Program-made: the position numbers and the translations under genes
IMG/VR virus record: IMGVR_UViG_3300025881_001243
Span: 3,257 to 67,256 of that record
DNA: 64,000 bases
Direction: 5' to 3' (one strand)
Source of the DNA: a virus
Part shown: one piece after another, positions 1-64,000 of the stretch
Layout: the number at the start of each line of letters is the position of its first letter
Numbering within the stretch: the stretch's first letter is position 1
The notes under the pieces: model-generated
Seen by the model: only the letters and a program-made list of their open reading frames with translations
Told to the model about the DNA's origin: nothing
The model's database searches: none

Positions 1-1
1 A

Positions 2-643
2 CATAAACACTTTTTACCGGCTAATGAATATATGACAGGAAGTAAACCAGAATATATTTTCTTACACCATACCGCAGGTTGGAATAATCCATATAAAACA
101 ATTGATCATTGGGCAAGCGATACAAGAGGTTGTATTGCAACTGAATTTGTTTTAGGTGGTCAATCAATAAAAGGTAATGATGATCGATATGATGGTGAAT
201 TAGTACAATGTATGCCAGCAGGTGGTTGGGCATGGCACTTAGGAACAGGAAGAAGTCATATGCATCAACATTCTGTAGGAATTGAAGTAAATAATTTTGG
301 ATGGGTTAAGGATGGTAAAACATATGCAGGTACCAAAGCTGATGCATCTCAACTTGTTACTTTAACAAAACCTTTTAGAGGATATAAAACATGGCACAGG
401 TATTCTGATAAGCAAATAGAAGTACTAAGAGATTGGATACTTTGGATTGGTAATAGAGATAACATCGATGTGAGAGCTGGTTTACCTGCTCTTATTAAAG
501 AAAAGGGTGCAGATGCATTTGAATTTAATCAAGAAGTATTAGAAGGAAAGCATAAAGGACTATGGACACACAGTAATGTTCGAGCCACTAAATCTGATAT
601 GTTCCCTCAGCCTGAATTAATGGATATGTTAACTAGTTTATAA
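2..643 (+). CDS. N-acetylmuramoyl-L-alanine amidase (Amidase_2-like), 5' end probably outside the window
   Basis: LHHTAG, WAWHLG, SVGIEVNN, WTHSNVR..KSD motifs. The frame is open from position 2, upstream of the ATG at 32. Confidence 0.8.
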   Translation, partial: HKHFLPANEYMTGSKPEYIFLHHTAGWNNPYKTIDHWASDTRGCIATEFVLGGQSIKGNDDRYDGELVQCMPAGGWAWHLGTGRSHMHQHSVGIEVNNFGWVKDGKTYAGTKADASQLVTLTKPFRGYKTWHRYSDKQIEVLRDWILWIGNRDNIDVRAGLPALIKEKGADAFEFNQEVLEGKHKGLWTHSNVRATKSDMFPQPELMDMLTSL

Positions 644-1029
644 TGGAGAAGTACATATACAGAGGAAAACTCGAACGGGTTATTGATGGCGATACGGTTG
701 ATGCTCTCATTGATGTCGGTTTTGATATTTGGATTCGAAAGCGTATTAGATTCTCAGGCTTGGATGCATGGGAAAGTAGAACTCGTAACTTGGACGAAAA
801 GAAAAAAGGACTGGCTGCTAAAGAAAGAGTAAAGGATCTCTTAACTAAAGTAAGTTCAAAGCCTGGATTTTTCAGAATTAAATCTCATGGTGTTGGTAAG
901 TATGGTAGAGTATTAGGTCAATTGTTTATCATGGATTCTGAAGGAAATCAATGGGATGTTAATGAAACTCTAATAACTGAAGGTCATGCTTATGTTTATG
1001 ATGGTGGAAAGAAAAAGAAATTTTCCTGA
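643..1029 (+). CDS. thermonuclease (SNase-like)
   Basis: RVIDGDTVD, RIRFSGLDAWE, GKYGRVLG, LITEGHA motifs. Confidence 0.85.
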   Translation: MEKYIYRGKLERVIDGDTVDALIDVGFDIWIRKRIRFSGLDAWESRTRNLDEKKKGLAAKERVKDLLTKVSSKPGFFRIKSHGVGKYGRVLGQLFIMDSEGNQWDVNETLITEGHAYVYDGGKKKKFS

Positions 1030-1071
1030 CACATTGACATAGACAAACATAGAAAGATGACAATATTTCCG

Positions 1072-1109
1072 AAAAACCGTGCTATTTCACTTGTGGCACG
1101 GTTTTTTCA
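1072..1109 (+). promoter_or_regulatory. 11-bp inverted repeat overlapping a sigma54-like TGGCAC-N5-TTTCA element upstream of hsp20
   Basis: aaaaaccgtgc 1072-1082 / gcacggttttt 1096-1106; TGGCAC at 1094; TGACA at 1027, 1035 and 1058. Confidence 0.5.
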
Positions 1110-1163
1110 GTATATTAATTAAATAAGGAATAATCCTTGTTATAACTAAAAATTAATTAAACT

Positions 1164-1523
1164 ATGTTTACATTTAAATCAAATTTTGATGAGATCCTAA
1201 AGGACCATCCGTTTTGGGGAGAGTTAGAAAAAATTAAAGATCCCTTTAAAGAATATCACTTCAGTAAAGAAGACGATGAATACATTTTAGAAATGCCAGT
1301 TCCTGGCTTTGATAAAGAAGATATTAAAGTTAAGCTTATTAAGAATGACTTAAGTGTTATTATTGAAAGCGAAGATAATCCATGGACACCACCTTTAAAT
1401 AAAAGGTTCGGTTTACCTGATGACTTTGATAGAAAGAAAATTAAAGCTAAGGTAGAAAAAGGTATACTATATGTTACTATACCAACCAAAAAAGATTTAG
1501 AGAATGATATTGAAATATTATGA
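1164..1523 (+). CDS. small heat shock protein Hsp20
   Basis: LEMPVPGFDKEDIKV ... F.LP ... IKAKVEKGILYVTIP alpha-crystallin signature. Confidence 0.85.
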   Translation: MFTFKSNFDEILKDHPFWGELEKIKDPFKEYHFSKEDDEYILEMPVPGFDKEDIKVKLIKNDLSVIIESEDNPWTPPLNKRFGLPDDFDRKKIKAKVEKGILYVTIPTKKDLENDIEIL

Positions 1524-1569
1524 AACTAAATTAATTAAAGGTATATAATAATAAACAAATTTATAAATT

Positions 1570-1806
1570 ATGTCACAAGAAAATCAAGAAATGAACCAGG
1601 CACAGGCGGTTAACGTTTTAATTCAAGCTGCTAGGATTGCACAAGGAAAAGGCGCATATACATTAGAGGACGCTGAAATGGTTGCAAAAGCTATCAGAGT
1701 TTTTGTTCCACCTACAGAAGAAACTGAAAATGCTACTGAAGGTACTACCGCAGATCCTGTAGTTAATGAAACTTCAACTGAACCTGTTATTGAAAAGGTA
1801 AAGTAA
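1570..1806 (+). CDS. hypothetical phage protein
   Basis: ORF with its own promoter-like motif and a downstream terminator. Confidence 0.7.
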   Translation: MSQENQEMNQAQAVNVLIQAARIAQGKGAYTLEDAEMVAKAIRVFVPPTEETENATEGTTADPVVNETSTEPVIEKVK

Positions 1807-1828
1807 ACTTACTTCTTTTAAAACCTAG

Positions 1829-1857
1829 AAAAGGGGAGGGGAAACCCTCCCTTTTTT
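1829..1857 (+). terminator. Rho-independent terminator
   Basis: gggaggg-gaaa-ccctccc followed by a T run. Confidence 0.85.
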
Positions 1858-1890
1858 AGTACAATATATAATAAAAATATACTATCCAAA

Positions 1891-3384
1891 ATGCGCAGAA
1901 GAAGAGTACGTAAAGTAAAAATTGCACCTATTATTAGTGATGGGCCTCTTAGAGTATCTCCGCGTAAAGTAACAAAAAAGGTAAATGAACTTAAGGTTAA
2001 GCCTACTGATAATATAGTTCCTAATAAACATAGAGTAGTTAAACCTATAAAAGATTCAATTCTTATAAATCCTTCTATTGTAATTCCACCTAAAAAAAGT
2101 CATCGAGTATTTATTATTGGTGGCGGTCCAGGTGTTGGAAAAGTTAAGTTAGCTGATTTAAAAGATGAAGATACTATATGCGTTAATGCTGCAGTGAATT
2201 TTGTACCAAACCCTACATATTTTATTACAATGGATTATAGTTACTTTGATCCTAAAAGAAAAATAAATACTGTTGATGAGGTAATTAAAAAATCTCAATA
2301 CTCATATTTTATACTTAACACTAATGGGGGTAATAGCAATATGAAAGTTATTGATGGTGAGGTAACTGATGTTAGGCATAATTTTGTATATAAAGACTTA
2401 GATAAATTTAATAGAGTTATACCTTCTATAACAACATCAGCACCGAATACTGGTTTTGGTTTAACTGTTAATGATTTTTCTAATGGTAATAATAGTGGCT
2501 TTTGTGCTATTCAACTAGCAATTCTTTTAGGATATGAAGAAATTTATTTAATAGGGTATGATTTAAGTACATCTCCAACCGAAACACACTTTCATCAATT
2601 ATATGGTACACATAAACTTGGCTTCAGTGATAAAGTTTCTGGCTACCGAACTATTATAGAAAATAGTATTAAGTTATTAAATAAATCTAAAAGTAAAGCA
2701 AAAATAATCTCAATAACTCCTACTACAATATCTAATATAAAAACAACTAGTTTAGATAAAGTTCAATCAAATCCAATAATACGTAATAGCGAAAAAAAAT
2801 ATGTAATAGTTTCGTATTATACAGTTAATACTCCGTATGAACAAGAAGCAGCTAAACTCAGAAATTCTTTAGAAAGATTAAAGGTACCTTATGATATAGT
2901 AGGTGTACCTAATTTAGGTGACTGGCAAGCAAACACTAGATTTAAAGCTAAGTTTATGCAGGACATGCTAATTAAGCATAAAGGTAAATCTATCGTTTGG
3001 GTAGATAGCGATGCTGTTATCCATTCTTATCCATCATTATTTGATACTTATGATTGCGATGTTGCCGTACGATGGCAAGATTTTAGATGGAGAAAAAATG
3101 AATGTTTAAGTGGAACTATTTATTTAGAAAATAATTCAAAAACAATGGAATTATGTAAAAGATGGGAGAATGGTAATATTGCAGAAGGGCCTGGTGCTAA
3201 AACATTTGAGCAATGGAATTTAGGAAAGGTTATTGAAGAAATGAGAGCCGAAGGTAAAATTAGAGATGAAAATTTACCACCAGAATATACAATGATATTC
3301 GATAGCATGAGAGCAATGTACCCTAATGTAAATCCAGTAATTGAACATTTTCAAGCGAGTAGAAAATTAAGAAATACAATTTAA
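1891..3384 (+). CDS. two-domain glycosyltransferase-like protein (DUF115/Maf-like domain plus nucleotide-diphospho-sugar transferase domain)
   Basis: IIGGGP, ICVN, NSGFCAIQLAILLGYEEIYLIGYD; C-terminal WVDSDA DxD motif; basic N-terminal tail. Confidence 0.7.
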   Translation: MRRRRVRKVKIAPIISDGPLRVSPRKVTKKVNELKVKPTDNIVPNKHRVVKPIKDSILINPSIVIPPKKSHRVFIIGGGPGVGKVKLADLKDEDTICVNAAVNFVPNPTYFITMDYSYFDPKRKINTVDEVIKKSQYSYFILNTNGGNSNMKVIDGEVTDVRHNFVYKDLDKFNRVIPSITTSAPNTGFGLTVNDFSNGNNSGFCAIQLAILLGYEEIYLIGYDLSTSPTETHFHQLYGTHKLGFSDKVSGYRTIIENSIKLLNKSKSKAKIISITPTTISNIKTTSLDKVQSNPIIRNSEKKYVIVSYYTVNTPYEQEAAKLRNSLERLKVPYDIVGVPNLGDWQANTRFKAKFMQDMLIKHKGKSIVWVDSDAVIHSYPSLFDTYDCDVAVRWQDFRWRKNECLSGTIYLENNSKTMELCKRWENGNIAEGPGAKTFEQWNLGKVIEEMRAEGKIRDENLPPEYTMIFDSMRAMYPNVNPVIEHFQASRKLRNTI

Positions 3385-4070
3385 TGATGATAGAAGAAAA
3401 AAATAAAGTTGTAATTAATAATATAGAAGCAAAGCAAGAAGGAGTGTTTACCGAAGTATACCAAGAATTAGGCTGGTCAAAACGCCAAATGGAATCTGTT
3501 TCAGGTACCGGTTCAACTTTAGAAAATACTGAAATTCTTAGATCAGAATTACCAAAAGTATGTAAAAAATATGATATTAATAATATTGTAGATATTGCAT
3601 GTGGTGATTTTAATTGGATGAAAGAAATAGTTAATGAATTTAAATATTATAGAGGAGTAGATATAGTAAAAGATTTAATTAAAGCTAATAAAGAAAAATA
3701 CAAAAATTTTGAAAATGTAGATTTTATGGTAGCAGATGTTATAACTGAATTTGATAAATGTATAAAAGGTAAAGATATTGATGCAGTTATTCTTAAGGAT
3801 GTTCTTGTTCACTTCCCAAACAAATATGTAATGAAGGTATTAGATTCTTTACATAAATCATCTATAAAATATGTTTTTATTACTCATTTCGATTCTATTG
3901 AACTAAATTGTGATATTGGAGAGTTTAATGGTTGGAGACCACAAAATTTTACATTATCACCTTGGAAAATGGATAAACCATTGGAAAGTATTATATCACC
4001 AACAGAAGAATATAAATGGGGTGATAATGATAATACCGATAAAACACTAAGCCTCTGGCAAATAAAATAA
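3384..4070 (+). CDS. class I SAM-dependent methyltransferase
   Basis: SGTGS, IVDIACGDFNW, GVDIV, KDVLVHF motifs. Confidence 0.8.
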   Translation: MMIEEKNKVVINNIEAKQEGVFTEVYQELGWSKRQMESVSGTGSTLENTEILRSELPKVCKKYDINNIVDIACGDFNWMKEIVNEFKYYRGVDIVKDLIKANKEKYKNFENVDFMVADVITEFDKCIKGKDIDAVILKDVLVHFPNKYVMKVLDSLHKSSIKYVFITHFDSIELNCDIGEFNGWRPQNFTLSPWKMDKPLESIISPTEEYKWGDNDNTDKTLSLWQIK

Positions 4071-4074
4071 TTAT

Positions 4075-4758
4075 ATGTTAAATAACTTTTTTGATAAACT
4101 TATTTGTATTAACCTAGATAAAAGAACAGACAGGTTAAATGAATCAAAACGCCAATGGGCTGATAATAATCTTCAAGTAGAAAGAATGTCTGCTGTTAAT
4201 GGTAACCCTATGGGATGGAAACATGTTGATGAAAAAGATGCAGGCATTAATAAAATTAAACGGGCTTCATGGACTGGTGCAGCAGGCTGTATGGCAAGTC
4301 ATGTAAATATATGGAAAAGAGCAAAGTTAGAAGGTTGGAAAAATGTTTTAATAATTGAAGATGATTGTGATTTTATACCAGATCTGCAAAATAAATTTAA
4401 TGAATTAATAAAAGAAGTTCCTAATGATTGGGATATGTTATATTTTGGTGGTGTACATGAAGAGAGAGGTGGTAAATTTATTCCTACTAAAGTTAGTGAA
4501 AATGTAGTAAAGTGCGCAAGAATGATTACTACTACTTGTTATGCTATTAATGAAAGCTGCTATGATTTAGCAATAAATTCTGTTCTTGCCGAAGAGCCTT
4601 GGTTTTATACTGCAGTTGATGGTTATTTAGCCGCAGTGGTTCAGCCTAAATGTAATGCATATGCTTTTAATCCACCACTTGCTTGGCAAAGAGGAAGCTA
4701 TAGTGACATACAAAGTGGATATAGAGATTATAGTAAATCCATGAAAGCAAAATATTAA
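4075..4758 (+). CDS. glycosyltransferase family 25
   Basis: INLDKRTDR, GCMASH, LIIEDD, MLYFGG motifs. Confidence 0.85.
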   Translation: MLNNFFDKLICINLDKRTDRLNESKRQWADNNLQVERMSAVNGNPMGWKHVDEKDAGINKIKRASWTGAAGCMASHVNIWKRAKLEGWKNVLIIEDDCDFIPDLQNKFNELIKEVPNDWDMLYFGGVHEERGGKFIPTKVSENVVKCARMITTTCYAINESCYDLAINSVLAEEPWFYTAVDGYLAAVVQPKCNAYAFNPPLAWQRGSYSDIQSGYRDYSKSMKAKY

Positions 4759-4761
4759 ATT

Positions 4762-5301
4762 ATGAAGATAGAGTACATTATACCTACATTATATCGTGAC
4801 ACGTTGGATCGTGCAGTAACGTCAATTAAAAGAGAATGTACTGACCACAATATTCTAATATGTGGAGAGATTAAAGATGGGAGAGGTGTTGGAAATAGGA
4901 ATGATGGACTAAATAAAATTAGAATTGACAGTGATTGGATAATTTTTTTAGATGATGATGATTACCTTAATGAAGGATTTAGTAAACAATTAGATGATAC
5001 TTATGATATAGTTGTATTAAGAATGTCACAAGATGCATCTAACCCTTTTTACCCACCTAAAGTAATACCAAGATTAGAAGATAGTAGATTATATAGTGGA
5101 AACGTAGGATGTAATTTTGCTATAAAGACTTCTTTATATTTAAAACATAAATGGCTGTTTGATGTTACTGCTAAAAATCCAGATTGGAATTTTTTAGAAA
5201 AAGCATTATCACACACAAATAAAATAAAAGTAACTAATGAAATTTATTACGTTGCCCCCATGGGAGGTTATAACAAACTAAAACCAACTGGTAAAAGATA
5301 A
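4762..5301 (+). CDS. glycosyltransferase, GT2-like
   Basis: IIPT..R, RN.GL, IIFLDDDD motifs. Confidence 0.75.
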   Translation: MKIEYIIPTLYRDTLDRAVTSIKRECTDHNILICGEIKDGRGVGNRNDGLNKIRIDSDWIIFLDDDDYLNEGFSKQLDDTYDIVVLRMSQDASNPFYPPKVIPRLEDSRLYSGNVGCNFAIKTSLYLKHKWLFDVTAKNPDWNFLEKALSHTNKIKVTNEIYYVAPMGGYNKLKPTGKR

Positions 5302-5312
5302 AAAATAAAAAT

Positions 5313-5861
5313 ATGGAACATTTTTACAAAACGTGTGGAGAAAATTGGTTTAACTATCCTGACATTTATTCTCAAATAGTTCTTGATGCAAATGATAATT
5401 CTCATTTTGTTGAGGTTGGATCATGGAAAGGAATGAGCTCAGTGTATTTAGCGGTAGAGATAATTAATTCTAACAAAAACATAAAATTTGATTGCGTTGA
5501 TCTTTGGGGGACAGACCCTAATAGGCTATATGCAGATAGGAAGGGTTTATATGATACATTTATAAAAAACATTGAACCAGTAAAAGACATAATAAATCCT
5601 ATTGTATCCTTATCATGGGATGCCGCCTCTATGTATGAAGATAATAGTTTAGATTTTGTATGGTTAGATGCTGGTCATAAATACGAAGATATTAAAAAAG
5701 ATATAGTTGCATGGTATCCTAAAGTAAAGGTTGGTGGAACTATTGCAGGTCATGATTATACAACAGCAAGAGGCGTACAAACAGCAGTTAATGAATATTT
5801 TAATAAAGATTTTAAACAAATAAATACCAGTTGGTTACATAAAAAAAATAAAAGACTATGA
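5313..5861 (+). CDS. methyltransferase (Methyltransf_24-like)
   Basis: VEVGSWKG.S, DFVWLDAGH.YE, GGTIAGHDY motifs. Confidence 0.85.
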   Translation: MEHFYKTCGENWFNYPDIYSQIVLDANDNSHFVEVGSWKGMSSVYLAVEIINSNKNIKFDCVDLWGTDPNRLYADRKGLYDTFIKNIEPVKDIINPIVSLSWDAASMYEDNSLDFVWLDAGHKYEDIKKDIVAWYPKVKVGGTIAGHDYTTARGVQTAVNEYFNKDFKQINTSWLHKKNKRL

Positions 5862-6454
5862 TAATAACAGCATATAATGAAGTCATACCTAATGTAGTAG
5901 TAGAAGGGCAAAGAAAGGTACTTGAAAAATTTGGAGAAAAGATTATTCAAATTAAACCTGAAGTATGGGTTGGTCATGCACATACAATAGATGAGTACTT
6001 AAGAAATAATGATTGGGATCATGCAATTGTATTAGACATTGATTGCATTCCTCTAGAAAAAAATGTAATTAAAGATGCAAGAGAATGGGCTTTAAATAAT
6101 ATAGGTCTTTATTCAGTAGCACAAAACCCTAATCACATAAAAGATGCACCAGATTATGCAAGCCCTGCCTTTATTGCGTTTTCTAGAAAAACATACGAAG
6201 AATTAGGAAACCCCAGTTTTCAAGGGAGTAGTCAATGGGATGTAGGTGGTGAATTTAGCTACCGAGCCTCAGAAAAAAACTTACCTATCAAACTAATGTA
6301 TCCTAGTCATGTAGAAAAGGCTAAATGGAAATTTGCAGATGGTAGCATGTTTGGTATAGGAACAACATATGAAAATAAAGTATACCATCACTTTGAAGGA
6401 AGAAGAGTAACAAAAAGCTTTGAAGATAAATGTAATCAAATATTATTAAAGTAA
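5858..6454 (+). CDS. putative glycosyltransferase
   Basis: LDIDCIPL DxD motif; cluster context. Confidence 0.55.
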   Translation: MIITAYNEVIPNVVVEGQRKVLEKFGEKIIQIKPEVWVGHAHTIDEYLRNNDWDHAIVLDIDCIPLEKNVIKDAREWALNNIGLYSVAQNPNHIKDAPDYASPAFIAFSRKTYEELGNPSFQGSSQWDVGGEFSYRASEKNLPIKLMYPSHVEKAKWKFADGSMFGIGTTYENKVYHHFEGRRVTKSFEDKCNQILLK

Positions 6455-6463
6455 TAATATAGA

Positions 6464-7060
6464 ATGATAGAAAGTATTAAAAAGATTTTAGAAAAAGAAA
6501 TCGAAGCTATAGGAAACATTCCTTTAGGTAACCAGTATGAAAAGGCTGTTAATATAATTAGAAATAAAGTTCACAGTGCCGGTGGTAAAGTTGTAATATC
6601 CGGAATGGGTAAAGCTGGTCAAATAGGATTAAACATTTCAACCACATTTAGTTCAACAGGTACACCTTCAGTTTACTTACATCCTAGTGAAGCACAACAT
6701 GGGGACTTAGGAATTCTACAAAGTAATGATGTATTAATTTTATTATCAAATTCAGGTAAGACTAGAGAAATTTTAGAATTAATTCAATTATCACGAAACC
6801 TTTTTAAAAATATACCTATAATTAGTATAACAGGTAAAAAGGATAGTGAATTAGGAAAAGAATCAAATGTATGTTTACATATTGGTGATGCTAAAGAAAT
6901 TTGCCCTCTAGGATTAACGCCTACAATATCAACAACTCTTATGACGGTTATGGGTGATATTTTAGTAGTAGAAACAATGAAGAAAATTAAATTTACAAAG
7001 AAAGAATATTCTAAAAGACACCACAGTGGTTATTTAGGACAAAAAAGTAAAGAAGAATAA
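6464..7060 (+). CDS. kdsD: arabinose-5-phosphate isomerase (SIS domain, no CBS domains)
   Basis: SGMGKAG, STGTPS..LHPSEAQHGDLG, SNSGKT.E, PLGLTPT.ST, HHSGYLG motifs. Confidence 0.88.
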   Translation: MIESIKKILEKEIEAIGNIPLGNQYEKAVNIIRNKVHSAGGKVVISGMGKAGQIGLNISTTFSSTGTPSVYLHPSEAQHGDLGILQSNDVLILLSNSGKTREILELIQLSRNLFKNIPIISITGKKDSELGKESNVCLHIGDAKEICPLGLTPTISTTLMTVMGDILVVETMKKIKFTKKEYSKRHHSGYLGQKSKEE

Positions 7061-7078
7061 TGAAAATATTTTGTAAAG

Positions 7079-7930
7079 ATGAAGCGTATTATATCTGATA
7101 AGAATCTTTTTCAAGCAATAAAAGAATCTATAAATAACAAAACTCCCTTATCTTATGTTAGGTTAGGTGATGGTGAAATTCAGATACTAAAAAAACCTGA
7201 GCACTGTTATACACAAAACGAAACAGAAATTAGGCGAATAGCATTAGTTCATATATGTAAAAGATACAACATAGATTTTACTGAAGATTGTGAATTCTTA
7301 CTAAGATGTAGAAAAATAATAATAGATTCAATTAATACAAGTGATTATTTAGGATTATTTACACTTGAAGAAATAAGTGAATTAGCAGTTAAGGGAATAA
7401 GCCTTAATACAAATAGATATGTACCAAACAAAGAAATTTTTGAATATTATGATATAGATGTTAATAATTTAAAAATATGTAGTATAATGTTTAACAAAGG
7501 ATCTGAGATTGGTGTCATTGAAAATTTTAAAAAATTAATAGGAAATAAAAGAGTTACAATTATTACTAGCCAAGAAAAAAATCTTAGGGCTAATAAAAAG
7601 TTTCAAGATACTTTTAATAATAATGTAGATTTTATTAATATTAAACATGAACATGGCAACCCAAACAGTAAAGCACTATCACAAAGAGATTGGTTAAGGT
7701 CTCAGTTTAAAGATATTAAAAATCATATTGTTCTATTAGGTGTAGGACATGCAGCTAAAGACTTATGTAATGAATTAAAGAATGATTGGGGCAAATGTGC
7801 AATAGATATGGGTAGTGTATTAGATGCATGGGCTGGTATTATTAGTAGACCTTCCTATGGTAACACTTGGTCACAATGTCTTACAGTACCAATAAATGAA
7901 GCCCCTACAACAGATATTTGTTATAGATAA
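7079..7930 (+). CDS. GT-D fold glycosyltransferase-like protein
   Basis: SYVRLGDGE and AIDMGSVLDAW motifs. Confidence 0.65.
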   Translation: MKRIISDKNLFQAIKESINNKTPLSYVRLGDGEIQILKKPEHCYTQNETEIRRIALVHICKRYNIDFTEDCEFLLRCRKIIIDSINTSDYLGLFTLEEISELAVKGISLNTNRYVPNKEIFEYYDIDVNNLKICSIMFNKGSEIGVIENFKKLIGNKRVTIITSQEKNLRANKKFQDTFNNNVDFINIKHEHGNPNSKALSQRDWLRSQFKDIKNHIVLLGVGHAAKDLCNELKNDWGKCAIDMGSVLDAWAGIISRPSYGNTWSQCLTVPINEAPTTDICYR

Positions 7931-7973
7931 TGGAAGAAATTGTTATTACCATATTAGAAAAAGATAAAGAATA

Positions 7974-8900
7974 ATGAAAATAGATCAAATATTTTTCCCA
8001 GATTCCTTTTCTCACTTTAGCAGTAAAGAAAATCAATCTAGTTTTTTAAAACCGTACTATGATGCAAATAAACCTGCCTTTTTCTTTTCAACTAGGTCTA
8101 TTACAAAAATAGCCAATGTACATAAAGGTCTGGCTGTGATGATTGTAAATAATGACGTTAGGCCAATTGAAAATAATTTAGCATGGATTAAGAATAGAAA
8201 AAATTTATATTTTATTTCTACTTCTAAACTTATGAGTATATATTTAGATGAGTTAGGTATTAAATATATTGAATTTCCTTGGAGGTCGAGGGATATACCG
8301 CTTAATGTTAATGCAAACAAAAAAGGACATTGTGTATACTTTTATGGAGATTCACCAAATAGCAATCATTATGGTTATCATATAATAAAAAGGATAATGA
8401 AACAACATTTTCCTCATCTTGTATTAATTACCGCATGCCACCCAATAAATCACAAGTCATTTAAAAATTTACCGAATGTATTTCCTGCCTTTGGTGAACA
8501 TGGATTAAATGAGCTGTATAAAACAATATTTGTTGGAGTTAGGTTAACTAGATTTGACGGATTAGCTGGAACTGTTCAAGATTTAGGTATAAGAGGAATA
8601 AAGACTATATGGAACGGTGGAACGCCATCTGCATTATCATATGAATCTGAGGCTGATATTATAAATCATATTAAAAATGAAGAAATGAGTATTGGTTATA
8701 CTGATAATTCTCTAGCGTCTTTATGTAAAACTTATTTAGACTTAAATAATAAATCATATAAATACATATTTAATACTGATACTTACACAAATAATAAAGA
8801 AACTCCAAAGTTATTTTTTAATGATAAAAAATTATCAGTAATACCTTATAGAGAATTTTTAGCCAATACCCATAACATGAATCTTCCACTTTCAGTATAA
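7974..8900 (+). CDS. putative GT-B-like glycosyltransferase
   Basis: Cluster context; RLTRFDG..GTVQDLG resembles a GT-B C-terminal motif. Confidence 0.45.
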   Translation: MKIDQIFFPDSFSHFSSKENQSSFLKPYYDANKPAFFFSTRSITKIANVHKGLAVMIVNNDVRPIENNLAWIKNRKNLYFISTSKLMSIYLDELGIKYIEFPWRSRDIPLNVNANKKGHCVYFYGDSPNSNHYGYHIIKRIMKQHFPHLVLITACHPINHKSFKNLPNVFPAFGEHGLNELYKTIFVGVRLTRFDGLAGTVQDLGIRGIKTIWNGGTPSALSYESEADIINHIKNEEMSIGYTDNSLASLCKTYLDLNNKSYKYIFNTDTYTNNKETPKLFFNDKKLSVIPYREFLANTHNMNLPLSV

Positions 8901-8916
8901 TAAAAATAAATATAGA

Positions 8917-9804
8917 ATGAAAAATCATATAATTCAGTATATAAAAAATTTAGGTTATGACTATAAATTATCAGGTAAGCTTAATAATTGTATTGATGAC
9001 ATATCATTAATTTATTATGTAAGAGATAATGATTTATGTTACCTTGATGCTAATGTTCCACATTTAGTAAAAGATAAAAAAAATATAACTTTATTATGCC
9101 CATTTGATTTTGATGAATCTAATTCTAACATATCATACATAAAGGTTAAAGATCCTAAATTAGTATTTTATTATGTTTCTCATTTGTTTGGTAATAATAA
9201 AACGTTCGAGATAGATAAAAGCTTAAGTAACAAATACCCTGGTGTTACTATAGGCACAAATTGTAAAATAGGTAATGATGTTAATATTCAACCCGGTGTA
9301 ATCATTAGAAGTAATACAATTATTAATGATGGGACAACAATAGAGTCCGGTTCAGTTATTGGTAGTACTGGCTTATTATGGATCTGGGATACCGAAAGAA
9401 AGAAAAAGGTAATGCTTACTCTAACTGGTGGAACTGAAATAGGCAAGGGCTGTTATATATGCTCTAACGTTTCTATTGTAAGAGGGTCTTGTAATGAAAT
9501 GACAAAAATTGAGGACGGTGTAATGATTGCACCTGGAACTGCAATAGGTCATGGGTGCAGTGTTGGTAAAAATACGCATATCGCAAATAATGTAACATTA
9601 AGTGGGGCTGTCACAATTGGCGAAAATTGTTTCTTTGGTTCAGGATGTACAGTTCAACCAGCATGTAAAGTATTAGATAATGTAGTTTTAGGTTCTGGTG
9701 CAATACTAACCAATAGCACCGAAAAGCCAGGAGTTTATGTAGGTATTCCGGCTAAGTGGAAAAAAGAAAGAGAAAATAATTTAAAAGGTTTGCCTAATGA
9801 TTAA
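8917..9804 (+). CDS. LpxD-like hexapeptide-repeat acyltransferase
   Basis: Left-handed beta-helix repeats, IGHGC.VG, GVYVGIPAK. Confidence 0.75.
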   Translation: MKNHIIQYIKNLGYDYKLSGKLNNCIDDISLIYYVRDNDLCYLDANVPHLVKDKKNITLLCPFDFDESNSNISYIKVKDPKLVFYYVSHLFGNNKTFEIDKSLSNKYPGVTIGTNCKIGNDVNIQPGVIIRSNTIINDGTTIESGSVIGSTGLLWIWDTERKKKVMLTLTGGTEIGKGCYICSNVSIVRGSCNEMTKIEDGVMIAPGTAIGHGCSVGKNTHIANNVTLSGAVTIGENCFFGSGCTVQPACKVLDNVVLGSGAILTNSTEKPGVYVGIPAKWKKERENNLKGLPND

Positions 9805-9830
9805 AATAAATAAAAATAAAATAAAGAAAA

Positions 9831-10310
9831 ATGATATCCAGTAAAGCTAAAATAGGAAAAAATGTAGAAATAGGAAACTTTGTTGTTATTGAAGATGGGG
9901 TTGAAATCGGAGATGGTACAGTCATTCGAAATTTTGTAGAATTAAGAAAGAATACTAAAATTGGTAAAAATTGTTATATTGATTCAAGAGTATCCACATC
10001 AGGAAATTGTGAAGTCGGTAATGATGTAACTTTAAGATATGATGCTATTCTAGCTCGAGGCTGTAAAGTAGGTGATGGAACTTATATTTGCCCTAGGGTA
10101 ATGACTAATAATCTTGATACAGGAAAAACTCAAATAGGTGGGGCCCATATTGGCAAAAATTGTTTTATTGGTACTAATACTGTATTCCAACATGGAGTTA
10201 AAATAGGAGATAACGTAGTAACGGGTGCTATGGCTTTTATAAATAAAGATATTCCTGATAATGAAATATGGATAGGCTCTCCTGCTAAATTTTTTAAGAT
10301 TAATAACTAA
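9831..10310 (+). CDS. hexapeptide-repeat (sugar N/O-) acetyltransferase
   Basis: IG.N/D repeats, WIGSPAK C-terminus. Confidence 0.8.
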   Translation: MISSKAKIGKNVEIGNFVVIEDGVEIGDGTVIRNFVELRKNTKIGKNCYIDSRVSTSGNCEVGNDVTLRYDAILARGCKVGDGTYICPRVMTNNLDTGKTQIGGAHIGKNCFIGTNTVFQHGVKIGDNVVTGAMAFINKDIPDNEIWIGSPAKFFKINN

Positions 10311-11023
10311 TGAATAAAGTAATTGCAGTAATACCGGCAAGATGGGGATCTACAAGATTGCCAGGTAAACCTCTTGCTGATATAAATGGAAAGCCAATGA
10401 TACAGTGGGTTTATGAAGCTGTACAAAAATCCAATGCTGATAAAGTTATAGTTGCAACAGACCATAAAGATATTCTAAACGAAGTAAAAAAGTTTGGTGG
10501 GGAAGGTATTATGACTAGCACAAAACATCAAACTGGCACTGAGAGAGTATTAGAAGCTTATCAACACTATAAAGAAGATTATGGGTATGTTATTAATGTT
10601 CAAGGAGATGAGCCTATAATAAATGAGAATGATATTAATCTTTTAATTTCTGTACTTAAGAAAAATCCTCTTGATATTGCAACCTTAGTAGGTCCATTAA
10701 CAAAACCACAAGCAAGTGATAGAAATACAGTAAAGGCATTACTTGATAATAATAAAATAATAATGTTTACAAGAAGTCCTGTTTTTACTACTCAATCATT
10801 ATATGTTAAAAGGCATATAGGAATTTATGGATTCAGTAAGGTAATGACAGAAAGAATTGATAAAAACATTATGATTGAAACTTCTAATGAAATAGTAGAA
10901 AATTTAGAGCAGATAAGATGGGGTGACAATGGAATCAGTTTTAATTATGCTAGAGCAGCTGGTTTATATAAAGGTATAGATACACAAAAAGATTTGGATT
11001 ACGTCCGTACATTCTTAAACTAA
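10310..11023 (+). CDS. kdsB: CMP-Kdo synthetase (3-deoxy-manno-octulosonate cytidylyltransferase)
   Basis: VIPARWGSTRLPGKPLADI.GKPMI, H.TGTER, NVQGDEP, HIGIYGF, LEQIR, GIDT..DL motifs. Confidence 0.92.
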   Translation: MNKVIAVIPARWGSTRLPGKPLADINGKPMIQWVYEAVQKSNADKVIVATDHKDILNEVKKFGGEGIMTSTKHQTGTERVLEAYQHYKEDYGYVINVQGDEPIINENDINLLISVLKKNPLDIATLVGPLTKPQASDRNTVKALLDNNKIIMFTRSPVFTTQSLYVKRHIGIYGFSKVMTERIDKNIMIETSNEIVENLEQIRWGDNGISFNYARAAGLYKGIDTQKDLDYVRTFLN

Positions 11024-11057
11024 TATTAAAAAAGCTATATAATAATAAATCACTATT

Positions 11058-11189
11058 ATGGAAAACCAAGGAAAATCTAAAGAACAACTAAAAGGTAGTT
11101 ATATAGGTGCATTTATAGGTTTTGTAGGAATCGTCGCTCTTATAGGTTTTATAGGAATCAGCGCAGTGATAACATATTTAATGTCCTAA
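11058..11189 (+). CDS. small single-TM protein (43 aa, not in the ORF track)
   Basis: MENQGKSKEQLKGSYIGAFIGFVGIVALIGFIG...; follows an AAAC-N17-TATAAT motif; TAATG overlap with the next gene. Confidence 0.6.
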   Translation: MENQGKSKEQLKGSYIGAFIGFVGIVALIGFIGISAVITYLMS

Positions 11190-11446
11190 TGCAAAAAGAA
11201 CCAATAAATACATCAAACTTAGACCTAAGTAGTACTACCCCTATTATATGCGAAAATTGTGGTAATGAAACATTTAAGCCTATTTTCTTCTTAAGAAAGA
11301 TTAGTAGGTTTTTAACAGGTGAAGATCAAGATAGAGTATTACCAATGGATAGTCTTGCTTGTGTAAACTGCAATCACGTAAACAAAGAATTTAACCCTAA
11401 TCCTATATCAGAACAAACACAAAATAAAAACAAAAAAGATGAGTAA
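11189..11446 (+). CDS. zinc-ribbon protein
   Basis: CENC ... CVNC motifs. Confidence 0.65.
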   Translation: MQKEPINTSNLDLSSTTPIICENCGNETFKPIFFLRKISRFLTGEDQDRVLPMDSLACVNCNHVNKEFNPNPISEQTQNKNKKDE

Positions 11447-11978
11447 AGAAACTGAAACTAAAGTAGTAGAAATGGCTACAGAGGAAACTCCACGAACACT
11501 GGAACAATTAAAAGCAAGAGAAGCTGAATTAGATAAGATTAATGAAGATCTAATTAAAGAAATGCAAGTGAGAGAATATGAAATTGATTTTAAAACAAAA
11601 AAAGTTTTTGATCGACTTCTTAAGTTCTTAGAGAAAGATGCACCGTGGGGTCATACTACTGCAACCGGTTTAATTATGCTATATCATAATTTAAGAGAAG
11701 CAAAAGAATTAGTAAAAGAAAAAGATTTTAAAGGATTAATTCCAGTAAGATCTACAAGTGTTACTATTCTTTGGCAAATGGTTACAAAGATGACAGGAAC
11801 TGGATTTTATGAAGCTAAATCATTTGTTGAGTTAATGGCAAATGTAGGTGAGTCATTATCTGAGGCAGTACAAAAAGTACAGGAAGATAATCAAGCCCTT
11901 AGAGACAATCACTCTGAGCTTGCATTAGTTCAACAAGAAATAGATAAAGTAACTGTTGAAGGTCCTGTTGCAGAATAA
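11439..11978 (+). CDS. hypothetical coiled-coil protein
   Basis: ORF in operon. Confidence 0.7.
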   Translation: MSKETETKVVEMATEETPRTLEQLKAREAELDKINEDLIKEMQVREYEIDFKTKKVFDRLLKFLEKDAPWGHTTATGLIMLYHNLREAKELVKEKDFKGLIPVRSTSVTILWQMVTKMTGTGFYEAKSFVELMANVGESLSEAVQKVQEDNQALRDNHSELALVQQEIDKVTVEGPVAE

Positions 11979-12226
11979 TGGGTTTTCATAAACGACATAT
12001 AAACAATCAACAGGTTTTAGATTTATATAAATCTGGTGGTGTAGAAAATGTTACTAAATGGTATACTGGCAAGGTTGACGCTCTCATCTTAGAGACAGGC
12101 CTTGCCAGTAAAATCCATTCTATCCTAACTGATCCTGATTGGGAAATCTTTGGTAGAGTTAGAGCGAACGAAGAAATCGTTAAACTAATTAATAAAGAAT
12201 TAGGTATAGAGGACTTTCGTACTTAA
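11978..12226 (+). CDS. hypothetical protein
   Basis: TAATG-coupled ORF. Confidence 0.65.
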   Translation: MGFHKRHINNQQVLDLYKSGGVENVTKWYTGKVDALILETGLASKIHSILTDPDWEIFGRVRANEEIVKLINKELGIEDFRT

Positions 12227-12270
12227 TAATTTACTTTTTGTTAATGAATAAATAAAAAAATACAAGTTTT

Positions 12271-13065
12271 ATGAGATTCATTAGAGACTTCAAACAATTT
12301 ATTACAGAAAAGAAAGACGAGGACTTTGAAGATAAGATCAAAGGCCACGGCTATTACAAAGGCATCTCAACTTCTACTGCGAGGGCTAAAGAAAAACAAA
12401 TGAAAGATCAGGCATCTAAAGCTGATGACGATCCTTCTGCTTATAAAGAATTACCTGGTGATACTAAAGGTAAAAAATCCCTAAAGAAATCTAAGCATAC
12501 TAAAGCATTTGATGATTTATATGATGAAGCATTAGATGAAATGGTTACCAATGAAGGTGTAATGAGCGAATTACATATAATGATGGAAGAAGCAAAAAAC
12601 TTTGCTGATTTTAAGAAAAGATTTTATAAAGAATTTAGCGATAAAGTTAAACCTAATAAAGATTTAGATGATTGGCTAAAGTCTTTATATGAGGATGGGT
12701 TATCTGAAGGTATTGATGAAAAGGCAAGTGGAGATCGCGGACCTATAAAGGGAAAGGGAATCGAAACTGGTCTTAAAAATAAAGCAGAAAAAACAGGTGT
12801 ATCATTACCTTTACTAAGACTAGTAATGAGGAGAGGTATGGCTGCATGGAAATCTGGGCATAGACCTGGCGCTGGGCAAGAGCAGTGGGGTTATGCAAGA
12901 GTTAACTCGTTTTTAACTAAAGCACCTGGTACTTGGGGTAGACCATTAGATGATCCTAAAAAGAATGGGCCTAAGGGTTCTTATGGAGCTGATGCCGATA
13001 TTGCTAAAGAAGTAATAAAGAAAGGTGAAGATAAGAAATTAAAAACAACAGGATTACCTAAATAA
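12271..13065 (+). CDS. putative internal head protein with CTS-like N-terminus
   Basis: MRFIRDFKQFITE start; C-terminal RRGMAAW..GHRPGA.QEQWGYARVNSF resembles a conserved viral (DUF5824-like) domain. Confidence 0.6.
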   Translation: MRFIRDFKQFITEKKDEDFEDKIKGHGYYKGISTSTARAKEKQMKDQASKADDDPSAYKELPGDTKGKKSLKKSKHTKAFDDLYDEALDEMVTNEGVMSELHIMMEEAKNFADFKKRFYKEFSDKVKPNKDLDDWLKSLYEDGLSEGIDEKASGDRGPIKGKGIETGLKNKAEKTGVSLPLLRLVMRRGMAAWKSGHRPGAGQEQWGYARVNSFLTKAPGTWGRPLDDPKKNGPKGSYGADADIAKEVIKKGEDKKLKTTGLPK

Positions 13066-13066
13066 T

Positions 13067-13612
13067 ATGAAATTCGTAAAAGGCTTCAAAGATTTTGATA
13101 AAGTATCTGAAGAACTTAAATACCATATAGATAATGGATTAGGTTTAGACGATACTGTTTTCCGTTTAGGTTCAGATGCTCATGCCAAATTATTTGAAGA
13201 GGCAGAGCAGTATTGGGATAAAGGAAATATAGTATTAAATGGCAAGAGTGGATGGATGGCAAAAAACCTAGAAGTAGGAAAGAAAGCTATCTATAAAGAC
13301 CGTAAATCTGGTAGAACTAAAAAAGTTAAACTTGATTCTCCAGAAAGAGGTGGTAATAAAAAGTTTATTGTTTATCGTAACACTGGTAAAACTGATAAAG
13401 AAACTGGTGAAATAGTAGCAAAGAAAATTGAATGGGGAGATCCAGGATTGTCTGTAAAGAATGATGATCCAGGAAGAGCTAAAAGTTTTTGGGCAAGGCA
13501 TCAATGCGACCAAAAGAAAAAGATGGATCCTAATAAGACAGGATTCTGGGCATGTTATGGGCCTTCTTTGTTTGGAAAGCAACTTGGTCTGAAGTCAACC
13601 AACCCTTGGTAA
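13067..13612 (+). CDS. putative internal head protein
   Basis: MKFVKGFKDF start; basic C-terminal domain with SFWARHQC...WAC. Confidence 0.55.
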   Translation: MKFVKGFKDFDKVSEELKYHIDNGLGLDDTVFRLGSDAHAKLFEEAEQYWDKGNIVLNGKSGWMAKNLEVGKKAIYKDRKSGRTKKVKLDSPERGGNKKFIVYRNTGKTDKETGEIVAKKIEWGDPGLSVKNDDPGRAKSFWARHQCDQKKKMDPNKTGFWACYGPSLFGKQLGLKSTNPW

Positions 13613-13642
13613 ATATATAAAACAATAAAAATAAATAAAGAT

Positions 13643-15001
13643 ATGAAATTTATTCCAAACTATGGAGATTTTAAGAATTCATTAAACGAAGCTTCTTTTA
13701 ATTATAATGATGATGTAGGCGAAACTAAATTAGGACAAGCCGCTAGTATAATTTGTTCTTTCTTAAATAAGAAGACTAAATTAGATTTTAAAATCTTTCC
13801 ATTTGGTGTTAAATCAAATGGGGTAGAAGGTGTTATGTTATATAGCGCAAAAGGTACTGCCGCTGTTAGGGTAGGTGGTAAAGGAATGAATAGAGGTCCT
13901 GGTATTGTTGGTGATCTTGCTTATTTCTCTGATGCATCAAAAAGAACTGCTGATTTTGTTATGAGTAGTGAGAATTTTCCTATTACTTCATTATGTTATG
14001 AATTTGCAAAATTAATTAGCGAACCTGCATATGTTAAAGAAGTTGAAACTTTACAAGAATCTGTTAATGAAGGTAAGCGTGGTGTATTAAAACCACAAGA
14101 ACAGAAAATGGTAATGAAACAATTAAAATCTGGTAAGAGTGCCGCAAAGATTGCTAGAGATCTTGGTATATCATACGGAGCTATTCTTAAATTAAAAAAG
14201 AATGAAACTGTTACATTAGAAGAGCCTACTGCCGTTAAAGCAAATGAAGAAACTTTAGAAGATAAAGTTAAATTCCTAGATGAAACTTTGACTGATATTT
14301 ATGATATAGCCAGAAAGGTTGCCGCAGGAGCATTTAATTCACTAATGATATCCGGTAGAGCAGGTACAGGTAAAACTTTCAGTGTAGAGAAAGCGCTAAA
14401 GGATGAAGGACTTACTGCTGATGATGATTATATTATTGTTTCAGGTGCTGTATCAACAATTATGATGTTTAAGAAAATGTTTCAGTATAGAAATAAAGTT
14501 TTAGTATTTGATGATTGTGATGCTGTATTTAGAGATGAAAATGGCCGTAATATATTAAAGGCCGCACTTGATACAAAAAAGATAAGAAGAATATCTTATC
14601 TTAAGAAAAGTGGATTAGTATTTGATCCTAAGGATTTTGAAATGGATCCTGAAGGAGAATTTAATATGATAGAAAATGGAATGGTTCCAGCATACTTTGA
14701 TTTTGCAGGTAGGGTAATATTTATATCTAACCTTGCAAAAGATAAAGCTGACCCTGATGGTGCTATTCGTTCAAGATCTATTTTAATTGATGTTAACCCA
14801 GATGATGTAACATTAATGGAAAGAATTAAAACTCTATTACCTTATTTAGAACCTAAGGATATGCCAATGAAAGACAAAGAAGAAATTTATGAATTTATGA
14901 AAAAGGCAAATGATGTTTCTATGAGGACTTTTGTTAAGGCTGCAGGTTTTAAAGTAGCAGGTTTACCTAACTGGGAAAGAATGTCAAAAAGATATTTATA
15001 A
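13643..15001 (+). CDS. AAA-type ATPase with HTH and CTS-like leader
   Basis: Walker A GRAGTGKT, Walker B VFDDCD, SAAKIARDLGISYGAI HTH, leader MKFIPNYGDFKNSLNEA. Confidence 0.75.
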   Translation: MKFIPNYGDFKNSLNEASFNYNDDVGETKLGQAASIICSFLNKKTKLDFKIFPFGVKSNGVEGVMLYSAKGTAAVRVGGKGMNRGPGIVGDLAYFSDASKRTADFVMSSENFPITSLCYEFAKLISEPAYVKEVETLQESVNEGKRGVLKPQEQKMVMKQLKSGKSAAKIARDLGISYGAILKLKKNETVTLEEPTAVKANEETLEDKVKFLDETLTDIYDIARKVAAGAFNSLMISGRAGTGKTFSVEKALKDEGLTADDDYIIVSGAVSTIMMFKKMFQYRNKVLVFDDCDAVFRDENGRNILKAALDTKKIRRISYLKKSGLVFDPKDFEMDPEGEFNMIENGMVPAYFDFAGRVIFISNLAKDKADPDGAIRSRSILIDVNPDDVTLMERIKTLLPYLEPKDMPMKDKEEIYEFMKKANDVSMRTFVKAAGFKVAGLPNWERMSKRYL

Positions 15002-15003
15002 TT

Positions 15004-16473
15004 ATGAAATATATTAAAAGTAGAATTGATTTTATTAATGAAAAGAAGTCTAACAATTTAAATGAAGGGCAATTTTCATGGATGACTCAGGATTCTAATA
15101 AACAAATAGGATCTGAAAAACAAAATACTATCGATGTTTATATGTATGACAACGAAGGTAATAAATGGAAGGAAACTAGATATGACGGTTATGGAGTATT
15201 TGGTGGAATGGATTTTTATGATCTTGTTGCTACTATGAACGGTTATGATGCCGATAGAGAAAAAGGTATTGATTTAGCTTTTGGTAAATTAAAAACTAAA
15301 GATAAAAAGAGAAAGACGTTATTTCCTGCTTTAGTAGAAGATCCTAGATACAATTGGAAAAGACATAATTTTACAGAACAACCTGAAAATGATCCAAACC
15401 AATCATGGTACCAAGAAGAAGAAGATGATGGATATGATGATTATTATGAATCTACAGTTACTGAAGGTAAAGGATGGAATGATGTTGCAAGAGTAATGGA
15501 TTCTGGATTAAAAAAGGCTATAAAGAAAGGGGTAACCAATTTAAGGTATGCTCAAGATTATGTTAAATCATTAGAAAGAATGGCAAAGAAAAATGCTAAA
15601 CAGTTCTTTAATGATTATGGAGATTTTACTGAAGATGATTTTATTGAAGATGTAAGATATAATATGGCTAATGAAAAAGTTAATGAAGGCAGAGCTTCAG
15701 CCGATAGATTACTTAAAGATGTTATAAACGGTAATACATCTGAAGTTGAAGGTATTAAATTATCTAAGGATATGGCACAAGGCTTTGCGGATTGGTTACG
15801 ATATTCTACATACGGTAAAAAGTTTGGGTCTTTACCTTTTGATAAATTATTTACCGCTGCGTTTAATTGGGGATTAGATAGATTTGTTAAAGGTGCTAAT
15901 ACTAAAGTAAAGGATGAGTTTAAAGAACTTAAGGCTAAAGCTAAAGAAATGCGTAAGGCTGAAATGAAAGGTGAATCTCTTACTGAAGGTAAAGGTGATA
16001 AAGCCGTAAGTATGGCACAGAAAAATTTAGATAAGGTAATAACAGATCTTAAAGCTAATCTTTTAAAATTTAAAGGTGCTAAAACAGATTCAGATAAAGA
16101 AAAATTTAAATCTGAAGCAAAGAGATTAACTAAGCTAAGAAAGGATGCACAGGATAATTTAGAAGACGCTATATCAAATGCTTATGCCGAAGTTGAATTA
16201 GTAGTAATGGAAAATTATGATACTGAACAAAGAAAGGAAATGGCATCAAAAGGATTAGCTTTACCTGATGGTAGCTTTCCAATTAAAAACTTAGAAGATT
16301 TAAAGAATGCTATTCAGGCATACGGTAGAGCAAAAGATCAATCAAAAGCTGCAAAGTTTATAGCAAAAAGAGCAAAAGCTTTAAGTGCTGAGGATTTAAT
16401 TCCAGACACTGAAGATTTTCAAAAAGCTTTAAAAGAAGCATCATTCGGAAGAATACCAAAATTTGGAGAATAA
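15004..16473 (+). CDS. modular putative internal head polyprotein
   Basis: MKYIKSRIDFINE start; internal NLNEG, TVTEG, KVNEG and ESLTEG sites. Confidence 0.6.
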   Translation: MKYIKSRIDFINEKKSNNLNEGQFSWMTQDSNKQIGSEKQNTIDVYMYDNEGNKWKETRYDGYGVFGGMDFYDLVATMNGYDADREKGIDLAFGKLKTKDKKRKTLFPALVEDPRYNWKRHNFTEQPENDPNQSWYQEEEDDGYDDYYESTVTEGKGWNDVARVMDSGLKKAIKKGVTNLRYAQDYVKSLERMAKKNAKQFFNDYGDFTEDDFIEDVRYNMANEKVNEGRASADRLLKDVINGNTSEVEGIKLSKDMAQGFADWLRYSTYGKKFGSLPFDKLFTAAFNWGLDRFVKGANTKVKDEFKELKAKAKEMRKAEMKGESLTEGKGDKAVSMAQKNLDKVITDLKANLLKFKGAKTDSDKEKFKSEAKRLTKLRKDAQDNLEDAISNAYAEVELVVMENYDTEQRKEMASKGLALPDGSFPIKNLEDLKNAIQAYGRAKDQSKAAKFIAKRAKALSAEDLIPDTEDFQKALKEASFGRIPKFGE

Positions 16474-16474
16474 T

Positions 16475-17500
16475 ATGAAATACTTTAAAACATTTGAAAA
16501 ATATAAATACGGCGTTAATGGTGTAGGTTCCCTTAAGAATTCATTGGCTGCATTAAAAAGACAAAATATTACTGGTCGTTATGTAGATCCTGAAACTTTA
16601 GCGCAAGGCATCCGTAATGAATATGAAGCTATCACAGGTGAGAAATATGAAGATGAAGTTCAGATGTCAATGGATAATACTATTGCTGATATTATTGGTC
16701 ATTATAAATTAGATGGTCCAGAATTTATGGCTGCATGGGATAAAGTAATTAAAGAATCAGTTAATGAAGCAGTAAAACCCATTAAGCTTTCTGGTAACTT
16801 AAAGAAAGACTTAAAAGTTGTCACAGCTATGGCAGAAAAAATGGTTAAGTATGCTAAAGACAACTTCAATACATATATACCAACAGGCGAAAAGCTCAGT
16901 CAACTAAAGCTCGGAGGTACTAAAGAAAAAGATGTTTTGAAATACAATATCAATCACCTAGCAAAGGCAATCAATACAGACTTAACAAAGAAGTATATGA
17001 AAGACTTTGTAGCTGAATCAGTAAATGAACAATATACAAAGAGTTTAGGTTTTAATGTAACTAATGATAATATTTATAAGTTAACTAAGTCATTAGATCC
17101 TAATGGTAGATTATGTAAAAATATTTCTAAAGGTTCTGATAATGTAAAGCCTGAGTTTACTGAAATGCAAAAACTAATGGAAGAAATCCAAAGAATATGG
17201 GGTGAGGTTGAGTATATTATTAGTATGTCAAATGAATCCGTTAATGAAAAACCAGAAGAAGTTACAGAATCTTATAAAGGTAACTTTACTGATTTTAAAT
17301 ATGATTTAGAAATGGCTATAGATAATATGGATATTTCTCCTAAGGCAATTAAATCAGTCAAGAAAAAAGGCAATGGTTATGAAGTAAGGCTATCTTCTTA
17401 TATGAGTGATAAATCTACATGGGAAAAGATTGGTGATACAATCGGAGCCACACTTATATCATTTAAACCTGGTAGTATTAATATTGGGATATACGAATAA
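16475..17500 (+). CDS. modular putative internal head polyprotein
   Basis: Likely start MKYFKTFE at 16475; three ESVNE sites. Confidence 0.6.
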   Translation: MKYFKTFEKYKYGVNGVGSLKNSLAALKRQNITGRYVDPETLAQGIRNEYEAITGEKYEDEVQMSMDNTIADIIGHYKLDGPEFMAAWDKVIKESVNEAVKPIKLSGNLKKDLKVVTAMAEKMVKYAKDNFNTYIPTGEKLSQLKLGGTKEKDVLKYNINHLAKAINTDLTKKYMKDFVAESVNEQYTKSLGFNVTNDNIYKLTKSLDPNGRLCKNISKGSDNVKPEFTEMQKLMEEIQRIWGEVEYIISMSNESVNEKPEEVTESYKGNFTDFKYDLEMAIDNMDISPKAIKSVKKKGNGYEVRLSSYMSDKSTWEKIGDTIGATLISFKPGSINIGIYE

Positions 17501-17503
17501 GCA

Positions 17504-17845
17504 ATGAAAGATTGCAAATGTAAATCTTGTAAATGTAATGAATTAACCAATGAACAGGTGGTTCAGCAAATGGAAGATCAAACTAAACCTTTTATTGAAG
17601 AACAATATTCAACAGATACAGTCCTAAGACATTTTGATCCAACTGCACCAGATCATTTATATAAGTGGCATGCCGATGAAGAAGATCGCTTTGTAGAATC
17701 TCTTAATGAAAATGATTGGCAATTTCAATTTGATAATGAATTACCACAAGAAATTCAACCCGGTAAAATTATTCATATTCCTAAAGGATTAATCCATCGC
17801 CTAATTAAAGGTACTTCAGAATTAAGCATTTCTATTAAATCCTAA
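17504..17845 (+). CDS. cupin-fold protein
   Basis: WH.DEEDR ... IHIPKG.IHRLIKG motifs. Confidence 0.65.
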   Translation: MKDCKCKSCKCNELTNEQVVQQMEDQTKPFIEEQYSTDTVLRHFDPTAPDHLYKWHADEEDRFVESLNENDWQFQFDNELPQEIQPGKIIHIPKGLIHRLIKGTSELSISIKS

Positions 17846-17949
17846 CTTAAACCAATTACCTTTTTTAGGTATAATTAATATAGAAACATTACTGCTTTCA
17901 GAAAGTAATAAATGTTGTTATAATTGTATTATAAATCTAAAACTTAACT

Positions 17950-19968
17950 ATGGGAGAGATATATCCAGAAGAAGACAGCATCAAAAAAGAGCCAGGTAAA
18001 ATTAAAAAAGGAAATAGTCTCACAATCCTTGATACGTATGGAACCAATGTAACTGACTTAGCAGTGAATAAAAAACTAGATCCAGTTATTGGTAGAGAAG
18101 ATGAAATTCTAAGAGTTGTACAAATTTTAGGTAGACGTAGAAAAAACAATCCTGTTTTAGTAGGAGAACCTGGTGTAGGTAAGACTGCAATTGTAGAAGG
18201 TTTGGCTTCTCGTATTATTGAAGGTAATGTTCCTGTTACTTTACAAGGAAAAATTATTTATACATTAGAACTGTCTACTATAGTTGCAGGTACAAAATAT
18301 CGAGGGCAGTTTGAAGAAAGAATGAAAGCAATAGTTGATGAGTTAATTGAAAATCCTCATGTAATTATTTTTATAGATGAACTTCACACTATTATGGGGG
18401 CAGGTGGATCTACAGGATCTTTAGATGCTGCTAATATTATTAAGCCTGCATTAGCCCGTGGTGAAATCAGATGTATAGGAGCAACTACTTTTGATGAATT
18501 TAGAGAAAGTATTGAATCTGATGGCGCATTGGATAGAAGGTTTCAAAAGGTTGTAATTGAACCTCCTTCATTAGAAGAAACTGTTGAAATTTTATCTCAC
18601 CTAAGACATAAGTATTCTGATTTTCATAATGTAAATTACTCTGATGAAATTATCCAAATGATAGTTAAGGTTGCTGACCAATACATGATGGATAGATATT
18701 TTCCAGATAAAGCAGTAGATATTTTAGATGAGGTAGGTTCTTATAAGCATCTTAAGCATATTAAGATTCCTAAAAAGATAAAAAATCTAGAAGCTAAATT
18801 AATAATTAAACAAAACGAAAAGAAAGATGCAGTAAAGTCACAGCGTTATGAACTCGCTGCTCAAAATAGAGATGACTGTTTAAATATTCAATCTAAAATT
18901 TCTAGAGAATACAAATCATGGAAGGCTGAATTATCAGAAGTGAAAATGGAAATTACTGAAGATGATATTTTATATGTAATTTCTAAAGCAACAGGTATTC
19001 CTGTAGAAAAGATAACAGACAAAGAACATAAGAACCTATTAGGTATTAATAAACATCTATCATCTAAAGTAATGGGACAAGATGAAGCTATTAATAAAAT
19101 ATCAATGACCATCCAACGAAACCGAGTAGGTATACGAAAGAGAAACAGGACTATGGGTAATTTTATTTTCTTAGGTCCAACTGGTGTAGGTAAGACTCAA
19201 TTAGCCAAAGAGATAAGTTCTTATATGTTTAATTCTGAAGAAGATCTTATTCGTATAGATATGACCGAATATATGGAAGCTCATTCTGTTTCTAAATTAA
19301 TAGGAGCACCTCCTGGTTATATAGGGCATGAGGGTGGTGGCTTTTTAACAGAGCAGGTGAAAAGAAAACCGCATTCCGTTATATTATTTGACGAGGTAGA
19401 GAAAGCCCATCCAGAAGTCTTTAATGTATTACTTCAAATGTTAGATGATGGTTATTTAACCGACTCATTAGGTAGAACTATTGATTTTAGAAACTGTCTT
19501 GTTATTTTAACATCAAACACAGGATCAAGAAAGGTTCAAGAATTTGGAACCGGTATTGGTTTTAGCAGAAAAACTGTTGCTGAAGAACAAGCAGAAGAAA
19601 AGAGTATTATTAATAAAGCCCTTAAGTCAAAATTTGCACCAGAATTTTTAAATAGGATTGATGAAGTAATTGTTTTTAATTCTCTTACAAAAAATACTGT
19701 AATGTCAATTTTAAATAAAGAATGTAAAGAACTTGCAGAGAACCTAGTAGATGTAGGAGAATATACATTGAAAATATCTAAGGGTGCTAAAGATATTATT
19801 TTGGATCAAGGCTTTGATCCTAAGTACGGTGCTAGGCCACTAAGAAGAGCACTAGAGCGATTAATAGAAAATCCTGTAGCAGAAATGATTCTTAAGAAAG
19901 AAATCGAAGAAGGTGATATCATTAAAGTTACAGGTTTAAAAGGTATTTTAACAATTAAAAAAGATTAA
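17950..19968 (+). CDS. clpC: ClpC-like AAA+ chaperone/protease ATPase lacking the N-terminal repeat domain
   Basis: [33 protein letters not shown]-like coiled coil, [23 protein letters not shown] motifs. Confidence 0.88.
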
Positions 19969-20023
19969 ACCTTTTATGTTTTTTACATATAAAAATAAAA
20001 TAATACTTTAATCTTAAACAAGA

Positions 20024-21043
20024 ATGGCATATTTAACATATGATGATATCCAATTAGTACCAGCATTTTCGGGTATTAAATCAAGACAATCAATTGATCT
20101 CACAACAAACCTTTCTAAAAATTATAAAATTAGTATACCTATCGTAGGATCTCCTATGGATACTGTTTGTGAAAGTGAAATGGCATTTAAGCTTTATCAG
20201 TTAGGTGGTGTTGGTTGTATTCACAGATTTAATAAAATTATAGAGCAGTATACTGAAATTCAAAAACTCTGTGAAAAGATAAGTGCTACAGGTAAATGGT
20301 CTGCCGCTATTCCTATTATGGCTGCGATAGGAGTTCAGGAGGATGATAAGAAAAGAGCTAAGAATTTAATTAAAGCAGGTGCTAATGTACTCTTAATTGA
20401 TGTTGCACACGGTGATCACCAAAATGTTATAGATATGACAAAATGGTGTAAAGATAATTTACCTAGCCATGTAGATATTATTGCAGGTAATATTGCAACA
20501 GCAGAGGCAGCCGAACGATTACAAGATGCAGGTGCAGATGGTTTGCGAGTAGGTATTGGTGGTGGATCATTATGTACTACAAGAATTAAAACTGGATTTG
20601 GTGTACCTAATGTTACTTGTCTTGAGGAAATATCTAAAGTTGCAACAGTTCCTATTATGGCAGATGGTGGAATTAGAAGCAGTGGAGATATTGCAAAAGC
20701 ATTAGCAGTCGGTGCTGATAATGTAATGTTAGGTTCTCTCCTCGCTGGTACTTTAGAATCACCGGGTCAGATGGTTGAAAAAAGTAATGCTCTTTATAAA
20801 AGATATAGAGGATCTGCTTCTTTAGAAACTAAAACTACTCATGGCCAAGCACAAAGAAACGTAGAAGGAGAATCCACAATTATTCCATTTAAAGGTGGTG
20901 TCAAATATATAATTAAAGGTTTAACTGATGGTGTAAGATCTGCTTTATCATATGCAGGAGCTAAAGAAATAAAATCATTTTTTCCTGAATATGTACAAGT
21001 TACTAACGCTGGACAAAATGAAGCAAAACCACATTTATTATGA
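20024..21043 (+). CDS. guaB: IMP dehydrogenase / GMP reductase family protein (no CBS domains)
   Basis: SPMDTV, IDVAHG, GIGGGSLCTTR, ADGGIR..GDIAKAL, YRGSAS motifs; GuaB versus GuaC not resolved. Confidence 0.75.
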   Translation: MAYLTYDDIQLVPAFSGIKSRQSIDLTTNLSKNYKISIPIVGSPMDTVCESEMAFKLYQLGGVGCIHRFNKIIEQYTEIQKLCEKISATGKWSAAIPIMAAIGVQEDDKKRAKNLIKAGANVLLIDVAHGDHQNVIDMTKWCKDNLPSHVDIIAGNIATAEAAERLQDAGADGLRVGIGGGSLCTTRIKTGFGVPNVTCLEEISKVATVPIMADGGIRSSGDIAKALAVGADNVMLGSLLAGTLESPGQMVEKSNALYKRYRGSASLETKTTHGQAQRNVEGESTIIPFKGGVKYIIKGLTDGVRSALSYAGAKEIKSFFPEYVQVTNAGQNEAKPHLL

Positions 21044-21249
21044 AAAACTTTTTAAATAACAAATATGTAAGATTGGTTTTTAGTATATCAATTATAGGAT
21101 CTGCTATACCTTCTATCTATGAAGATTTTACCTATGGTCATCAGGGAACTTGGACCCATTATGGAATGGCTCTTGTAGGAATTTTATATTTTATTGAATC
21201 ATTACTTTGGACTTTAGACTTATGGACAGACAACTCAAAAAAGAATTAG
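21040..21249 (+). CDS. small two-TM membrane protein
   Basis: Two hydrophobic segments; overlaps the upstream stop (ATGA). Confidence 0.6.
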   Translation: MKNFLNNKYVRLVFSISIIGSAIPSIYEDFTYGHQGTWTHYGMALVGILYFIESLLWTLDLWTDNSKKN

Positions 21250-21599
21250 AAACCTTTGAAGATTTAATTTTCGATGGAAAGGAAATAAACACAGATGACT
21301 TTTATCTATTAAAGAAAAAGCTTTTAAAGAAAGAGGAATTAGAATTACTTGAAATTCATTTATTGTTAGAAGCAATGTTAGATAAAAGAAATGATAAGTT
21401 AATGAATAGGAGATTGAACATTCTTACTATTTGGTCAACTATATTTTTACCTCTCTCATTTTACACTGGGTTATGGGGAATGAACTTTGATGACGTACCT
21501 TTAATATCAGATGATAACGGGTTTTGGGTATTCTCTGCATTAACAGGAGTAACAGTTTTAGGAATGTGGTTATATTTTAAAAAGAATAAATGGATTTAG
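21222..21599 (+). CDS. truncated CorA-like Mg2+ transporter (C-terminal TM part only)
   Basis: LTIWSTIFLPLSFYTGLWGMNF..P CorA signature, basic C-terminus KKNKWI. Confidence 0.75.
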   Translation: MDRQLKKELETFEDLIFDGKEINTDDFYLLKKKLLKKEELELLEIHLLLEAMLDKRNDKLMNRRLNILTIWSTIFLPLSFYTGLWGMNFDDVPLISDDNGFWVFSALTGVTVLGMWLYFKKNKWI

Positions 21600-22600
21600 A
21601 TAAAGATTTTACAATAGACGAAAGATACCAGGAGCTTTTACAAACTATTTTAGATTTTGGTAAAGATAAAAAAGATAGAACAGGTACAGGTACAAAATCA
21701 ATTTTCGGATATACTATCAGATGGGATATGTCACAAGGGTTTCCTTTGTTAACTACAAAGAGAATGCCAATGAAAACAATTGCTACTGAACTAAAGTGGT
21801 TCTTAAAAGGAGATACCAACATTAAGTACCTCGTTGATAATAATTGTAATATTTGGAATGGTGATGCTTATAAACGATATGCAGATATTGAATGCAATCC
21901 ACCTCATGACCATTCGTTATCACAAAAAGAGTTTGTTGATAAAATTAAAACCGATGATGGGTTTGCAAAAGTATGGGGAGAACTGGGCCCTATCTATGGA
22001 AAGCAGTGGAGAGATTGGGATGAAATTGGTGAAGATCAAATTATAAATTTAATTAATGATCTTAAAACAAACCCAGACAGTAGAAGATTAATGGTTAATG
22101 CATGGAATGTTGGTGAGTTAGATCAAATGACTTTACCTCCGTGCCATTACGGTTTTCAAATATACACTAAAGAGTTAAGCTTCCATGAAAGATGGGCTTT
22201 ATATTCTGATAAACCATACGACGGTAACGGTTTAGGTATGATAAATACTTTAGACTTTATGGATGATAACGAAATACCAACTAGGTCAATTTCTTTAATG
22301 TGGAATCAAAGATCTGTTGATACATTCTTAGGTCTTCCGTTTAACATTGCAAGTTATGCATTACTTTTAAAAATCATCGCACATGAGGTAAATATGGTAC
22401 CTGATCAATTAATTGGAAATCTAGGAGATGTACATTTATATAAAAATCATATAGAACAAGCAAAGGAACAACTCGAAAGGGATCCAATTATGCTACCTGA
22501 ACTTAATATAGTTGCATCTGATATTTTAAGTGGTGAATTTGCATACGAACTTTTAGATTACGAAAGTCATAAATCTATTAAAGCACCTTTAAGCAATTAA
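21590..22600 (+). CDS. thyA: thymidylate synthase
   Basis: DRTGTGT, FPLLTTK, ELKWFL, LGPIYGKQWR, LPPCH, QRSVD.FLGLPFNIASY, H.YKNH motifs. Confidence 0.95.
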   Translation: MDLDKDFTIDERYQELLQTILDFGKDKKDRTGTGTKSIFGYTIRWDMSQGFPLLTTKRMPMKTIATELKWFLKGDTNIKYLVDNNCNIWNGDAYKRYADIECNPPHDHSLSQKEFVDKIKTDDGFAKVWGELGPIYGKQWRDWDEIGEDQIINLINDLKTNPDSRRLMVNAWNVGELDQMTLPPCHYGFQIYTKELSFHERWALYSDKPYDGNGLGMINTLDFMDDNEIPTRSISLMWNQRSVDTFLGLPFNIASYALLLKIIAHEVNMVPDQLIGNLGDVHLYKNHIEQAKEQLERDPIMLPELNIVASDILSGEFAYELLDYESHKSIKAPLSN

Positions 22601-22603
22601 CAT

Positions 22604-22717
22604 ATGAAATGGTATAAAAAATATAATTGGACTTTTATCATAGGATGGGTAGTAATATTAAGCATAAGCTTATGTCTTTGGGTATGGATTTATAGAATGT
22701 TTAAATTATTATTCTAA
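22604..22717 (+). CDS. small membrane peptide (37 aa)
   Basis: MKWYKKYNWTFIIGWVVILSISLCLWVWIYRMFKLLF. Confidence 0.45.
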   Translation: MKWYKKYNWTFIIGWVVILSISLCLWVWIYRMFKLLF

Positions 22718-22770
22718 TTATGCTTTCATTTTATAATTATTTTTGTTATATTTTTTTAAAATAAAACAAT

Positions 22771-23736
22771 ATGGAAACCAATCTAGGATACTGTTGTATC
22801 AATCTAAATCTTCGTAACAAACCTATTACAGTCAATCGAACCTGTAGAAAGATTACCTTTCAACAAAAAGGTATGAATCATGTTAGTGGCTTGGCATTAC
22901 AGAATATCAGAGATCTTATTGAGATTATCAAATGGAATGACAAGAACGGTTTCAAGGTATACCGCATGTCATCAGATATGTTTCCTTGGATGTCAGAATA
23001 CGAGCTCAAAGATTTGCCAGATTTTCAAAAGATATCTACACTTCTAAAAGGTGCAGGTACACTGGCTCAAAAATATGGCCAGAGATTATCATTTCACCCA
23101 GGCCCTTTCAATGTACTAGGTTCCCCTAATCCTGTATTGGTTCAAAAAACACAAAAAGAACTAAACCAAACAGCAGAGATCATGGATCTTATGGGTCTTC
23201 CACAATCTCACTTCTATCCTATCAATATCCACTGTAATGGTGTATACGGTGACAAGATGGCTACTATGGGTAGATGGGCATCTAATTATCTCAATCTATC
23301 TAAATCTGCTCAAGCCAGGTTGGTTGTAGAGAATGATGACAAAGGGAGTATGTATTCTGTACAAGATCTATATGACGGTATATTTTCGGCAGTAAAGGTT
23401 CCTATTACATTCGATTTTCATCATCACCGTTTTCAACCAGGTGGCCTATCAGAGCAAGAGGCGTTTGAATTGGCAATGAGTACCTGGCATCATCATAACA
23501 TAAAACCATTATTTCACTATTCGTCATGTCGTCGTACATTCGAGGATCCTAAATGTAAAGCACAAGCTCATGCTGACTTTGTATACGAAAAGATCAATGA
23601 TTACGGCCATGCAGTAGATATCGAGGTAGAAGCAAAAGGTAAAGAAGTTGCTGTACTCAAATACAGAGAAGAACATAATACATTATTGGAAAATTATTTA
23701 CCTTTTGATAGGCAAGAGGAATTAGAATTAATTTAA
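22771..23736 (+). CDS. uvsE: UV DNA damage endonuclease
   Basis: LGYCCIN, YRMSSDMFPW, RLSFHPG.F, INIH, VENDD, FDFHHH, AHAD, EAKGKE motifs. Confidence 0.92.
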   Translation: METNLGYCCINLNLRNKPITVNRTCRKITFQQKGMNHVSGLALQNIRDLIEIIKWNDKNGFKVYRMSSDMFPWMSEYELKDLPDFQKISTLLKGAGTLAQKYGQRLSFHPGPFNVLGSPNPVLVQKTQKELNQTAEIMDLMGLPQSHFYPINIHCNGVYGDKMATMGRWASNYLNLSKSAQARLVVENDDKGSMYSVQDLYDGIFSAVKVPITFDFHHHRFQPGGLSEQEAFELAMSTWHHHNIKPLFHYSSCRRTFEDPKCKAQAHADFVYEKINDYGHAVDIEVEAKGKEVAVLKYREEHNTLLENYLPFDRQEELELI

Positions 23737-23744
23737 AAAAAACT

Positions 23745-24041
23745 ATGATTGAGGTTATTAAAACAAAAGCAATGAAGAGTACTACAAAAGTAGAAGGTCT
23801 TCTTGTACAAATGAATGATAAACAGTGGTATGCAATAACTCGTATGATGCCGCCAAGACACGGATGGTATCTTAGATGCTCACCATCAAATTCAACCGGT
23901 AAATTAAGCTTTGGTGATGAGATTTATATGTATCCCACTGGTAAAAATAAAGCAGAATTTCAAGAAGGTATTGATGAATTATTAGACATTCTTAATAATA
24001 ATAAAGCTGGGAGAATAGAAAATCCTAATTATAATAGATAA
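23745..24041 (+). CDS. hypothetical protein
   Basis: ORF in operon. Confidence 0.6.
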   Translation: MIEVIKTKAMKSTTKVEGLLVQMNDKQWYAITRMMPPRHGWYLRCSPSNSTGKLSFGDEIYMYPTGKNKAEFQEGIDELLDILNNNKAGRIENPNYNR

Positions 24042-24047
24042 CAAAAT

Positions 24048-24740
24048 ATGATAGCAGTAACTATAGGAGTAGGTGATGAGTTCGAAAAATTTGCAAAATG
24101 GAGTGCAAGAAAGGTTGAGAAACACTTAGGTCTTAAAACTTACGTATTAGGCGAACAATTTCTTCAATACGCAAATTCTCCTGGTTGGGAAATGGATATG
24201 GCACAAAAGTCTTCGTGTATTAAATTTTTACTGTTTAAGATTTTTCCTAATGCCGATAGGATTATGTATTTTGATGCTGATTGGCGACCAGTTAGAGATT
24301 TTAATATTTATGATTATGTTCCTGATGAAAATAACCTTTATTTTTGTAGAGATGATGATCCTGAAAAATTAGGTGAAAAATATGGTTTAGGAAAGGATAG
24401 ATACTTTAATGCAGGCTGGTTTGTTGCTTCTAGGAAACACGCATCTTTATTTGAAGAATGTCATAAAAGATTCGATCAATTTGAAACTACTTGGTTTGAT
24501 CAATGCATAATGAACCAAGTATTTAATGATAAGGTAACATTTGCAGATCCTAGATTAAATAAAAAAATATCAATGAGAAAGTTAAAAGACGGGCCATCTG
24601 GTGATTGGGCTACTGTTGAAAGTTTAACTAATGATTGGGTAGATTATGCAGGGGTAGAAAGAAAGGATATGCTAACATTACATCACGGTGTAAATCATCA
24701 AGTTTATAAAAAAGAAATACAAGATTGGACATGGGAATAA
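24048..24740 (+). CDS. GT8-like glycosyltransferase
   Basis: IMYFDAD, YFNAG, DQCIMN motifs. Confidence 0.75.
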   Translation: MIAVTIGVGDEFEKFAKWSARKVEKHLGLKTYVLGEQFLQYANSPGWEMDMAQKSSCIKFLLFKIFPNADRIMYFDADWRPVRDFNIYDYVPDENNLYFCRDDDPEKLGEKYGLGKDRYFNAGWFVASRKHASLFEECHKRFDQFETTWFDQCIMNQVFNDKVTFADPRLNKKISMRKLKDGPSGDWATVESLTNDWVDYAGVERKDMLTLHHGVNHQVYKKEIQDWTWE

Positions 24741-26074
24741 AATCAAAAGAATTAATTGCAATACCTGCTTTAGGTTTATCTATAAATAACGGAAACTTTG
24801 ATGAAGTTAAAGACTTCATTGAAAGCATAGATTATCCTGTTGATAATGTTATTATTATGAATAGTAACAACGAAGATGAATCTAGTAATAATTTAAGATT
24901 TAAATCTAAAAACCCTTCACCTTATGTTTTAAATGTAGAGGTTATTAATACAAAGGGTAATACATGGAATCTTATTACTGAAGCACTTCCTACTAAACCT
25001 TATTGGGTAATATGTAATCCTCGTGTTTTACTCAAACCTGGTCTTTTATGCAAAATATCAGAGTCATCAAAACTAACATTACCATTGAATGATGATTCTT
25101 ATCACTGGGACAATTTCACAGACTTAGATCATTTTCTAAAAAATCCTCGTAAAGAATCTGATTATTTTGTAATAACTAAAAACGGTGTACAAAATAAAAT
25201 AAAAGAATGGGCTGATAATTTTAGGTCAAGAGTGTTGGTTACAGGTGGTGCTGGTTTTATAGGTAGTAATTTAATTAAATCTCTTTTAGATAAAGGCTAC
25301 ATAGTATCTTCAATTGATAATTATGACAGTGGATCCGAGTCTAATCATGTTGAGGGTTGTACTTATTATAAAGGTGATATAGTAACATGGATAGAAAGTA
25401 ATATGGAAGATTTTGAGATCTGTTTTCATTTAGCAGGCCTTAGTCGTATTCAACCATCTTTTTCTAATCCAGATGAAACTTTTAGGGTAAATACAATAGG
25501 AACACAAAAAGTATTAGAATTTACTAAAAAGAATAATATGAAGTTAATATATGCAGGCTCTTCATCTAGGTGGCATAACCCATATCAATCTCCTTATGCA
25601 ACATCCAAGTATTTAGGTGAAGAGTTATGTAAAATGTATAGAAAAACATATGACTTACACATAGAGATAGCCAGATTTTATAATGTATATGGTCCTGGCG
25701 AAATAGTAGATGGGGATTGGGCAGCAGTAACCGGTATTTGGAGAAGGCAAGTAAGAGATGGTGAGAAAATCACAATTGTGGGTGATGGTAATCAAAGACG
25801 AGATTTTACCTTTGTTGGTGACATCGTAGATGGTTTAATTAAAATCCTAGAATCAGGCGAAAGGCATAATGATGCGTGGGAATTCGGAACAGGTATGAAT
25901 TATTCTATAAATGATGTTTATGAAATGTTTAAGAGAAAATTCGGAGTAGGTAAAATTCATTTACCTGATCAACCTGGTAATTATAGAGAAACTTTAAGAG
26001 AAAATGATGACTCTTTAGATAGATTAGGGTGGTTACCTACAGATAAACTTAGTAATTATATCAAAAACTTATAA
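24731..26074 (+). CDS. NAD-dependent epimerase/dehydratase with an extra N-terminal domain
   Basis: VLVTGGAGFIGS, YATSK (YxxxK), RFYNVYGP, GDGNQRRDFTFV motifs. Confidence 0.85.
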   Translation: MGIKSKELIAIPALGLSINNGNFDEVKDFIESIDYPVDNVIIMNSNNEDESSNNLRFKSKNPSPYVLNVEVINTKGNTWNLITEALPTKPYWVICNPRVLLKPGLLCKISESSKLTLPLNDDSYHWDNFTDLDHFLKNPRKESDYFVITKNGVQNKIKEWADNFRSRVLVTGGAGFIGSNLIKSLLDKGYIVSSIDNYDSGSESNHVEGCTYYKGDIVTWIESNMEDFEICFHLAGLSRIQPSFSNPDETFRVNTIGTQKVLEFTKKNNMKLIYAGSSSRWHNPYQSPYATSKYLGEELCKMYRKTYDLHIEIARFYNVYGPGEIVDGDWAAVTGIWRRQVRDGEKITIVGDGNQRRDFTFVGDIVDGLIKILESGERHNDAWEFGTGMNYSINDVYEMFKRKFGVGKIHLPDQPGNYRETLRENDDSLDRLGWLPTDKLSNYIKNL

Positions 26075-26151
26075 TTGTTAATAACTTTCTCATTTTTAGA
26101 GAAAAAAGTTGTGAAATAATTTTCAATTCCCAATTATTTTGATTATATTTA
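26075..26151 (+). promoter_or_regulatory. repeated ~75 bp putative early promoter element, copy 1 of 8
   Basis: TTGTTAATAACTT...GAGAAAAA...TTTTCAATTCCCAA...TATATTTA; further copies at 27010, 27777, ~39081 (degenerate), 39798, 40113, 41251 and 58070. Confidence 0.8.
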
Positions 26152-26187
26152 TAATATATTAATTCAAACTATATTAAAACAATCAAA

Positions 26188-26589
26188 ATGGTAAAAACGG
26201 AAATCACAACATTTAACAAGGCTAATCTACAAGTCCTAAGAACTGAAATCGACAACGCTCTTAAAGCTGTAGAAAATAAATTTGGAATCAAATTACATGC
26301 AGGTAATGCATCATTCTCTGGAAATGAGGTAACCTTTAAACTAAAAGGAAATACTATCAGTGAAGGCGGAGAAGCAATTACTAAAGAAGCAATTGATTGG
26401 AACCGTCATAAAGGATTACATGGCATGGATCATTTATCTGTAGGTGATCAAATTACAATCCAAGGTAAATCATATACTCTTACAGGATTTAATACAAGAG
26501 CAAGAAAAGCTCCGGTTAATTTTAAAGATTCTTTAGGAAGAGGTTACAAATGTTCTATGAGAATGTTACAAATGGAAAACTCTAAATAA
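26188..26589 (+). CDS. hypothetical protein behind the repeated promoter element
   Basis: ORF directly downstream of the promoter repeat. Confidence 0.7.
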   Translation: MVKTEITTFNKANLQVLRTEIDNALKAVENKFGIKLHAGNASFSGNEVTFKLKGNTISEGGEAITKEAIDWNRHKGLHGMDHLSVGDQITIQGKSYTLTGFNTRARKAPVNFKDSLGRGYKCSMRMLQMENSK

Positions 26590-26590
26590 T

Positions 26591-26851
26591 ATGAAAGATC
26601 TAAAATACATACCAAAAGACTACCTACAAGACTTCCTTGTGGGTATGTCTAACTACGATACTGAAACTCTCTTAACGGATTTAAGCGTCTGTGAACTCTT
26701 GGATGGTAAAGTACCTGAGGATCATAATCCTGATGTACCTCCATATCAAGCAGCTGAAGCATTCTTGGTTCTTTTTACAGAAAGGGAAGAATATGAACTG
26801 TGCACAATGCTATTAAAAAAATGGCCTAAGCTTAAAAATAAGGAAGTATGA
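26591..26851 (+). CDS. small protein with UVR-like motif
   Basis: FTEREEYELC..L. Confidence 0.5.
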   Translation: MKDLKYIPKDYLQDFLVGMSNYDTETLLTDLSVCELLDGKVPEDHNPDVPPYQAAEAFLVLFTEREEYELCTMLLKKWPKLKNKEV

Positions 26852-27006
26852 TCTTAGAATTCTTTGGCATACTATTTATTTTACTTTTAAGCTTTGTATT
26901 CCACATGGTTGTTTATGAAGATGATTGGGTTAAAGAATGGTACTGGAAAGTATTAATCGGTGGCGGTATCCTAACTGTAGTATTTTTTGCAATAATGGGT
27001 TATTGA
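26848..27006 (+). CDS. small two-TM protein (52 aa)
   Basis: ATGA overlap; hydrophobic; not in the ORF track. Confidence 0.5.
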   Translation: MILEFFGILFILLLSFVFHMVVYEDDWVKEWYWKVLIGGGILTVVFFAIMGY

Positions 27007-27009
27007 AAA

Positions 27010-27087
27010 TTGTTAATAACTTTTTTCATTTTTAGAGAAAAAAGTCTACGAAAAATTTTTATTTCCCAATTATTTTGATTATATTTA
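27010..27087 (+). promoter_or_regulatory. putative early promoter element, copy 2
   Basis: Close match to the 26075 element. Confidence 0.8.
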
Positions 27088-27115
27088 ATTATATTAATAA
27101 TTAAAAAACGGAAAT

Positions 27116-27541
27116 ATGGAAACATTACAAAACAAGGAAATCGTACTAAAGGACACTGAAATCATGACAGTAGACATACTGTCGCAATACCCAAGTGGTA
27201 AATTCAGATTCATAACAAGGACTAAATTAGGTATGACTTGTGTAGATGCAAGAGACTTTGATAATCCAAGGTTATCTGCTCACCCAGAATCAATCATTAG
27301 CGGTTACAAAAAAGGAGCATTGCAAACCGTACAATTTCAACCAGAAGGATCTGACTTCTATTTAACAGTATTCTCAAGGACTGGTAAAAAAGTAAAGTTA
27401 ATTGACGAAAGCATCTTAGCTGACTTAACAGTAGGAACTATTAACAGTATGTATTACAATACTAATCTGTATAGTCAAGATCAATATCAATCAGTTAACT
27501 CTAAAACATGGGCGAGTAAAGCATTCGTCCTTAACTCATAA
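27116..27541 (+). CDS. hypothetical putative early protein
   Basis: AAAAACGGAAAT directly before the ATG. Confidence 0.7.
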   Translation: METLQNKEIVLKDTEIMTVDILSQYPSGKFRFITRTKLGMTCVDARDFDNPRLSAHPESIISGYKKGALQTVQFQPEGSDFYLTVFSRTGKKVKLIDESILADLTVGTINSMYYNTNLYSQDQYQSVNSKTWASKAFVLNS

Positions 27542-27553
27542 AAAACGGAAATT

Positions 27554-27775
27554 ATGTCAACCGAATTAAAAACACTTAAAGGAAAATTTCACAGTTCTAA
27601 AACTGGTAAATTGGAAAACACTGAATTGTCATTGACAAGATTCAGCGGAGGAAAGGAAGGTATGAAACTTCAATTAACATTGAGAGATCAAGGAGACTTC
27701 TTCACTCACATTGCTCTTAACAAGGAAGAGCTCAAAACTTTAGTTAAAGAAATCCAAGAAAATTTTGATATCTAA
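27554..27775 (+). CDS. hypothetical putative early protein
   Basis: AAAAACGGAAATT directly before the ATG. Confidence 0.7.
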   Translation: MSTELKTLKGKFHSSKTGKLENTELSLTRFSGGKEGMKLQLTLRDQGDFFTHIALNKEELKTLVKEIQENFDI

Positions 27776-27776
27776 A

Positions 27777-27843
27777 TTGTTAATAACTTTTTGAAAATAA
27801 CTGCTTAGAAATTTTCAAATCCCAACAATTTTGATTATATTTA
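27777..27843 (+). promoter_or_regulatory. putative early promoter element, copy 3
   Basis: TTGTTAATAACTT...TTTTCAAATCCCAA...TATATTTA. Confidence 0.8.
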
Positions 27844-27875
27844 TATTATATAAAAACAATTAAAAAACGGAAATT

Positions 27876-28184
27876 ATGGCTACAATTACAATTCACGCAC
27901 AGTACTACGAAAATTACTCTGACACGGCAACTCCTCACTGGAAACCTAAAGGCGGTCAGGTATTTGAAATTGAAAATATCTTAGGTGATATGATCATGTA
28001 TGCGGATGATCTGAAAGAGGTACTTACAAACCTTGTTGCTGCAAAAAGCAATGAACACTTCAAGTATGAATACCGAGAGCATGATGTTGACTTCATCGGT
28101 AAAGATTTATCAATCACAGCTGAAATGCTGACAACAGAAATTAGAAATCAATTTAATAAAGAAGAGAACTATGAACTTTCATAA
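27876..28184 (+). CDS. hypothetical putative early protein
   Basis: AQYYENY...WKPKGG; AAAAACGGAAATT before the ATG. Confidence 0.7.
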   Translation: MATITIHAQYYENYSDTATPHWKPKGGQVFEIENILGDMIMYADDLKEVLTNLVAAKSNEHFKYEYREHDVDFIGKDLSITAEMLTTEIRNQFNKEENYELS

Positions 28185-28530
28185 CATTATATTTAAAAGA
28201 GAAGATGGGTTAGGTGGATTCAGATCTACTACACATTTTCAAAACGGACTAAAGTTATCAGTATCTGCTGGTATGGGTGTATACTGTACTCCTAGAGAAG
28301 ACCTCTCTAGTATAAATCAATTCTTATCATTTGAGATCGGTATTTTTGATTCAGATGGAGAATGGGTAACTAAAGAATTCTTTCCTGATCATAACGATGA
28401 TGTTGTAGGATGGTTAAGCAGAGATGAGATTAATGACTTAATGGACAGAATCGCAAATCACGGTAAGCCACAAAAAGACATACCAGGATTTGAAGGTACT
28501 TTGGATCAACTTAATAATCTTAAGATATGA
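28171..28530 (+). CDS. hypothetical phage protein
   Basis: Overlapping ORF in operon. Confidence 0.65.
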   Translation: MNFHNIIFKREDGLGGFRSTTHFQNGLKLSVSAGMGVYCTPREDLSSINQFLSFEIGIFDSDGEWVTKEFFPDHNDDVVGWLSRDEINDLMDRIANHGKPQKDIPGFEGTLDQLNNLKI

Positions 28531-28760
28531 TGAGTGAAGATAAAAGATATGTAGTAACAATGGATATGTATGTCTATGCAAAGGATGACTATACTGCTCG
28601 TAAGAAAGCACATAAGATGAAAGATGCATTTGACAAAGATAATCGTAGACCGGCAATTACCGAAATTGGTGAACAACCATTTGCTACATTAACTTATAGA
28701 AAACTATCCGATCACTCTGAACCTTTTGAAGAATCTAAAACTGAAGACTTACCTTTTTAA
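28527..28760 (+). CDS. hypothetical protein ending in EDLPF (SSB-tail-like)
   Basis: Acidic C-terminus TEDLPF. Confidence 0.6.
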   Translation: MMSEDKRYVVTMDMYVYAKDDYTARKKAHKMKDAFDKDNRRPAITEIGEQPFATLTYRKLSDHSEPFEESKTEDLPF

Positions 28761-28761
28761 T

Positions 28762-29055
28762 ATGCCAAAGAAGTATAAAATAGTATCTCATATGGGAATT
28801 GCCTTTGCAAATATTGGTGGGCAAAAATACTTATTTCCTGGATGGATCCCAGTAGAAGATCACATTTCTTTTGATGATGTTGAAGTTACAAATCCTTATG
28901 ATAACATAAAAAAGGAAATATTTCAAGTTACAGGCTCAACTGGGAATAAATATACTGTTACTAAAAATGGTAACCGATTAAGTTGTGACTGTCCTGCAGG
29001 TAAATTTAGAGGAACATGTAAACATTCTAAACAAATTGCTGCAGAATTGGCATAG
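28762..29055 (+). CDS. SWIM zinc-finger protein
   Basis: GSTGNKYTV...CDCP...CKH motif. Confidence 0.8.
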   Translation: MPKKYKIVSHMGIAFANIGGQKYLFPGWIPVEDHISFDDVEVTNPYDNIKKEIFQVTGSTGNKYTVTKNGNRLSCDCPAGKFRGTCKHSKQIAAELA

Positions 29056-29082
29056 CTTAGTTAAAAATAATTTTAATCAATA

Positions 29083-29274
29083 ATGGAAAAAGTTAAAGAA
29101 ATTTTTGGAAAAGTCGTAAGTTGGATTGACACAAAAGGATTTTCTGCACTAGCATCATTAGGTATCGGTCTAGGTTTGTGGATATTCGGTTATAAGATTT
29201 ATGCAGGAATTGCATTTGGCGTATTCTTAACTAGGAACTGGGACCTCTTAAGAGGTTTAGTAACTAAGAAGTAA
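29083..29274 (+). CDS. small membrane protein
   Basis: Hydrophobic core; followed by a terminator. Confidence 0.6.
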   Translation: MEKVKEIFGKVVSWIDTKGFSALASLGIGLGLWIFGYKIYAGIAFGVFLTRNWDLLRGLVTKK

Positions 29275-29278
29275 ATTT

Positions 29279-29318
29279 AAAAAGGATCTGGGTATTTTAC
29301 CTGGATCCTTTATTTTTT
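29279..29318 (+). terminator. Rho-independent terminator
   Basis: aaaaggatctgggt ... acctggatcctttt followed by a T run. Confidence 0.8.
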
Positions 29319-29346
29319 GTAGAATAAATAATAAAACAAGATAAAC

Positions 29347-29703
29347 ATGGAAAACTTACACACATTTGAATCCCTTAATGAAGCTAAGAAATTAGACACT
29401 ATTAAAAAACAAGTTTTGGATTTTGCTGAAAAGAACGGTAAATCTAAATGGGGAGACTTACAAAAACATATCTTAACTCTTAAAGGATTAGATCCAAAAG
29501 ATAGAGATAACCGCGGTCAATTTTCATCTTATTTTTCAGGAGGCTCTTCATGGCAATCAAAAGGAAAGGATACTAAATTAGGAAGAGACGCAAACTCACA
29601 CGGTTTATTAATGAGACCTACTAAAAAAGATCCTCGTTACCTAGAGAAGGATGGCAATGAATATGTTGTAAAGGTATGGGACGGTAAATCTAAATTATCA
29701 TAA
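29347..29703 (+). CDS. putative internal head protein (CTS-like)
   Basis: MENLHTFESLNEA start. Confidence 0.6.
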   Translation: MENLHTFESLNEAKKLDTIKKQVLDFAEKNGKSKWGDLQKHILTLKGLDPKDRDNRGQFSSYFSGGSSWQSKGKDTKLGRDANSHGLLMRPTKKDPRYLEKDGNEYVVKVWDGKSKLS

Positions 29704-29704
29704 T

Positions 29705-30031
29705 ATGAAAAACTTTAATGAATTTATAAATGAAGCGGTAAACTACAAAGATCGTAGTGGTAAGCCATTTAAGATAAAGGGTATTGATTTTGTTTATACT
29801 GAACAGGGTGGTAGGTTTTATGGAACTTCATTATATGATGTAGCAAAAACTGCAAATGTAAATAAAAGATCTAAGATAGATTATGAAGATTCTAAAAAAC
29901 TATTAAAGTCATTAGGCATCAGAGAAGAATTGCCTAGATCTTATGGACCAGGTACTTTAGATAAAATATGTAAAGAATTAAAAAAGAAAGGCATCGTTTG
30001 TGATCATGGAGATTACATGGATGTATCCTAA
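29705..30031 (+). CDS. putative internal head protein (CTS-like)
   Basis: MKNFNEFINEA start. Confidence 0.6.
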   Translation: MKNFNEFINEAVNYKDRSGKPFKIKGIDFVYTEQGGRFYGTSLYDVAKTANVNKRSKIDYEDSKKLLKSLGIREELPRSYGPGTLDKICKELKKKGIVCDHGDYMDVS

Positions 30032-30057
30032 ATATATAAAAAAATTAATCTAAACAT

Positions 30058-30876
30058 ATGAAATATATTAAAGACTTCGATACAATTATCGAAAGTAAAT
30101 CAAACGATAACCTAAACGAAGGTTCTAAGTTAATAGATGAAAAAACTGGAAAAGTTGTTAAATTACCTTATAAGACTAAAGACTTTAGAGGAGATGCAAT
30201 TACAGTTAAAGGTTTTACCGACCCGCACAAATCAAGCTCAAGCGGTAGAATACAAACAGACAAAGGAGAATTCTTTCCTGGTGTTGCAGGGGTTAAGATT
30301 ATAGGACATCAATTTGAATCTATGAATGAAGCTAAATTCGTAAGTTCATATGATACAGAAGTAAATGATGCTGAAACTAAAAAAGAAATAAAGAAAATTT
30401 ATCCAAATGCAAAATTCTTTATTGGTAAACATTCACACTTCTTTGGAGAACTCGAACCAAACCTTTTCTTTAAAGCTTATTATGCTAAAGAAATAGAATA
30501 TGATACTGGTGAAGCGATTAAAGGTGATTTTAAAATCACTTCAGTTTATTCTAAGAAAGGAAGCAACTATGTAGAATTAATGAAAGAATCATTAGTTACT
30601 GAAGCTAAGAAATTTAAGCCTGGTGATAAATGGTCAAGTGATTTTGATTATGAAGGTATGTTAAAGTATGCATTAAAAGTAAATGAGAAAACTCCTATTA
30701 AGATGTTGAATAAATTATTTGACTCTGCTACTGATGTAAACTATCATACACCTTTTAGAAACTTAGGTATTGCAATCGATTGGATTGAAGATGGTGATAA
30801 GAAAGGTGCTAAGGATTACATAAAGAACTTTCATGATGACATTAAGGAAGAAATGAAAGATCAAGGAATAAAATAA
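30058..30876 (+). CDS. modular putative internal head polyprotein
   Basis: MKYIKDFDTIIES start; NLNEG, ESMNEA and ESLVTEA sites. Confidence 0.6.
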   Translation: MKYIKDFDTIIESKSNDNLNEGSKLIDEKTGKVVKLPYKTKDFRGDAITVKGFTDPHKSSSSGRIQTDKGEFFPGVAGVKIIGHQFESMNEAKFVSSYDTEVNDAETKKEIKKIYPNAKFFIGKHSHFFGELEPNLFFKAYYAKEIEYDTGEAIKGDFKITSVYSKKGSNYVELMKESLVTEAKKFKPGDKWSSDFDYEGMLKYALKVNEKTPIKMLNKLFDSATDVNYHTPFRNLGIAIDWIEDGDKKGAKDYIKNFHDDIKEEMKDQGIK

Positions 30877-30881
30877 GAACT

Positions 30882-32093
30882 ATGAAATATTTTAAAACTC
30901 ATTCTGAATTTTTAAATGAAGCTAAATTATCTGCTATTCATAAAGCTGCAAAGAAAGGAAGTTATCCTGTAACTGTGGTGGTAGTAAGTAATGGTTCAGT
31001 TACTAAACAAGAAATAGTTAATACTCCTGCGGCAGTACCTGCTGTATTTAATGAATTACAAAAAGAATATCCTGGTGCTACTATCAATATTGAATCTAAA
31101 ACCGGAGAAACCTTATTTGTAGAATCTGTAGTTAATGAAAAATTGGCAAGAGGTTTAAAACCATTATTAAAGACAGGGTCAACTATTACTAAAAAAGTTG
31201 GAGAAGATGCATTGCTAGATTTATCTGATAAGTTTGATAGAATAGATGATGAATATGCTGGAACTATAGCAAGTTGGTTAGACATGGCTATTGAATTAAT
31301 GCAAGATGGTTATGCAGGAGATGCTACTAAAAAATTAAAGCAATTTAATAAAGCATGTAAGGATGTTCTTAATGGAAAGGATGTTGGTTCAGCTTTTGAA
31401 TCAACAATTACCGAAGGTAAATTTACTAAGAGATCATTGATGAAAGCTATGAAAAAGGATGATGGTTTTATTCAACTAGGTAATGGTCAAGAATATGTTA
31501 TCTATAATCCTAATAACGGTAACCAAGATAATACTGATATGTGGGATGATAAAGTTATCTTTGCATTAGACCAAGACGGCGAAGAGCATGAAATTAAATA
31601 TTCTGATATTGTAAGCTACAATGAAAGTCGTAAAATAAATCTTAAAGCTGCTCATCTATCTTCTGAAGAATATCAAAAGGCAAAAAAGCTTAAAGACTTT
31701 GATAAAGAAGATTGGGAATGGAATTCTAAATCTGGTCTTTATGATAGAGTTAATGAAGCAACAGATTTAAATGATCCTGTATTAGTATCATATAGAGCTA
31801 CGAGAAAAACTTTACCTAAATTTAAACCTACTAAAGCAAAATCACGTAGGTTAAGTTTTGATAAGTATATGGATTTATTAGATGCCAGGCTTGACATAGA
31901 TCAACAGATTAAAGATTTACGTGATGAAATGTCTCAAACACTTAGAGACATGGAACAAGAAGCTGAACCAGAAGGTGGTGAAATTGCTGATGAGTATGGT
32001 TCTACTATGATGAAGCAAGAAAAAGAATATGCTAAACTAATGGCCAAGAAGGATAAGATCATGGCTAGAATTGACAAACACAGAATGGCTTAA
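30882..32093 (+). CDS. modular putative internal head polyprotein
   Basis: MKYFKTHSEFLNEA start; ESVVNEK, ESTITEG and RVNEA sites. Confidence 0.6.
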   Translation: MKYFKTHSEFLNEAKLSAIHKAAKKGSYPVTVVVVSNGSVTKQEIVNTPAAVPAVFNELQKEYPGATINIESKTGETLFVESVVNEKLARGLKPLLKTGSTITKKVGEDALLDLSDKFDRIDDEYAGTIASWLDMAIELMQDGYAGDATKKLKQFNKACKDVLNGKDVGSAFESTITEGKFTKRSLMKAMKKDDGFIQLGNGQEYVIYNPNNGNQDNTDMWDDKVIFALDQDGEEHEIKYSDIVSYNESRKINLKAAHLSSEEYQKAKKLKDFDKEDWEWNSKSGLYDRVNEATDLNDPVLVSYRATRKTLPKFKPTKAKSRRLSFDKYMDLLDARLDIDQQIKDLRDEMSQTLRDMEQEAEPEGGEIADEYGSTMMKQEKEYAKLMAKKDKIMARIDKHRMA

Positions 32094-32095
32094 CT

Positions 32096-32866
32096 ATGAA
32101 ATATTTTAAAACATACGAAGGATTTAAAAAGGACTATATGAAAAAGATAGACCTTAAAGATTTTAAGAAAATCAAAAAAGGTTCTAAGATTTTATATATG
32201 GGCGGACCCGTAGAAGTACTTGACAATAATGGCTATGTTTTAAAACTAAAAGGTAAAGATGGTAAAACCTTTATGGTTAATAAATCTCAATTTGATCATG
32301 GTGGAATGATTAGAGAAGGTTGGGGTAAAGCACCTAACGCAGATAAAGCAATGAGAGATTTAAAAAAGAAAGGATCTGTAAATGAAGCAGTTTACATTCC
32401 TAGTAATATTGAAGAATTTGCTAAGAGGAAAGGAATATTACCTTTAGTAAAGAAAATAGGAAGATGGGCAGAAAAAGCCGGTAAAAGAATTAATGGTGGA
32501 ACTGCAATAGGTAAATATTATGATACTTTAATATTAGATCTAAAACACCAAGGTGGAGAGATTAGAGTTAACATTGATACTGACGAAGTAAAATTACACG
32601 GTACCGTTGTTACTGATCCTAAATCTTTTAAAAAGGCGTTAAAAGAATCTATTAATGAAGACATGGAAGGTGTTAAGAAAGATATCATGGATCATTGGTA
32701 TGAACTGTATGGAGAAAAGTTTATTAATAAATATCCTGCTGTTGCAAAAATCTTAAAGCAACGAAAAAATGTAGATGCCAGAGAACTTTCAAGAATCTGG
32801 GATGAAACATACGGAGAAGACTTCAAAGAAAAATATCCTGCCATGTGGGACAAGCTTTCTAAATAA
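32096..32866 (+). CDS. modular putative internal head polyprotein
   Basis: MKYFKTYEGF start; GSVNEA and ESINED sites. Confidence 0.6.
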   Translation: MKYFKTYEGFKKDYMKKIDLKDFKKIKKGSKILYMGGPVEVLDNNGYVLKLKGKDGKTFMVNKSQFDHGGMIREGWGKAPNADKAMRDLKKKGSVNEAVYIPSNIEEFAKRKGILPLVKKIGRWAEKAGKRINGGTAIGKYYDTLILDLKHQGGEIRVNIDTDEVKLHGTVVTDPKSFKKALKESINEDMEGVKKDIMDHWYELYGEKFINKYPAVAKILKQRKNVDARELSRIWDETYGEDFKEKYPAMWDKLSK

Positions 32867-32904
32867 CTCTGAACGCGGAGTAAATCAAAATAATTTATTG
32901 TTCA

Positions 32905-34053
32905 ATGAAACATTTAGTCATGACCTTAGTTGGTCTTTTTCTAGTTACTTGTGCATACTCTTACCCAGGGTGCATTGATCCTATAGCACTTAACTATGAT
33001 GAAGATGCAACCACAGATAACGGTACTTGTGTATATTCAGTTGGCCCAGATCCTATCATAATTGATTTAATTATATCTGAGGAAGAATGTCAAGTATTTG
33101 ATGCAGGAATTTTATCTTCATACTTTTACGAAGCGACTTTAGTAAATATAGGAACCGAAGCAGTTACATATTTTTGCCTTAGTGATTTTTTAGGTACTAC
33201 ATTTAATTGTTTTAATGGTGTTTCTAATTTAGCGGTTTGGATTCAACCTGGAGATACAATCACCGTGAGTGGGACGATTAATGGTGTGGGTACTTGGGTA
33301 GCAGGGCAAGGTAATTATTTTACAATTACAAGTGTACCTAATGAAATAATTACTGGTAATAATAACTTTGTATTTGATATGATTACTGGAGTTGACTGTC
33401 AACTTAATGAAGATGAGCCTTGTGATACTATTTATATTACAGAAACTGAGTTTTTAACAGACACTCTCTACATCACTCAAAATTTTACGGATACGATATA
33501 CCTTACAGAAACTGAGTTTTTAACAGACACTCTCTACATCACTCAAAATTTTACGGATACGATATACCTTACAGAAACTATCTACATCACTGACACCCTT
33601 TATATCACGGAATACGGCACAGACACACTATACTTGGACAACTTTATATACATTACAGACACACTTACTCAATATATTACAGAAGAAACTCTAATAGATT
33701 GCATAACAGGTTTACCTTGTATTGAGAATCCAGGTTACCCTTGTCTAGGAGAAGAAAGTATATATGTACCTAATACATTTACACCTAATAACGATGGAGT
33801 AAATGATGTATGGAAAATTATATATGATTTAAATTGTTGGGAAAACATAGAATTTAAAATCTTTAATAGATGGGGGCAAAATATTTATGTTGGGAATGCT
33901 AATGACTTTGAAGATTACCCCTTTTGGGACGGGAGTGTAAATAATGGAAGTTATTTAGTATCTGATGGTGTTTACTATTATGAAGTAAAAGGTAAAAAGG
34001 TTGATTCTCCTGTCATAGTTCAAGAAGCTGGACACATTACAGTATTCCGATGA
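32905..34053 (+). CDS. secreted protein with gliding-motility-associated (CHU_C / T9SS type B) C-terminal domain
   Basis: Signal peptide, GC.DP.ALNYD..AT.DNG.C.Y repeat, DTxY repeats, IYVPNTFTPNNDGVND, IFNRWG, WDG, DGVYYY, GHITVFR. Confidence 0.8.
   Translation: MKHLVMTLVGLFLVTCAYSYPGCIDPIALNYDEDATTDNGTCVYSVGPDPIIIDLIISEEECQVFDAGILSSYFYEATLVNIGTEAVTYFCLSDFLGTTFNCFNGVSNLAVWIQPGDTITVSGTINGVGTWVAGQGNYFTITSVPNEIITGNNNFVFDMITGVDCQLNEDEPCDTIYITETEFLTDTLYITQNFTDTIYLTETEFLTDTLYITQNFTDTIYLTETIYITDTLYITEYGTDTLYLDNFIYITDTLTQYITEETLIDCITGLPCIENPGYPCLGEESIYVPNTFTPNNDGVNDVWKIIYDLNCWENIEFKIFNRWGQNIYVGNANDFEDYPFWDGSVNNGSYLVSDGVYYYEVKGKKVDSPVIVQEAGHITVFR
33437..33579 (+). repeat. perfect 66-bp tandem duplication within the CDS
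   Basis: Unit ttacagaaactgag...gatatacc starts at 33437 and 33503, with a partial copy at 33569. Confidence 0.9.
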
Positions 34054-34122
34054 TTAATAATTTGTTAACAATTAGTTAACACTAAAAAGAGAAACTATAG
34101 CCTTTTTTACCATAAATAATAT

Positions 34123-34203
34123 ATGGAGCAACAAAATAAACAAGACATAAGTTCAGTTTTATACATCACTATCATGGTGGTAGTTTTCATACTTTCAGTT
34201 TAA
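34123..34203 (+). CDS. micro membrane peptide (26 aa)
   Basis: MEQQNKQDISSVLYITIMVVVFILSV behind a promoter-like motif. Confidence 0.4.
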   Translation: MEQQNKQDISSVLYITIMVVVFILSV

Positions 34204-34248
34204 TTTCTTAAACTTTTTTAGTTTTTTACATATAATAATAAATCATTT

Positions 34249-34476
34249 ATGTTTAGACTAATAAGACGCTGGTTTACGCCTTCTTACACAAATTTAGTAA
34301 AATTTGAATATTCACCAAAAGGGTTTCAAAAAGCCAAGAGGTGGGCCAAGGTGAGACCGCACCCCTTTTTAATCAATCTAAATTTGTGGGATTATGTCAA
34401 TAGCGAATTCATAGATTCTGAACATAAATTAGCAGAAATAAATAAAAGAAAAGAAAATTATGAAAACAAAAAGTAA
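34249..34476 (+). CDS. hypothetical protein
   Basis: Follows an AAAC-N17-TATAAT motif. Confidence 0.55.
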   Translation: MFRLIRRWFTPSYTNLVKFEYSPKGFQKAKRWAKVRPHPFLINLNLWDYVNSEFIDSEHKLAEINKRKENYENKK

Positions 34477-34559
34477 GTATCTTCTAAACATAGAAGGTAA
34501 AAAAAGGTACAGAGGAAATACATGGTTAGGATTAATATTAAACGTAGTAAGAGGTAATC

Positions 34560-34745
34560 ATGATAGAAAAGGGCCTAAATCTAACTAAAGAAGATATTAT
34601 AGAAGCAAGAGATAGGGTAGAATTATTCTATAGCTTTATAGTAAATTATCTTATTCAACAACCAGTTTACAAATTAAATAAAGACTACGCTAAACATATA
34701 GATATAGCATTAGAAAGTTTAGCCAAAGCAAAAGAAGAAATATGA
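34560..34745 (+). CDS. hypothetical protein
   Basis: Overlaps the mgsA start. Confidence 0.5.
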   Translation: MIEKGLNLTKEDIIEARDRVELFYSFIVNYLIQQPVYKLNKDYAKHIDIALESLAKAKEEI

Positions 34746-35119
34746 AGATAGCAGTAATAGCTCATGACGGTAAGAAAGCTGATATGGTTTCTTTTGTTAT
34801 GAAAAGATTAGACTTTTTTAAAAATAAAAATGTTGAACTTGTAGGCACAGGCACAACGGGTACTATGATTGAACATGCAGGATTAAGAGTCGAGTTAGTA
34901 GCAAGTGGACCAATGGGTGGTGATGCCGAAATTGGTGCTATGGTTACTAAAGGTGAAGTTGATTGTGTACTCTTTTTTAGAGATCCGTTAGACAAGCATC
35001 CTCATGATGTAGATATTAGTATGTTAATGAGATTATGCGATGTTCATAACATTCCACTAGCAACGAATTATAAATCGGCACATATGTTGATTAAGTATTT
35101 TAAAAACAAATTAAATTAA
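34742..35119 (+). CDS. mgsA: methylglyoxal synthase
   Basis: IAVIAHD.KK, TGTTG, SGPMGGDAEIG, FFRDPL..HPHDVDI..L.RLCDVHNIPLATN motifs. Confidence 0.93.
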   Translation: MKIAVIAHDGKKADMVSFVMKRLDFFKNKNVELVGTGTTGTMIEHAGLRVELVASGPMGGDAEIGAMVTKGEVDCVLFFRDPLDKHPHDVDISMLMRLCDVHNIPLATNYKSAHMLIKYFKNKLN

Positions 35120-35120
35120 T

Positions 35121-35792
35121 ATGGATATAATTGAAAAAAATATAACACCAGATAAAGGTGATTGGGGAATTATTACATCACCTTCTTTAAAAGTAAACAA
35201 TAAAGAGATGAAGCCTAGATCATGGGTATGCGATGATTTTTATGAAGATCCTGATATGGTTAGAGAATATGCTTTATCACAAAGCTATTGGGCTGATGGG
35301 CATGGTGGTGTAGGCTGGAGAACACGTAAACAATTTATCTTTGATGGCGTTAAAGAAAAAATAGAATCCATTATGGGTATGGAAATTACTAACTGGGCTG
35401 AAACGTATTCTATATGTGGAGTATTTCAAGCAGGTTTTGGTAACAGTGATGGTATACCTCCCCAGGTATTTCATGCAGATTCACAAAAGTGGGCAGCAAT
35501 GGTATTTTTAACACCAGATGCACCCACATCAACAGGTACAAAAATTGTTAGAAATAAAATAACAAAGAAATACGATACCGAGGCGGTAGATAATATTACT
35601 GAGATCTTTGCTAACCAAGAAACATTCTGTGATCCTACTCCTTATGAAGACGTAGATACATTTGGTAATGTTTATAATAGAATGGTTATATTTGATGGTC
35701 ATTGTGCTCATACATCTATGGGTTACTTTGGAAGTAACTTTGCAAACGGTAGGCTTTGGCAAATGTTTTTCTTTGATGCAAAACAAAAATAA
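35121..35792 (+). CDS. 2OG-Fe(II) oxygenase-like protein (DUF6445-like)
   Basis: DDFYEDPD.VR, H.D, FLTPDAP..TGT, NVYNR.VIFDG..H motifs. Confidence 0.7.
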   Translation: MDIIEKNITPDKGDWGIITSPSLKVNNKEMKPRSWVCDDFYEDPDMVREYALSQSYWADGHGGVGWRTRKQFIFDGVKEKIESIMGMEITNWAETYSICGVFQAGFGNSDGIPPQVFHADSQKWAAMVFLTPDAPTSTGTKIVRNKITKKYDTEAVDNITEIFANQETFCDPTPYEDVDTFGNVYNRMVIFDGHCAHTSMGYFGSNFANGRLWQMFFFDAKQK

Positions 35793-35796
35793 AATT

Positions 35797-35961
35797 ATGA
35801 AAGAAAGAATTAAAAGAAACTTTTGGTATGTGCTTATGGTTAGTGGAATAGGTTTATTAGCATCTTCATTAATGCAAGGCGAAACTTTTGCTTGGCAAAT
35901 ACCATCTGCGTGTGGTTTAATTATTTTATCATTAATCATGGAGAGCGCAACTAATGAATGA
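35797..35961 (+). CDS. small two-TM protein
   Basis: Likely start MKERIKR at 35797. Confidence 0.5.
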   Translation: MKERIKRNFWYVLMVSGIGLLASSLMQGETFAWQIPSACGLIILSLIMESATNE

Positions 35962-36112
35962 TGGTTGGCATATTCAATATTTAAAAGATGAAGACCTCTG
36001 GTACTTAACAAAGCATGAAGTTGATAATGGTATAGTTTTTGAAGGATGGTATTATACATCTAACCAATTAATAGAAGATCTTTCCAGATATATAAACAAA
36101 TAAAGTACTACA

Positions 36113-36688
36113 GTGGCTAATATACCTACTTTTGAAAATTTTAATCATAACACAATGTTGGTTAATGAAACTTATGAAATATTAGAAGGTCAAATATCTC
36201 ATGATGAGTTATCTGAAATTTTAAACGAAGGCATCTTCTCATTTATTAAAGGTATCTTCTCTAATCCAAAAAAGAAAAGAGAATTAGATAAACTTGGTGA
36301 AGAATTATTTAAATTAAAAGTAGAGCTTCAAAAAATACAAATAGAAGAAGATCAAATAGATGTATTTAAAGATGAGGTGAAATCAAAAGGTAATGATTAT
36401 ACTTCAACAAAATCTAAGATAGATGTTGCAGATAAAGCTAAAGCCGCAAAGATACAAGCATTGAGAAAGAAAGAAGAAATTACTATTTCTAAAATGGATG
36501 CAATCGGAGAAGGAAATGATAAACTAACTAAATATGTTAATAAAGTAAAGTTAGAAATTAGAATCCGAGCCAACGATGCTATTATAAAACTTGCGGATGA
36601 TGAAATAGCAAGAGTCTTAAAACAGATGCAGAAGAAAGATGCTAAAGAAATTAAAATCCTGGATAAAGAATTGGCTAAAGCCGCGTAA
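36113..36688 (+). CDS. putative internal head protein (CTS-like), coiled-coil
   Basis: GTG start, MANIPTFENF...LVNE, ILNEG; GATATATAA upstream. Confidence 0.55.
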   Translation: MANIPTFENFNHNTMLVNETYEILEGQISHDELSEILNEGIFSFIKGIFSNPKKKRELDKLGEELFKLKVELQKIQIEEDQIDVFKDEVKSKGNDYTSTKSKIDVADKAKAAKIQALRKKEEITISKMDAIGEGNDKLTKYVNKVKLEIRIRANDAIIKLADDEIARVLKQMQKKDAKEIKILDKELAKAA

Positions 36689-36744
36689 AGCAAATAGAGT
36701 TGATGAATGGGATAATTGGTACCCAGATAATGATTTAGATTAAT

Positions 36745-37092
36745 ATGGCAAATTTTGAAAATAGACCTTGGGGTAGGTTTGATATTCTACTAGATACTCC
36801 TAAATGCAAAGTAAAAATAATTGAAGTAAAACCTAATCAAAGGCTAAGCTATCAATATCATAAACACAGAGCAGAGAGATGGGTTGTGGTTGAAGGTACA
36901 TTAACAGTTATACTTAATGACGTAGAGCATACCTTAAATTATGGAGACTTTATTGATATACCTAAAGGTGATAAACATCGTGCTTGGAATAAAACGGAAA
37001 ACCCTACAAAGTTTATAGAAACGCAAATCGGAACCTACTTTGGTGAAGATGACATAGTTAGAGTATCAGATGACTATAATAGAACAGTATGA
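36745..37092 (+). CDS. mannose-6-phosphate isomerase type II C-terminal cupin
   Basis: RPWG.F, LSYQYHKHRAE.W, KHR, FIETQ.G.YFGEDDIVR..DDY.R motifs. Confidence 0.88.
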   Translation: MANFENRPWGRFDILLDTPKCKVKIIEVKPNQRLSYQYHKHRAERWVVVEGTLTVILNDVEHTLNYGDFIDIPKGDKHRAWNKTENPTKFIETQIGTYFGEDDIVRVSDDYNRTV

Positions 37093-37310
37093 AATTTAGA
37101 TCAGGTAAGTATAAAGGAGTTGATGTAGAAACAGTTAAAAGAATGGCTCCTTGGTATATTCAATGGGTACGTGAAAACAGACCAGAGATGTTAAGAGCTT
37201 CTAAACAACCACATCCAAAACCTTATAAAAAACCGGTATATGTAGATCCACCAGATATACCAAAGGCTGGAGCAATAAAGCCTAACTACGATTTTGACAA
37301 TATGTTTTAA
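37089..37310 (+). CDS. hypothetical protein (ExoX C-terminal-like)
   Basis: M.F..GKYKG...P.YI.W motif. Confidence 0.5.
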   Translation: MKFRSGKYKGVDVETVKRMAPWYIQWVRENRPEMLRASKQPHPKPYKKPVYVDPPDIPKAGAIKPNYDFDNMF

Positions 37311-37341
37311 TTGACAATATATAAATCAAATAATCTGTGTA

Positions 37342-37590
37342 ATGAAATACATTCAAACTCTAAATGAAATGAATACAGCTGGGTATGGTAACGATCCTAA
37401 GAAACCTAAAGCTATCGATAAGGTAGAGATTAGAGTTGCAAATTGGAGAGATGGTTTAAAGAAAGGCTGGACTCCAACTACACAGTATAGCCCAAGGCTC
37501 GCAAAGCTAAGAAAGCAATGGGAAGATGTAATTGAAAAGCATAAAGACCAATGGCAACCAAAGTATAATTTTGGTGATCTCTTAGCATAA
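37342..37590 (+). CDS. putative internal head protein (CTS-like)
   Basis: MKYIQTLNEM start. Confidence 0.5.
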   Translation: MKYIQTLNEMNTAGYGNDPKKPKAIDKVEIRVANWRDGLKKGWTPTTQYSPRLAKLRKQWEDVIEKHKDQWQPKYNFGDLLA

Positions 37591-37608
37591 TAACTAAATC
37601 ATAACAAT

Positions 37609-38409
37609 ATGAAAACTCTATTTAAACTAATCTGCATAATAGTCTTAACTCTATCAGTAAATAGTTGTGGAGTAGGATGGCAAATCAATTCATATAATCC
37701 AGACTATGTTGATGAGAATTACCAAATAGAAGAGATAAACACAGTAAGCCAATTGCAATGGAAACTTCAAACGGATTGGGTCTTTGCTAATAACTATTAC
37801 TTATACTTACAAAGGCAAAATTACTCTTTCTTCCATAATCAATTTTACAATAATAGACTATATAGATATGGATGGCAAAGTCCACATAATTATTGGATGA
37901 ATTGGCAATGGAGTTATCCACACAGATGGTCAATTTTTGGATACGACAGATGGGGATATAATGTCTATAGTTGGAACGCTTGGAATCAGTATCCTTTCTA
38001 CGGAAATTGGAATACAAATTACTGGTGGAACTATCAAAACAATCATCCATACTATTCTCATATTTATGGACCAAGAACTAGTTATTTAGGTAATGTATAT
38101 GGTAGGAGAGGTTTCTCAAATACCAATAGAATCAGTACTTCAAGAATAGGAAGATCATCAACCACTAAACCACACAGAAACACTAATCCTGTAGTTAATA
38201 ATAAACCGGTAATAAATACAAAACCACCAATTAGAACTAGACCGAAAGATGATATTAGAACTCTATATCCTTCTGGTTTTATTAACTCTAATCCAACTAC
38301 TAGACCTAACAATCCTAGACCTACAACTAGACCAGTAAACACAAAACCTCCAGTTAGAACTAAGTCCACAGTTCCACAAAGATCTAATAGAAGAGGCGGC
38401 AATAAATAG
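37609..38409 (+). CDS. lipoprotein with aromatic-rich middle and R/P/N-rich tail
   Basis: Lipobox VNSC after a hydrophobic signal; W/Y/N-rich region. Confidence 0.7.
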   Translation: MKTLFKLICIIVLTLSVNSCGVGWQINSYNPDYVDENYQIEEINTVSQLQWKLQTDWVFANNYYLYLQRQNYSFFHNQFYNNRLYRYGWQSPHNYWMNWQWSYPHRWSIFGYDRWGYNVYSWNAWNQYPFYGNWNTNYWWNYQNNHPYYSHIYGPRTSYLGNVYGRRGFSNTNRISTSRIGRSSTTKPHRNTNPVVNNKPVINTKPPIRTRPKDDIRTLYPSGFINSNPTTRPNNPRPTTRPVNTKPPVRTKSTVPQRSNRRGGNK

Positions 38410-39080
38410 GATTCAATCTAAACAATCAAAACAATCAAAGGTCAGCACACTGGGCACACTAAACTAAACGAACATGCAATTCCCTAGAAAACCACAATTA
38501 CCCTCTAAACCACAAAGTGCTCAAATTTATTGGAATGATGAATGGAATCTATCTCAACCTCCAACTTCTCAAACAACCACTAAATAAGCAAGAACCCTAG
38601 TATATCCGCAAAGATATAGTTCTTCACAATAACCACAATCTATACTCAAAAAGATATAACGGATACTATAATAAACAACTCAACTATTGTAGATACCTAT
38701 ATAATCGCGTATACCAGTACTAGCATAGAATAGTCGTATCCAGGGTAGTAATCATTGGACTATCAGTATTTCCGTACCGGAGGTCTGATTGCTAATATCT
38801 GGCTACTGGTACTACGATCCAGAAGAGTTTGATATATACTAGCCGTTTTTTACTCTAATTCTATGTAATACCGCTATTTTCACTCAAAGTACTTACCGTA
38901 ATCAACTGACAAGTCTCACTGGTGCCCATGTTACCAGGAAGGAACCAAATCATTCGGCACATGCTACCTCCTGGACCTCCGCCTGAAACAAGAGCCTCTG
39001 AGTTACTAGTATATTGTGGATGTACAGTCTAGTATAGTAGATGTACAGTAGATAGGATTATCCCTGTAGTACACGAAGCC
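38410..39080. other. non-coding block with strong strand skew and CTAG/TAG-rich sequence
   Basis: No ORF in the track; C/A-rich 38410-38700, then more G-rich. Confidence 0.6.
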
Positions 39081-39158
39081 AGTTAGTAAACTTTTTTCAC
39101 TTAGAGAGAAAATAACTGCTCTAGAATTTTTTATTCCCAACAAATAGTATTATATTTA
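39081..39158 (+). promoter_or_regulatory. putative early promoter element, copy 4 (degenerate 5' part)
   Basis: TTAGAGAGAAAATAACTGC...TTTTTATTCCCAACAA...TATATTTA. Confidence 0.7.
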
Positions 39159-39179
39159 AATATAACAAATTACTACTAC

Positions 39180-39362
39180 ATGCTACGATTACTAAACACT
39201 ATCCTTGTTATCTCAACGTTTCTGTTATTTGTCTGGCTAGCCCCATTTATTATTAAGGGGATCTGCTGGTTATTCTTACAATTGCTGTTATATCCATTTA
39301 ATACAATTGGTATAGTTGTAATACTTGCTATATTACTTTGGCCTTCTAAATCGCGATCATAA
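39180..39362 (+). CDS. small membrane protein
   Basis: Highly hydrophobic; TAATG-coupled to the next gene. Confidence 0.55.
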   Translation: MLRLLNTILVISTFLLFVWLAPFIIKGICWLFLQLLLYPFNTIGIVVILAILLWPSKSRS

Positions 39363-39793
39363 TGGCAAACTGTATACAAATTACTGGTGGTAAATCTAGT
39401 GAACATCGACTAGCAGGAGAATGTGTAAAGTGGTGTATTAAGCAATTGCTGCCGAGGTACAGATCCTTGGATATTAGTATTAGATTTTGCGTTATGGAAG
39501 ATCATGGATGTTGCTATAAATTAGACGATGAGGTAGGTCGTAAATTTAAGCTAAGTATCCGTAAAGGTTTAAGCATCTATGAACTGATTAGTACGCTCTG
39601 CCACGAGATGGTACATGTAAAACAATATGCTAAAAAGGAGTTGAGGTGGTGTAACCGGAAGAACAATAATATGTGGAAGAAATCTGTTAAAAATGATATA
39701 GCATACGAGGACCAACCGTGGGAGAAGGAAGCCTATAGATTAGAACCTAAAATGGCTATTGACTTCTTTACTATCTGTACATCCACCTTATAA
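39362..39793 (+). CDS. HExxH zinc metallopeptidase-like phage protein
   Basis: TLCHEMVHVKQY ... PWEKEAY motifs. Confidence 0.8.
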   Translation: MANCIQITGGKSSEHRLAGECVKWCIKQLLPRYRSLDISIRFCVMEDHGCCYKLDDEVGRKFKLSIRKGLSIYELISTLCHEMVHVKQYAKKELRWCNRKNNNMWKKSVKNDIAYEDQPWEKEAYRLEPKMAIDFFTICTSTL

Positions 39794-39797
39794 ACAA

Positions 39798-39875
39798 TTG
39801 TTAATAACTTTTTTCATATTTAGAGAAAATAACTGCCCAAAAATTTTTTATTCCCAACAATATTGATTATATTTA
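39798..39875 (+). promoter_or_regulatory. putative early promoter element, copy 5
   Basis: Full element. Confidence 0.8.
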
Positions 39876-39911
39876 TAATATAATAATTCAAACCATATAA
39901 AACAAACAACT

Positions 39912-40100
39912 ATGGCATATCCTTACAAAAACAAAGAAAACCGGTATCCACAAGGTTACCTTCCGAAGATCCAATATTGGGCCGGAGTATTAGCCGAGGC
40001 AATCGAAGCCGGAGAGGATCATACTACTATTGGTATGGCTAAGTCTAAATTGGATTACTTCTATAATAAGGAAGCTATCCGTAATTCAAAGGAATTCTAA
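39912..40100 (+). CDS. hypothetical putative early protein
   Basis: ORF behind the promoter repeat. Confidence 0.6.
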   Translation: MAYPYKNKENRYPQGYLPKIQYWAGVLAEAIEAGEDHTTIGMAKSKLDYFYNKEAIRNSKEF

Positions 40101-40112
40101 TTGTTTATAAGG

Positions 40113-40178
40113 TGTTAATAACTTTGAGAAAAAAGACACCCAAAAATTTTCAATTCTCAAGAAATTGTGTTATATTTA
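40113..40178 (+). promoter_or_regulatory. putative early promoter element, copy 6
   Basis: TGTTAATAACTT...TTTTCAATTCTCAA...TGTTATATTTA. Confidence 0.8.
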
Positions 40179-40201
40179 TATTATAATTAAAAAACGGAAA
40201 A

Positions 40202-40375
40202 ATGGTAAAAACAACAACAAAGTACAAAGTAGAATTGCAAGGCGATCTACTAATGATCAAAGACCTAAAAGGTAATCTCCTAAGAGGCATGGCGGTGCAA
40301 GGATTCAACGCTGTAGATAAGTTCAACGAAATGGTTGAAAAAGTAAAGAATCACGAATCTAAAATGTCTAAGTAA
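40202..40375 (+). CDS. hypothetical putative early protein (57 aa, not in the ORF track)
   Basis: MVKTTTKYKVELQGDLLMIKDLKG...; AAAAACGGAAA before the ATG. Confidence 0.65.
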   Translation: MVKTTTKYKVELQGDLLMIKDLKGNLLRGMAVQGFNAVDKFNEMVEKVKNHESKMSK

Positions 40376-40376
40376 T

Positions 40377-41240
40377 ATGGGAGTATCTAAACTAAATAAC
40401 AGGCTGACTCAAATCTCAAATGTCAAATATGCTAAAGGTCTATTTGATGCTCACAAGACCAATACTCCACTCGACGGTTTATTCTCAATCGATGGTGGTG
40501 TACCAAAGGCTACTAACTGGATGGTAGTAGGGGATCCTGGAGTTGGTAAATCTACAGTAACACTGGATATTATCGCTAATGCAAAAAAGAGCGGTAGTAA
40601 GGTACTATTCATCTCGGCTGAAATGAACCAAGTAGATCTATACCTCTACGTTCAACGATATCCGAAGTTTGGAGAATTGGATATATTCTTTCCACAAGAT
40701 ATTGCTGAAGATGAAGATCCAAGGAAAGTATTAAACAGTATCTTAGATACAGGATATGATCTTGTACTGATTGACTCCTTTGTGGAACTACAAGAAACTA
40801 TCCGTGAACATGCTAAGATGACAAGGAATAGTTCAGAGAAGTGGTTATTGGATATGATGTACAAACAAAATCTTGGTCAGAATAAAGGCAAGAAGTATAC
40901 ATCATTCCTTAATATACAACAGGTAAATAAAGGTGGTACATTCGTTGGTTCTAATAAACTAAAGCATATGACTACTGGGATGATGGAAATCCGATTTGTG
41001 GATGAAAGGTCTCAAGATGAACGTTATGTTGTATTTAGTAAAAACCGTCGAGGTCATGTAGGAAAACAAATGTTCTTTGATCTATCTGCCTCAGGTGATG
41101 TTACATATGATACTGAAAGGTTCAAAAAATCTGAAAGCCTTAAGCAACTGAAAAAGAAAGAAAAGGAAATGGTCAAAAAGGATGGCCTTGAATTTGATAA
41201 GCTATTCGGTTTAAAGGATGAGGTAACTGAGAATAAATAA
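40377..41240 (+). CDS. RadA/Sms-like RecA-superfamily ATPase
   Basis: GDPGVGKST, VLFISAEM, VLIDS, QVNKGG.FVGSNKLKHM, KNRRG motifs. Confidence 0.8.
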   Translation: MGVSKLNNRLTQISNVKYAKGLFDAHKTNTPLDGLFSIDGGVPKATNWMVVGDPGVGKSTVTLDIIANAKKSGSKVLFISAEMNQVDLYLYVQRYPKFGELDIFFPQDIAEDEDPRKVLNSILDTGYDLVLIDSFVELQETIREHAKMTRNSSEKWLLDMMYKQNLGQNKGKKYTSFLNIQQVNKGGTFVGSNKLKHMTTGMMEIRFVDERSQDERYVVFSKNRRGHVGKQMFFDLSASGDVTYDTERFKKSESLKQLKKKEKEMVKKDGLEFDKLFGLKDEVTENK

Positions 41241-41250
41241 AGAAAGGGAA

Positions 41251-41318
41251 TTGTTAATAACTTCTATGAAAAAAGTCCTAGAAATATTTTCAATTCCCAA
41301 CAATTTGTGTTATATTTA
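41251..41318 (+). promoter_or_regulatory. putative early promoter element, copy 7
   Basis: Full element. Confidence 0.8.
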
Positions 41319-41351
41319 TAATATAATAAAAACGGTTAAAATATACAAATT

Positions 41352-42509
41352 ATGAGAAGTATTACAACACTAAGTCAAAATGCCTTCGACGTTAAAAAGG
41401 CTGAAGCAATCAATAACCAATTGATGCGGAAAGAAATTACTCTATCAGAATTCAATGTAATTGACAACAACCATATCGATGTGGACGGTGTTAAGATTGA
41501 GGTAACTGATAAAGCATTCGGTAAATTGCTTGGCCGCCTCCGTATTCCTAAGGCGTTTGCTACAAGATTTAGTGAAGGATTCGGTAATGATGGTTTACGC
41601 CAATTGATTACTATGATGAAATCTATGAAATCATCTAAGAACGATCAAACGGTAACTCTATTGGTCGATCCATCTAACCGAAAGATTACTGATATTCTAC
41701 CTGCAGGATATGCTTCTATTTCAAATGAATCATTCATTGATTTTGCTGAAAGGTATATCAATCAATATAACTTGGATGTAACGCATATGGGATCAAGCCA
41801 ATATGGTGGAACTCAAATTAACTGTGTATCACCACAAGGTATGTTTAATGTACCAGGAATGACAAACGAGGTATTTAATACTGGAGTAACATTCAGAAAT
41901 ACACCAACTCGTGGATTGGAAGTATCACCTTACCTAGAACGTCTAATCTGTGCAAACGGAATGACCTCAACTGCATTCGCTGAAAACTATGGTCTTCATA
42001 ACCTCAACGATAAAAACATCAATGAGTTTAATGAACATATGATCCGAATGGCATCTACTAACTTCCAACCAGTAGGATTGGCCGATAATATCAAAAAGGC
42101 TAATAATACCGATGCAAGTTTAGCAGAAATCCAACGCGCTGCCTCAAGTATACTATCACTGGATAAAAACATCGATTATAACTATATCCAAAAGTATATC
42201 CCTGTAGATCGTGCAATGAAAGCATATGCTGATTTAGGAGCTGATCCAAATACCTTTACAAAGGCTCAAATGAAAAATGCTAAATCTGGTATGTCTGTTT
42301 GGGATGTAGTAAATGGAATGACCAATTTTGCCTCTAACGATACTAAGTATAATGTTAATGAAGGTAAAATGGGGAATCTAATGGTAACTGCCGGTAATAT
42401 TCTTTGTAAGAAGCAATATGATACTGAAGGTTACTTGGATATCAATCCATTCGCTAATAAACAATTGCTAACTACCTCTGAAGCCGCAATGGTTCGAGGA
42501 GAAGCATAA
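41352..42509 (+). CDS. DUF932-like protein
   Basis: G..FRN......V.PY.ERLICANGM motif. Confidence 0.6.
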   Translation: MRSITTLSQNAFDVKKAEAINNQLMRKEITLSEFNVIDNNHIDVDGVKIEVTDKAFGKLLGRLRIPKAFATRFSEGFGNDGLRQLITMMKSMKSSKNDQTVTLLVDPSNRKITDILPAGYASISNESFIDFAERYINQYNLDVTHMGSSQYGGTQINCVSPQGMFNVPGMTNEVFNTGVTFRNTPTRGLEVSPYLERLICANGMTSTAFAENYGLHNLNDKNINEFNEHMIRMASTNFQPVGLADNIKKANNTDASLAEIQRAASSILSLDKNIDYNYIQKYIPVDRAMKAYADLGADPNTFTKAQMKNAKSGMSVWDVVNGMTNFASNDTKYNVNEGKMGNLMVTAGNILCKKQYDTEGYLDINPFANKQLLTTSEAAMVRGEA

Positions 42510-42530
42510 ACCTATCAATTGATTATGAAA

Positions 42531-42616
42531 TAAACCACCGGGTTTTAAATTTCCGTTTTTCTCCCTAGGTTATAGGGCAGCCATAAATCTGTATTCAGAC
42601 TAGGCTGCCCTTTTTT
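42531..42616 (+). ncRNA. candidate antisense sRNA (stem-loop exposing AAUUUCCGUUUUU, plus terminator)
   Basis: 42548-42560 is the exact reverse complement of AAAAACGGAAATT found before the ATGs at 27554 and 27876. Confidence 0.55.
42574..42616 (+). terminator. Rho-independent terminator
   Basis: agggcagcc ... ggctgccct followed by a T run. Confidence 0.85.
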
Positions 42617-42635
42617 GTGCTTAAAAACTCACACA

Positions 42636-43345
42636 TTCTAGAGTGCTCTAGAAGCAGCCAGGACAATATGCCTATTTTTGTGTGATTTTGTCTTGGTTAT
42701 TGTGCATATTGTCCTGGCCTGCTAGCAATAGCCTCTAGAACGGCCCTCTAGAGCCCATATATACGTCATATTGTCACTAATTTCCCACAAATAGCACTCT
42801 AGAGCGGCATCTAGACACCCAATATAGCCCATATTGCGATATATCGGCCCTAGTAGCTATAGTCCTCCACAGCGCAGCTATTTCACAGCATTGTCAACAA
42901 CCACCCCTAGCTCCTAAAACAACTAAAAGGGCATAATCCCTAATAACTACTATAGCAATATAAATAATTACCAGTAACCTGCTAGAGCCTGCTAGAAAGG
43001 GATAATGTCTACTAGCTTAAAGTTATCTGTCTATAAGAGAATACCCTATATGGTAGTAACTAGTAGTAACCACCTAATGGTCTATAGAGTAAAGGTATCC
43101 AGCTGTCTGGTAGTACTGTAGGGCTAGTAGCTATTAGAAGGGTAAGGTAAGGTCCAGAGAATAATACCCTTGATATGTATTTTTCACTTGGGTGAATTTA
43201 GGTCAAACCGGCGCATGCGTTTGGGCCCACGCAAAAATTCTAGCCAGAAAATTTGCTAGTATCCAGAATGTGAGTCTAAGAAAGATGTCTAATTCTCGTA
43301 AGTCTAGTCCAGAAATTTTTTCATCCTGTAAAAAAAGAGCTAGTA
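42636..43345. repeat. CTAG-dense non-coding block with inverted repeats
   Basis: Paired TCTAGA at 42637/42648, 42734/42747 and 42798/42810; cctgctaga x2 at 42978/42988; perfect 15-bp IR 42657-42671/42704-42718. Confidence 0.75.
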
Positions 43346-43406
43346 AAAACTTTCAGATAAGGTATCCACCTGTTATAATTTTATTATAATAACAAAATAA
43401 CTACAA

Positions 43407-43574
43407 ATGGACAAATTCCTAAATGACATTTCAACAAACCAAGCAGATGCTCTAGCATCCATTGCGGAGTCCTTATCCGCAATCAGTACTACTGCTAACC
43501 TCATCATGGTACTCCTGGCTTGTCTAGTAATCTCTAAAGGACTAAAAGAAATTCATAAATTCATTAACTTGTAA
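43407..43574 (+). CDS. small membrane protein (55 aa)
   Basis: Follows CTTTCA-N15-TGTTATAATT; not in the ORF track. Confidence 0.5.
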   Translation: MDKFLNDISTNQADALASIAESLSAISTTANLIMVLLACLVISKGLKEIHKFINL

Positions 43575-43578
43575 TACC

Positions 43579-43977
43579 ATGAAACTTCTCTACTGTAATA
43601 CCTGCCGAGATATTTTCTCTCTATCGTATACTACCAAGACCTGCCACTGTGGCGAGTCTGGTGGCCATTACGAGTCTGATGGTCTAAACGCGACATACTA
43701 TGGTAACGCTACGCCACTCGGATTTACTAATAATACCTTTAAGCATGCAAGGGAACGACAACCAGAGTTCGGCGCTGGTTTTGAATTTACCGCGTTTGTT
43801 ATTCCAAAGGTTTGTCCTTCTATGGACCATATAGATTATTCAGAGTATATTCCTGTTACTAGTGATCCAGACTATTTTGATGAATTAGTAGATAGGTTAG
43901 AGGAAGAAGTGGTTAGAGAAAAAAATTCAAAGAAATTAGGAAATGCCTTTAAACAATCTGGGGATGGTGCTATATAA
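43579..43977 (+). CDS. Cys-rich (zinc-binding) hypothetical phage protein
   Basis: CNTC ... CHCG motifs. Confidence 0.65.
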   Translation: MKLLYCNTCRDIFSLSYTTKTCHCGESGGHYESDGLNATYYGNATPLGFTNNTFKHARERQPEFGAGFEFTAFVIPKVCPSMDHIDYSEYIPVTSDPDYFDELVDRLEEEVVREKNSKKLGNAFKQSGDGAI

Positions 43978-44000
43978 TAATAATAAATGGAATGGAGAAT

Positions 44001-44159
44001 ATGAAGACTAAAAAAATTAAATCAATTACTGAAACTTGCATATACTGCATAGGATATAGTACTATGGGATTTTTACTACTTACTTTAGGGTTCGCGCTAA
44101 CCGTGGCTTTTTGCCATCTCTTCGGCTTGGACACCTCCTGGGCTAACTCAATACTCTAA
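44001..44159 (+). CDS. small membrane protein (52 aa)
   Basis: Hydrophobic ORF behind TATATAATAATA. Confidence 0.45.
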   Translation: MKTKKIKSITETCIYCIGYSTMGFLLLTLGFALTVAFCHLFGLDTSWANSIL

Positions 44160-44167
44160 GTGGAACT

Positions 44168-44219
44168 ATGTGCGACCGTATGCAGAATGTGCGACCGCCA
44201 TTAGAAAATGTGCCGAACC
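44168..44219 (+). repeat. three short direct repeats ATGTGC(G/CG)ACC
   Basis: atgtgcgaccg at 44168 and 44187; atgtgccgaacc at 44208. Confidence 0.7.
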
Positions 44220-44275
44220 TCTAAGAACTCAGAAAATAACTCTACATTTTTATATAAACTTTTAATTACAAAACC

Positions 44276-44500
44276 ATGTCAAGAAACATTAAAGACTGGA
44301 TGATCAAAGAACCTGTAAAGGGTAACCAATACGAACTGTGGCGCCTCCTCCCTGGCTCCGTGTTTACTATCTCTACACCAAGGGGAACTGATACCTTCCT
44401 GGTGAATAAACAGAACGGTAGCTTAACTCATTGTCAAATATTTGATGAAGGTGAGTTTACTGCATTAGATTCTTCTATTACAGTAACTGCTATGGGTTAA
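44276..44500 (+). CDS. hypothetical protein
   Basis: ORF. Confidence 0.55.
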   Translation: MSRNIKDWMIKEPVKGNQYELWRLLPGSVFTISTPRGTDTFLVNKQNGSLTHCQIFDEGEFTALDSSITVTAMG

Positions 44501-44508
44501 CTAAGAAT

Positions 44509-44585
44509 CGGCCGGTATCTCCTCAAGCTTATACCTTGTAGAAAGAGTAATTGGTTACATGAGAGTTCAAGTCTCTCTCGGCCGA
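44509..44585 (+). ncRNA. tRNA-like RNA with non-canonical arm order
   Basis: 7-bp acceptor cggccgg/tcggccg, T arm gagag-ttcaagt-ctctc, caag-cttatac-cttg hairpin, then gtaa-ttgg-ttac hairpin. Confidence 0.7.
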
Positions 44586-44631
44586 CCGTAAACAAAATAC
44601 ATATTTGCAATATAATAATAAACATAGTAAC

Positions 44632-44937
44632 ATGCTTAAAAAGAAATACAACAGAAGTAAATCTGATTTGCTTAAATCTCTTAAGAGTATCAACAGACCA
44701 ACTGTGGTACTTAGTATTGAAGTAATAGAAACGTCTAAGATTAAAGACTACCTTATCTATGAGTGTGTGTACTTAGACAATAATGTAGAAAAACGCATTA
44801 ATATCATAGCAAGTGATATTACTGAAGCTATGCAAAAACTTGAACCTTATGTTGGTTCAGGAATCCCAGATACTACCACCAACCTAATTCTAGGTAGCGA
44901 GAGATATGCTGATGTTCCTCTTGATCCACCAATATAA
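44632..44937 (+). CDS. hypothetical protein
   Basis: Likely ATG start at 44632. Confidence 0.55.
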   Translation: MLKKKYNRSKSDLLKSLKSINRPTVVLSIEVIETSKIKDYLIYECVYLDNNVEKRINIIASDITEAMQKLEPYVGSGIPDTTTNLILGSERYADVPLDPPI

Positions 44938-44958
44938 ATATAGAAACAAAAACTTATT

Positions 44959-45240
44959 ATGACTAAAGAAGATTTTAATGGACCTAAAGTTCTTGTAGAC
45001 TTTTGGGCTGAATGGTGTGGACCGTGTAAAGTAATGAAACCTACATTAGAAAAATTTGCTACTGATAACCCTAATGTGGAAGTTATCTTTTGTAATGTAG
45101 ATAAAGAATCAGACCTTGCTAAAGAATATGGTATTAGAAGTATTCCTACTCTATTGTATTTTGAAAAAGGGGAAATTAAAGGAAAAAAGATTGGTAACGT
45201 TTCTACTGGTCAAATCAAGGAATTAATAAATGGTATCTAA
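44959..45240 (+). CDS. trxA: thioredoxin
   Basis: VDFWAEWCGPCK, IRSIPTL motifs. Confidence 0.92.
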   Translation: MTKEDFNGPKVLVDFWAEWCGPCKVMKPTLEKFATDNPNVEVIFCNVDKESDLAKEYGIRSIPTLLYFEKGEIKGKKIGNVSTGQIKELINGI

Positions 45241-45412
45241 TTATTTTATTGCATATATTACTATGGGCGTGGTGTGTGGGTTTTGTTTTGATACTCTTTA
45301 CCAAAGACTAGGTATGGAGCAGGCATCTAACTTTGAAAGAATATTCTGGTTTATTGCATGGCCTTTCTTTGTACTTATCTTTTTATATGGTATATTTAAA
45401 GATGATGAATAA
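45230..45412 (+). CDS. small membrane protein
   Basis: Two hydrophobic segments. Confidence 0.55.
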   Translation: MVSNYFIAYITMGVVCGFCFDTLYQRLGMEQASNFERIFWFIAWPFFVLIFLYGIFKDDE

Positions 45413-45479
45413 TTTTTAATAAACACTTTCAGAACACATAACAACCTGTTATAATTATACTATAAACAATATAACAAAT

Positions 45480-45707
45480 ATGAATAAATTTACCGCACCC
45501 TTCGCATTCGCCTTTTTACTTATACTAGGTTTTGTGATTATGGCATTGTTACTTGCATGGCCTACTCAATGGCTTTGGAATGAATGCCTCGTATCGGCTA
45601 TTGATGCTGTTAATCCTATTGGATTCTGGCAAGCCTTTGGATTAAATGTACTATTTTCAATTATCTTTAATAAGAACACAGTAAACCCTAAGAAATCAAA
45701 GAAGTAA
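45480..45707 (+). CDS. small membrane protein
   Basis: WLWN...IGFWQAFGL; has its own promoter-like motif. Confidence 0.6.
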   Translation: MNKFTAPFAFAFLLILGFVIMALLLAWPTQWLWNECLVSAIDAVNPIGFWQAFGLNVLFSIIFNKNTVNPKKSKK

Positions 45708-45715
45708 AATCGAAT

Positions 45716-45801
45716 GCCGCTGTGGTGAAATTGGTAGACACGAGGGACTTAAAATCCCTTTCGCCGAACGGTGAGTGACGGTTCGAATCCGTCCAGCGGT
45801 A
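45716..45801 (+). tRNA. tRNA-Leu(UAA)
   Basis: gccgctg/cagcggt acceptor, aggga-ctTAAaa-tccct anticodon arm, long variable arm, GGTTCGAATCC; no encoded CCA. Confidence 0.95.
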
Positions 45802-45823
45802 CTAACCTTAATAATTAAAAAAA

Positions 45824-46093
45824 ATGACAGAACCAAAATTTAAAGTAGGAGACAAAGTCTCATGGATTAAACCTATGGCATGTGTACCTCACCCAGAGGG
45901 AAAGACTGACCGTAATGGTGTAGTACTTCCAGTGTTTAGGGACAAATTAGAAAAAGGCCGAGTTATGAGTTATAACTATCACGGATATTCAATAAGACCT
46001 GACTGGGCAGAGGAATACAAAAATTCACTATGTGGCGAAAGGTACTATGATGTTACTATTTATACAAATGACAAATCTCTTAAATCAATTTAA
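45824..46093 (+). CDS. hypothetical protein
   Basis: KFKVGDKV start (SH3-like phage proteins). Confidence 0.6.
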   Translation: MTEPKFKVGDKVSWIKPMACVPHPEGKTDRNGVVLPVFRDKLEKGRVMSYNYHGYSIRPDWAEEYKNSLCGERYYDVTIYTNDKSLKSI

Positions 46094-46095
46094 TT

Positions 46096-46323
46096 ATGGA
46101 AAATACAATTGATGTAAAAAGTAAAGATGAAGTATGGTGGGCAACTACTAACGAATATGATCTTGAAGTAAACGGAGAAAACTTATCAATGAGAATTGCT
46201 GAAACTCCAAAGAGTACAGAATTCTTTGTATGGAATGAATCTACTGGCTGGGAAGAAGCTGATACTGATACAGGTATTATGGAAATAGTTTATGAAGCAT
46301 GGAGTAACGGAGAATTAGAATAA
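46096..46323 (+). CDS. acidic hypothetical protein
   Basis: ORF. Confidence 0.6.
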   Translation: MENTIDVKSKDEVWWATTNEYDLEVNGENLSMRIAETPKSTEFFVWNESTGWEEADTDTGIMEIVYEAWSNGELE

Positions 46324-46328
46324 AACAT

Positions 46329-46431
46329 TTAGGAGGGGTGAGTACGCTGTTAGGCTCGACACCATTGAAAAAAGGTTTATAGTAAAGTCGGCAAACCAGA
46401 AACCTTGAAACACCCATAAACCTCCTCCTAA
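46329..46431 (+). ncRNA. candidate ~100 nt structured RNA upstream of tRNA-Arg
   Basis: Closing stem ttaggagg/cctcctaa; internal gggtg/caccc, cgac/gtcg and aaggttt/aaacctt pairings. Confidence 0.45.
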
Positions 46432-46437
46432 TTTTAT

Positions 46438-46511
46438 GGACTCGTAGCTCAGCTGGATAGAGCATCGCCCTTCTAAGGCGACGGTCATAGGTTCGAATCC
46501 TATCGGGTTCA
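46438..46511 (+). tRNA. tRNA-Arg(UCU)
   Basis: ggactcg/cgggttc acceptor, TAGCTCAGCTGGATAGAGC, tcgcc-ctTCTaa-ggcga, GGTTCGAATCC. Confidence 0.95.
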
Positions 46512-46529
46512 CAAATGAAATAAAATAAT

Positions 46530-47018
46530 ATGGTAGAATATAAAAATAGACACGGAGACGTTTACACGTTCACAAAACAAGAAGATGGGTCGGTCCTATG
46601 GGAAGGTTCATTTGAGCACTGTAGAATTGGAAGTTCTAATGATTATAAGTTAGCTTATCAAAATTACTGTAAGGATAGTTCTGGGATAGGAATTCATCCT
46701 ATGCACATTGAAGATTTTAAAGAAGCAATTCATGAATCAATCTATGATGAAAATGATCGATATGTAGGACCTAGTACTATAGGAAAGCAATACCAAAATC
46801 TAGTAAAGTCAAATCCATGGATCAGTATGGTAGATCCGAGCGGAGGACCGTATATTAATGAGCATTCTAATCTAGATATTTTTGGTAAAGAATTCAAAGG
46901 CCTTTGTGTTCAATATTTTTCACCAGTTAAAACAGGTTATGTAATTAATACTTATGGTAAATTTGATCACCTAGCAGATACTAAAATCATAGGAGGTATA
47001 ATTAATACTTCTGAATGA
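46530..47018 (+). CDS. hypothetical phage protein
   Basis: NRHGD..TF, MVDPSGGPYI motifs. Confidence 0.65.
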   Translation: MVEYKNRHGDVYTFTKQEDGSVLWEGSFEHCRIGSSNDYKLAYQNYCKDSSGIGIHPMHIEDFKEAIHESIYDENDRYVGPSTIGKQYQNLVKSNPWISMVDPSGGPYINEHSNLDIFGKEFKGLCVQYFSPVKTGYVINTYGKFDHLADTKIIGGIINTSE

Positions 47019-47085
47019 TGAAACTTTTTTTAAACTAAGTATATAATAATAAATCCAAACGGATTAATAAGTTCTATGAAATTAT

Positions 47086-47514
47086 GGGAAGGCACAGAAC
47101 GGAAAACTTTAGGTAGCTCCTAAATGATTATTCCAATTATGTGTAGATGCGTTGCTGAAAAATTCCTGAGCAAAAGGGAATAAGGCACTTGGCTAGGGCG
47201 ATGGTTCGCTGATATCTCAAATGAGAAATTCAGAACTGGTTAATCACCAGAGCTAAAGGTTTAACGCATTAAAAATCTAACAGAGATTTTGCAAAGACTT
47301 CCAGGTAAGCAAACCGCCGAATCCTGGTTAATGACTGAACAACGCAAAGAGTATGTGGCGTAAGGTACACTTGAAGATTATGATAATCAATTACGATGAT
47401 TAAACCTCGGCCGGTTTAATTAAGTAATAGGACGGCAGTCCAAAGAGTGGTAGTCTAATATAAAGCAGCTTTCGTTAATAAAGGTATTCTCAAATCCTTT
47501 CGCATCGTCTTCCT
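47086..47514 (+). ncRNA. large structured ncRNA, possibly GOLLD/ROOL-related
   Basis: ORF-free; ends pair (ggaaggc/gtcttcc; gatgcg 47146/cgcatc 47501); many hairpins; promoter-like motif 47021-47047; T run at the 3' end. Confidence 0.65.
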
Positions 47515-47535
47515 TTTTTATTAAATCAATCAACA

Positions 47536-48018
47536 ATGGCAAAAGTAAAAACAATTACAGTAAATGGTAAAGCTTCTGAGTATGATGTTACATATACTAA
47601 AGCGTATGTAGCAAAAATCATCTCAAATCAATCAGATTTATATTCAGAAGTCTCTTCAGGCAGTCTTCCATACAATGCAATAAAGGAAATTTACATAGAT
47701 GGTATTTTAGAAGCTGAATTAATAGGCTCTAAACTTTATGCAGTTTTACCAAACAAAAAACCTAAATACGACCCTTACATAGATCGCCAAGAACCTGTGC
47801 AAGAAGAGTTTGATGAATCACATGCATTAGACGAGGTTTTAAATGATATGATTGAATCTATGAACGAAGAAGAGTTAGAAGAATTTTACGGGGAAATTCA
47901 AGATATGCATATAAAAGATACCCCAACAAAAATTTATCTACAAAGTGTTACTGCACCGCCACCGTACTGGGTTACTGATACTACATTAGGTGATGTAAAG
48001 ATAAATTACTCTTCTTAA
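47536..48018 (+). CDS. acidic hypothetical protein
   Basis: ORF. Confidence 0.6.
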   Translation: MAKVKTITVNGKASEYDVTYTKAYVAKIISNQSDLYSEVSSGSLPYNAIKEIYIDGILEAELIGSKLYAVLPNKKPKYDPYIDRQEPVQEEFDESHALDEVLNDMIESMNEEELEEFYGEIQDMHIKDTPTKIYLQSVTAPPPYWVTDTTLGDVKINYSS

Positions 48019-48043
48019 AATATATACAATAAATTAAAATATT

Positions 48044-48490
48044 ATGATAAATGTTTATGCTTCTGATAATTGGTCAGATAAAATAACTTCATTACTTTCA
48101 TCAGATGATTATAAAGTATATGATAAAGATACTTACGATAAAGCGCTGGCTACTAATCAATGGGTTATTGCAGTAAAGAGTGGTGAAGAACGATTAGTTA
48201 TACAGACTACATTATTAAGGTTTTCAGAATTTGAAACCTTTTTTAATGGGTGTAATAATTTAAATGGTGTAACTGTAGGCAAAGGGTTAACGGTTGGCTG
48301 CTGCTCATTAATAAGACCAGGTACTGTAATAGGTGACCAAGTTTATGTTGGGGCCGGTTCAATTATAGATTTAAATTGCAATATTGGAGATGGTGTAACT
48401 ATTGGAGATAATGTAACTGTAAATGAAGGAGTTAGTATTCCTAACAATACCACTATTCCGTCAGGATCTGTCGTATCAATAGAAGAGTAA
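48044..48490 (+). CDS. hexapeptide-repeat protein
   Basis: IG/VG repeats in the C-terminal half. Confidence 0.7.
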   Translation: MINVYASDNWSDKITSLLSSDDYKVYDKDTYDKALATNQWVIAVKSGEERLVIQTTLLRFSEFETFFNGCNNLNGVTVGKGLTVGCCSLIRPGTVIGDQVYVGAGSIIDLNCNIGDGVTIGDNVTVNEGVSIPNNTTIPSGSVVSIEE

Positions 48491-48517
48491 ATAACTTTAA
48501 ATAGTAAATATTACATT

Positions 48518-48550
48518 AAGGACTGGTTTATGCCAGTCTTTTTTGTTTTT
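48518..48550 (+). terminator. Rho-independent terminator
   Basis: aaggactgg ... ccagtcttt followed by a T run. Confidence 0.75.
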
Positions 48551-48621
48551 GTAAAGATTTAAGAAATTTCTCTCAAAAAATCCTGATCTTTAAAATAAAT
48601 ACTAAAAATAGTTCTAACTTT

Positions 48622-49830
48622 ATGAAACACTTAATTAGCATTTTAATTGGATTAGTTATATTAACATCAACTAATGCGAGTGCTCAAAATGATTCTTTCT
48701 TTTCAAATTTATACCAAGACTTTTTAAAGTATGGTACTATCTATGGAGGAGGGGATATAAACAATTCTATTGAGGCAGCTGAGCCTACATATTTTTTACG
48801 AACTAATCCAGACGGTAGTATATACTCAATTCCTGATGTTGTTGATAATACTCCAATTTATCCATTTGATTATAGATACGGTTTTGGTATTAGAAAGTTA
48901 GCAAGATTTAATTATGACAGAAAGCCAAAAAATTATTATGACGGTACCGAAAATCAATTAACATTTGGTGCACCTTCATCTGCTATACCTGGTTTGGAAT
49001 ATCAATTTCATTTTGAAAAGGAAAGATGGCGAGGTGAAGATTTTACTAACTATAGATTCTTTATAAAGCATACCGGTAAATATCATATTGCAAAAGTTCA
49101 AGCTAGAGAAGTTGGTAAAATTAATCTTAATTATAATTCAGCTGAACTTAGAGGAAGATTACCAATAGGCAAAAAGTTTAGTATATCTGCTGGGGCTATA
49201 TTAAGAGGTCATGAAAGAGCTTATGGTTATAACCCTGTGGAAATTTGGCTAAACGAAACTAACGATAGTGGTCAAGCTATAAATCAATGGTATCAATTAG
49301 GATATGAATATGGTTACCAAGATGTTTTTTATACACAAACCAGTACAGATCCAAATACAGGTCAACCGGTAACCACACAAGATTGGTGTTGGGTAGATGC
49401 TGATGGTAATGAAGTAGCTCACTCAGATTTAGATTTTAGAGAAACGATAATGCCTGGTTTAATGAATCGTTTCAATGGTGAAGCCTGGGACTTATTAGAT
49501 CCATGGATGGAGGTAGCCCCTATAGTAGGCATTGATTTTTATCATTATGAAAATAGATTCTGGGTACATGCTTACGCTAATTATATTTTACCACTTCATA
49601 CATACATTGCTGGAGAAGAAGAATTTAGTTATCTTAACCGAAACAATTGGGGTCTAGGTGGATTAAGAGAAGATTCTGAACCGGAACAATGGTCTGATTA
49701 TTCCTTTGGAACTTCATTAGGTTTTAAAGTAAATAAAAATCTTGGAGTATTTATTGAAGGTGAATATTCTAAAATGTGGGATAGCAAACTATACCAAACT
49801 ATGTTTGGATTAAATTATACTTTTAAATAA
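48622..49830 (+). CDS. secreted outer-membrane beta-barrel-like protein
   Basis: Signal peptide ASA-Q; alternating aromatic strands; C-terminal FGLNYTFK. Confidence 0.7.
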   Translation: MKHLISILIGLVILTSTNASAQNDSFFSNLYQDFLKYGTIYGGGDINNSIEAAEPTYFLRTNPDGSIYSIPDVVDNTPIYPFDYRYGFGIRKLARFNYDRKPKNYYDGTENQLTFGAPSSAIPGLEYQFHFEKERWRGEDFTNYRFFIKHTGKYHIAKVQAREVGKINLNYNSAELRGRLPIGKKFSISAGAILRGHERAYGYNPVEIWLNETNDSGQAINQWYQLGYEYGYQDVFYTQTSTDPNTGQPVTTQDWCWVDADGNEVAHSDLDFRETIMPGLMNRFNGEAWDLLDPWMEVAPIVGIDFYHYENRFWVHAYANYILPLHTYIAGEEEFSYLNRNNWGLGGLREDSEPEQWSDYSFGTSLGFKVNKNLGVFIEGEYSKMWDSKLYQTMFGLNYTFK

Positions 49831-49842
49831 GAATAGATTAAA

Positions 49843-50127
49843 ATGGCAAAAGAGTTAAATGAAGATATTGGATTTAAGGTTAGTATTAAAACTTTATTAG
49901 CAATAGGTGCAGCAATGGCAACAGTAATCAGTATGTGGTTTGTATTACAAGCTGATATAGATGATGCAAAGAAATTACCTAAACCTGTAATTGAAAGAAT
50001 GGAATTTGATATGAAGGATGAATTAATCAGACAAACTATTATGGATACGCAAGAAGATGTTGAGGAAATGAAAGAGCAACTGAAGAAGATTGATGAACGC
50101 CTTTATGAATTACAACAAAGAAGATAA
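49843..50127 (+). CDS. single-TM coiled-coil protein
   Basis: N-terminal TM followed by a coiled coil. Confidence 0.65.
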   Translation: MAKELNEDIGFKVSIKTLLAIGAAMATVISMWFVLQADIDDAKKLPKPVIERMEFDMKDELIRQTIMDTQEDVEEMKEQLKKIDERLYELQQRR

Positions 50128-50128
50128 T

Positions 50129-50566
50129 ATGAAAAAGATTTTAGTAATAATATTTTTACTAGCAAACATATTTGCATCTGCACAGAACCAAAGACATTTT
50201 TTAAATTGGGTATCTGATAAAACTTTTGATGAAAAAGTTACAGGATATGGTGCTTATGAAGATCACGATGATCATGATGTAATAGTTGTAGAATTTTACG
50301 CAGAGTTTAATAAAGATAATGCATTTAAAGATTGGGCAAAGGTTGATAAATTGGATGGGGTTAAATACTATAGATGTGATATTTCTAATTCACCCCAATT
50401 AAAAAAGGATCTTAAAATTAGAATGGCACCTACTATCTTACTTTATATTAGAGGAGATGCATATATTAAATTTACAGCTAAGGCTGGTTTGGATCTTAAA
50501 TGCCCAGTTGATTATGATAAGTTAGTTAGAGCAATAGAAGTAGTAAAAATAGAATCTCAATATTAA
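50129..50566 (+). CDS. secreted thioredoxin-fold protein lacking CxxC
   Basis: Signal peptide; VVEFYAEFN; IRMAPTILL. Confidence 0.6.
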   Translation: MKKILVIIFLLANIFASAQNQRHFLNWVSDKTFDEKVTGYGAYEDHDDHDVIVVEFYAEFNKDNAFKDWAKVDKLDGVKYYRCDISNSPQLKKDLKIRMAPTILLYIRGDAYIKFTAKAGLDLKCPVDYDKLVRAIEVVKIESQY

Positions 50567-50757
50567 TTCTGAAACAAATTTATTAAATGCTATATAATTA
50601 AATATAATTTAAAGAAACTAAAGAAAACTGTAAACGTGTCTGTTTACGGCTACTCATTTGAAAATTTATGGAAATTTAAGTACTAGATTCATTTCTCAAA
50701 ATATTCAAGTGTTTTATAATAAGTGAAAACAATTAATAACAAAAACAAATTTTAAAA

Positions 50758-51186
50758 ATGAAAAATTTAATTTTAACTTTCGCTCTAACAATCCTAGTAG
50801 GTTTTGGAGCAAACGCACAAAATGCAAAAGGTGATTGGTACGTAGGTACTGGTGACGTTGCAAATGTCGCATGGACAGAATGGGCAATGGCCCCAACATT
50901 AGGTTACGGAGTATCCGATAAACTTATGTTAGGTTTAGGAATTGCACAAGCTGATTCAACTGAGGATCTTGCATTGGATATTCATGCAAGATATTTTATG
51001 AATGCAGGTGGACAGGATTTTTTCCTATACGCTGCTATGAGTGAATTTGAAACTGATAATCTTGAATTAGGTTTAGGTAAAATGTTCACATTCCACAAAG
51101 ATGCTATTTTTGTTGATCCTAAAGTGGTTTACCATACTGGAAATAAAACAACAAATTTAACATTAGGATTTGGATTAAGATTCTAA
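50758..51186 (+). CDS. small outer-membrane beta-barrel protein
   Basis: Signal peptide ANA-Q; C-terminal LGFGLRF beta-signal. Confidence 0.75.
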   Translation: MKNLILTFALTILVGFGANAQNAKGDWYVGTGDVANVAWTEWAMAPTLGYGVSDKLMLGLGIAQADSTEDLALDIHARYFMNAGGQDFFLYAAMSEFETDNLELGLGKMFTFHKDAIFVDPKVVYHTGNKTTNLTLGFGLRF

Positions 51187-51203
51187 AACTAATTTTTATA
51201 AAT

Positions 51204-51237
51204 AAAAACCCAGGATTCTAGGACCCTGGGTTTTTTT
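51204..51237 (+). terminator. Rho-independent terminator
   Basis: aaaaacccagg ... cctgggttttttt. Confidence 0.8.
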
Positions 51238-51277
51238 GTGCCTAAACCTTATCTCTTTTTTCCATATAATAAATATA

Positions 51278-52231
51278 ATGGATATCGGTCAATACATAAA
51301 TAAAGATCCTAAAAAGTATTTCATTACTTTTGGAAATGGCTTATTTAAGAATAGGTCAAAAACTCTATTTGATGAAGCCACTTCCACTGGGTGGTTTGAT
51401 GGGGTTATTATAGAATCTCCAGATACTATTCAGCATTTTATGAATTTACATACCAATCAATTTTCTAAAGGAAGAGGTTTTGGTTATTGGATATGGAAGC
51501 CTTATATCATACTAAGGCAATTAATGCAAATGAATGATGGTGATTATCTTTTTTACATAGATGCAGGTTCTAGAATACTCTCACATAAAAAAGAAAGGTT
51601 TAATGATTACGTTGGGTTACTAGATACTCAGCCAGTTTGGGCGAGCGGTACAACTTCATATAAGGTTAATCAATTTACAAAAAAATCTTTATTAAGAAGA
51701 CTGGGTATGCTAGGCTATTCAGATTTATGCAATTGTTTACAAGTAGAGAGTGGGTTTATTGCAATTAAGAAAACTAAAGAAGGTATAACCTTTATACAAG
51801 AATGGCTTAATCTGTGCCTAGAAGATAATTACAAATATATCACAGATGAATTATTTGAAGAACAGGATTCTTGTTTTATAGAACATAGACATGACCAGTC
51901 TATTCTTGATTGTCTTATTAAGATTAATGGATTTAGGTGGTTAAATTCTGATTGTTATGGAGAAGGTCCATTCTTTCATAGTAGAATGACAGATAAAGGT
52001 CCTAGAGAATTTGCACCTGATTGGTGGCGAGGAGAACCTGACTATGATCCTAGCGTTCATTTGCTTTTACCTGATTATAGAAAAAGTAAAAAGAATCCTA
52101 ATTGGTGGAAATTACAAAATGATGAAGAATCTAATATAGCAAAATCAGAGGAAGAATATCTAAACCTTAAATGGGAGTATTGGGCAAATGGTCATATAGC
52201 AGCTGGAGATAATGTAGATTGGTTAAAATAA
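51278..52231 (+). CDS. glycosyltransferase-like protein
   Basis: RGFGYWIWKPYII, YIDAG, EHRHDQSI motifs. Confidence 0.7.
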   Translation: MDIGQYINKDPKKYFITFGNGLFKNRSKTLFDEATSTGWFDGVIIESPDTIQHFMNLHTNQFSKGRGFGYWIWKPYIILRQLMQMNDGDYLFYIDAGSRILSHKKERFNDYVGLLDTQPVWASGTTSYKVNQFTKKSLLRRLGMLGYSDLCNCLQVESGFIAIKKTKEGITFIQEWLNLCLEDNYKYITDELFEEQDSCFIEHRHDQSILDCLIKINGFRWLNSDCYGEGPFFHSRMTDKGPREFAPDWWRGEPDYDPSVHLLLPDYRKSKKNPNWWKLQNDEESNIAKSEEEYLNLKWEYWANGHIAAGDNVDWLK

Positions 52232-52271
52232 ACAAATCATTTTTTTACAATATAATAATAAACAAACAAAT

Positions 52272-52616
52272 ATGGAAACACTTTATTTTACCTTAGGTAT
52301 ATTAACGGTCTTAGTTATATTAGGATTCATTGGTATTGTTAATGTTTGGGGCAAAGTTTCAGACTTAAAAATAGTTGAAAGAGATCTTACTGATCATATT
52401 AATGAAATTGCAGATGATCTTAATGAAGAATTACAAACACTTGCTACACAAGTACATGATGAAACTGAAAGCCTTGATATTGAGATTAGAGGAGAAGTTA
52501 AAGAATTCAGTAAATATATTGATTCTCGTCTAGATAAATTTGAAGTTAAATTAAATACTCGTTTATCAAAAATAGAAGCGGCTGTTAGTTCTGTCATCGT
52601 TAATACCAACAAATAA
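52272..52616 (+). CDS. single-TM coiled-coil protein
   Basis: N-terminal TM; IDSRLDK motif. Confidence 0.65.
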   Translation: METLYFTLGILTVLVILGFIGIVNVWGKVSDLKIVERDLTDHINEIADDLNEELQTLATQVHDETESLDIEIRGEVKEFSKYIDSRLDKFEVKLNTRLSKIEAAVSSVIVNTNK

Positions 52617-52623
52617 TTTTAAT

Positions 52624-52696
52624 TGTGCCTTGGTGTAACTGGCAACACGTCTGGTTTTGGTCCAGAAGAGTGGAGGTTCGAGCCCTTCAGGCACAA
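52624..52696 (+). tRNA. tRNA-Gln(UUG)
   Basis: tgtgcct/aggcaca acceptor, tctgg-ttTTGgt-ccaga anticodon arm, GGTTCGAGCCC. Confidence 0.93.
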
Positions 52697-52724
52697 CATT
52701 ATTAAGCTACTAAATATATACTAT

Positions 52725-52925
52725 ATGATTATAATTAAAAACAGTGGTAAAGACTCTATTGATAAAATGCTTAAGAAGTATAAACAGAAACAAAAGAGAA
52801 CTAAGCAAATTAGAAGTATTAGAGAAAGGAAGGAATATACGAAACCGTCCGTTAAGAAAAGAGAGCAAAAACTTAAAGCAATCTACATCCAAAAACTTAG
52901 AGACCAAGAGCAAAAAAGGTCTTAA
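52725..52925 (+). CDS. rpsU: ribosomal protein bS21
   Basis: MIIIK...SIDKMLKKYK.K...R.RKEYTKPSVKKR...KAIY; true start at 52725 (the track start lies inside the tRNA). Confidence 0.88.
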   Translation: MIIIKNSGKDSIDKMLKKYKQKQKRTKQIRSIRERKEYTKPSVKKREQKLKAIYIQKLRDQEQKRS

Positions 52926-52978
52926 TTATCTTTCACTTTACATGTACCTTTGTTATATTTAAATTAAATAAATTAATT

Positions 52979-53482
52979 ATGAAATTAGACATAAGTGAAT
53001 TTGATATGGATGGTACACAAAATACTGTTATCTTTGACCTCGATGGTACCCTTGCTGATATTGAAGAACGAAGAAAGTTTTCATCTACTATAGAAGGTAA
53101 GATGAATTGGGATGAATTCTTCAATCCTAAAAACATTGCAATGGATAAACCTAACCATTCGGTTATTATGATAGCAAAAATTCTTAAAGATGCTGGTCAT
53201 ACTATTGTAATATTATCAGGTCGAAGTAAAGCAACCAAAGATGCTACACGAGAATGGTTAAATGAAAATAATGTACCTTTTGATGTATTGAAAATGAGAC
53301 CTACCAGTCATCCATTTAAGTGGATGCCAGACGATAAGTTAAAGAAGCACTGGTTAGATACATTATTTGAAGGTGATAAGAAAAATGATATTCTTTGTGT
53401 ATTTGATGATAGAGATAAGGTAGTTAAGATGTGGCGAGAAAATGGGCTTGATTGTTTTCAGGTTGCTGAAGGTAATTTTTAA
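52979..53482 (+). CDS. HAD phosphatase (T4 PNK 3'-phosphatase-like)
   Basis: IFDLDGTLA, LSGR, LKMRP, VFDDR..VV.MWR..G..CFQV motifs. Confidence 0.85.
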   Translation: MKLDISEFDMDGTQNTVIFDLDGTLADIEERRKFSSTIEGKMNWDEFFNPKNIAMDKPNHSVIMIAKILKDAGHTIVILSGRSKATKDATREWLNENNVPFDVLKMRPTSHPFKWMPDDKLKKHWLDTLFEGDKKNDILCVFDDRDKVVKMWRENGLDCFQVAEGNF

Positions 53483-53492
53483 AAAAACAAAT

Positions 53493-53708
53493 ATGAATAA
53501 AAAACTATATAGAGGAAACGGTTATATTGGAGGCGTATGCGAAGGGCTAGGTAATTGGTCAGGTATACCATCCATTTTATTTAGAATCGGTTTTTTATTT
53601 GTACTACCAGCGGCATTTTGGGTATATCTTATATCGTGGATATTTTTATCTAAACCAGTAACATGCTCGGAAGATTTAGATTACGAATGGCATAATGAAT
53701 CTAGTTAA
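53493..53708 (+). CDS. PspC-domain membrane protein
   Basis: KKLYR...IGGVCEGLG...R...YL..WI motif. Confidence 0.8.
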   Translation: MNKKLYRGNGYIGGVCEGLGNWSGIPSILFRIGFLFVLPAAFWVYLISWIFLSKPVTCSEDLDYEWHNESS

Positions 53709-53709
53709 T

Positions 53710-53802
53710 ATGAAAAGATTTTTAACTAAATTAGAATCAATAGATATTTTTCTAATTATAGCATTAGGGTATTTTGCTCTGATGCTGTTTTGTTTAACTT
53801 AA
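53710..53802 (+). CDS. micro membrane peptide (30 aa)
   Basis: MKRFLTKLESIDIFLIIALGYFALMLFCLT. Confidence 0.4.
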   Translation: MKRFLTKLESIDIFLIIALGYFALMLFCLT

Positions 53803-53811
53803 AAAAAATAT

Positions 53812-54384
53812 ATGATATTTAAATATGATAAAGATAAATTAATGTATAGTCAAGTATGTATTAAAACTTGGTTATTATATTCTTTAGGAATTTTAACAAT
53901 AGTTCTAATAGTTGGTTTTTCATTTGGGAGAACCACTGCAAAGGAGGTTATCATTGAAAATTTACAAGAAGGGGAAACTCAAATTTTTATTACCGAGGTT
54001 GATACCTTTTCACATGATAGATTAGTGTCTATGTTAACGGATCTTAATGTTGACTACCCACATATAGTTATGGCACAATCCATTTTAGAAACTGGTCATT
54101 GGAAAAGTGATATCTTTTTGGAGAACCATAACCTTTTTGGTATGAAGCAAGCAAGGCGTAGAATTACCACAGCAGAAGGTACCTCAAGAAATCATGCTTA
54201 CTATAATCATTGGAGAGAATCAGTATACGACTACGCTTTTTATCAATGTAGGTATTTAAGCAAATTAGATTCAGAGGAAGAATACTTTGAATACTTAGGT
54301 GCAAGTTATGCTGAAGCAAAAAACTATGTTAATATGCTGAAGCAAGTAATTAAGAAAAATAACCTAGAGGAATTGTTTAAATAA
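53812..54384 (+). CDS. membrane-anchored glucosaminidase (GH73-like peptidoglycan hydrolase)
   Basis: AQSILETG, NLFGMK, YA...Y motifs; N-terminal TM. Confidence 0.8.
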   Translation: MIFKYDKDKLMYSQVCIKTWLLYSLGILTIVLIVGFSFGRTTAKEVIIENLQEGETQIFITEVDTFSHDRLVSMLTDLNVDYPHIVMAQSILETGHWKSDIFLENHNLFGMKQARRRITTAEGTSRNHAYYNHWRESVYDYAFYQCRYLSKLDSEEEYFEYLGASYAEAKNYVNMLKQVIKKNNLEELFK

Positions 54385-54463
54385 TATCTTAAAGTTGTAA
54401 GGTTCTTGAGAGTTGAACCTAAACTAAAAATTAAGCTCTCTATATAATTAAATAAAAATAAAG

Positions 54464-54991
54464 ATGAAGAAGATTTTAATGATGGTAATGGTTTCGCTTG
54501 GCCTACAATTACAAGCACAAACATTGTGTGACTCAAATATGACTTACACGATAGGCTCACAATATCAACTCGAGATTGCATTTCCAATAACTGGAAATAG
54601 CTTACCAGTTATGGCTCCTTTATATGCTATAACTTATGGTGGTCAAACAACATTAGGTGAAGATAGTTGTTTTAGCCAACCATGTAATCATATAGTGTAC
54701 AATTACAATCCAACTACTGGAATGCCTTATGATACAATAACAACTTGTTTGTCTTATACTTTAACAGATACATTAGGTTATGTTGATACATTGAATTGTT
54801 GTTTTAATCAAGTATGGGATGGTCAGGCTTGGATGAGAATGTCTATGGGCGGTACTGTTGGTATAGAAGAATTAACTCCTACTATGATTGGTGATAATAA
54901 AATCTATGATGTATATGGAAGAGAATTACTTACTGCGCCTATTGGTCAGATGTATATTCAGAATAGAAAGAAGTATATCAAACTAAGATAA
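54464..54991 (+). CDS. secreted protein with Bacteroidota-type C-terminal sorting-like domain
   Basis: Signal peptide; VGIEE...IYDVYGRE...YI...KK C-terminus. Confidence 0.65.
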   Translation: MKKILMMVMVSLGLQLQAQTLCDSNMTYTIGSQYQLEIAFPITGNSLPVMAPLYAITYGGQTTLGEDSCFSQPCNHIVYNYNPTTGMPYDTITTCLSYTLTDTLGYVDTLNCCFNQVWDGQAWMRMSMGGTVGIEELTPTMIGDNKIYDVYGRELLTAPIGQMYIQNRKKYIKLR

Positions 54992-55005
54992 TAAAAAGCT
55001 ATAAG

Positions 55006-55040
55006 ACTAAAAGGCCACTCATAGAGTGGTCTTTTTTAGT
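55006..55040. terminator. bidirectional terminator between convergent genes
   Basis: aaaaggccactc-ata-gagtggtctttttt. Confidence 0.8.
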
Positions 55041-55044
55041 TAAA

Positions 55045-55422
55045 TTATATTCCTAGGTCCTTATGAAGAACTTTCATAAAACCATCAAAAGTATGTTTCC
55101 CATAATCTTCTCTTAAGATTTTTCCAATTGCTAAAGCAAAATCTGTATAAGACATTGAATCATCTATCTTAATCATTGCTTTATCCATTGCTTTTGCTAA
55201 TGCATCTGATTTTTTAGATTCGTCTATATTTGAAGTTTTCCAATGTTCACTATCACCAGCACCACGAGCAGGGTGAACTCCGCCAAAGTCCTGGTATGCA
55301 GGAGTACCTGTTGCATTAGTATCTTGCCCGGCCATTTCATCCCAATAATTTTTAAAATCTTGTACTGTTCCTTTATAATGGCGGATCTTACTTAAATCCT
55401 TTCGTTCTTGATTGTTTTCCAT
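55045..55422 (-). CDS. hypothetical protein (putative virion-associated)
   Basis: Minus-strand operon; NIDES site. Confidence 0.6.
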   Translation of the reverse strand: MENNQERKDLSKIRHYKGTVQDFKNYWDEMAGQDTNATGTPAYQDFGGVHPARGAGDSEHWKTSNIDESKKSDALAKAMDKAMIKIDDSMSYTDFALAIGKILREDYGKHTFDGFMKVLHKDLGI

Positions 55423-55667
55423 TATTTACCGAATTTTGTTTTGAGCTTATGAATTTCGGTCTGTACCTTTAATCCTTCAAGATCAATTTTATCCATTTTT
55501 ATTTTTAATTCGTATAAAGCAATTGCATAATTATCGCCTCTATCTTGAGCTGCTCTATATCTTTGGATATTTTCTTTTTCCCTAGCTTTTAATCTAGCAG
55601 CAGCCTCATTAGGTTTAAATTCATAATCAGATGCTTCATTTAAATAGTTGTTAAATTTAGGTATCAT
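55422..55667 (-). CDS. putative internal head protein (CTS-like)
   Basis: MIPKFNNYLNEA start. Confidence 0.6.
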   Translation of the reverse strand: MIPKFNNYLNEASDYEFKPNEAAARLKAREKENIQRYRAAQDRGDNYAIALYELKIKMDKIDLEGLKVQTEIHKLKTKFGK

Positions 55668-56170
55668 TATACTTTATAATTTTTAAGGAGATCTTTCAAT
55701 TCTACAATATCAGCAGGATTTAATTGAACATAATTTCTTCCTATGTTTATTTGCATACATTTTCTTCCTAAGCCAAAATCTTCAATATCCTTGGGTCCAA
55801 CAAATGTAGTTATTTGCGCATTATCAGAACCTTTAATTCCAGCTTGGTTCCATGAACTAATATCAGTCCCTTCATTAAGAGTAGATTCGCCCATAGCAGA
55901 ATAACTTTCACACGCTTCATCTATCTTATCGTTGATATGTTTTTTTGCTTCTTTAATATATGATTCTGCTGTATGTTCAGCATTATCATTAGATTCATAG
56001 CTATTTGCCTGTTCTGCTACATGATTACCTAGTGTTTGTACTGGGCCTACTATAGCGTTCATATCATATCCTGTTTCTGCTCGATTAGTTCCTCCTAAGG
56101 AAAAAGATGCAGAATCACTAGGTGCAAAACCTACAGGAATAAAATCTTCAAATAAAGGTACCTTTTTCAT
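55667..56170 (-). CDS. putative internal head protein (CTS-like)
   Basis: MKKVPLFEDF start; ESTLNEG; GAATATATAA upstream on the minus strand. Confidence 0.6.
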   Translation of the reverse strand: MKKVPLFEDFIPVGFAPSDSASFSLGGTNRAETGYDMNAIVGPVQTLGNHVAEQANSYESNDNAEHTAESYIKEAKKHINDKIDEACESYSAMGESTLNEGTDISSWNQAGIKGSDNAQITTFVGPKDIEDFGLGRKCMQINIGRNYVQLNPADIVELKDLLKNYKV

Positions 56171-56241
56171 AATATTGTTATTTTGATTATATATTCATAA
56201 AACTAACTCGCGTTTTTACATATAAAAATAAACAACTTATT

Positions 56242-56427
56242 ATGTCAGAATTTTTAAGAACCACCATGGGTCGTAAATTATTAGAAAAGGATATACCAAA
56301 ATTATCATCTGCGTTGGAAAGAATTGCAGATCAGATGGAAATTAAGAACAAGCTCGAGGAAAAGAAGTTTAGGTTAGACGAAAAAATCAAAAAACTTCAA
56401 ATTAAAGATATCAATGAAAAAGGATAA
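56242..56427 (+). CDS. hypothetical protein
   Basis: F..T.MGRK..E.DIP motif. Confidence 0.6.
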   Translation: MSEFLRTTMGRKLLEKDIPKLSSALERIADQMEIKNKLEEKKFRLDEKIKKLQIKDINEKG

Positions 56428-56683
56428 AGACATTACTTATGAGCAGTTTATAGCTCACATGAATAAAGGTAATAAAGTCTATATGAAAAAACCTAGATCA
56501 TGGCAAAAGGTATGGTTTTGGTGGGAAAGCAAAAAAGAGAAGTGGTTTTTAAATAAAGCTTTTGATAAAAGAGAAGATGGTATTGTAAAACCAGAACCTT
56601 CAGTATGGATAACGGCAAAACAAATGGAATCCCACATGGATCACATGGTTAGAATGGGATATAAATATTATATAAATGAATAA
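56414..56683 (+). CDS. hypothetical protein
   Basis: ORF in operon. Confidence 0.6.
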   Translation: MKKDKDITYEQFIAHMNKGNKVYMKKPRSWQKVWFWWESKKEKWFLNKAFDKREDGIVKPEPSVWITAKQMESHMDHMVRMGYKYYINE

Positions 56684-57020
56684 GTTAATTTTAGCATTTT
56701 TGCTATTCTTTACCGGTCAAGCAGCAATATGGTTTCAAACAAATGGTCAATTTGTATGGCCTTGGTTTAAAAAGAATCCATTAACAGTTTCAGTTTTATT
56801 TGGAACTGCAATTAGTTACATATTAATTTATGGTACCAGGTTTATGGTAGAATACTATGATGGTTTATTATGGCCAGGTAGATTTATAGCCTTTGGGTCT
56901 GGAATTATTTCATTTACATTTTTAACTTGGTACTTTCTTGGTGAAGGGATTACCACAAAAACAATAGTGTCACTGTGTTTAGCATGTAGCTTAATAGGAA
57001 TACAGTTATTTTGGAAATGA
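56676..57020 (+). CDS. four-TM membrane protein (SMR/DMT-like size)
   Basis: Four hydrophobic segments; L.E.IT.K motif. Confidence 0.55.
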   Translation: MNKLILAFLLFFTGQAAIWFQTNGQFVWPWFKKNPLTVSVLFGTAISYILIYGTRFMVEYYDGLLWPGRFIAFGSGIISFTFLTWYFLGEGITTKTIVSLCLACSLIGIQLFWK

Positions 57021-57835
57021 AAGACCCTTACAAAATATTAGGTGTTGATAAAACATCCACTGCTAATGATATTAAAAAAGCTTATAGAAAATTAGCCAAA
57101 GAATATCACCCTGATAAGTCTAAAGGCAATGAAGAAAAGTTTAAAGAAATTGCAGATGCATATGAAACTTTAAGTAATTCTACAAAGAGATCACAATATG
57201 ATCAAGCTGCGAATAACCCATTTGGTAAATTTGAAGAAGGTTTCTTTGAAGACTTTATAAAAACAGGAAATGATCCAGGTTTTACTAATATGTTTAACCA
57301 AAGATATGGATTTAATACTAGGGGTGGTAATATTACTGCACAGGTTTACATTACTTTAGAAGAAGCTTATTTTGGATGTAGTAGGGAAATAAGAGTAGGT
57401 ACAAGAGTTGTAAGTGTTGATATTAAGAGCGGTGTAAAGCCAGGACAGAGAATGAGATTAAAAGGATTAGGCCAAAGAGGAATGACCGAAAATCAAAACG
57501 GCGATCTTATTTTAACTGTATTAATACAAGATGATCCTAATTTTTATTTGGACCAAAAAGGTTTGCATACAATTAAGCATATAAGTTTATATGATGCTTT
57601 ACTTGGAGGTAAGGGAGAAGTAAAAGTATTTGATAAAACAATAAGTTATAATATTCCTAAGTGTGTTAAGAACGGTACTATGCTTAGGATAAAAGGTAAA
57701 GGATTTCCTGCTTACAATAATTCTAATATCTTAGGTGACTTTTTCGTGAATATCCTTGTAGATTTACCTAAACAATTATCTGAGGAACAAGAAGCATTGG
57801 TTAAAAAAATGAAAGATATACAAGATGGATATTAA
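57017..57835 (+). CDS. dnaJ: DnaJ/CbpA-type co-chaperone (no zinc finger)
   Basis: DPYKILGV, AYRKLAKEYHPDK, DnaJ_C domain. Confidence 0.9.
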   Translation: MKDPYKILGVDKTSTANDIKKAYRKLAKEYHPDKSKGNEEKFKEIADAYETLSNSTKRSQYDQAANNPFGKFEEGFFEDFIKTGNDPGFTNMFNQRYGFNTRGGNITAQVYITLEEAYFGCSREIRVGTRVVSVDIKSGVKPGQRMRLKGLGQRGMTENQNGDLILTVLIQDDPNFYLDQKGLHTIKHISLYDALLGGKGEVKVFDKTISYNIPKCVKNGTMLRIKGKGFPAYNNSNILGDFFVNILVDLPKQLSEEQEALVKKMKDIQDGY

Positions 57836-58076
57836 TGACGAAGAATTTATGAAGTCATTATTGGATCAGTTAGAAAATCAGAGCTGGGATCAATATATGA
57901 ATTTATGTTATAATACAATTATAATGTTTCCAGACCAGGTTTTACAATATGATGAAAAAACAGCAAAGCATAGAGTTAAAAGTTTAGACAAGATTTTACT
58001 ACATTTTGAAGAAAGAGAGGATTTTGAAAAATGCGCCAAGCTTAAAGAGATTCAAGACAAATTAAAAAATTGTTAA
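57825..58076 (+). CDS. small UVR-motif protein
   Basis: FEEREDFEKCAKLKEI. Confidence 0.65.
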   Translation: MDINDEEFMKSLLDQLENQSWDQYMNLCYNTIIMFPDQVLQYDEKTAKHRVKSLDKILLHFEEREDFEKCAKLKEIQDKLKNC

Positions 58077-58136
58077 TAACTTTTAGAAAAAAGTCCTAGA
58101 AAAATTTTCAATTCCCAATTTTTTTTATTATATTTA
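58070..58136 (+). promoter_or_regulatory. putative early promoter element, copy 8
   Basis: TTGTTAATAACTT...AAAAAGTCCTAGAAAAATTTTCAATTCCCAA...TATATTTA. Confidence 0.8.
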
Positions 58137-58159
58137 TAATATAATTAAATAAACGGAAT

Positions 58160-59482
58160 ATGACTGAATACACAAACATTACTTATTTACAATCCTTCTT
58201 GGAGGAAATGCAATCTTCCTCTTCAGGAAATCATAAAATTGCCACTCTTAAAAAGTATGCTGATAACTCTGATGAAAATTCTGATAGAGAATTCTTACAG
58301 AAAGTTTTCTTCTATACTTACAATCCTTATTTTAAATATAATGTAACTCCTAAGAATTGCAAAAAGAATTCTGATTTACTAGGTCACCGAAATACATACG
58401 GAAGTATTTTTACTCTGTTGGATGATTTAAGAAACAGAGTATGCACTGGGCATACCGCTATTGCAAATGTAAATAGATTTGTTAAAGAATGGCCACAATG
58501 GGAGACTATCATTTATTCTATTCTCAACCGAGATTTAAATATGGGCTGTGGAACTACTTCCATTAATAAAGCAATCCACCCAGATTTAATTCCTACATTT
58601 AAAGTGGCTTTAGCAAATGCATATAATCCAAAGAGGGTAAATTTTCAAAGTGGAGAATGGTACGGATCAAGAAAATTAGATGGTGTCCGCTGTATCTGCC
58701 GCAAGGAAATGAATACAGTTACCTTCTTTTCAAGAAACGGTAAAGAATTTGAAACTCTAGGTAAACTTGCAGATGAAATTTCTAAGATAGGTGGAGACTT
58801 TATCCTAGATGGAGAAATCTGTATGGTTGATAAAGATGGTAATGAAGACTTCCAAGGAATTATGAAACAGATCCGAAAGAAGAATCATCAAATTGAAAAT
58901 CCTAAATTCTTTGTATTTGATTACCTAACCTTAGATGAATTTGATGATAAAGTTGGAACCACCTCTCTTACAGAAAGACTCCGTAATGGATATGATATTC
59001 TTCCAGAAAATATTAATTCAGATATGTTAGAATTCTTACCACAGGTTCAATTGACTACCGAAGAACAATTTACTGAAATGGCTAAAGAAGCTGAAGAGGC
59101 TGGGTTTGAAGGTATTATGGTTAGAAAGAATACCGGGTATGAAGGTAAGAGAAGTCATAATCTTTTAAAAGTTAAAAAATTCCATGATGCTGAATACACG
59201 GTATTAGAATGTATTAACGGTACCATGAGATGGACAGAAAACGGAAAGCAGGTTGAAAAAGAAGGTCTAAGTAATATAATTATTGAACATAAAGGCAATA
59301 AGGTAAGTGTAGGATCTGGATTCTCTAAAGAACAAAGAGAACATTACCTTAATAATCATAATGAACTAATCGGTAAAACTGTAACTGTTCAATATTTTGA
59401 AGAAAGCCAAAATCAGAACGGTGGATATTCATTAAGATTCCCTGTAGTAAAACACATATACAAGAATGGGAGGGATTGTTAA
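58160..59482 (+). CDS. ATP-dependent DNA ligase
   Basis: KLDGVR, FSRNGK, LDGE, FD, EGIM, LLKVK, VGSGF, LRFP motifs. Confidence 0.93.
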   Translation: MTEYTNITYLQSFLEEMQSSSSGNHKIATLKKYADNSDENSDREFLQKVFFYTYNPYFKYNVTPKNCKKNSDLLGHRNTYGSIFTLLDDLRNRVCTGHTAIANVNRFVKEWPQWETIIYSILNRDLNMGCGTTSINKAIHPDLIPTFKVALANAYNPKRVNFQSGEWYGSRKLDGVRCICRKEMNTVTFFSRNGKEFETLGKLADEISKIGGDFILDGEICMVDKDGNEDFQGIMKQIRKKNHQIENPKFFVFDYLTLDEFDDKVGTTSLTERLRNGYDILPENINSDMLEFLPQVQLTTEEQFTEMAKEAEEAGFEGIMVRKNTGYEGKRSHNLLKVKKFHDAEYTVLECINGTMRWTENGKQVEKEGLSNIIIEHKGNKVSVGSGFSKEQREHYLNNHNELIGKTVTVQYFEESQNQNGGYSLRFPVVKHIYKNGRDC

Positions 59483-59541
59483 TGTATCCATTCCATATCT
59501 CACCTGTGGTGAAGGAACGGAAACAGATTAATATATATTGT

Positions 59542-60132
59542 ATGGAATTATTTGAGAAGTATAGAAAATGGGGGAAAGATATAACTGTCTTTGATGTTGA
59601 TGATACTTTAATTGTAACCAAAAGTAAAATTAGAGTCTTTAATCCAAAAACAGGATATGAGATTGATCTTACACCACAAGAATTTAATACATTTAAAACT
59701 AAACCTCATGATAAGTTTGATTTTAATGACTTTAGGGATTTAGAAATTCTTAAGGCTGGTAAAATAATTGATTGGGTTTTTAATATTCTTAAAAGAACAA
59801 TTTCAAAAGGAACTGCTGTGGGCATTATTACTGCGAGAGATGATTCAAAACTTATCTATGATTTTTTAATGCATAACGGGGTTGATGTTAATCCTGATTT
59901 TATATTTGCAATCAATGATCCTAGCTTAGGATTTACTGGATCTACTGCACAGAAGAAAAAGGATGCCTTTATGAAATTTGTTCAAATGGGATTTAGGAAT
60001 TTTAAATTCTTTGATGATGATAAAGAAAATATAAAAATTGCAAACAGTCTTAATAAAGAATTACCTGAGGTAAGAATGAAGGCTACTTTAATAAAACAAA
60101 AATGGATTCCAAGCTTCAGCGACTTCAAATAA
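59542..60132 (+). CDS. HAD-superfamily hydrolase
   Basis: VFDVDDTL, IITAR, FFDDD..N motifs. Confidence 0.75.
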   Translation: MELFEKYRKWGKDITVFDVDDTLIVTKSKIRVFNPKTGYEIDLTPQEFNTFKTKPHDKFDFNDFRDLEILKAGKIIDWVFNILKRTISKGTAVGIITARDDSKLIYDFLMHNGVDVNPDFIFAINDPSLGFTGSTAQKKKDAFMKFVQMGFRNFKFFDDDKENIKIANSLNKELPEVRMKATLIKQKWIPSFSDFK

Positions 60133-60575
60133 AACTAAATGCATTTACTAATATTTTATTAAGTATTAGAGATCTTTCAAATTCTTCTACTACTAAGGTT
60201 GGCTGCATGGCATTAAAAAAAGACTTTAGTAAAATAGCAAGCTTTGGGTATAATGGATCTTATAGTGGCGCTGGTACAAATAAAAATACTGGAACAGAAG
60301 AAGATTCTTTAACACCTGGTGAAAGTGGGTTTATTCATGCTGAGGTAAATATGATTGCTAAGTTTCAAGAATATGATCCACAAAATTACATAATACTCTT
60401 AACACTCTCACCTTGTAAAATGTGCACTAAAATTTTAGTTAATGCTGGATTTAAGCATGTTTATTGGATACAAGACTACAGAGACATGTCTCATCTTAAA
60501 ATATTTAGTGAATGTAATGTGACACATGGTAAAATTTCTAACCTAGTAAATGACTACCACTCTATAAAGGACTGA
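60102..60575 (+). CDS. dCMP deaminase
   Basis: KVG, GYNG, HAEVN, TLSPCKMC motifs. Confidence 0.88.
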   Translation: MDSKLQRLQIKLNAFTNILLSIRDLSNSSTTKVGCMALKKDFSKIASFGYNGSYSGAGTNKNTGTEEDSLTPGESGFIHAEVNMIAKFQEYDPQNYIILLTLSPCKMCTKILVNAGFKHVYWIQDYRDMSHLKIFSECNVTHGKISNLVNDYHSIKD

Positions 60576-60601
60576 ATATATACAAAAAATAGTACATACT
60601 T

Positions 60602-61183
60602 TTGGTCGTTGAAGCATTAACATTTAAACTATCTCTTGATTTTTTTGTCTACTTAAAAAAGTACAAAATAGATGTGTCTAAAATCCGTGTAGGATTTTAT
60701 GACCAAGTAAATCAAAAAACTGAATTTACGGATTTTAACAGCATTGAAGAAATGGAATTATTCTATCAGAATAATTATGTTCCATTTGATCCTTGTTTTA
60801 TTGGTGATATTGTTTCTATACAATTATTCTTAGGGGCAAGTGAACTATATGAATTTACAACTGAATATAGAGCATCTGATTTAACAGGTAATTTTACATT
60901 AACTGAAGGGTCTTCTTTTGATATTCAAAGAAATTCACAACGTTCAGTTTTTGTAAATAGACAAGTTTCATTTATTAACAAAGCGGTGAAAGAGTATAGA
61001 AAATATTGGGATGAAATTTATAGAATATATACATTAGGTATTTACTCACCATGTTACGCAGTACCTGGTTGGTCACAAGGGACATGGTATTTAAATCAAT
61101 TAAGAGAGGTGTTTACATCAAGAAAAGATACTGATGAATTTCCTTATGATGATGCTACTATTATTAATGAACCACCTGAATAA
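60602..61183 (+). CDS. hypothetical protein (putative late)
   Basis: TTG start; GAATATATA upstream. Confidence 0.55.
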   Translation: MVVEALTFKLSLDFFVYLKKYKIDVSKIRVGFYDQVNQKTEFTDFNSIEEMELFYQNNYVPFDPCFIGDIVSIQLFLGASELYEFTTEYRASDLTGNFTLTEGSSFDIQRNSQRSVFVNRQVSFINKAVKEYRKYWDEIYRIYTLGIYSPCYAVPGWSQGTWYLNQLREVFTSRKDTDEFPYDDATIINEPPE

Positions 61184-61203
61184 ATAAAAAAAGATAAGAT
61201 TAA

Positions 61204-64000
61204 ATGGCATTCAATCTAAAAGAATACATCATCTACAGAACTGAGGTTCAAAGAGAACTTTTTAACGGAGAGGTAGATGAAAACTTCAAGGCAGTAGCAA
61301 ACCCATGGGTAGATAATAGGTCTTACGATACCGGGCATGTAGTATATCACCCAGTTGAGGTTGTTAGTGCTACTGGGACTCCGGAAGAAACCTTAACTTG
61401 GTGGAGAGCTAATAAAAGAACAACACAAGGCGCGTTTGATACTAATGAATGGGATATCATTGGAGGTATAGGTACTGGTGATATAACAGTAAGTGGATCA
61501 AATGGGTATGGTAAAGTATTAGTTAATTATACTGGCCCAACACCAGCCCTCGCAGCGGATATCGATTTTACATTAGCGTCTACAACTGATAATGATACTC
61601 TTAGATTAATAGCAGGCCCAGGTATTAGTTTTCAATATGACAATACAGTTAAGGCAATTAAGATAATAAATAATGGTAATGCAGGTGAGGTAAATCAAGG
61701 TTTAAATATAGGAACAGGTGGACAAGATTTGTTTGCTGGAATGAGTGGCCAAGATTTAACATTTAGAGGGCTTAACGTAACTAATGTTACCGGTACTGGT
61801 GAAGTTTTAGAAATTCAATTAGATGCTGGAAACAATAACGTAGTTTATAATTTTGATGAAGGTGCTCTTGAATTACAGAATTTAAATAGTGGGCAGCCTC
61901 TTATTGATTATTTGGATGATGTTGCAATAACTAATGTACAGAATGCTGATCTTTTACAATGGGATGGTAATAATTGGATAAACATTGCACCTAGTTCTGC
62001 TGGTCTAACTGGGGCACAAGGTACGCAAGGTACACAAGGTATTCAAGGTACGCAAGGTTTACAAGGTATTCAAGGTTTACAGGGTACTCAAGGTATTACA
62101 GGAACTCAAGGTATTCAAGGTATTCAAGGTACACAAGGTATTCAAGGTATTACAGGTGCAGGGACTCAAGGTATCCAAGGTATCCAAGGTATTACAGGTG
62201 CAGGGACTCAAGGTATCCAAGGTATTCAAGGTATTACAGGTACAGGAACTCAAGGTATTACAGGTATTCAAGGTACACAAGGTATCCAAGGTACAACTGG
62301 AGCCGATGGTACTTTTGGGGGTGCTACTTTCGATTATCAATTTAATACAACATTAGTAGTTGACGATCCTGGTTTTAGTTATGCTTCTTTAAATACAGCA
62401 AACCAAAGCCTAGCTACCATTATGTCTATAAATGATAATGGTGTTACTGGAACTGACATATCTACGTTCTTAACTACAATACAATCAAGTACTTCTATAC
62501 CTAAAGGGCATGTTAGGATATCATCAAAAGCTGATTCAAATGAATTTATACTTTGGCAAATAACTGAAGTATATGACAGACCTTCTGCTGGAGGTACATG
62601 GTGGGAATTAGAAGTAGTACCTGTTGCATTTACTGAAACTGCACCATTTACTATGGATGAAGACATATTAATATCATTTGTTGTAACAGGAGATAAAGGT
62701 GCACAAGGAACTCAAGGAACTCAAGGAATTACAGGTTCTCAAGGTGCACAAGGTACATTCGGTACTCAGGGAATTACTGGTGCAGGGACTCAAGGTATTC
62801 AAGGTATTCAAGGTTTAACTGGTGTTGGGGCCCAAGGCGCACAAGGTACATTCGGTACACAAGGTATTCAAGGAATAACTGGAAGTGTAGCCTTTTTAGG
62901 TAATTGGTATTTAAGAGATACAACAACAGGGGTAGCTGATCCAACATCTGGTGAATTTATTGGAAATTCTACAACAAATTTTAGTAATGTCACTTTCTTT
63001 GAATTAAATACAACAGACTGGGGTACTACAGGTTCTAATGGTATAAATAGAGGAGCATACTTGGAGAAGGTTTGTCCTGGATCAATTATGCATATTGAAG
63101 ATCCAACAACTGGTGATGAATGGCAATGGGAAGTAGATGATAATGTTCTCTCTTCTTCTACAACATTTAGAGAATTAACTGTTACCTTTCTTGGTGGACC
63201 AAGTGGTATTGGAACACTGGATTATGTATATGAAGTTAGATTTGATACTGCTGGTTGCGAAGGCGCCCAAGGTATAACTGGTTTACAAGGTATACAAGGT
63301 ATAGCTGGTAGCATTTCGGCTCAAGGTACTCAAGGTACACAAGGAATTACTGGAACCGGGACACAAGGAACTCAAGGTATTCAAGGAATTACAGGAACAC
63401 AAGGAACACAAGGTACACAAGGAATTACTGGAACAGGAACACAAGGAACACAAGGAACTCAAGGTATTCAAGGAATTACTGGAACAGGAATACAAGGTAT
63501 ACAAGGAATTACCGGAACTGGTACTCAAGGAACCCAAGGTATAACTGGTTTACAAGGTATACAAGGTATAGCTGGTAGCGTTTCGGCTCAAGGTACTCAA
63601 GGTACACAAGGAATTACTGGGACAGGAACACAAGGAACGCAAGGAACTCAAGGTATTCAAGGAATTACTGGAACAGGAATACAAGGTATACAAGGAATTA
63701 CCGGAACTGGTACTCAAGGAACCCAAGGTATAACTGGTTTACAAGGTATACAAGGTATAGCTGGTAGCGTTTCGGCTCAAGGTACTCAAGGTACTCAAGG
63801 TATTCAAGGTATAACTGGTTTACAAGGAACTCAAGGTTTACAGGGTATTACTGGAACTGGTGTTCAAGGAACGCAAGGTACTCAAGGTATTCAAGGTATA
63901 ACTGGTTTACAAGGAACTCAAGGTTTACAGGGTATTACTGGAACTGGTGTTCAAGGAACGCAAGGTACTCAAGGTATTCAAGGTATAACTGGTTTACAAG
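61204..64000 (+). CDS. collagen-like tail/fibre protein, runs off the window end
   Basis: Open frame from ATG 61204 (MAFNLKEYIIYR...); Gly-X-Gln/Thr triplet blocks from ~62000; absent from the track because there is no stop in the window. Confidence 0.85.
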   Translation, partial: MAFNLKEYIIYRTEVQRELFNGEVDENFKAVANPWVDNRSYDTGHVVYHPVEVVSATGTPEETLTWWRANKRTTQGAFDTNEWDIIGGIGTGDITVSGSNGYGKVLVNYTGPTPALAADIDFTLASTTDNDTLRLIAGPGISFQYDNTVKAIKIINNGNAGEVNQGLNIGTGGQDLFAGMSGQDLTFRGLNVTNVTGTGEVLEIQLDAGNNNVVYNFDEGALELQNLNSGQPLIDYLDDVAITNVQNADLLQWDGNNWINIAPSSAGLTGAQGTQGTQGIQGTQGLQGIQGLQGTQGITGTQGIQGIQGTQGIQGITGAGTQGIQGIQGITGAGTQGIQGIQGITGTGTQGITGIQGTQGIQGTTGADGTFGGATFDYQFNTTLVVDDPGFSYASLNTANQSLATIMSINDNGVTGTDISTFLTTIQSSTSIPKGHVRISSKADSNEFILWQITEVYDRPSAGGTWWELEVVPVAFTETAPFTMDEDILISFVVTGDKGAQGTQGTQGITGSQGAQGTFGTQGITGAGTQGIQGIQGLTGVGAQGAQGTFGTQGIQGITGSVAFLGNWYLRDTTTGVADPTSGEFIGNSTTNFSNVTFFELNTTDWGTTGSNGINRGAYLEKVCPGSIMHIEDPTTGDEWQWEVDDNVLSSSTTFRELTVTFLGGPSGIGTLDYVYEVRFDTAGCEGAQGITGLQGIQGIAGSISAQGTQGTQGITGTGTQGTQGIQGITGTQGTQGTQGITGTGTQGTQGTQGIQGITGTGIQGIQGITGTGTQGTQGITGLQGIQGIAGSVSAQGTQGTQGITGTGTQGTQGTQGIQGITGTGIQGIQGITGTGTQGTQGITGLQGIQGIAGSVSAQGTQGTQGIQGITGLQGTQGLQGITGTGVQGTQGTQGIQGITGLQGTQGLQGITGTGVQGTQGTQGIQGITGLQ
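62005..64000 (+). repeat. collagen-coding 9-bp-period repeats with longer internal duplications
   Basis: caaggt/caagga periodicity in blocks ~62005-62310, ~62695-62885 and ~63262-64000. Confidence 0.9.

What the first reader, a model, noticed from the sequence alone, without database searches (positions are those of the whole stretch)
42531..42616. Candidate phage sRNA antisense to a shared start-codon motif of a putative early regulon
Seen: after the DUF932-like gene, a weak stem (aacc/ggtt, ggg/ccc) exposes a loop containing AATTTCCGTTTTT (42548-42560), followed by a strong terminator. Its reverse complement AAAAACGGAAATT sits directly before the ATGs at 27554 and 27876 (13/13), 27116 (12 nt) and 40202 (11 nt), and in codons 2-6 of 26188 (12 nt). 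Partial 8-nt matches lie upstream of the ligase (58160) and of 41352. All these genes lie behind the repeated ~75 bp promoter element. Inference: a 3'-UTR-derived trans-acting sRNA, itself made from one of these promoters, could shut off (or activate) translation of the whole class. That would be a multi-target RNA feedback switch, which I do not recognise as described in such phages.
Basis: partly seen in the sequence, partly recalled or inferred. Interest (0 to 1): 0.88.

Follow-up and report, generated by a model that had tools for sequence, protein, structure and literature searches.

The report
Phage 3'UTR hairpin antisense to start-sites
A small, evolutionarily conserved RNA hairpin at the end of one gene of an uncultured marine phage displays a loop that is the exact antisense of a short motif sitting just before the start codons of several other phage genes, which makes it a good but experimentally untested candidate for an RNA that switches the translation of a whole gene class.

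Summary
AATTTCCGTTTTT (42548-42560) lies in the loop of a weak hairpin (42533-42571) followed by a strong terminator (42574-42616). Its reverse complement lies directly before the ATGs at 27554 and 27876 (13/13), 27116 (12), 40202 (11), and in codons 2-6 of 26188 (12).

Comparative data strengthen it. All 72 metagenomic relatives that could be checked keep a hairpin plus terminator after the same 385-aa gene. The loop core TCCGTTT is invariant, while the stems change by compensatory substitutions. In the same clade AAACGGA(A) sits 1-6 nt before start codons of orthologous and unrelated genes. Five outgroup phage records lack both features.

Limits: flanks of loop and targets do not co-vary. 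Two loop variants are not mirrored by their targets. A single 13-nt antisense match to one start region is common in this AT-rich DNA; only the multi-target match is unique. RNA data are contigs only, so no discrete small RNA is shown. "DUF932-like" is not supported.

Best reading (about 0.55): a 3'UTR-borne or 3'UTR-derived antisense RNA that pairs with the start regions of a promoter class, probably repressing translation. This is a new variant of known phage antisense RNAs such as P1 c4.

The parts
41352..42509 (+). 385-aa gene of unknown function whose 3'UTR carries the element; transcribed from promoter copy 41249-41322
   Evidence: ORF list. No Pfam or NCBIfam family, PHROG 1362 unknown. 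Relatives at 68-100% aa identity in 18 viral and 80 metagenome loci.
42510..42532 (+). AU-rich spacer between stop codon and hairpin (CAATTGATTATGAAATAAA). Conserved in the closer relatives; absent in others, where the hairpin starts 0-10 nt after the stop
   Evidence: That it is a processing site or the 5' part of the RNA is inference only.
42533..42571 (+). Hairpin 1: outer stem AACC/GGTT, inner stem GGG/CCC, about 20-nt loop
   Evidence: Fold. An equivalent hairpin is present in all 14 viral-contig variants and 57 unique metagenome variants. Compensatory stem changes.
42548..42560 (+). Loop 'seed' AATTTCCGTTTTT; invariant core TCCGTTT = 42552-42558
   Evidence: Invariant columns in A2 and A4. 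TCCGTT found in 72 of 72 loci.
42574..42616 (+). Intrinsic terminator: AGGGCAGCC/GGCTGCCCT stem with an inner small stem, then T6
27104..27115 (+). Target motif, 12 nt, abutting ATG 27116 (141-aa protein, unknown)
   Evidence: Duplex -15.0 kcal/mol, rank 1 of 102 start regions.
27541..27553 (+). Target motif, 13/13, abutting ATG 27554 (73 aa). Intercistronic, no promoter copy of its own
   Evidence: Duplex -14.3.
27863..27875 (+). Target motif, 13/13, abutting ATG 27876 (102 aa)
   Evidence: Duplex -14.3.
26193..26204 (+). Target motif, 12 nt, in codons 2-6 of gene 26188 (133 aa)
   Evidence: Duplex -13.3. The same in-codon placement (ATGGCAAAAACGGAAAC) occurs in 288-291-aa genes of four relatives, which by size and position I take to be homologues of the ATPase at 40377.
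40190..40200 (+). Target motif, 11 nt, 1 nt before ATG 40202 (57 aa; the stop of this ORF abuts the start of the RecA/KaiC-like ATPase gene 40377-41240)
   Evidence: Duplex -12.1. Orthologous 57-58-aa genes in L039, L040, L043, L046 and L049 keep the motif.
58151..58158 (+). Partial motif AAACGGAA, 1 nt before ATG 58160 (ATP-dependent DNA ligase)
   Evidence: Duplex only -9.2.
41328..41335 (+). Partial motif AAAAACGG in the leader of the element's own gene, 16 nt before ATG 41352; about 6 nt after the -10 box, so possibly at the mRNA 5' end
   Evidence: The transcription start position is inferred from the hexamer scan.
26076..26155 (+). Promoter element copy: palindrome-like TGTTAATAAC, then TTCCCA-17 nt-TATAAT. 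Other copies near 27011, 27778, 39089, 39799, 40113, 41252, 58071

Best explanation
The last ~85 nt of the mRNA of gene 41352-42509 form a two-hairpin RNA: a seed hairpin plus an intrinsic terminator. This is the architecture of a base-pairing small RNA. The RNA may stay attached as a 3'UTR or be cut off as a 3'UTR-derived sRNA. Either way, its loop (core UCCGUUU, 13 nt in this phage) pairs in trans with the motif AAACGGA(A). That motif lies inside the ribosome-binding window (-14 to +16) of at least five phage mRNAs of one promoter class, and more weakly in the ligase mRNA and in its own mRNA. In a phage whose start regions carry no Shine-Dalgarno sequence and look dependent on open, A-rich leaders, a duplex there should block 30S binding. 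The likely effect is therefore a delayed, collective translational shut-off of the class by a product of the class itself (negative feedback). Shown: the sequences, the fold, the conservation, the stem covariation and the positional enrichment. Inferred: transcription as one unit, pairing in vivo, repression rather than activation, and the timing.
For: (1) Structure is under selection. All 14 non-identical viral-contig versions fold as hairpin 1 plus terminator, with the core in the loop (mean unpaired probability 0.48-1.00). 72 of 72 metagenome loci with at least 90 nt downstream have TCCGTT within 200 nt of the stop, in 57 unique elements. Their stems are unrelated in sequence: AACC..GGG/CCC..GGTT, AACCTGG/CCAGGTT, CCGGG/CCCGG, ACTGGG/CCCAGT, TCAAGG/CCTTGA, GACTGTTGG/CCAACTAGTC. 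On 11 equal-length versions 98.2% of cells pair. One pair occurs as AU 4, GC 4, UA 3. The covariation score is 0.364 against 0.123 shuffled (0 of 500 shuffles), and it collapses when partners are slid. (2) The loop core is invariant while the stems, terminators and flanks diverge. (3) The complementary motif is tied to start codons, not to the promoter. 21 of 36 AACGGAA sites in 15 sources lie 1-6 nt before an ATG that opens an ORF of 40 codons or more. 5 more lie in codons 2-6. The distance to the promoter core varies from 3 to 28 nt, and 27544 has no promoter. In the window, 5 of 13 sites are start-proximal against 0.22 expected. 63 of 74 hairpin-bearing loci hold at least one such site in the flank available. 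(4) The 288-291-aa genes of relatives (taken as ATPase homologues by size and position) keep the motif either upstream (L045, L014) or inside codons 2-6 (L042, L043, L048, L049). Position moves within the ribosome footprint but presence is kept. (5) The five best duplexes of 102 start regions are the five motif genes (-15.0 to -12.1 kcal/mol; the rest are -10.0 or weaker; mean -6.0, sd 2.7). 42548 is the only locus in the window antisense to several start regions. (6) Co-distribution. Outgroup phages whose homologue of the gene is 32% identical have no TCCGTT hairpin after it. 0 of 25 AAACGGAA places in five outgroup records is next to a start; one of those records is a complete 256-kb genome. 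L026-L028 keep the promoter element and the 27116 orthologue (71% identity) but have another leader. (7) No Shine-Dalgarno enrichment (GGAG in 3 of 95 starts against 3.3 in background) and A-rich positions -3 and -11 to -13. This fits the SD-less initiation described for Bacteroidetes (abstract of PMC6847099). (8) RNA-library contigs from several studies cover the gene's 3' end and run through the hairpin (X18) or start in it and run on (X15).
Against: No discrete transcript, 5' end or 3' end is shown. The RNA runs were contigs only, and DNA may be present in such libraries. There is no co-variation outside the invariant core: 9.58 against 9.31 nt. Two natural loop variants are not mirrored by their targets. 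L224/L225 have AATCTCCGTTTT while three targets in L224 read AAAAAACGGAAATTATG. L043, L044, L048 and L237-242 have TTTATCCGTTTACC with AACGGAA targets. The duplexes are short and AU-rich. Non-start windows reach equal energy: -15.4 at about 46271-46299, -14.8 at about 12286, -14.5 at about 45137. A 13-mer antisense to a single start region occurs at about 11 loci by chance. In the window and its closest relatives part of the loop is predicted to pair internally (unpaired probability 0.55). Co-absence in outgroups is in effect one evolutionary event. Outgroup G006 has its own conserved leader (AAGCTATAAGCAAT before 5 ATGs) without any antisense copy in the 35 kb held. So conserved leaders exist in this phage group without an antisense partner. 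Two of 8 promoter copies drive genes without the motif.
Confidence: 0.55

Rival explanations
1. Two independent functional elements whose complementarity is fortuitous. The hairpin would be an mRNA-stabilising, termination-assisting or protein-binding 3' structure. The AAACGGA(A) motif would be a clade-specific leader or translation-enhancer cassette (or a site for an RNA-binding protein) that needs no antisense partner.
For: Related clades have other conserved leaders with no antisense copy in the DNA held: AAGCTATAAGCAAT in G006 and ACAAACAAACAAA-type in L026/L028. No flank co-variation. Loop variants are not mirrored in the targets. Chance 13-mer antisense matches to single start regions are frequent here.
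Against: The invariant 7-mer of the loop is exactly the reverse complement of the invariant 7-mer of the leaders. Complementarity is usually 8-11 nt and up to 13. 42548 is the only multi-target antisense locus in 64 kb. Both elements occur together in one clade and are missing together outside it. A large conserved loop displayed on a covarying stem next to a terminator is the usual design of a pairing RNA.
Confidence: 0.2
2. AAACGGAAA is a double-stranded DNA site for a phage or host DNA-binding regulator. It would act as an operator just downstream of the promoters; the inverted copy behind the 385-aa gene would be one more site.
For: A DNA site is read in either orientation, which would explain the sense and antisense copies. 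Several copies lie 3-28 bp after the promoter core.
Against: The spacing is fixed to the ATG (1-6 nt), not to the promoter. Site 27541 has no promoter, and the in-codon sites lie about 45 nt downstream of one. The site is not a dyad. The promoter element already carries a palindrome-like TGTTAATAAC in 7 of 8 copies, a more ordinary operator candidate. A DNA site does not explain compensatory changes in the stem that displays it. All start-proximal copies are in the sense orientation.
Confidence: 0.07
3. The pairing is real but works otherwise. It could act in cis, with 5'-3' contact within the element's own mRNA through AAAAACGG at 41328-41335. Or it could act as an activator or stabiliser that protects the short 5' leaders from decay instead of repressing them.
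For: The gene's own leader carries 8 nt of the motif, about 6 nt after the -10 box. In L013/L045 the full motif sits 3 nt before the gene's own ATG. In several targets the motif would lie at or near the predicted mRNA 5' end.
Against: The best matches are to other genes (13/13, 12/13), while the match to its own leader is only 8 nt. The leaders are AU-rich with no evident inhibitory structure to be opened (inference). A duplex over -14 to -1 is expected to hinder, not help, 30S binding (general knowledge).
Confidence: 0.1

Closest known systems
c4 antisense RNA of phages P1 and P7 (Rfam C4, RF01695)
   Same: Phage-encoded and trans-acting. Complementary sequences are displayed in loops and pair around the ribosome-binding site of a phage mRNA to block translation (passages of review PMC12197685). 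That it is made from the same operon as its target is recalled, not checked here.
   Different: c4 controls one operon (ant) in temperate-phage immunity. Here one loop would address at least five separate start regions that share a motif, and the element is a terminator-proximal 3'UTR. There is no sequence or structure similarity: no Rfam match at gathering score in the window, none at E up to 1 in 42400-43450, and no RF01695 match in the 67-kb record (the control genomes did not ring either).
3'UTR-derived base-pairing sRNAs of bacteria (e.g. CpxQ, SdhX, DapZ; recalled, no call)
   Same: A seed upstream of the parental mRNA's own intrinsic terminator, a conserved seed next to less conserved flanks, and several mRNA targets hit at their start regions.
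   Different: Those are cellular and mostly Hfq-dependent, with single-stranded seeds. Here the element is viral, the seed sits in a hairpin loop, its targets are the virus's own co-regulated genes, and processing is unproven.
T4 RegA translational repressor (recalled; Pfam PF01818)
   Same: The proposed logic: a phage product turns down translation of many phage mRNAs of one temporal class by occupying their initiation regions.
   Different: RegA is a protein. No PF01818 match was found in the 67-kb record (the record is 37% complete and the control did not ring). Here the effector would be RNA.
sar RNA of P22 and OOP RNA of lambda
   Same: Small phage antisense RNAs that repress phage genes post-transcriptionally (review PMC12197685).
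   Different: Both are cis-encoded opposite their single target, with long perfect complementarity. The element here lies 2-16 kb from its putative targets and shares only 8-13 nt with them.

Membership tests
3'UTR-derived / 3'UTR-borne base-pairing sRNA | Lies at the 3' end of an mRNA on the coding strand and shares that mRNA's intrinsic terminator | tested here: met
   The hairpin starts 24 nt after stop codon 42509, followed by a terminator stem and T6. The arrangement is the same in all relatives.
3'UTR-derived / 3'UTR-borne base-pairing sRNA | Conserved seed, more conserved than its surroundings | tested here: met
   TCCGTTT is invariant in 57 unique elements, while stems and terminators vary.
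3'UTR-derived / 3'UTR-borne base-pairing sRNA | Seed complementary to several mRNAs at functionally sensitive sites | tested here: met
   The top 5 of 102 start regions are the motif genes. 42548 is the only multi-target antisense locus. The motif is conserved at starts in relatives.
3'UTR-derived / 3'UTR-borne base-pairing sRNA | Exists as a discrete stable RNA species with a defined 5' end | not testable with these tools
   Only assembled contigs of RNA libraries were available; they show no ends or strand.
3'UTR-derived / 3'UTR-borne base-pairing sRNA | Seed and targets co-vary or pairing is proven | tested here: inconclusive
   The cores are invariant on both sides. The flanks show no excess complementarity within contigs (9.58 against 9.31 nt). 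Two loop variants are unmatched by their targets.
C4 antisense RNA family (RF01695) | Match to the family covariance model | tested here: not met
   No match. Caveat: the control genomes did not ring.
Intrinsic (Rho-independent) terminator | G+C-rich stem followed by a U tract | tested here: met
   9-bp outer stem AGGGCAGCC/GGCTGCCCT plus T6. The equivalent is present in every relative.
DNA operator of a transcription factor | Fixed position relative to the promoter, and/or dyad symmetry | tested here: not met
   The distance to the promoter core is 3-28 nt, or there is no promoter at all. The site is asymmetric.
   No Pfam family at E up to 1 names DUF932 for any of 7 relatives. NCBIfam gives nothing. 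PHROG 1362 is of unknown function. Structure was not tested.

The most novel reading that the evidence does not exclude
A clade of large uncultured marine phages uses an RNA 'address label'. A 7-13 nt motif is placed in the ribosome-binding window of a set of co-transcribed (probably early) genes. A single 3'UTR-derived RNA, made from the same promoter class, reads that label and collectively shuts off, or times, their translation. This would be an RNA counterpart of T4 RegA, operating in a Shine-Dalgarno-independent translation system and conserved across dozens of environmental phage lineages.
Probability: 0.4. Interest if true: 0.8.

Novelty: new variant of a known kind. Interest (0 to 1): 0.68.

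Why it matters
The phage-encoded base-pairing RNAs listed in the one review I consulted (PMC12197685, passages only) are mostly from temperate phages of enterobacteria, with a few from phages of Vibrio, Pseudomonas, Yersinia and cyanobacteria. They act on one phage gene or on host genes. If this reading is right, it would be the first case of a virus-encoded RNA that controls a whole class of the virus's own genes through a shared start-site motif. It would also be the first from an abundant, uncultured marine phage group: the gene has 241 relatives among the metagenome stretches scanned. These phages' start regions lack Shine-Dalgarno sequences. The case gives a concrete, cheap experiment (an 85-nt RNA, five leaders, compensatory mutations). 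It also gives a comparative signature that could be searched for in other phages: a covarying stem, an invariant loop, and the loop's complement at start codons.

Tried and rejected
Known RNA families: Rfam at gathering score on the whole window gave only 3 tRNAs. At E up to 1 on 42400-43450 it gave only sub-threshold chance-level hits: SNORA56, MIR9560, and mmgR at 20.2 bits against 41 needed. All rejected.

Cultured relatives: megablast of 40000-44000 against the phage collection found nothing. tblastn of the 385-aa protein found one uncultured 484-kb phage at 26.5% identity. So there is no annotated relative to lean on.

Of the 87 matches in the loci that my script read, only 3 had the T-run context, all from contigs already known; the rest are chance 15-mer matches. 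It was not useful for widening the family.

Relatives of the 27116 protein: 9 loci. None has the motif at a start. I used them as outgroups. Whether those phages have the hairpin cannot be told, because 4 of the 5 records searched lack the 385-aa gene in the DNA held.

Search for a second seed/leader pair in outgroup G006: the leader AAGCTATAAGCAAT has 6 sites at up to 2 mismatches on the two strands. I traced only some of them to starts of divergent operons (four on the gene strand of L035 and the L031 gene's start) and found no antisense copy in a hairpin. So there is no generalisation.

Flank co-variation test: negative.

RNA evidence: one search for runs and one laying of 4 RNA runs. All were Logan contigs, so a start, an end, the strand or the level of an RNA could not be read. 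Parts without cover in X17-X19 mean nothing.

Independent promoter for the small RNA: the sigma-70-type scan shows no convincing + strand promoter just upstream of 42533. In many relatives the hairpin starts 0-10 nt after the stop. A separate transcription unit is therefore not favoured, though not excluded.

RegA-type protein (PF01818): none in the 67-kb record. But the record is 37% complete and the tool's control genomes did not ring.

Host: not established. SD-less, A-rich start regions and a sub-threshold GldB_lipo hit hint at Bacteroidota. The promoter, however, reads as TTCCCA-17-TATAAT, which is not what I recall as the Bacteroidota consensus.

Supplementary files of papers were not consulted. 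Table S1 of PMC12197685 (38 phage sRNAs without a described function) might hold a comparable case that I could not see.
Full report
WHAT THE WINDOW IS. The window is bases 3257-67256 of a 67,256-base IMG/VR virus record, rated 37% complete. Its G+C content is 32%, and nearly all genes lie on the + strand. Near-identical DNA occurs in many marine metagenome runs. There is no cultured relative: megablast found nothing, and the 385-aa protein has a single 26.5%-identity hit in an uncultured 484-kb phage.

THE OBSERVATION.
- AATTTCCGTTTTT is at 42548-42560.
- Its reverse complement is exact at 27541-27553 and 27863-27875, each abutting an ATG.
- It is 12 nt long before ATG 27116, 11 nt before ATG 40202, and 12 nt in codons 2-6 of gene 26188.
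- 8-nt pieces lie before the ligase ATG (58160) and in the leader of 41352.
- The 86 nt 42531-42616 fold into a weak hairpin (42533-42571) with the motif in a roughly 20-nt loop, then a strong terminator (42574-42616): -28.3 kcal/mol, z = -4.62.
- The repeated promoter element exists in 8 copies. It contains a palindrome-like TGTTAATAAC in 7 copies and reads as TTCCCA-17 nt-TATAAT.

Three corrections apply. Gene 27554 has no promoter copy of its own. Two promoter copies (39089, 39806) precede genes without the motif. The upstream gene cannot be called DUF932-like on the evidence of Pfam, NCBIfam or PHROGs.

IS IT MORE THAN CHANCE? A single 13-nt antisense match is not remarkable here. In this AT-rich DNA, 14 positions (about 11 loci) carry a 13-mer antisense to some start region. 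Three other things are remarkable.
- 42548 is the only locus antisense to two or more start regions at 12-13 nt, and to four or five at 11 nt.
- AAACGGA has 5 of its 13 + strand copies within 0-8 nt of a called start. The mean is 0.22 for the 105 permutations of the same letters.
- The five strongest predicted duplexes among 102 start regions are exactly the five motif genes: -15.0 to -12.1 kcal/mol, against -10.0 or weaker for all others. A few non-start windows reach the same energy, however.

RELATED PHAGES: THE HAIRPIN. The 385-aa protein recovered 12, then 18, viral-contig loci and 80 metagenome loci, the best of 241 relatives.

Directly after the stop codon, every relative of 68% identity or more carries a small hairpin whose loop holds TTTCCGTTT or a one-base variant, followed by a G+C-rich terminator. 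I gave 75 of the 80 metagenome loci to the count; 5 were dropped because the gene is cut by the contig end. Of those 75, 72 had at least 90 nt downstream, and all 72 contain TCCGTT within 200 nt of the stop. They make 57 unique elements in which TCCGTTT never changes.

The stems do change, and they change in pairs: AACC..GGG/CCC..GGTT, AACCTGG/CCAGGTT, CCTGG/CCAGG, CCAGG/CCTGG, CCGGG/CCCGG, ACTGGG/CCCAGT, CGGG/CCCG, TCAAGG/CCTTGA, TAGA/TCTA and GACTGTTGG/CCAACTAGTC. On the 11 versions of equal length, 98.2% of cells pair. One position is AU in 4, GC in 4 and UA in 3. The covariation score is 0.364 against 0.123 for shuffles (0 of 500 reach it), and it collapses when partners are slid. So this is a selected RNA (or single-strand) structure with a selected loop sequence. 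No Rfam family matches it.

RELATED PHAGES: THE MOTIF AT START CODONS. In the flanks of the same loci, AACGGAA recurs just before start codons, behind the same promoter element. Of 36 + strand sites in 15 sources (some near-duplicates):
- 21 lie 1-6 nt before an ATG opening an ORF of 40 codons or more;
- 5 lie in codons 2-6 (ATGGCAAAAACGGAAAC);
- one lies 13 nt before a start;
- 9 are elsewhere.
The distance to the promoter core ranges from 3 to 28 nt.

Orthologues of the 57-aa gene keep the motif across five relatives. Genes of 288-291 aa in relatives, which I take by size and position to be homologues of the RecA/KaiC-like ATPase, have it either upstream or inside their first codons. So it is the motif's presence within the ribosome footprint that is retained. 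63 of 74 hairpin-bearing loci show at least one such site in the flank available. The start regions of the window otherwise show no Shine-Dalgarno signal and are A-rich at -3 and -11 to -13. This resembles the SD-independent initiation described for Bacteroidetes (abstract of PMC6847099). The host is unknown.

OUTGROUPS. Phages whose homologue of the gene is only 32% identical (L035 in G006, L050, L051, L052) have other sequences, without TCCGTT, between the stop and the terminator. None of the 25 AAACGGAA places in five outgroup records is next to a start; the records total about 646 kb and include one complete 256-kb genome. L026-L028 keep the promoter element and the 27116 orthologue at 71% identity but have a different leader. 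Hairpin and motif therefore occur together and are missing together. This amounts to one evolutionary contrast, not many.

RESULTS AGAINST THE PAIRING IDEA.
- The flanks of the loop and of the targets do not co-vary: mean contiguous complementarity is 9.58 nt within contigs against 9.31 nt for all loops against all targets.
- The 13-nt match is a feature of this phage; the conserved complementarity is 7-11 nt.
- Two loop variants next to the core (T to C in L224/L225; T to A in L043, L044, L048 and L237-242) are not matched by changes in their own targets.
- Outgroup G006 has its own conserved leader before five ATGs, with no antisense copy in a hairpin in the 35 kb held. Conserved leaders can therefore exist in this group without an antisense partner.
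- In the window and its closest relatives the loop is partly self-paired in the prediction.
- RNA evidence is limited to assembled contigs of metatranscriptome libraries. These cover the gene, the hairpin and the downstream spacer (X15 record 8, 42552-43314; X18 record 23 through the stop into the hairpin of a variant). They cannot show ends, strand or abundance, and they may contain DNA.

MECHANISM PREFERRED. The element has the anatomy of a base-pairing RNA: a conserved loop seed on a covarying stem, then an intrinsic terminator. It lies at the 3' end of an mRNA that is itself driven by the promoter class. The seed's complement lies where a duplex would occlude the 30S subunit on at least five mRNAs of that class.

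I therefore favour (0.55) a 3'UTR-borne or 3'UTR-derived antisense RNA that represses translation of the class as it accumulates. That it is cut out of the mRNA, that it represses rather than activates, and that the class is 'early' are all inferences.

The rivals are:
- fortuitous complementarity of two independent elements (0.2);
- a cis or activating variant of the pairing (0.1);
- a double-stranded DNA operator (0.07). This last is disfavoured by the start-codon-locked spacing, the promoter-less site, the lack of dyad symmetry and the stem covariation.

COMPARISON WITH WHAT IS KNOWN. I consulted passages (not the whole text) of the review PMC12197685. It describes c4 of P1/P7 as a trans-acting antisense RNA whose complementary sequences sit in loops and cover the ribosome-binding region of ant mRNA. 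It describes sar (P22) and OOP (lambda) as cis-antisense repressors, and VpdS and PreS as Hfq-dependent phage sRNAs acting on host RNAs.

Full-text searches for phage sRNAs of the present design listed none. I saw only listings and abstracts for those searches, and supplements were closed. From memory (not checked here): bacterial 3'UTR-derived sRNAs such as CpxQ and SdhX share the seed-plus-own-terminator design. T4 RegA shares the logic of class-wide translational repression.

The element is not a member of the C4 family. It works like a loop-seed antisense RNA. What differs is a shared 'address' motif in many start regions, the 3'UTR origin within the regulated class, and the setting: an uncultured marine phage clade with SD-less start regions. 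Hence: a new variant of a known kind.

VERDICT. Interest 0.68.

Noticed in passing
window 42617-43390: About 780 nt without any ORF directly after the terminator. It is richer in G+C than its surroundings and full of CTAG-containing inverted repeats (tctagag, ctagagtgctctag, gccaggacaatatg...catattgtcctggc). It is syntenic and 70-92% conserved in close relatives, and covered by one 763-nt contig of an RNA library (X15). It could be an origin, a packaging region or a long structured RNA; no Rfam match.
   Followed up: partly
window 26076, 27011, 27778, 39799, 40113, 41252, 58071 (10 nt each): The promoter element carries a near-palindromic TGTTAATAAC in 7 of 8 copies, about 50 nt upstream of a TTCCCA-17 nt-TATAAT pair. 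This is a candidate binding site for a transcription factor that controls the class.
   Followed up: partly
L006:1239-1320 and L009:3312-3385 (relatives): Two relatives carry a roughly 65-nt insertion between the stop codon and the element. It forms a long perfect-ish hairpin (CAATTGCAATA..TATTGCAATT) and interrupts the conserved CAATTG|ATTATG spacer, so it looks like a small mobile hairpin insert.
   Followed up: no
L035 and L031 (record G006): An outgroup phage has its own fixed promoter-leader cassette ending in AAGCTATAAGCAAT directly before the ATG of five genes on two divergent operons. No antisense copy in a hairpin was found in the 35 kb held.
   Followed up: partly
window 61204-63999 (runs off the end): A large ORF of more than 932 aa made of 9-nt periodic CAAGGTNNN repeats, that is, collagen-like Gly-X-Y tracts; probably a fibre protein. 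A similar Gly-rich repeat gene in outgroup G010 accounts for a cluster of seven AAACGGAA copies.
   Followed up: no
window 45716-45802, 46438-46512, 52624-52697: Three tRNA genes: Leu-TAA, Arg-TCT and Gln-TTG.
   Followed up: no
window 19965, 34208, 51242, 56198; 44589, 52229; 1517, 11011, 47015, 50566: A second family of short repeats (TTTTTTACATATAATAATAAA-like, ending 5-15 nt before start codons). It is probably another promoter class, without the CGG motif.
   Followed up: no
window 42525-42533: A two-codon mini-ORF (ATG AAA TAA) lies in the conserved spacer just before hairpin 1. It is kept in the closer relatives and absent in the others; significance unknown.
   Followed up: no

Follow-up and report, generated by a model that had tools for sequence, protein, structure and literature searches.

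A structured phage RNA in a tRNA island, with two manA-type modules inside one closing helix

The window analysed here is a 64,000-nt stretch of viral DNA (IMG/VR record IMGVR_UViG_3300025881_001243, positions 3,257 to 67,256). In this window, a 517-nt gap (47019-47535) is flanked by tRNA-Leu, tRNA-Arg and tRNA-Gln genes, and likewise in relatives. A tRNA-Arg gene lies at most 1500 nt upstream in 36 of the 42 loci with enough flank, these loci being partly redundant. The gap contains no plus-strand ORF of at least 30 aa, and two short ORFs of 33 and 44 aa overlap it on the minus strand. The GC content is 0.38-0.39 within the element and 0.27-0.33 in its flanks. Thus, the tRNA region, the lack of ORFs and the higher GC content described in a sequence-only reading of this DNA were all found. 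The segment 47093-47506 is a structured non-coding RNA encoded by this marine phage, approximately 415-460 nt in length (Table 1). The ATG of a 160-aa ORF follows 22 nt past the outer helix; the ORF has no PHROG or Pfam match. Among phage proteins, the closest relatives of the ligase and of the ClpB-like ATPase share just 30-54% identity and belong to phages of unrelated hosts.

Table 1. Positions in the window of the RNA element, its parts and its neighbours
Feature	Position	Strand	Description
Phage-type promoter	47019..47053	+	GAAAC, 18 nt, TATAATAATAAA; ATGAAA-18-TATAAT at 47018-47047; consensus score 10/12
Leader hairpin	47052..47065	+	AAUCC-AAAC-GGAUU; between promoter and core
Possible proximal -10 element	47077..47085	+	TGAAATTAT; TGATATAAT in L100; kept in divergent clades
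Outer helix	47087..47093 / 47507..47513 (GUCUUCC)	+	pairing possible in 97.5% of cells
5' hairpin domain	47093..47143	+	CACA/UGUG stem, GGAA/UUCC, UUUAGG/CCUAAA, loop UAGCU
Closing helix P1	47146-47151 (GAUGCG) / 47501-47506 (CGCAUC)	+	covariation; encloses both modules
manA-type module 1	47154..47327	+	GCUGAAAAA-hairpin-UAAGGC, junction 47188-47258, hairpin 47266-47292, GGUA hairpin 47301-47327
Candidate kissing loop AUCA/UGAU	47243..47246 (module 1 loop) / 47381-47384 (module 2 loop)	+	hypothetical contact
Candidate inter-module helix AGACU/AGUCU	47295..47299 / 47452-47456	+	hypothetical contact
manA-type module 2	47334..47500	+	ACUGAACAA-hairpin-UAAGGU, junction, GUGGUAGUCUA, AAAGCAGCU, GGUA hairpin 47480-47500
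U-run T6	47514..47519	+	present in window
Downstream ORF	47536..48018	+	160 aa; shares RNA-library contigs with the element

The promoter that had been noticed upstream is one of six exact plus-strand copies of TATAATAATAAA in the window, each located about 17-18 nt after (T/G)AAAC. When up to one mismatch was allowed, 15 matches were found on both strands, compared with 7.0±2.8 in shuffles. The motif is kept in the relatives, including the divergent L128. Judged by this recurrence, the promoter is real as a motif of this phage. The leader hairpin is less constant in the alignment of homologues (A2, described below): it is AAUUC/GAAUU in many relatives, is replaced by unrelated hairpins in L128 and L100, and is deleted in L098 and L090.

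The element is transcribed, in the sense that it is present in RNA libraries of four studies. It is partly present in six RNA runs, and contigs from four runs, one from each study, cover it with word depths of 4.7, 74-110, 160 and 941; such contigs reveal neither the ends nor the levels of an RNA, and RNA libraries can contain DNA. Contigs from three of the studies start at 47093, 47094 and 47096, 8-11 nt past the possible proximal -10 element, and the start at 47093 adjoins an Illumina adapter. This is a weak hint that these starts mark the 5' end and that the proximal -10 element is used. At the other end, the U run that had been pointed out downstream is indeed present as T6. It is absent from the L128/L100/L097/L131 clade, is not called a terminator by a simple terminator scan, and is crossed into the next gene by RNA-library contigs of the four studies. 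Both the element and the 160-aa ORF are spanned by the contigs of records 7, 12, 20 and 26. The upstream ORF is covered by none of the X17, X18 and X19 contigs, an absence that carries no weight as evidence.

The assignment as a structured RNA rests on comparative evidence, since the fold of the single sequence is only modest by itself (z values of -2.02 for the plus strand and -1.52 for the minus strand). In total, 49 distinct homologous sequences with 60-98% identity to the window were gathered, and alignment A2, the basis of the pairing statistics, contains 40 distinct homologues. It defines 95 pairs in 21 helices, and 98.3% of the 3774 pair cells are paired. Changes on both sides were observed in 36 of the 95 pairs, compared with 8.6±1.8 in shuffled alignments; none of 500 shuffles reached 36, and slid controls gave 1-7. 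The description as a highly structured RNA is thus borne out by covariation among homologues. Conservation of the element also far exceeds that of the neighbouring proteins: the identity is 86-96% for the RNA and 48-78% for the downstream protein at the same loci. One stretch of 44 nt does not vary at all, not even in L032, whose overall identity is 60%.

The architecture consists of a 5' hairpin domain and one closing helix, P1, around two homologous manA-type modules. Common to both modules are a CUGAAnAA-hairpin-UAAGG element, a multi-stem junction and a terminal GGUA hairpin. In the 5' hairpin domain, helices 1-3 are 96-98% paired and five pairs are changed on both sides. This domain is the counterpart of the 5' hairpin of the Rfam manA model, and its UAGCU loop is also found in single-module relatives. 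The ends of the RNA had been proposed to pair through two adjacent helices, of which the inner one is P1. It is paired in 240 of 240 cells, with two pairs changed on both sides and 13 changes from G-C to G-U; the compensatory changes are A-U to G-C in L097 and to U-G in L032, and C-G to U-A in L032. The outermost helix can form, with a covariation no better than that of a control slid by +1. To judge by the RNA-library contigs, the mature RNA may begin downstream of its 5' strand. In single-module relatives, an outer helix was read from the alignment at the corresponding place.

Most of the internal hairpins listed in the sequence-only reading also hold in the alignment. The pairings ttaaacc/ggtttaa (four double-sided changes), ccagg/cctgg and ggac-ggca-gtcc (two each) and aaagg/ccttt (one) are 100% paired, and tttagg/cctaaa is 98.1% paired with one double-sided change. 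The helix aaaatct/agatttt is 97.9% paired and never covaries, and ctggt/accag is retained as four pairs (90.6%), not as the full helix.

Module 1 comprises helices 5-14 of A2. Its junction stem (47188-94/47251-58) shows five of seven pairs changed on both sides and encloses the hairpins G(G/A)(G/A)C-GAUG-GUUC, UCUC-AAAU-GAGA and CUGG-UUAAUCA-CCAG (helices 7-11). In module 2 (helices 15-21), every helix is 100% paired, and double-sided changes occur in 11 pairs. The CUGAA-type hairpin of this module carries an invariant 12-nt loop (47346-57), and its junction hairpins are located at 47376-88 (loop AUGAU, which is GUGGU in L032), 47390-47428 (UCGGCC) and 47430-41 (GNRA loop, GGCA), within helices 17-20. 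The CUGAAUAA-hairpin-UAAGG element with two outer closing pairs is present in both modules (47154-86 and 47334-66; helices 5, 6, 15 and 16). Its outer pair changes from G-C to A-U in L032, and four of six pairs of the inner stem are changed on both sides. Both terminal GGUA-loop hairpins, CCAGG-UAAGC...-CCUGG and AAAGG-UAUUC...-CCUUU (helices 14 and 21), are 100% paired with double-sided changes. The three-stem junction of manA, with a GUGGUG-type loop, a middle hairpin and a uaACCA-type loop, is found as well.

Some pairings in A2 were tried and rejected. For the stem closing the junction of module 2, two registers were tried and neither was consistent. GCG/CGC around AUGGUU was dropped in favour of G(G/A)(G/A)C-GAUG-GUUC, many rows lose AGA/UCU around GUGGUAG through a change of G to U or A, and a module 2 counterpart of the penultimate hairpin of manA pairs only in L032.

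The manA RNA motif (RF01745; Weinberg et al. 2010, PMC2864571) was presented as a riboswitch candidate in 5' UTRs, and has been an orphan candidate since 2010. Among the Rfam families, manA alone gives a statistically meaningful match. Its model matches module 1 with 31.7 bits (E 2.8e-6 in a scan of 46900-47700 and 5.5e-8 in another scan) and module 2, scanned alone, with 14.8 bits (E 0.07). In L032, both modules match with 27-32.9 bits (E 9.1e-9 and 7.6e-8), the orthologue of module 2 giving 29-29.8 bits (E 1.2e-5 and 7.6e-8). The gathering cut-off of 55.2 bits is reached by no module of the element in the window or in L032. A second model, R1, was built from 18 single-module phage RNAs and roughly calibrated. 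It matches the window at the two modules only, with 25 bits for module 2 (E 0.0035) and a weak 18.7 bits for module 1 (E 0.062), and gives two matches each in L012 and L131. A bona fide manA RNA used as a control, L078, scored 43.7 bits with R1 and 82.2 bits, above the cut-off, with the Rfam model. The two models agree on the same two places, and on no other, in the 64-kb window and in three relatives. A graded series leads from the element through the single-module phage RNAs to bona fide manA. From these matches and the shared motifs, the element is best classified as a distant, sub-threshold manA relative, duplicated and divergent, with two modules in one closing helix.

The single-module manA-like RNAs are common in uncultured phages. 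Of 12 tested, 11 score below the Rfam manA cut-off, and no published name for them was found in the literature. A large set of manA-like phage RNAs is thus missed by the curated model, and the family therefore extends far beyond its Rfam boundary. Literature searches found no report of a tandem manA; the supplements of PMC2864571 and of a 2026 preprint, which might mention paired copies, lay outside their scope. With blastn and megablast against 50,697 phage records, the element gave no match, its 7-kb surroundings matched only through a 47-nt tRNA-like piece, and a bona fide manA query gave no blast match. Some candidate loci were discarded: L139, the one chance match of a pattern scan of genome contigs, has no nhmmer match; L027, L093, L112, L119 and L141 were further chance matches; and L041, L051, L054, L062 and L074 were discarded by eye among 50 new loci.

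Two candidate contacts between the modules were identified. The AUCA/UGAU pairing is paired in 160 of 160 cells, with U-A replaced by C-G in L032 and C-G by U-G in 16 sequences. AGACU/AGUCU is paired in 200 of 200 cells, with one double-sided change, again in L032. Both were selected by scanning a large number of column pairs, and the compensatory change of each comes from this single divergent sequence. UGAU at 47125-28 and the UGGU motifs in module 1 could serve the AUCA loop equally well as partners. A kissing interaction of the GGUA-hairpin loop of module 1 with UCGGCC was rejected; the first loop varies freely and the second is invariant. A blind scan over every column pair was discarded because clade structure dominated its signal.

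According to a preprint (bioRxiv 10.64898/2026.07.01.735769), manA RNAs self-assemble through kissing loops and a GNRA contact into pentamers, decamers and a 60-mer cage. The oligomerisation reported there was seen in vitro, and for manA RNAs of the bona fide, single-module kind alone. Given these kissing-loop cages, the present element may be read as a natural fused pair of such modules. As a natural two-module form inside one closing helix, it offers structural biologists a fixed pair of protomers. On balance, we lean towards a stable phage non-coding RNA with duplicated manA-type modules in a tRNA island, the modules probably docking on each other, rather than a switch for one gene. It might have originated by internal duplication of a single-module manA-like RNA. 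The RNA would be released from a longer transcript, able to continue into the next gene or tRNA, and would work as a stable particle itself, not as a switch for a particular gene. The two fused modules would probably dock on each other, with AUCA/UGAU as the candidate contact. Other invariant loops, namely the 12-nt loop of module 2, UCGGCC with its self-complementary GGCC, and the GNRA loop GGCA, may stay free for self-association or for a partner. By analogy with manA, we infer that the element might also oligomerise. The manA scores below the Rfam cut-off, the weak R1 match of module 1, the rarity of tRNA genes near single-module relatives, and the bridging of contigs into the ORF, which resembles a 5' leader, count against this explanation.

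A bolder version, which we consider rather doubtful, is that the element is a natural covalent dimer of the cage-forming protomer. The AUCA-UGAU contact, formed within the molecule, would replace the kissing between protomers in manA pentamers, and the free invariant loops would drive a new RNA-only particle. This particle would be made from the tRNA-island transcript during infection, and its targets might be tRNAs or the translation apparatus. If this is true, the manA-type RNAs in general would have a structural role, as ROOL and GOLLD do, and would not be riboswitches.

The same contig bridging, seen in four studies, would fit a tandem riboswitch-like leader, in which two manA-type aptamers, perhaps cooperatively, sense a ligand and control the 160-aa ORF. 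The proposal of manA as a 5' UTR riboswitch candidate (PMC2864571), the short distance between the outer helix and the ATG, and the lack of a separate copy of the phage promoter motif between element and ORF are in line with this. However, the downstream neighbour differs between lineages: tRNA-Gly lies 20-21 nt downstream of the element in L103, L107, L110, L114 and L115, and in L107 it sits between the element and the homologue of the 160-aa ORF; in L131 and L140 the element is followed by tRNA-Gln at a distance of 114 nt; and in L032 a tmRNA-like gene comes next, then PhoH. This argues against a gene-specific riboswitch and favours a stable RNA of the tRNA island. Furthermore, a terminator, an anti-terminator or a sequestered ribosome-binding site was not found, the U-run is not conserved, the 12-nt invariant loops exceed the usual needs of a ligand pocket, and manA RNAs are reported as RNA-only assemblies (bioRxiv 10.64898/2026.07.01.735769). 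We therefore regard the leader as unlikely. An improbable alternative is a processing or scaffolding spacer of the tRNA-island transcript, which would guide cleavage by RNase P or RNase E, or stabilise the precursor, and be functionless once released. Its place within the conserved Leu-Arg-...-Gln tRNA order, the short spacing to a tRNA at the five tRNA-Gly loci, and the possible flank pairing of the outer helix, resembling processing stems, would suit such a role, but a near-invariant covarying structure of about 360 nt with two elaborate junctions far exceeds what a spacer needs. Only one of 45 single-module relatives lies near tRNAs, which also speaks against the spacer; tRNA proximity was thus rejected as a general manA-like trait, and the tRNA link is peculiar to the lineage of the element.

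Whether the element belongs to a class of its own, unrelated to manA, with short common motifs that are convergent or due to chance, bears on the suggestion in the sequence-only reading of a new class. That suggestion stands in so far as no curated family claims the element at its threshold; being a manA relative, the element is not wholly new. Every manA score is under the curated cut-off, the closing-helix strands of manA are deleted in the module 1 alignment, and the genomic context is unlike that described for manA. Nevertheless, the Rfam manA model and R1, which are independent, match the same two places only, the order of elements is identical to that of manA, and the single-module phage RNAs supply a graded series. 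An unrelated class is thus very improbable. A compact variant of GOLLD or ROOL, as had also been suggested, is hardly credible, even though ROOL and GOLLD are likewise phage RNAs near tRNA genes (PMC12286853). Rfam includes profiles for both (PMC12286853); they match nowhere, neither in the whole window at the gathering thresholds nor in 46900-47700 at E ≤10. The element is about half their size or less, and its motifs are manA-like. The 3' GAGTGGTAG...GGTATTCTCA pattern, compared with GOLLD in the sequence-only reading, in fact consists of the manA-type GUGGU motif and, after it, the terminal GGUA hairpin. Group I intron, RNase P and tmRNA families were also unmatched in Rfam, and the matches besides manA were at chance level (E > 5).

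Compared with manA (RF01745), the element has the same order of parts: a 5' hairpin, a closing helix, the CUGAAnAA-hairpin-UAAGG element, a three-stem junction with GUGGU-like and A(C/U)CA-like loops, a further hairpin and a terminal hairpin starting with GGUA. Both come from marine metagenomes and phages. In contrast to the one module of manA, two modules lie here inside one closing helix and score 15-33 bits against 55.2; module 2 is without a hairpin between the junction and the GGUA hairpin, and one junction arm is larger. A closing helix for each module (the [[[[[ ]]]]] strands, marked 'pseudoknot?' in Weinberg 2010) was not found, both strands being deleted in the module 1 alignment. manA is described from 5' UTRs of mannose/fructose, nucleotide-synthesis, chaperone or photosynthesis genes, and in cyanophages from a place before mannose, nucleotide or photosynthesis genes; the element has no such position and is part of the tRNA island of a large, uncultured phage. 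The single-module manA-like phage RNAs (A3, R1) share with module 2 a nearly letter-identical GACUGAACAA-hairpin-UAAGGUACACUUGA. They also have the UAGCU 5' loop, a covarying closing helix (GGC/GCC, GUA/UAC, AUC/GAU), the GGUGGU and GAAAGC motifs and a GGGUGA...AAUCCC hairpin. They differ in having one module of about 155 nt with a simpler junction arm.

The tandem glycine riboswitch also contains two homologous structured domains in one RNA, which dock on each other. Its ligand has been validated, and it comes with an expression platform and a conserved operon under its control; no such features were seen for the element. ROOL and GOLLD are RNAs of phages and prophages, of unknown function and often near tRNA islands, that form RNA-only nanocages (Kretsch et al. 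2025, PMC12286853). The element is smaller and matches neither of them in sequence or in structure. The analogy to large phage RNAs near tRNAs, drawn in the sequence-only reading, may hold for the mode of working. The tRNA island, the shifting downstream neighbours and the high word depth in marine RNA libraries speak for a stable RNA, as in the case of ROOL and GOLLD, and against control of one particular gene. Located in a tRNA island and belonging to a fold family reported to form cages, the element may work likewise.

Two ORFs of unassigned function, for which no PHROG or Pfam match was found, flank the 517-nt gap that contains the element. The source IMG/VR virus record is 67 kb long with an estimated completeness of 37%, and the window covers 64 kb of it, with all large ORFs on the plus strand and a GC content of about 33%. 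The sequence-only reading had described a structured RNA in an ORF-free, relatively GC-rich part of a tRNA region. The gap indeed has no plus-strand ORF of 30 aa or more, its GC fraction is 0.38-0.39 vs 0.27-0.33 in the flanks, and three tRNA genes surround it (see the table). Elsewhere, the window carries phage genes for a sialyltransferase-like protein (1891-3384), a ClpB/Lon-like ATPase (17950-19968; 672 aa, with 53.9% identity to proteins from uncultured phages of 0.6 Mb) and a collagen-like tail fibre (61204-63999).

Single-sequence folding of the element gave z = -2.02 against shuffles (-1.52 for the reverse strand). Because this only modestly beats the shuffles, the case rests on comparison. 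Of 15 viral loci retrieved with the downstream protein as query, 12 have the element upstream. An 18-nt pattern from the best-conserved stretch gave 18 viral loci (17 true) and 51 metagenome loci (48 true), and a module 1 pattern added L140, for 49 distinct sequences in total. The near-full-length homologues (n = 39) are 59.8-98.1% identical to the window. The RNA is far better conserved than the adjoining protein (86.6% vs 48% in locus L012; 94.6% vs 59% in L010), and the 44 nt at 47331-47374 are unchanged even in L032, the farthest homologue. L140 (10060-10500, minus strand) has UAAAGUAC where UAAGGUAC is otherwise invariant and two mismatches within the long hairpin of module 2, which could reflect true variation or misassembly.

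A structure drawn up manually from the sequences was scored on a 40-row alignment. Its 95 pairs in 21 helices are standard in 98.3% of 3774 cells, and 36 pairs show double-sided changes, compared with 8.6±1.8 after shuffling (0 of 500 shuffles reached 36) and 1-7 when the 3' partners were slid. This means that the proposed structured RNA is real. The closing helix, already recognized from the sequence, covaries: an A-U pair is G-C in L097 and U-G in L032. Seven of the suggested internal hairpins were also recovered, one of them as only four pairs. The outermost helix suggested earlier (47087-47093/47507-47513) can pair in 97.5% of cells, with no gain over the control slid by +1; single-module relatives, as read from their alignment, do carry an outer helix in the corresponding position. 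Module 2 has three invariant loops, one of 12 nt, UCGGCC with self-complementary GGCC, and a GNRA loop, which are elements of the kind that mediate RNA-RNA contacts.

Features of the element and its surroundings (window positions)
Feature	Position	Detail
tRNA-Leu	45716	
tRNA-Arg	46438	
Upstream ORF	46530-47018	function unassigned
5' hairpin domain	47093-47143	loop UAGCU
Closing helix	47146-47151/47501-47506	100% paired; encloses two similar helix sets
Module 1	47154-47327	manA-type
Module 2	47334-47500	manA-type
Repeated element 1		(G/A)CUGAAnAA-hairpin-UAAGG(C/U)AC-CUUG; both halves
Repeated element 2		junction carrying (G/A)UG(G/A)U loop; both halves
Repeated element 3		(A/U)GGU motif; both halves
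Repeated element 4		AAAG(A/C); both halves
Repeated element 5		hairpin with loop starting GGUA; both halves
Candidate contact AUCA/UGAU	47243-47246/47381-47384	module 1 loop/module 2 loop; 160/160 cells paired
Candidate contact AGACU/AGUCU	47295-47299/47452-47456	200/200 cells paired
TATAATAATAAA, exact copies	1544, 11038, 34231, 44611, 47042, 52251	plus strand
TATAATAATAAA, near-copies	19988, 43973, 56221	
Downstream ORF	47536-48018	function unassigned
tRNA-Gln	52624	

A GOLLD- or ROOL-type RNA or a new class had been suggested. At gathering thresholds, Rfam found three tRNAs and nothing else in the whole window. With E-value reporting, the single meaningful match was manA (RF01745) at 47134-47332, over the full model length but below threshold (31.7 bits vs a cut-off of 55.2; E = 2.8e-6); both strands of the manA closing helix are deleted in this alignment. 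In L032 each half matches manA (27 and 29 bits; E = 9.1e-9 and 7.6e-8); the second half of the window element alone gives 14.8 bits (E = 0.07). No further manA match was found elsewhere in five related phage records. Visual comparison shows an identical succession of elements in both halves (see the table).

A looser pattern, GACTGAACAA-N14-22-TAAGGTAC, gave 67 viral loci, 50 of them new; five of these, chance matches in coding DNA, were dropped. The remaining 45 (34 distinct; for example, L039:3887-4040, minus strand), from contigs of uncultured phages, are manA-like RNAs with a single module. Common to them are a 5' hairpin with the loop UAGCU, a closing helix of three pairs that covaries, the motifs GGUGGU and GAAAGC, and a hairpin GGGUGA...AAUCCC; pairing is 93.5%, and the covariation score is 0.363 vs 0.146 shuffled. 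Of 12 compared with Rfam manA, 11 fell below the cut-off and only L078 exceeded it (82.2 bits). R1, a covariance model built from 18 single-module RNAs, scores L078 at 43.7 bits. Its only two matches in the window are 47328-47477 (25 bits, E = 0.0035) and 47148-47267 (18.7 bits, E = 0.062); L012 and L131 have two matches each, and L032 has one (second module). Two independent models therefore mark the same two modules. That the element is a manA-type module duplicated internally, within one closing helix, is well supported, and homology to manA-type RNAs together with duplication is very probable. Judged from sequence, the hairpin that separates the junction from the GGUA hairpin seems to have been lost from module 2, whose UAGUCUA looks like the two sides of the relatives' GUAGAC...GUCUAU stem with the loop taken out. 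A literature search, whose reach ended short of supplements, found no published report of paired manA modules.

manA was put forward as a candidate riboswitch from the 5' UTRs of marine bacteria and of T4-like cyanophages (Weinberg et al. 2010, PMC2864571). The order tRNA-Leu, tRNA-Arg, element, tRNA-Gln is retained across lineages. Of the 42 partly redundant loci with enough flank, 36 have a tRNA-Arg on the same strand no more than 1500 nt upstream, and in four loci the distance is only 97-98 nt. The downstream neighbour varies: a 160-aa ORF in the window; tRNA-Gly, 20-21 nt past the closing helix, in five loci (in one of which, L107, the ORF homologue comes after it); tRNA-Gln, at 114 nt, in L131 and L140; and in L032 a tmRNA-like gene (4806-4922, plus strand, 117 nt), directly after the element and followed by a PhoH gene. 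The tmRNA-like gene scored 54.9 bits against RF00023 (cut-off 47), with the ends of the model (1-374) matched and the middle missing; ARAGORN made no call. A switch for a single gene is hard to reconcile with such variation. The pattern suits a stable RNA gene belonging to the tRNA island, but only one of the 45 single-module relatives is near tRNAs. We infer, at close to even chances, that the element is not a riboswitch but a stable tRNA-island RNA that probably self-associates.

It should be added that the tRNA called Gly at L107:3451-3524 (plus strand), as in L103, L110, L114 and L115, has the anticodon ACC, and that the spacer before it ends in UUACCA immediately 5' of its first base. L040:7496-7687 (minus strand) is a divergent single-module RNA (R1, 40.1 bits) located 247 nt upstream of a tRNA-Leu, at the start of an array of nine tRNAs, in a phage contig of 192 kb.

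The claim of an own promoter was borne out at the level of the motif: of six exact TATAATAATAAA copies, one stands upstream of the element, at 47042, and relatives, including the divergent L128, retain it. Every exact copy follows (T/G)AAAC by about 17-18 nt, most stand just before a start codon, and the pair probably represents a promoter class of the phage's own; the copy at 47042 scored 10/12 in a simple sigma-70 scan. The stretch or part of it occurs in 20 public runs, including six RNA libraries. In the four RNA runs compared, from four studies, contig word depths over the element were 4.7 (X15), 74-110 (X17), 160 (X18) and 941 (X19). The contigs start at 47096, 47093 (right behind an Illumina adapter), 47094 and 47071, and cross into the next ORF to at least 47603-47642 (47905 in X19). 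Such contigs speak for presence in RNA libraries and for bridging; they do not reveal where the RNA ends, how abundant it is or whether one transcript is involved. The shared start near 47093 is a weak hint of a second, proximal -10-like element (TGAAATTAT; TGATATAAT in L100); a start there would leave the outer helix's 5' strand outside the RNA. The downstream U-run noted earlier is present in the window, but is absent in the L128/L100/L097/L131 clade and is crossed by the contigs.

A scan of unpaired alignment columns for conserved complementary runs of at least 4 nt gave 17 candidates, three with double-sided change, of which two were counted. For AUCA/UGAU, U-A becomes C-G in L032 and C-G becomes U-G in 16 rows; for AGACU/AGUCU, U-A becomes A-U in L032. 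Since one divergent sequence and a search over many pairs underlie them, both contacts are only hypotheses. The invariant module 2 loop AAAGAGUAUGUG (47346-47357) contains UAUGUG, letters that also make up most of the first stem's 3' strand (UAUGUGU, 47138-47144); in L032, where this stem is CACUC/GAGUG, the loop AAAGAGUAUGUG offers GAGU. In both lineages the 5' end may therefore pair with this loop instead.

In a July 2026 preprint (10.64898/2026.07.01.735769), cryo-EM of manA is described as showing pentamers held by kissing loops L5-L7', L8-L9' and L3-L8' and a GNRA loop-receptor contact, and assembling into decamers, octamers and a 60-mer icosahedral cage. The junction loops GUGGUG and uaACCA of the Rfam manA consensus are complementary. 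If L5 and L7 correspond, by analogy, to the AUCA and UGAU loops and that contact is true, the fused modules would touch in the way reported for neighbouring manA protomers. ROOL and GOLLD are phage RNAs that often lie near tRNA islands and form nanocages (PMC12286853); they are the closest analogy for how the element may work, not for its family.
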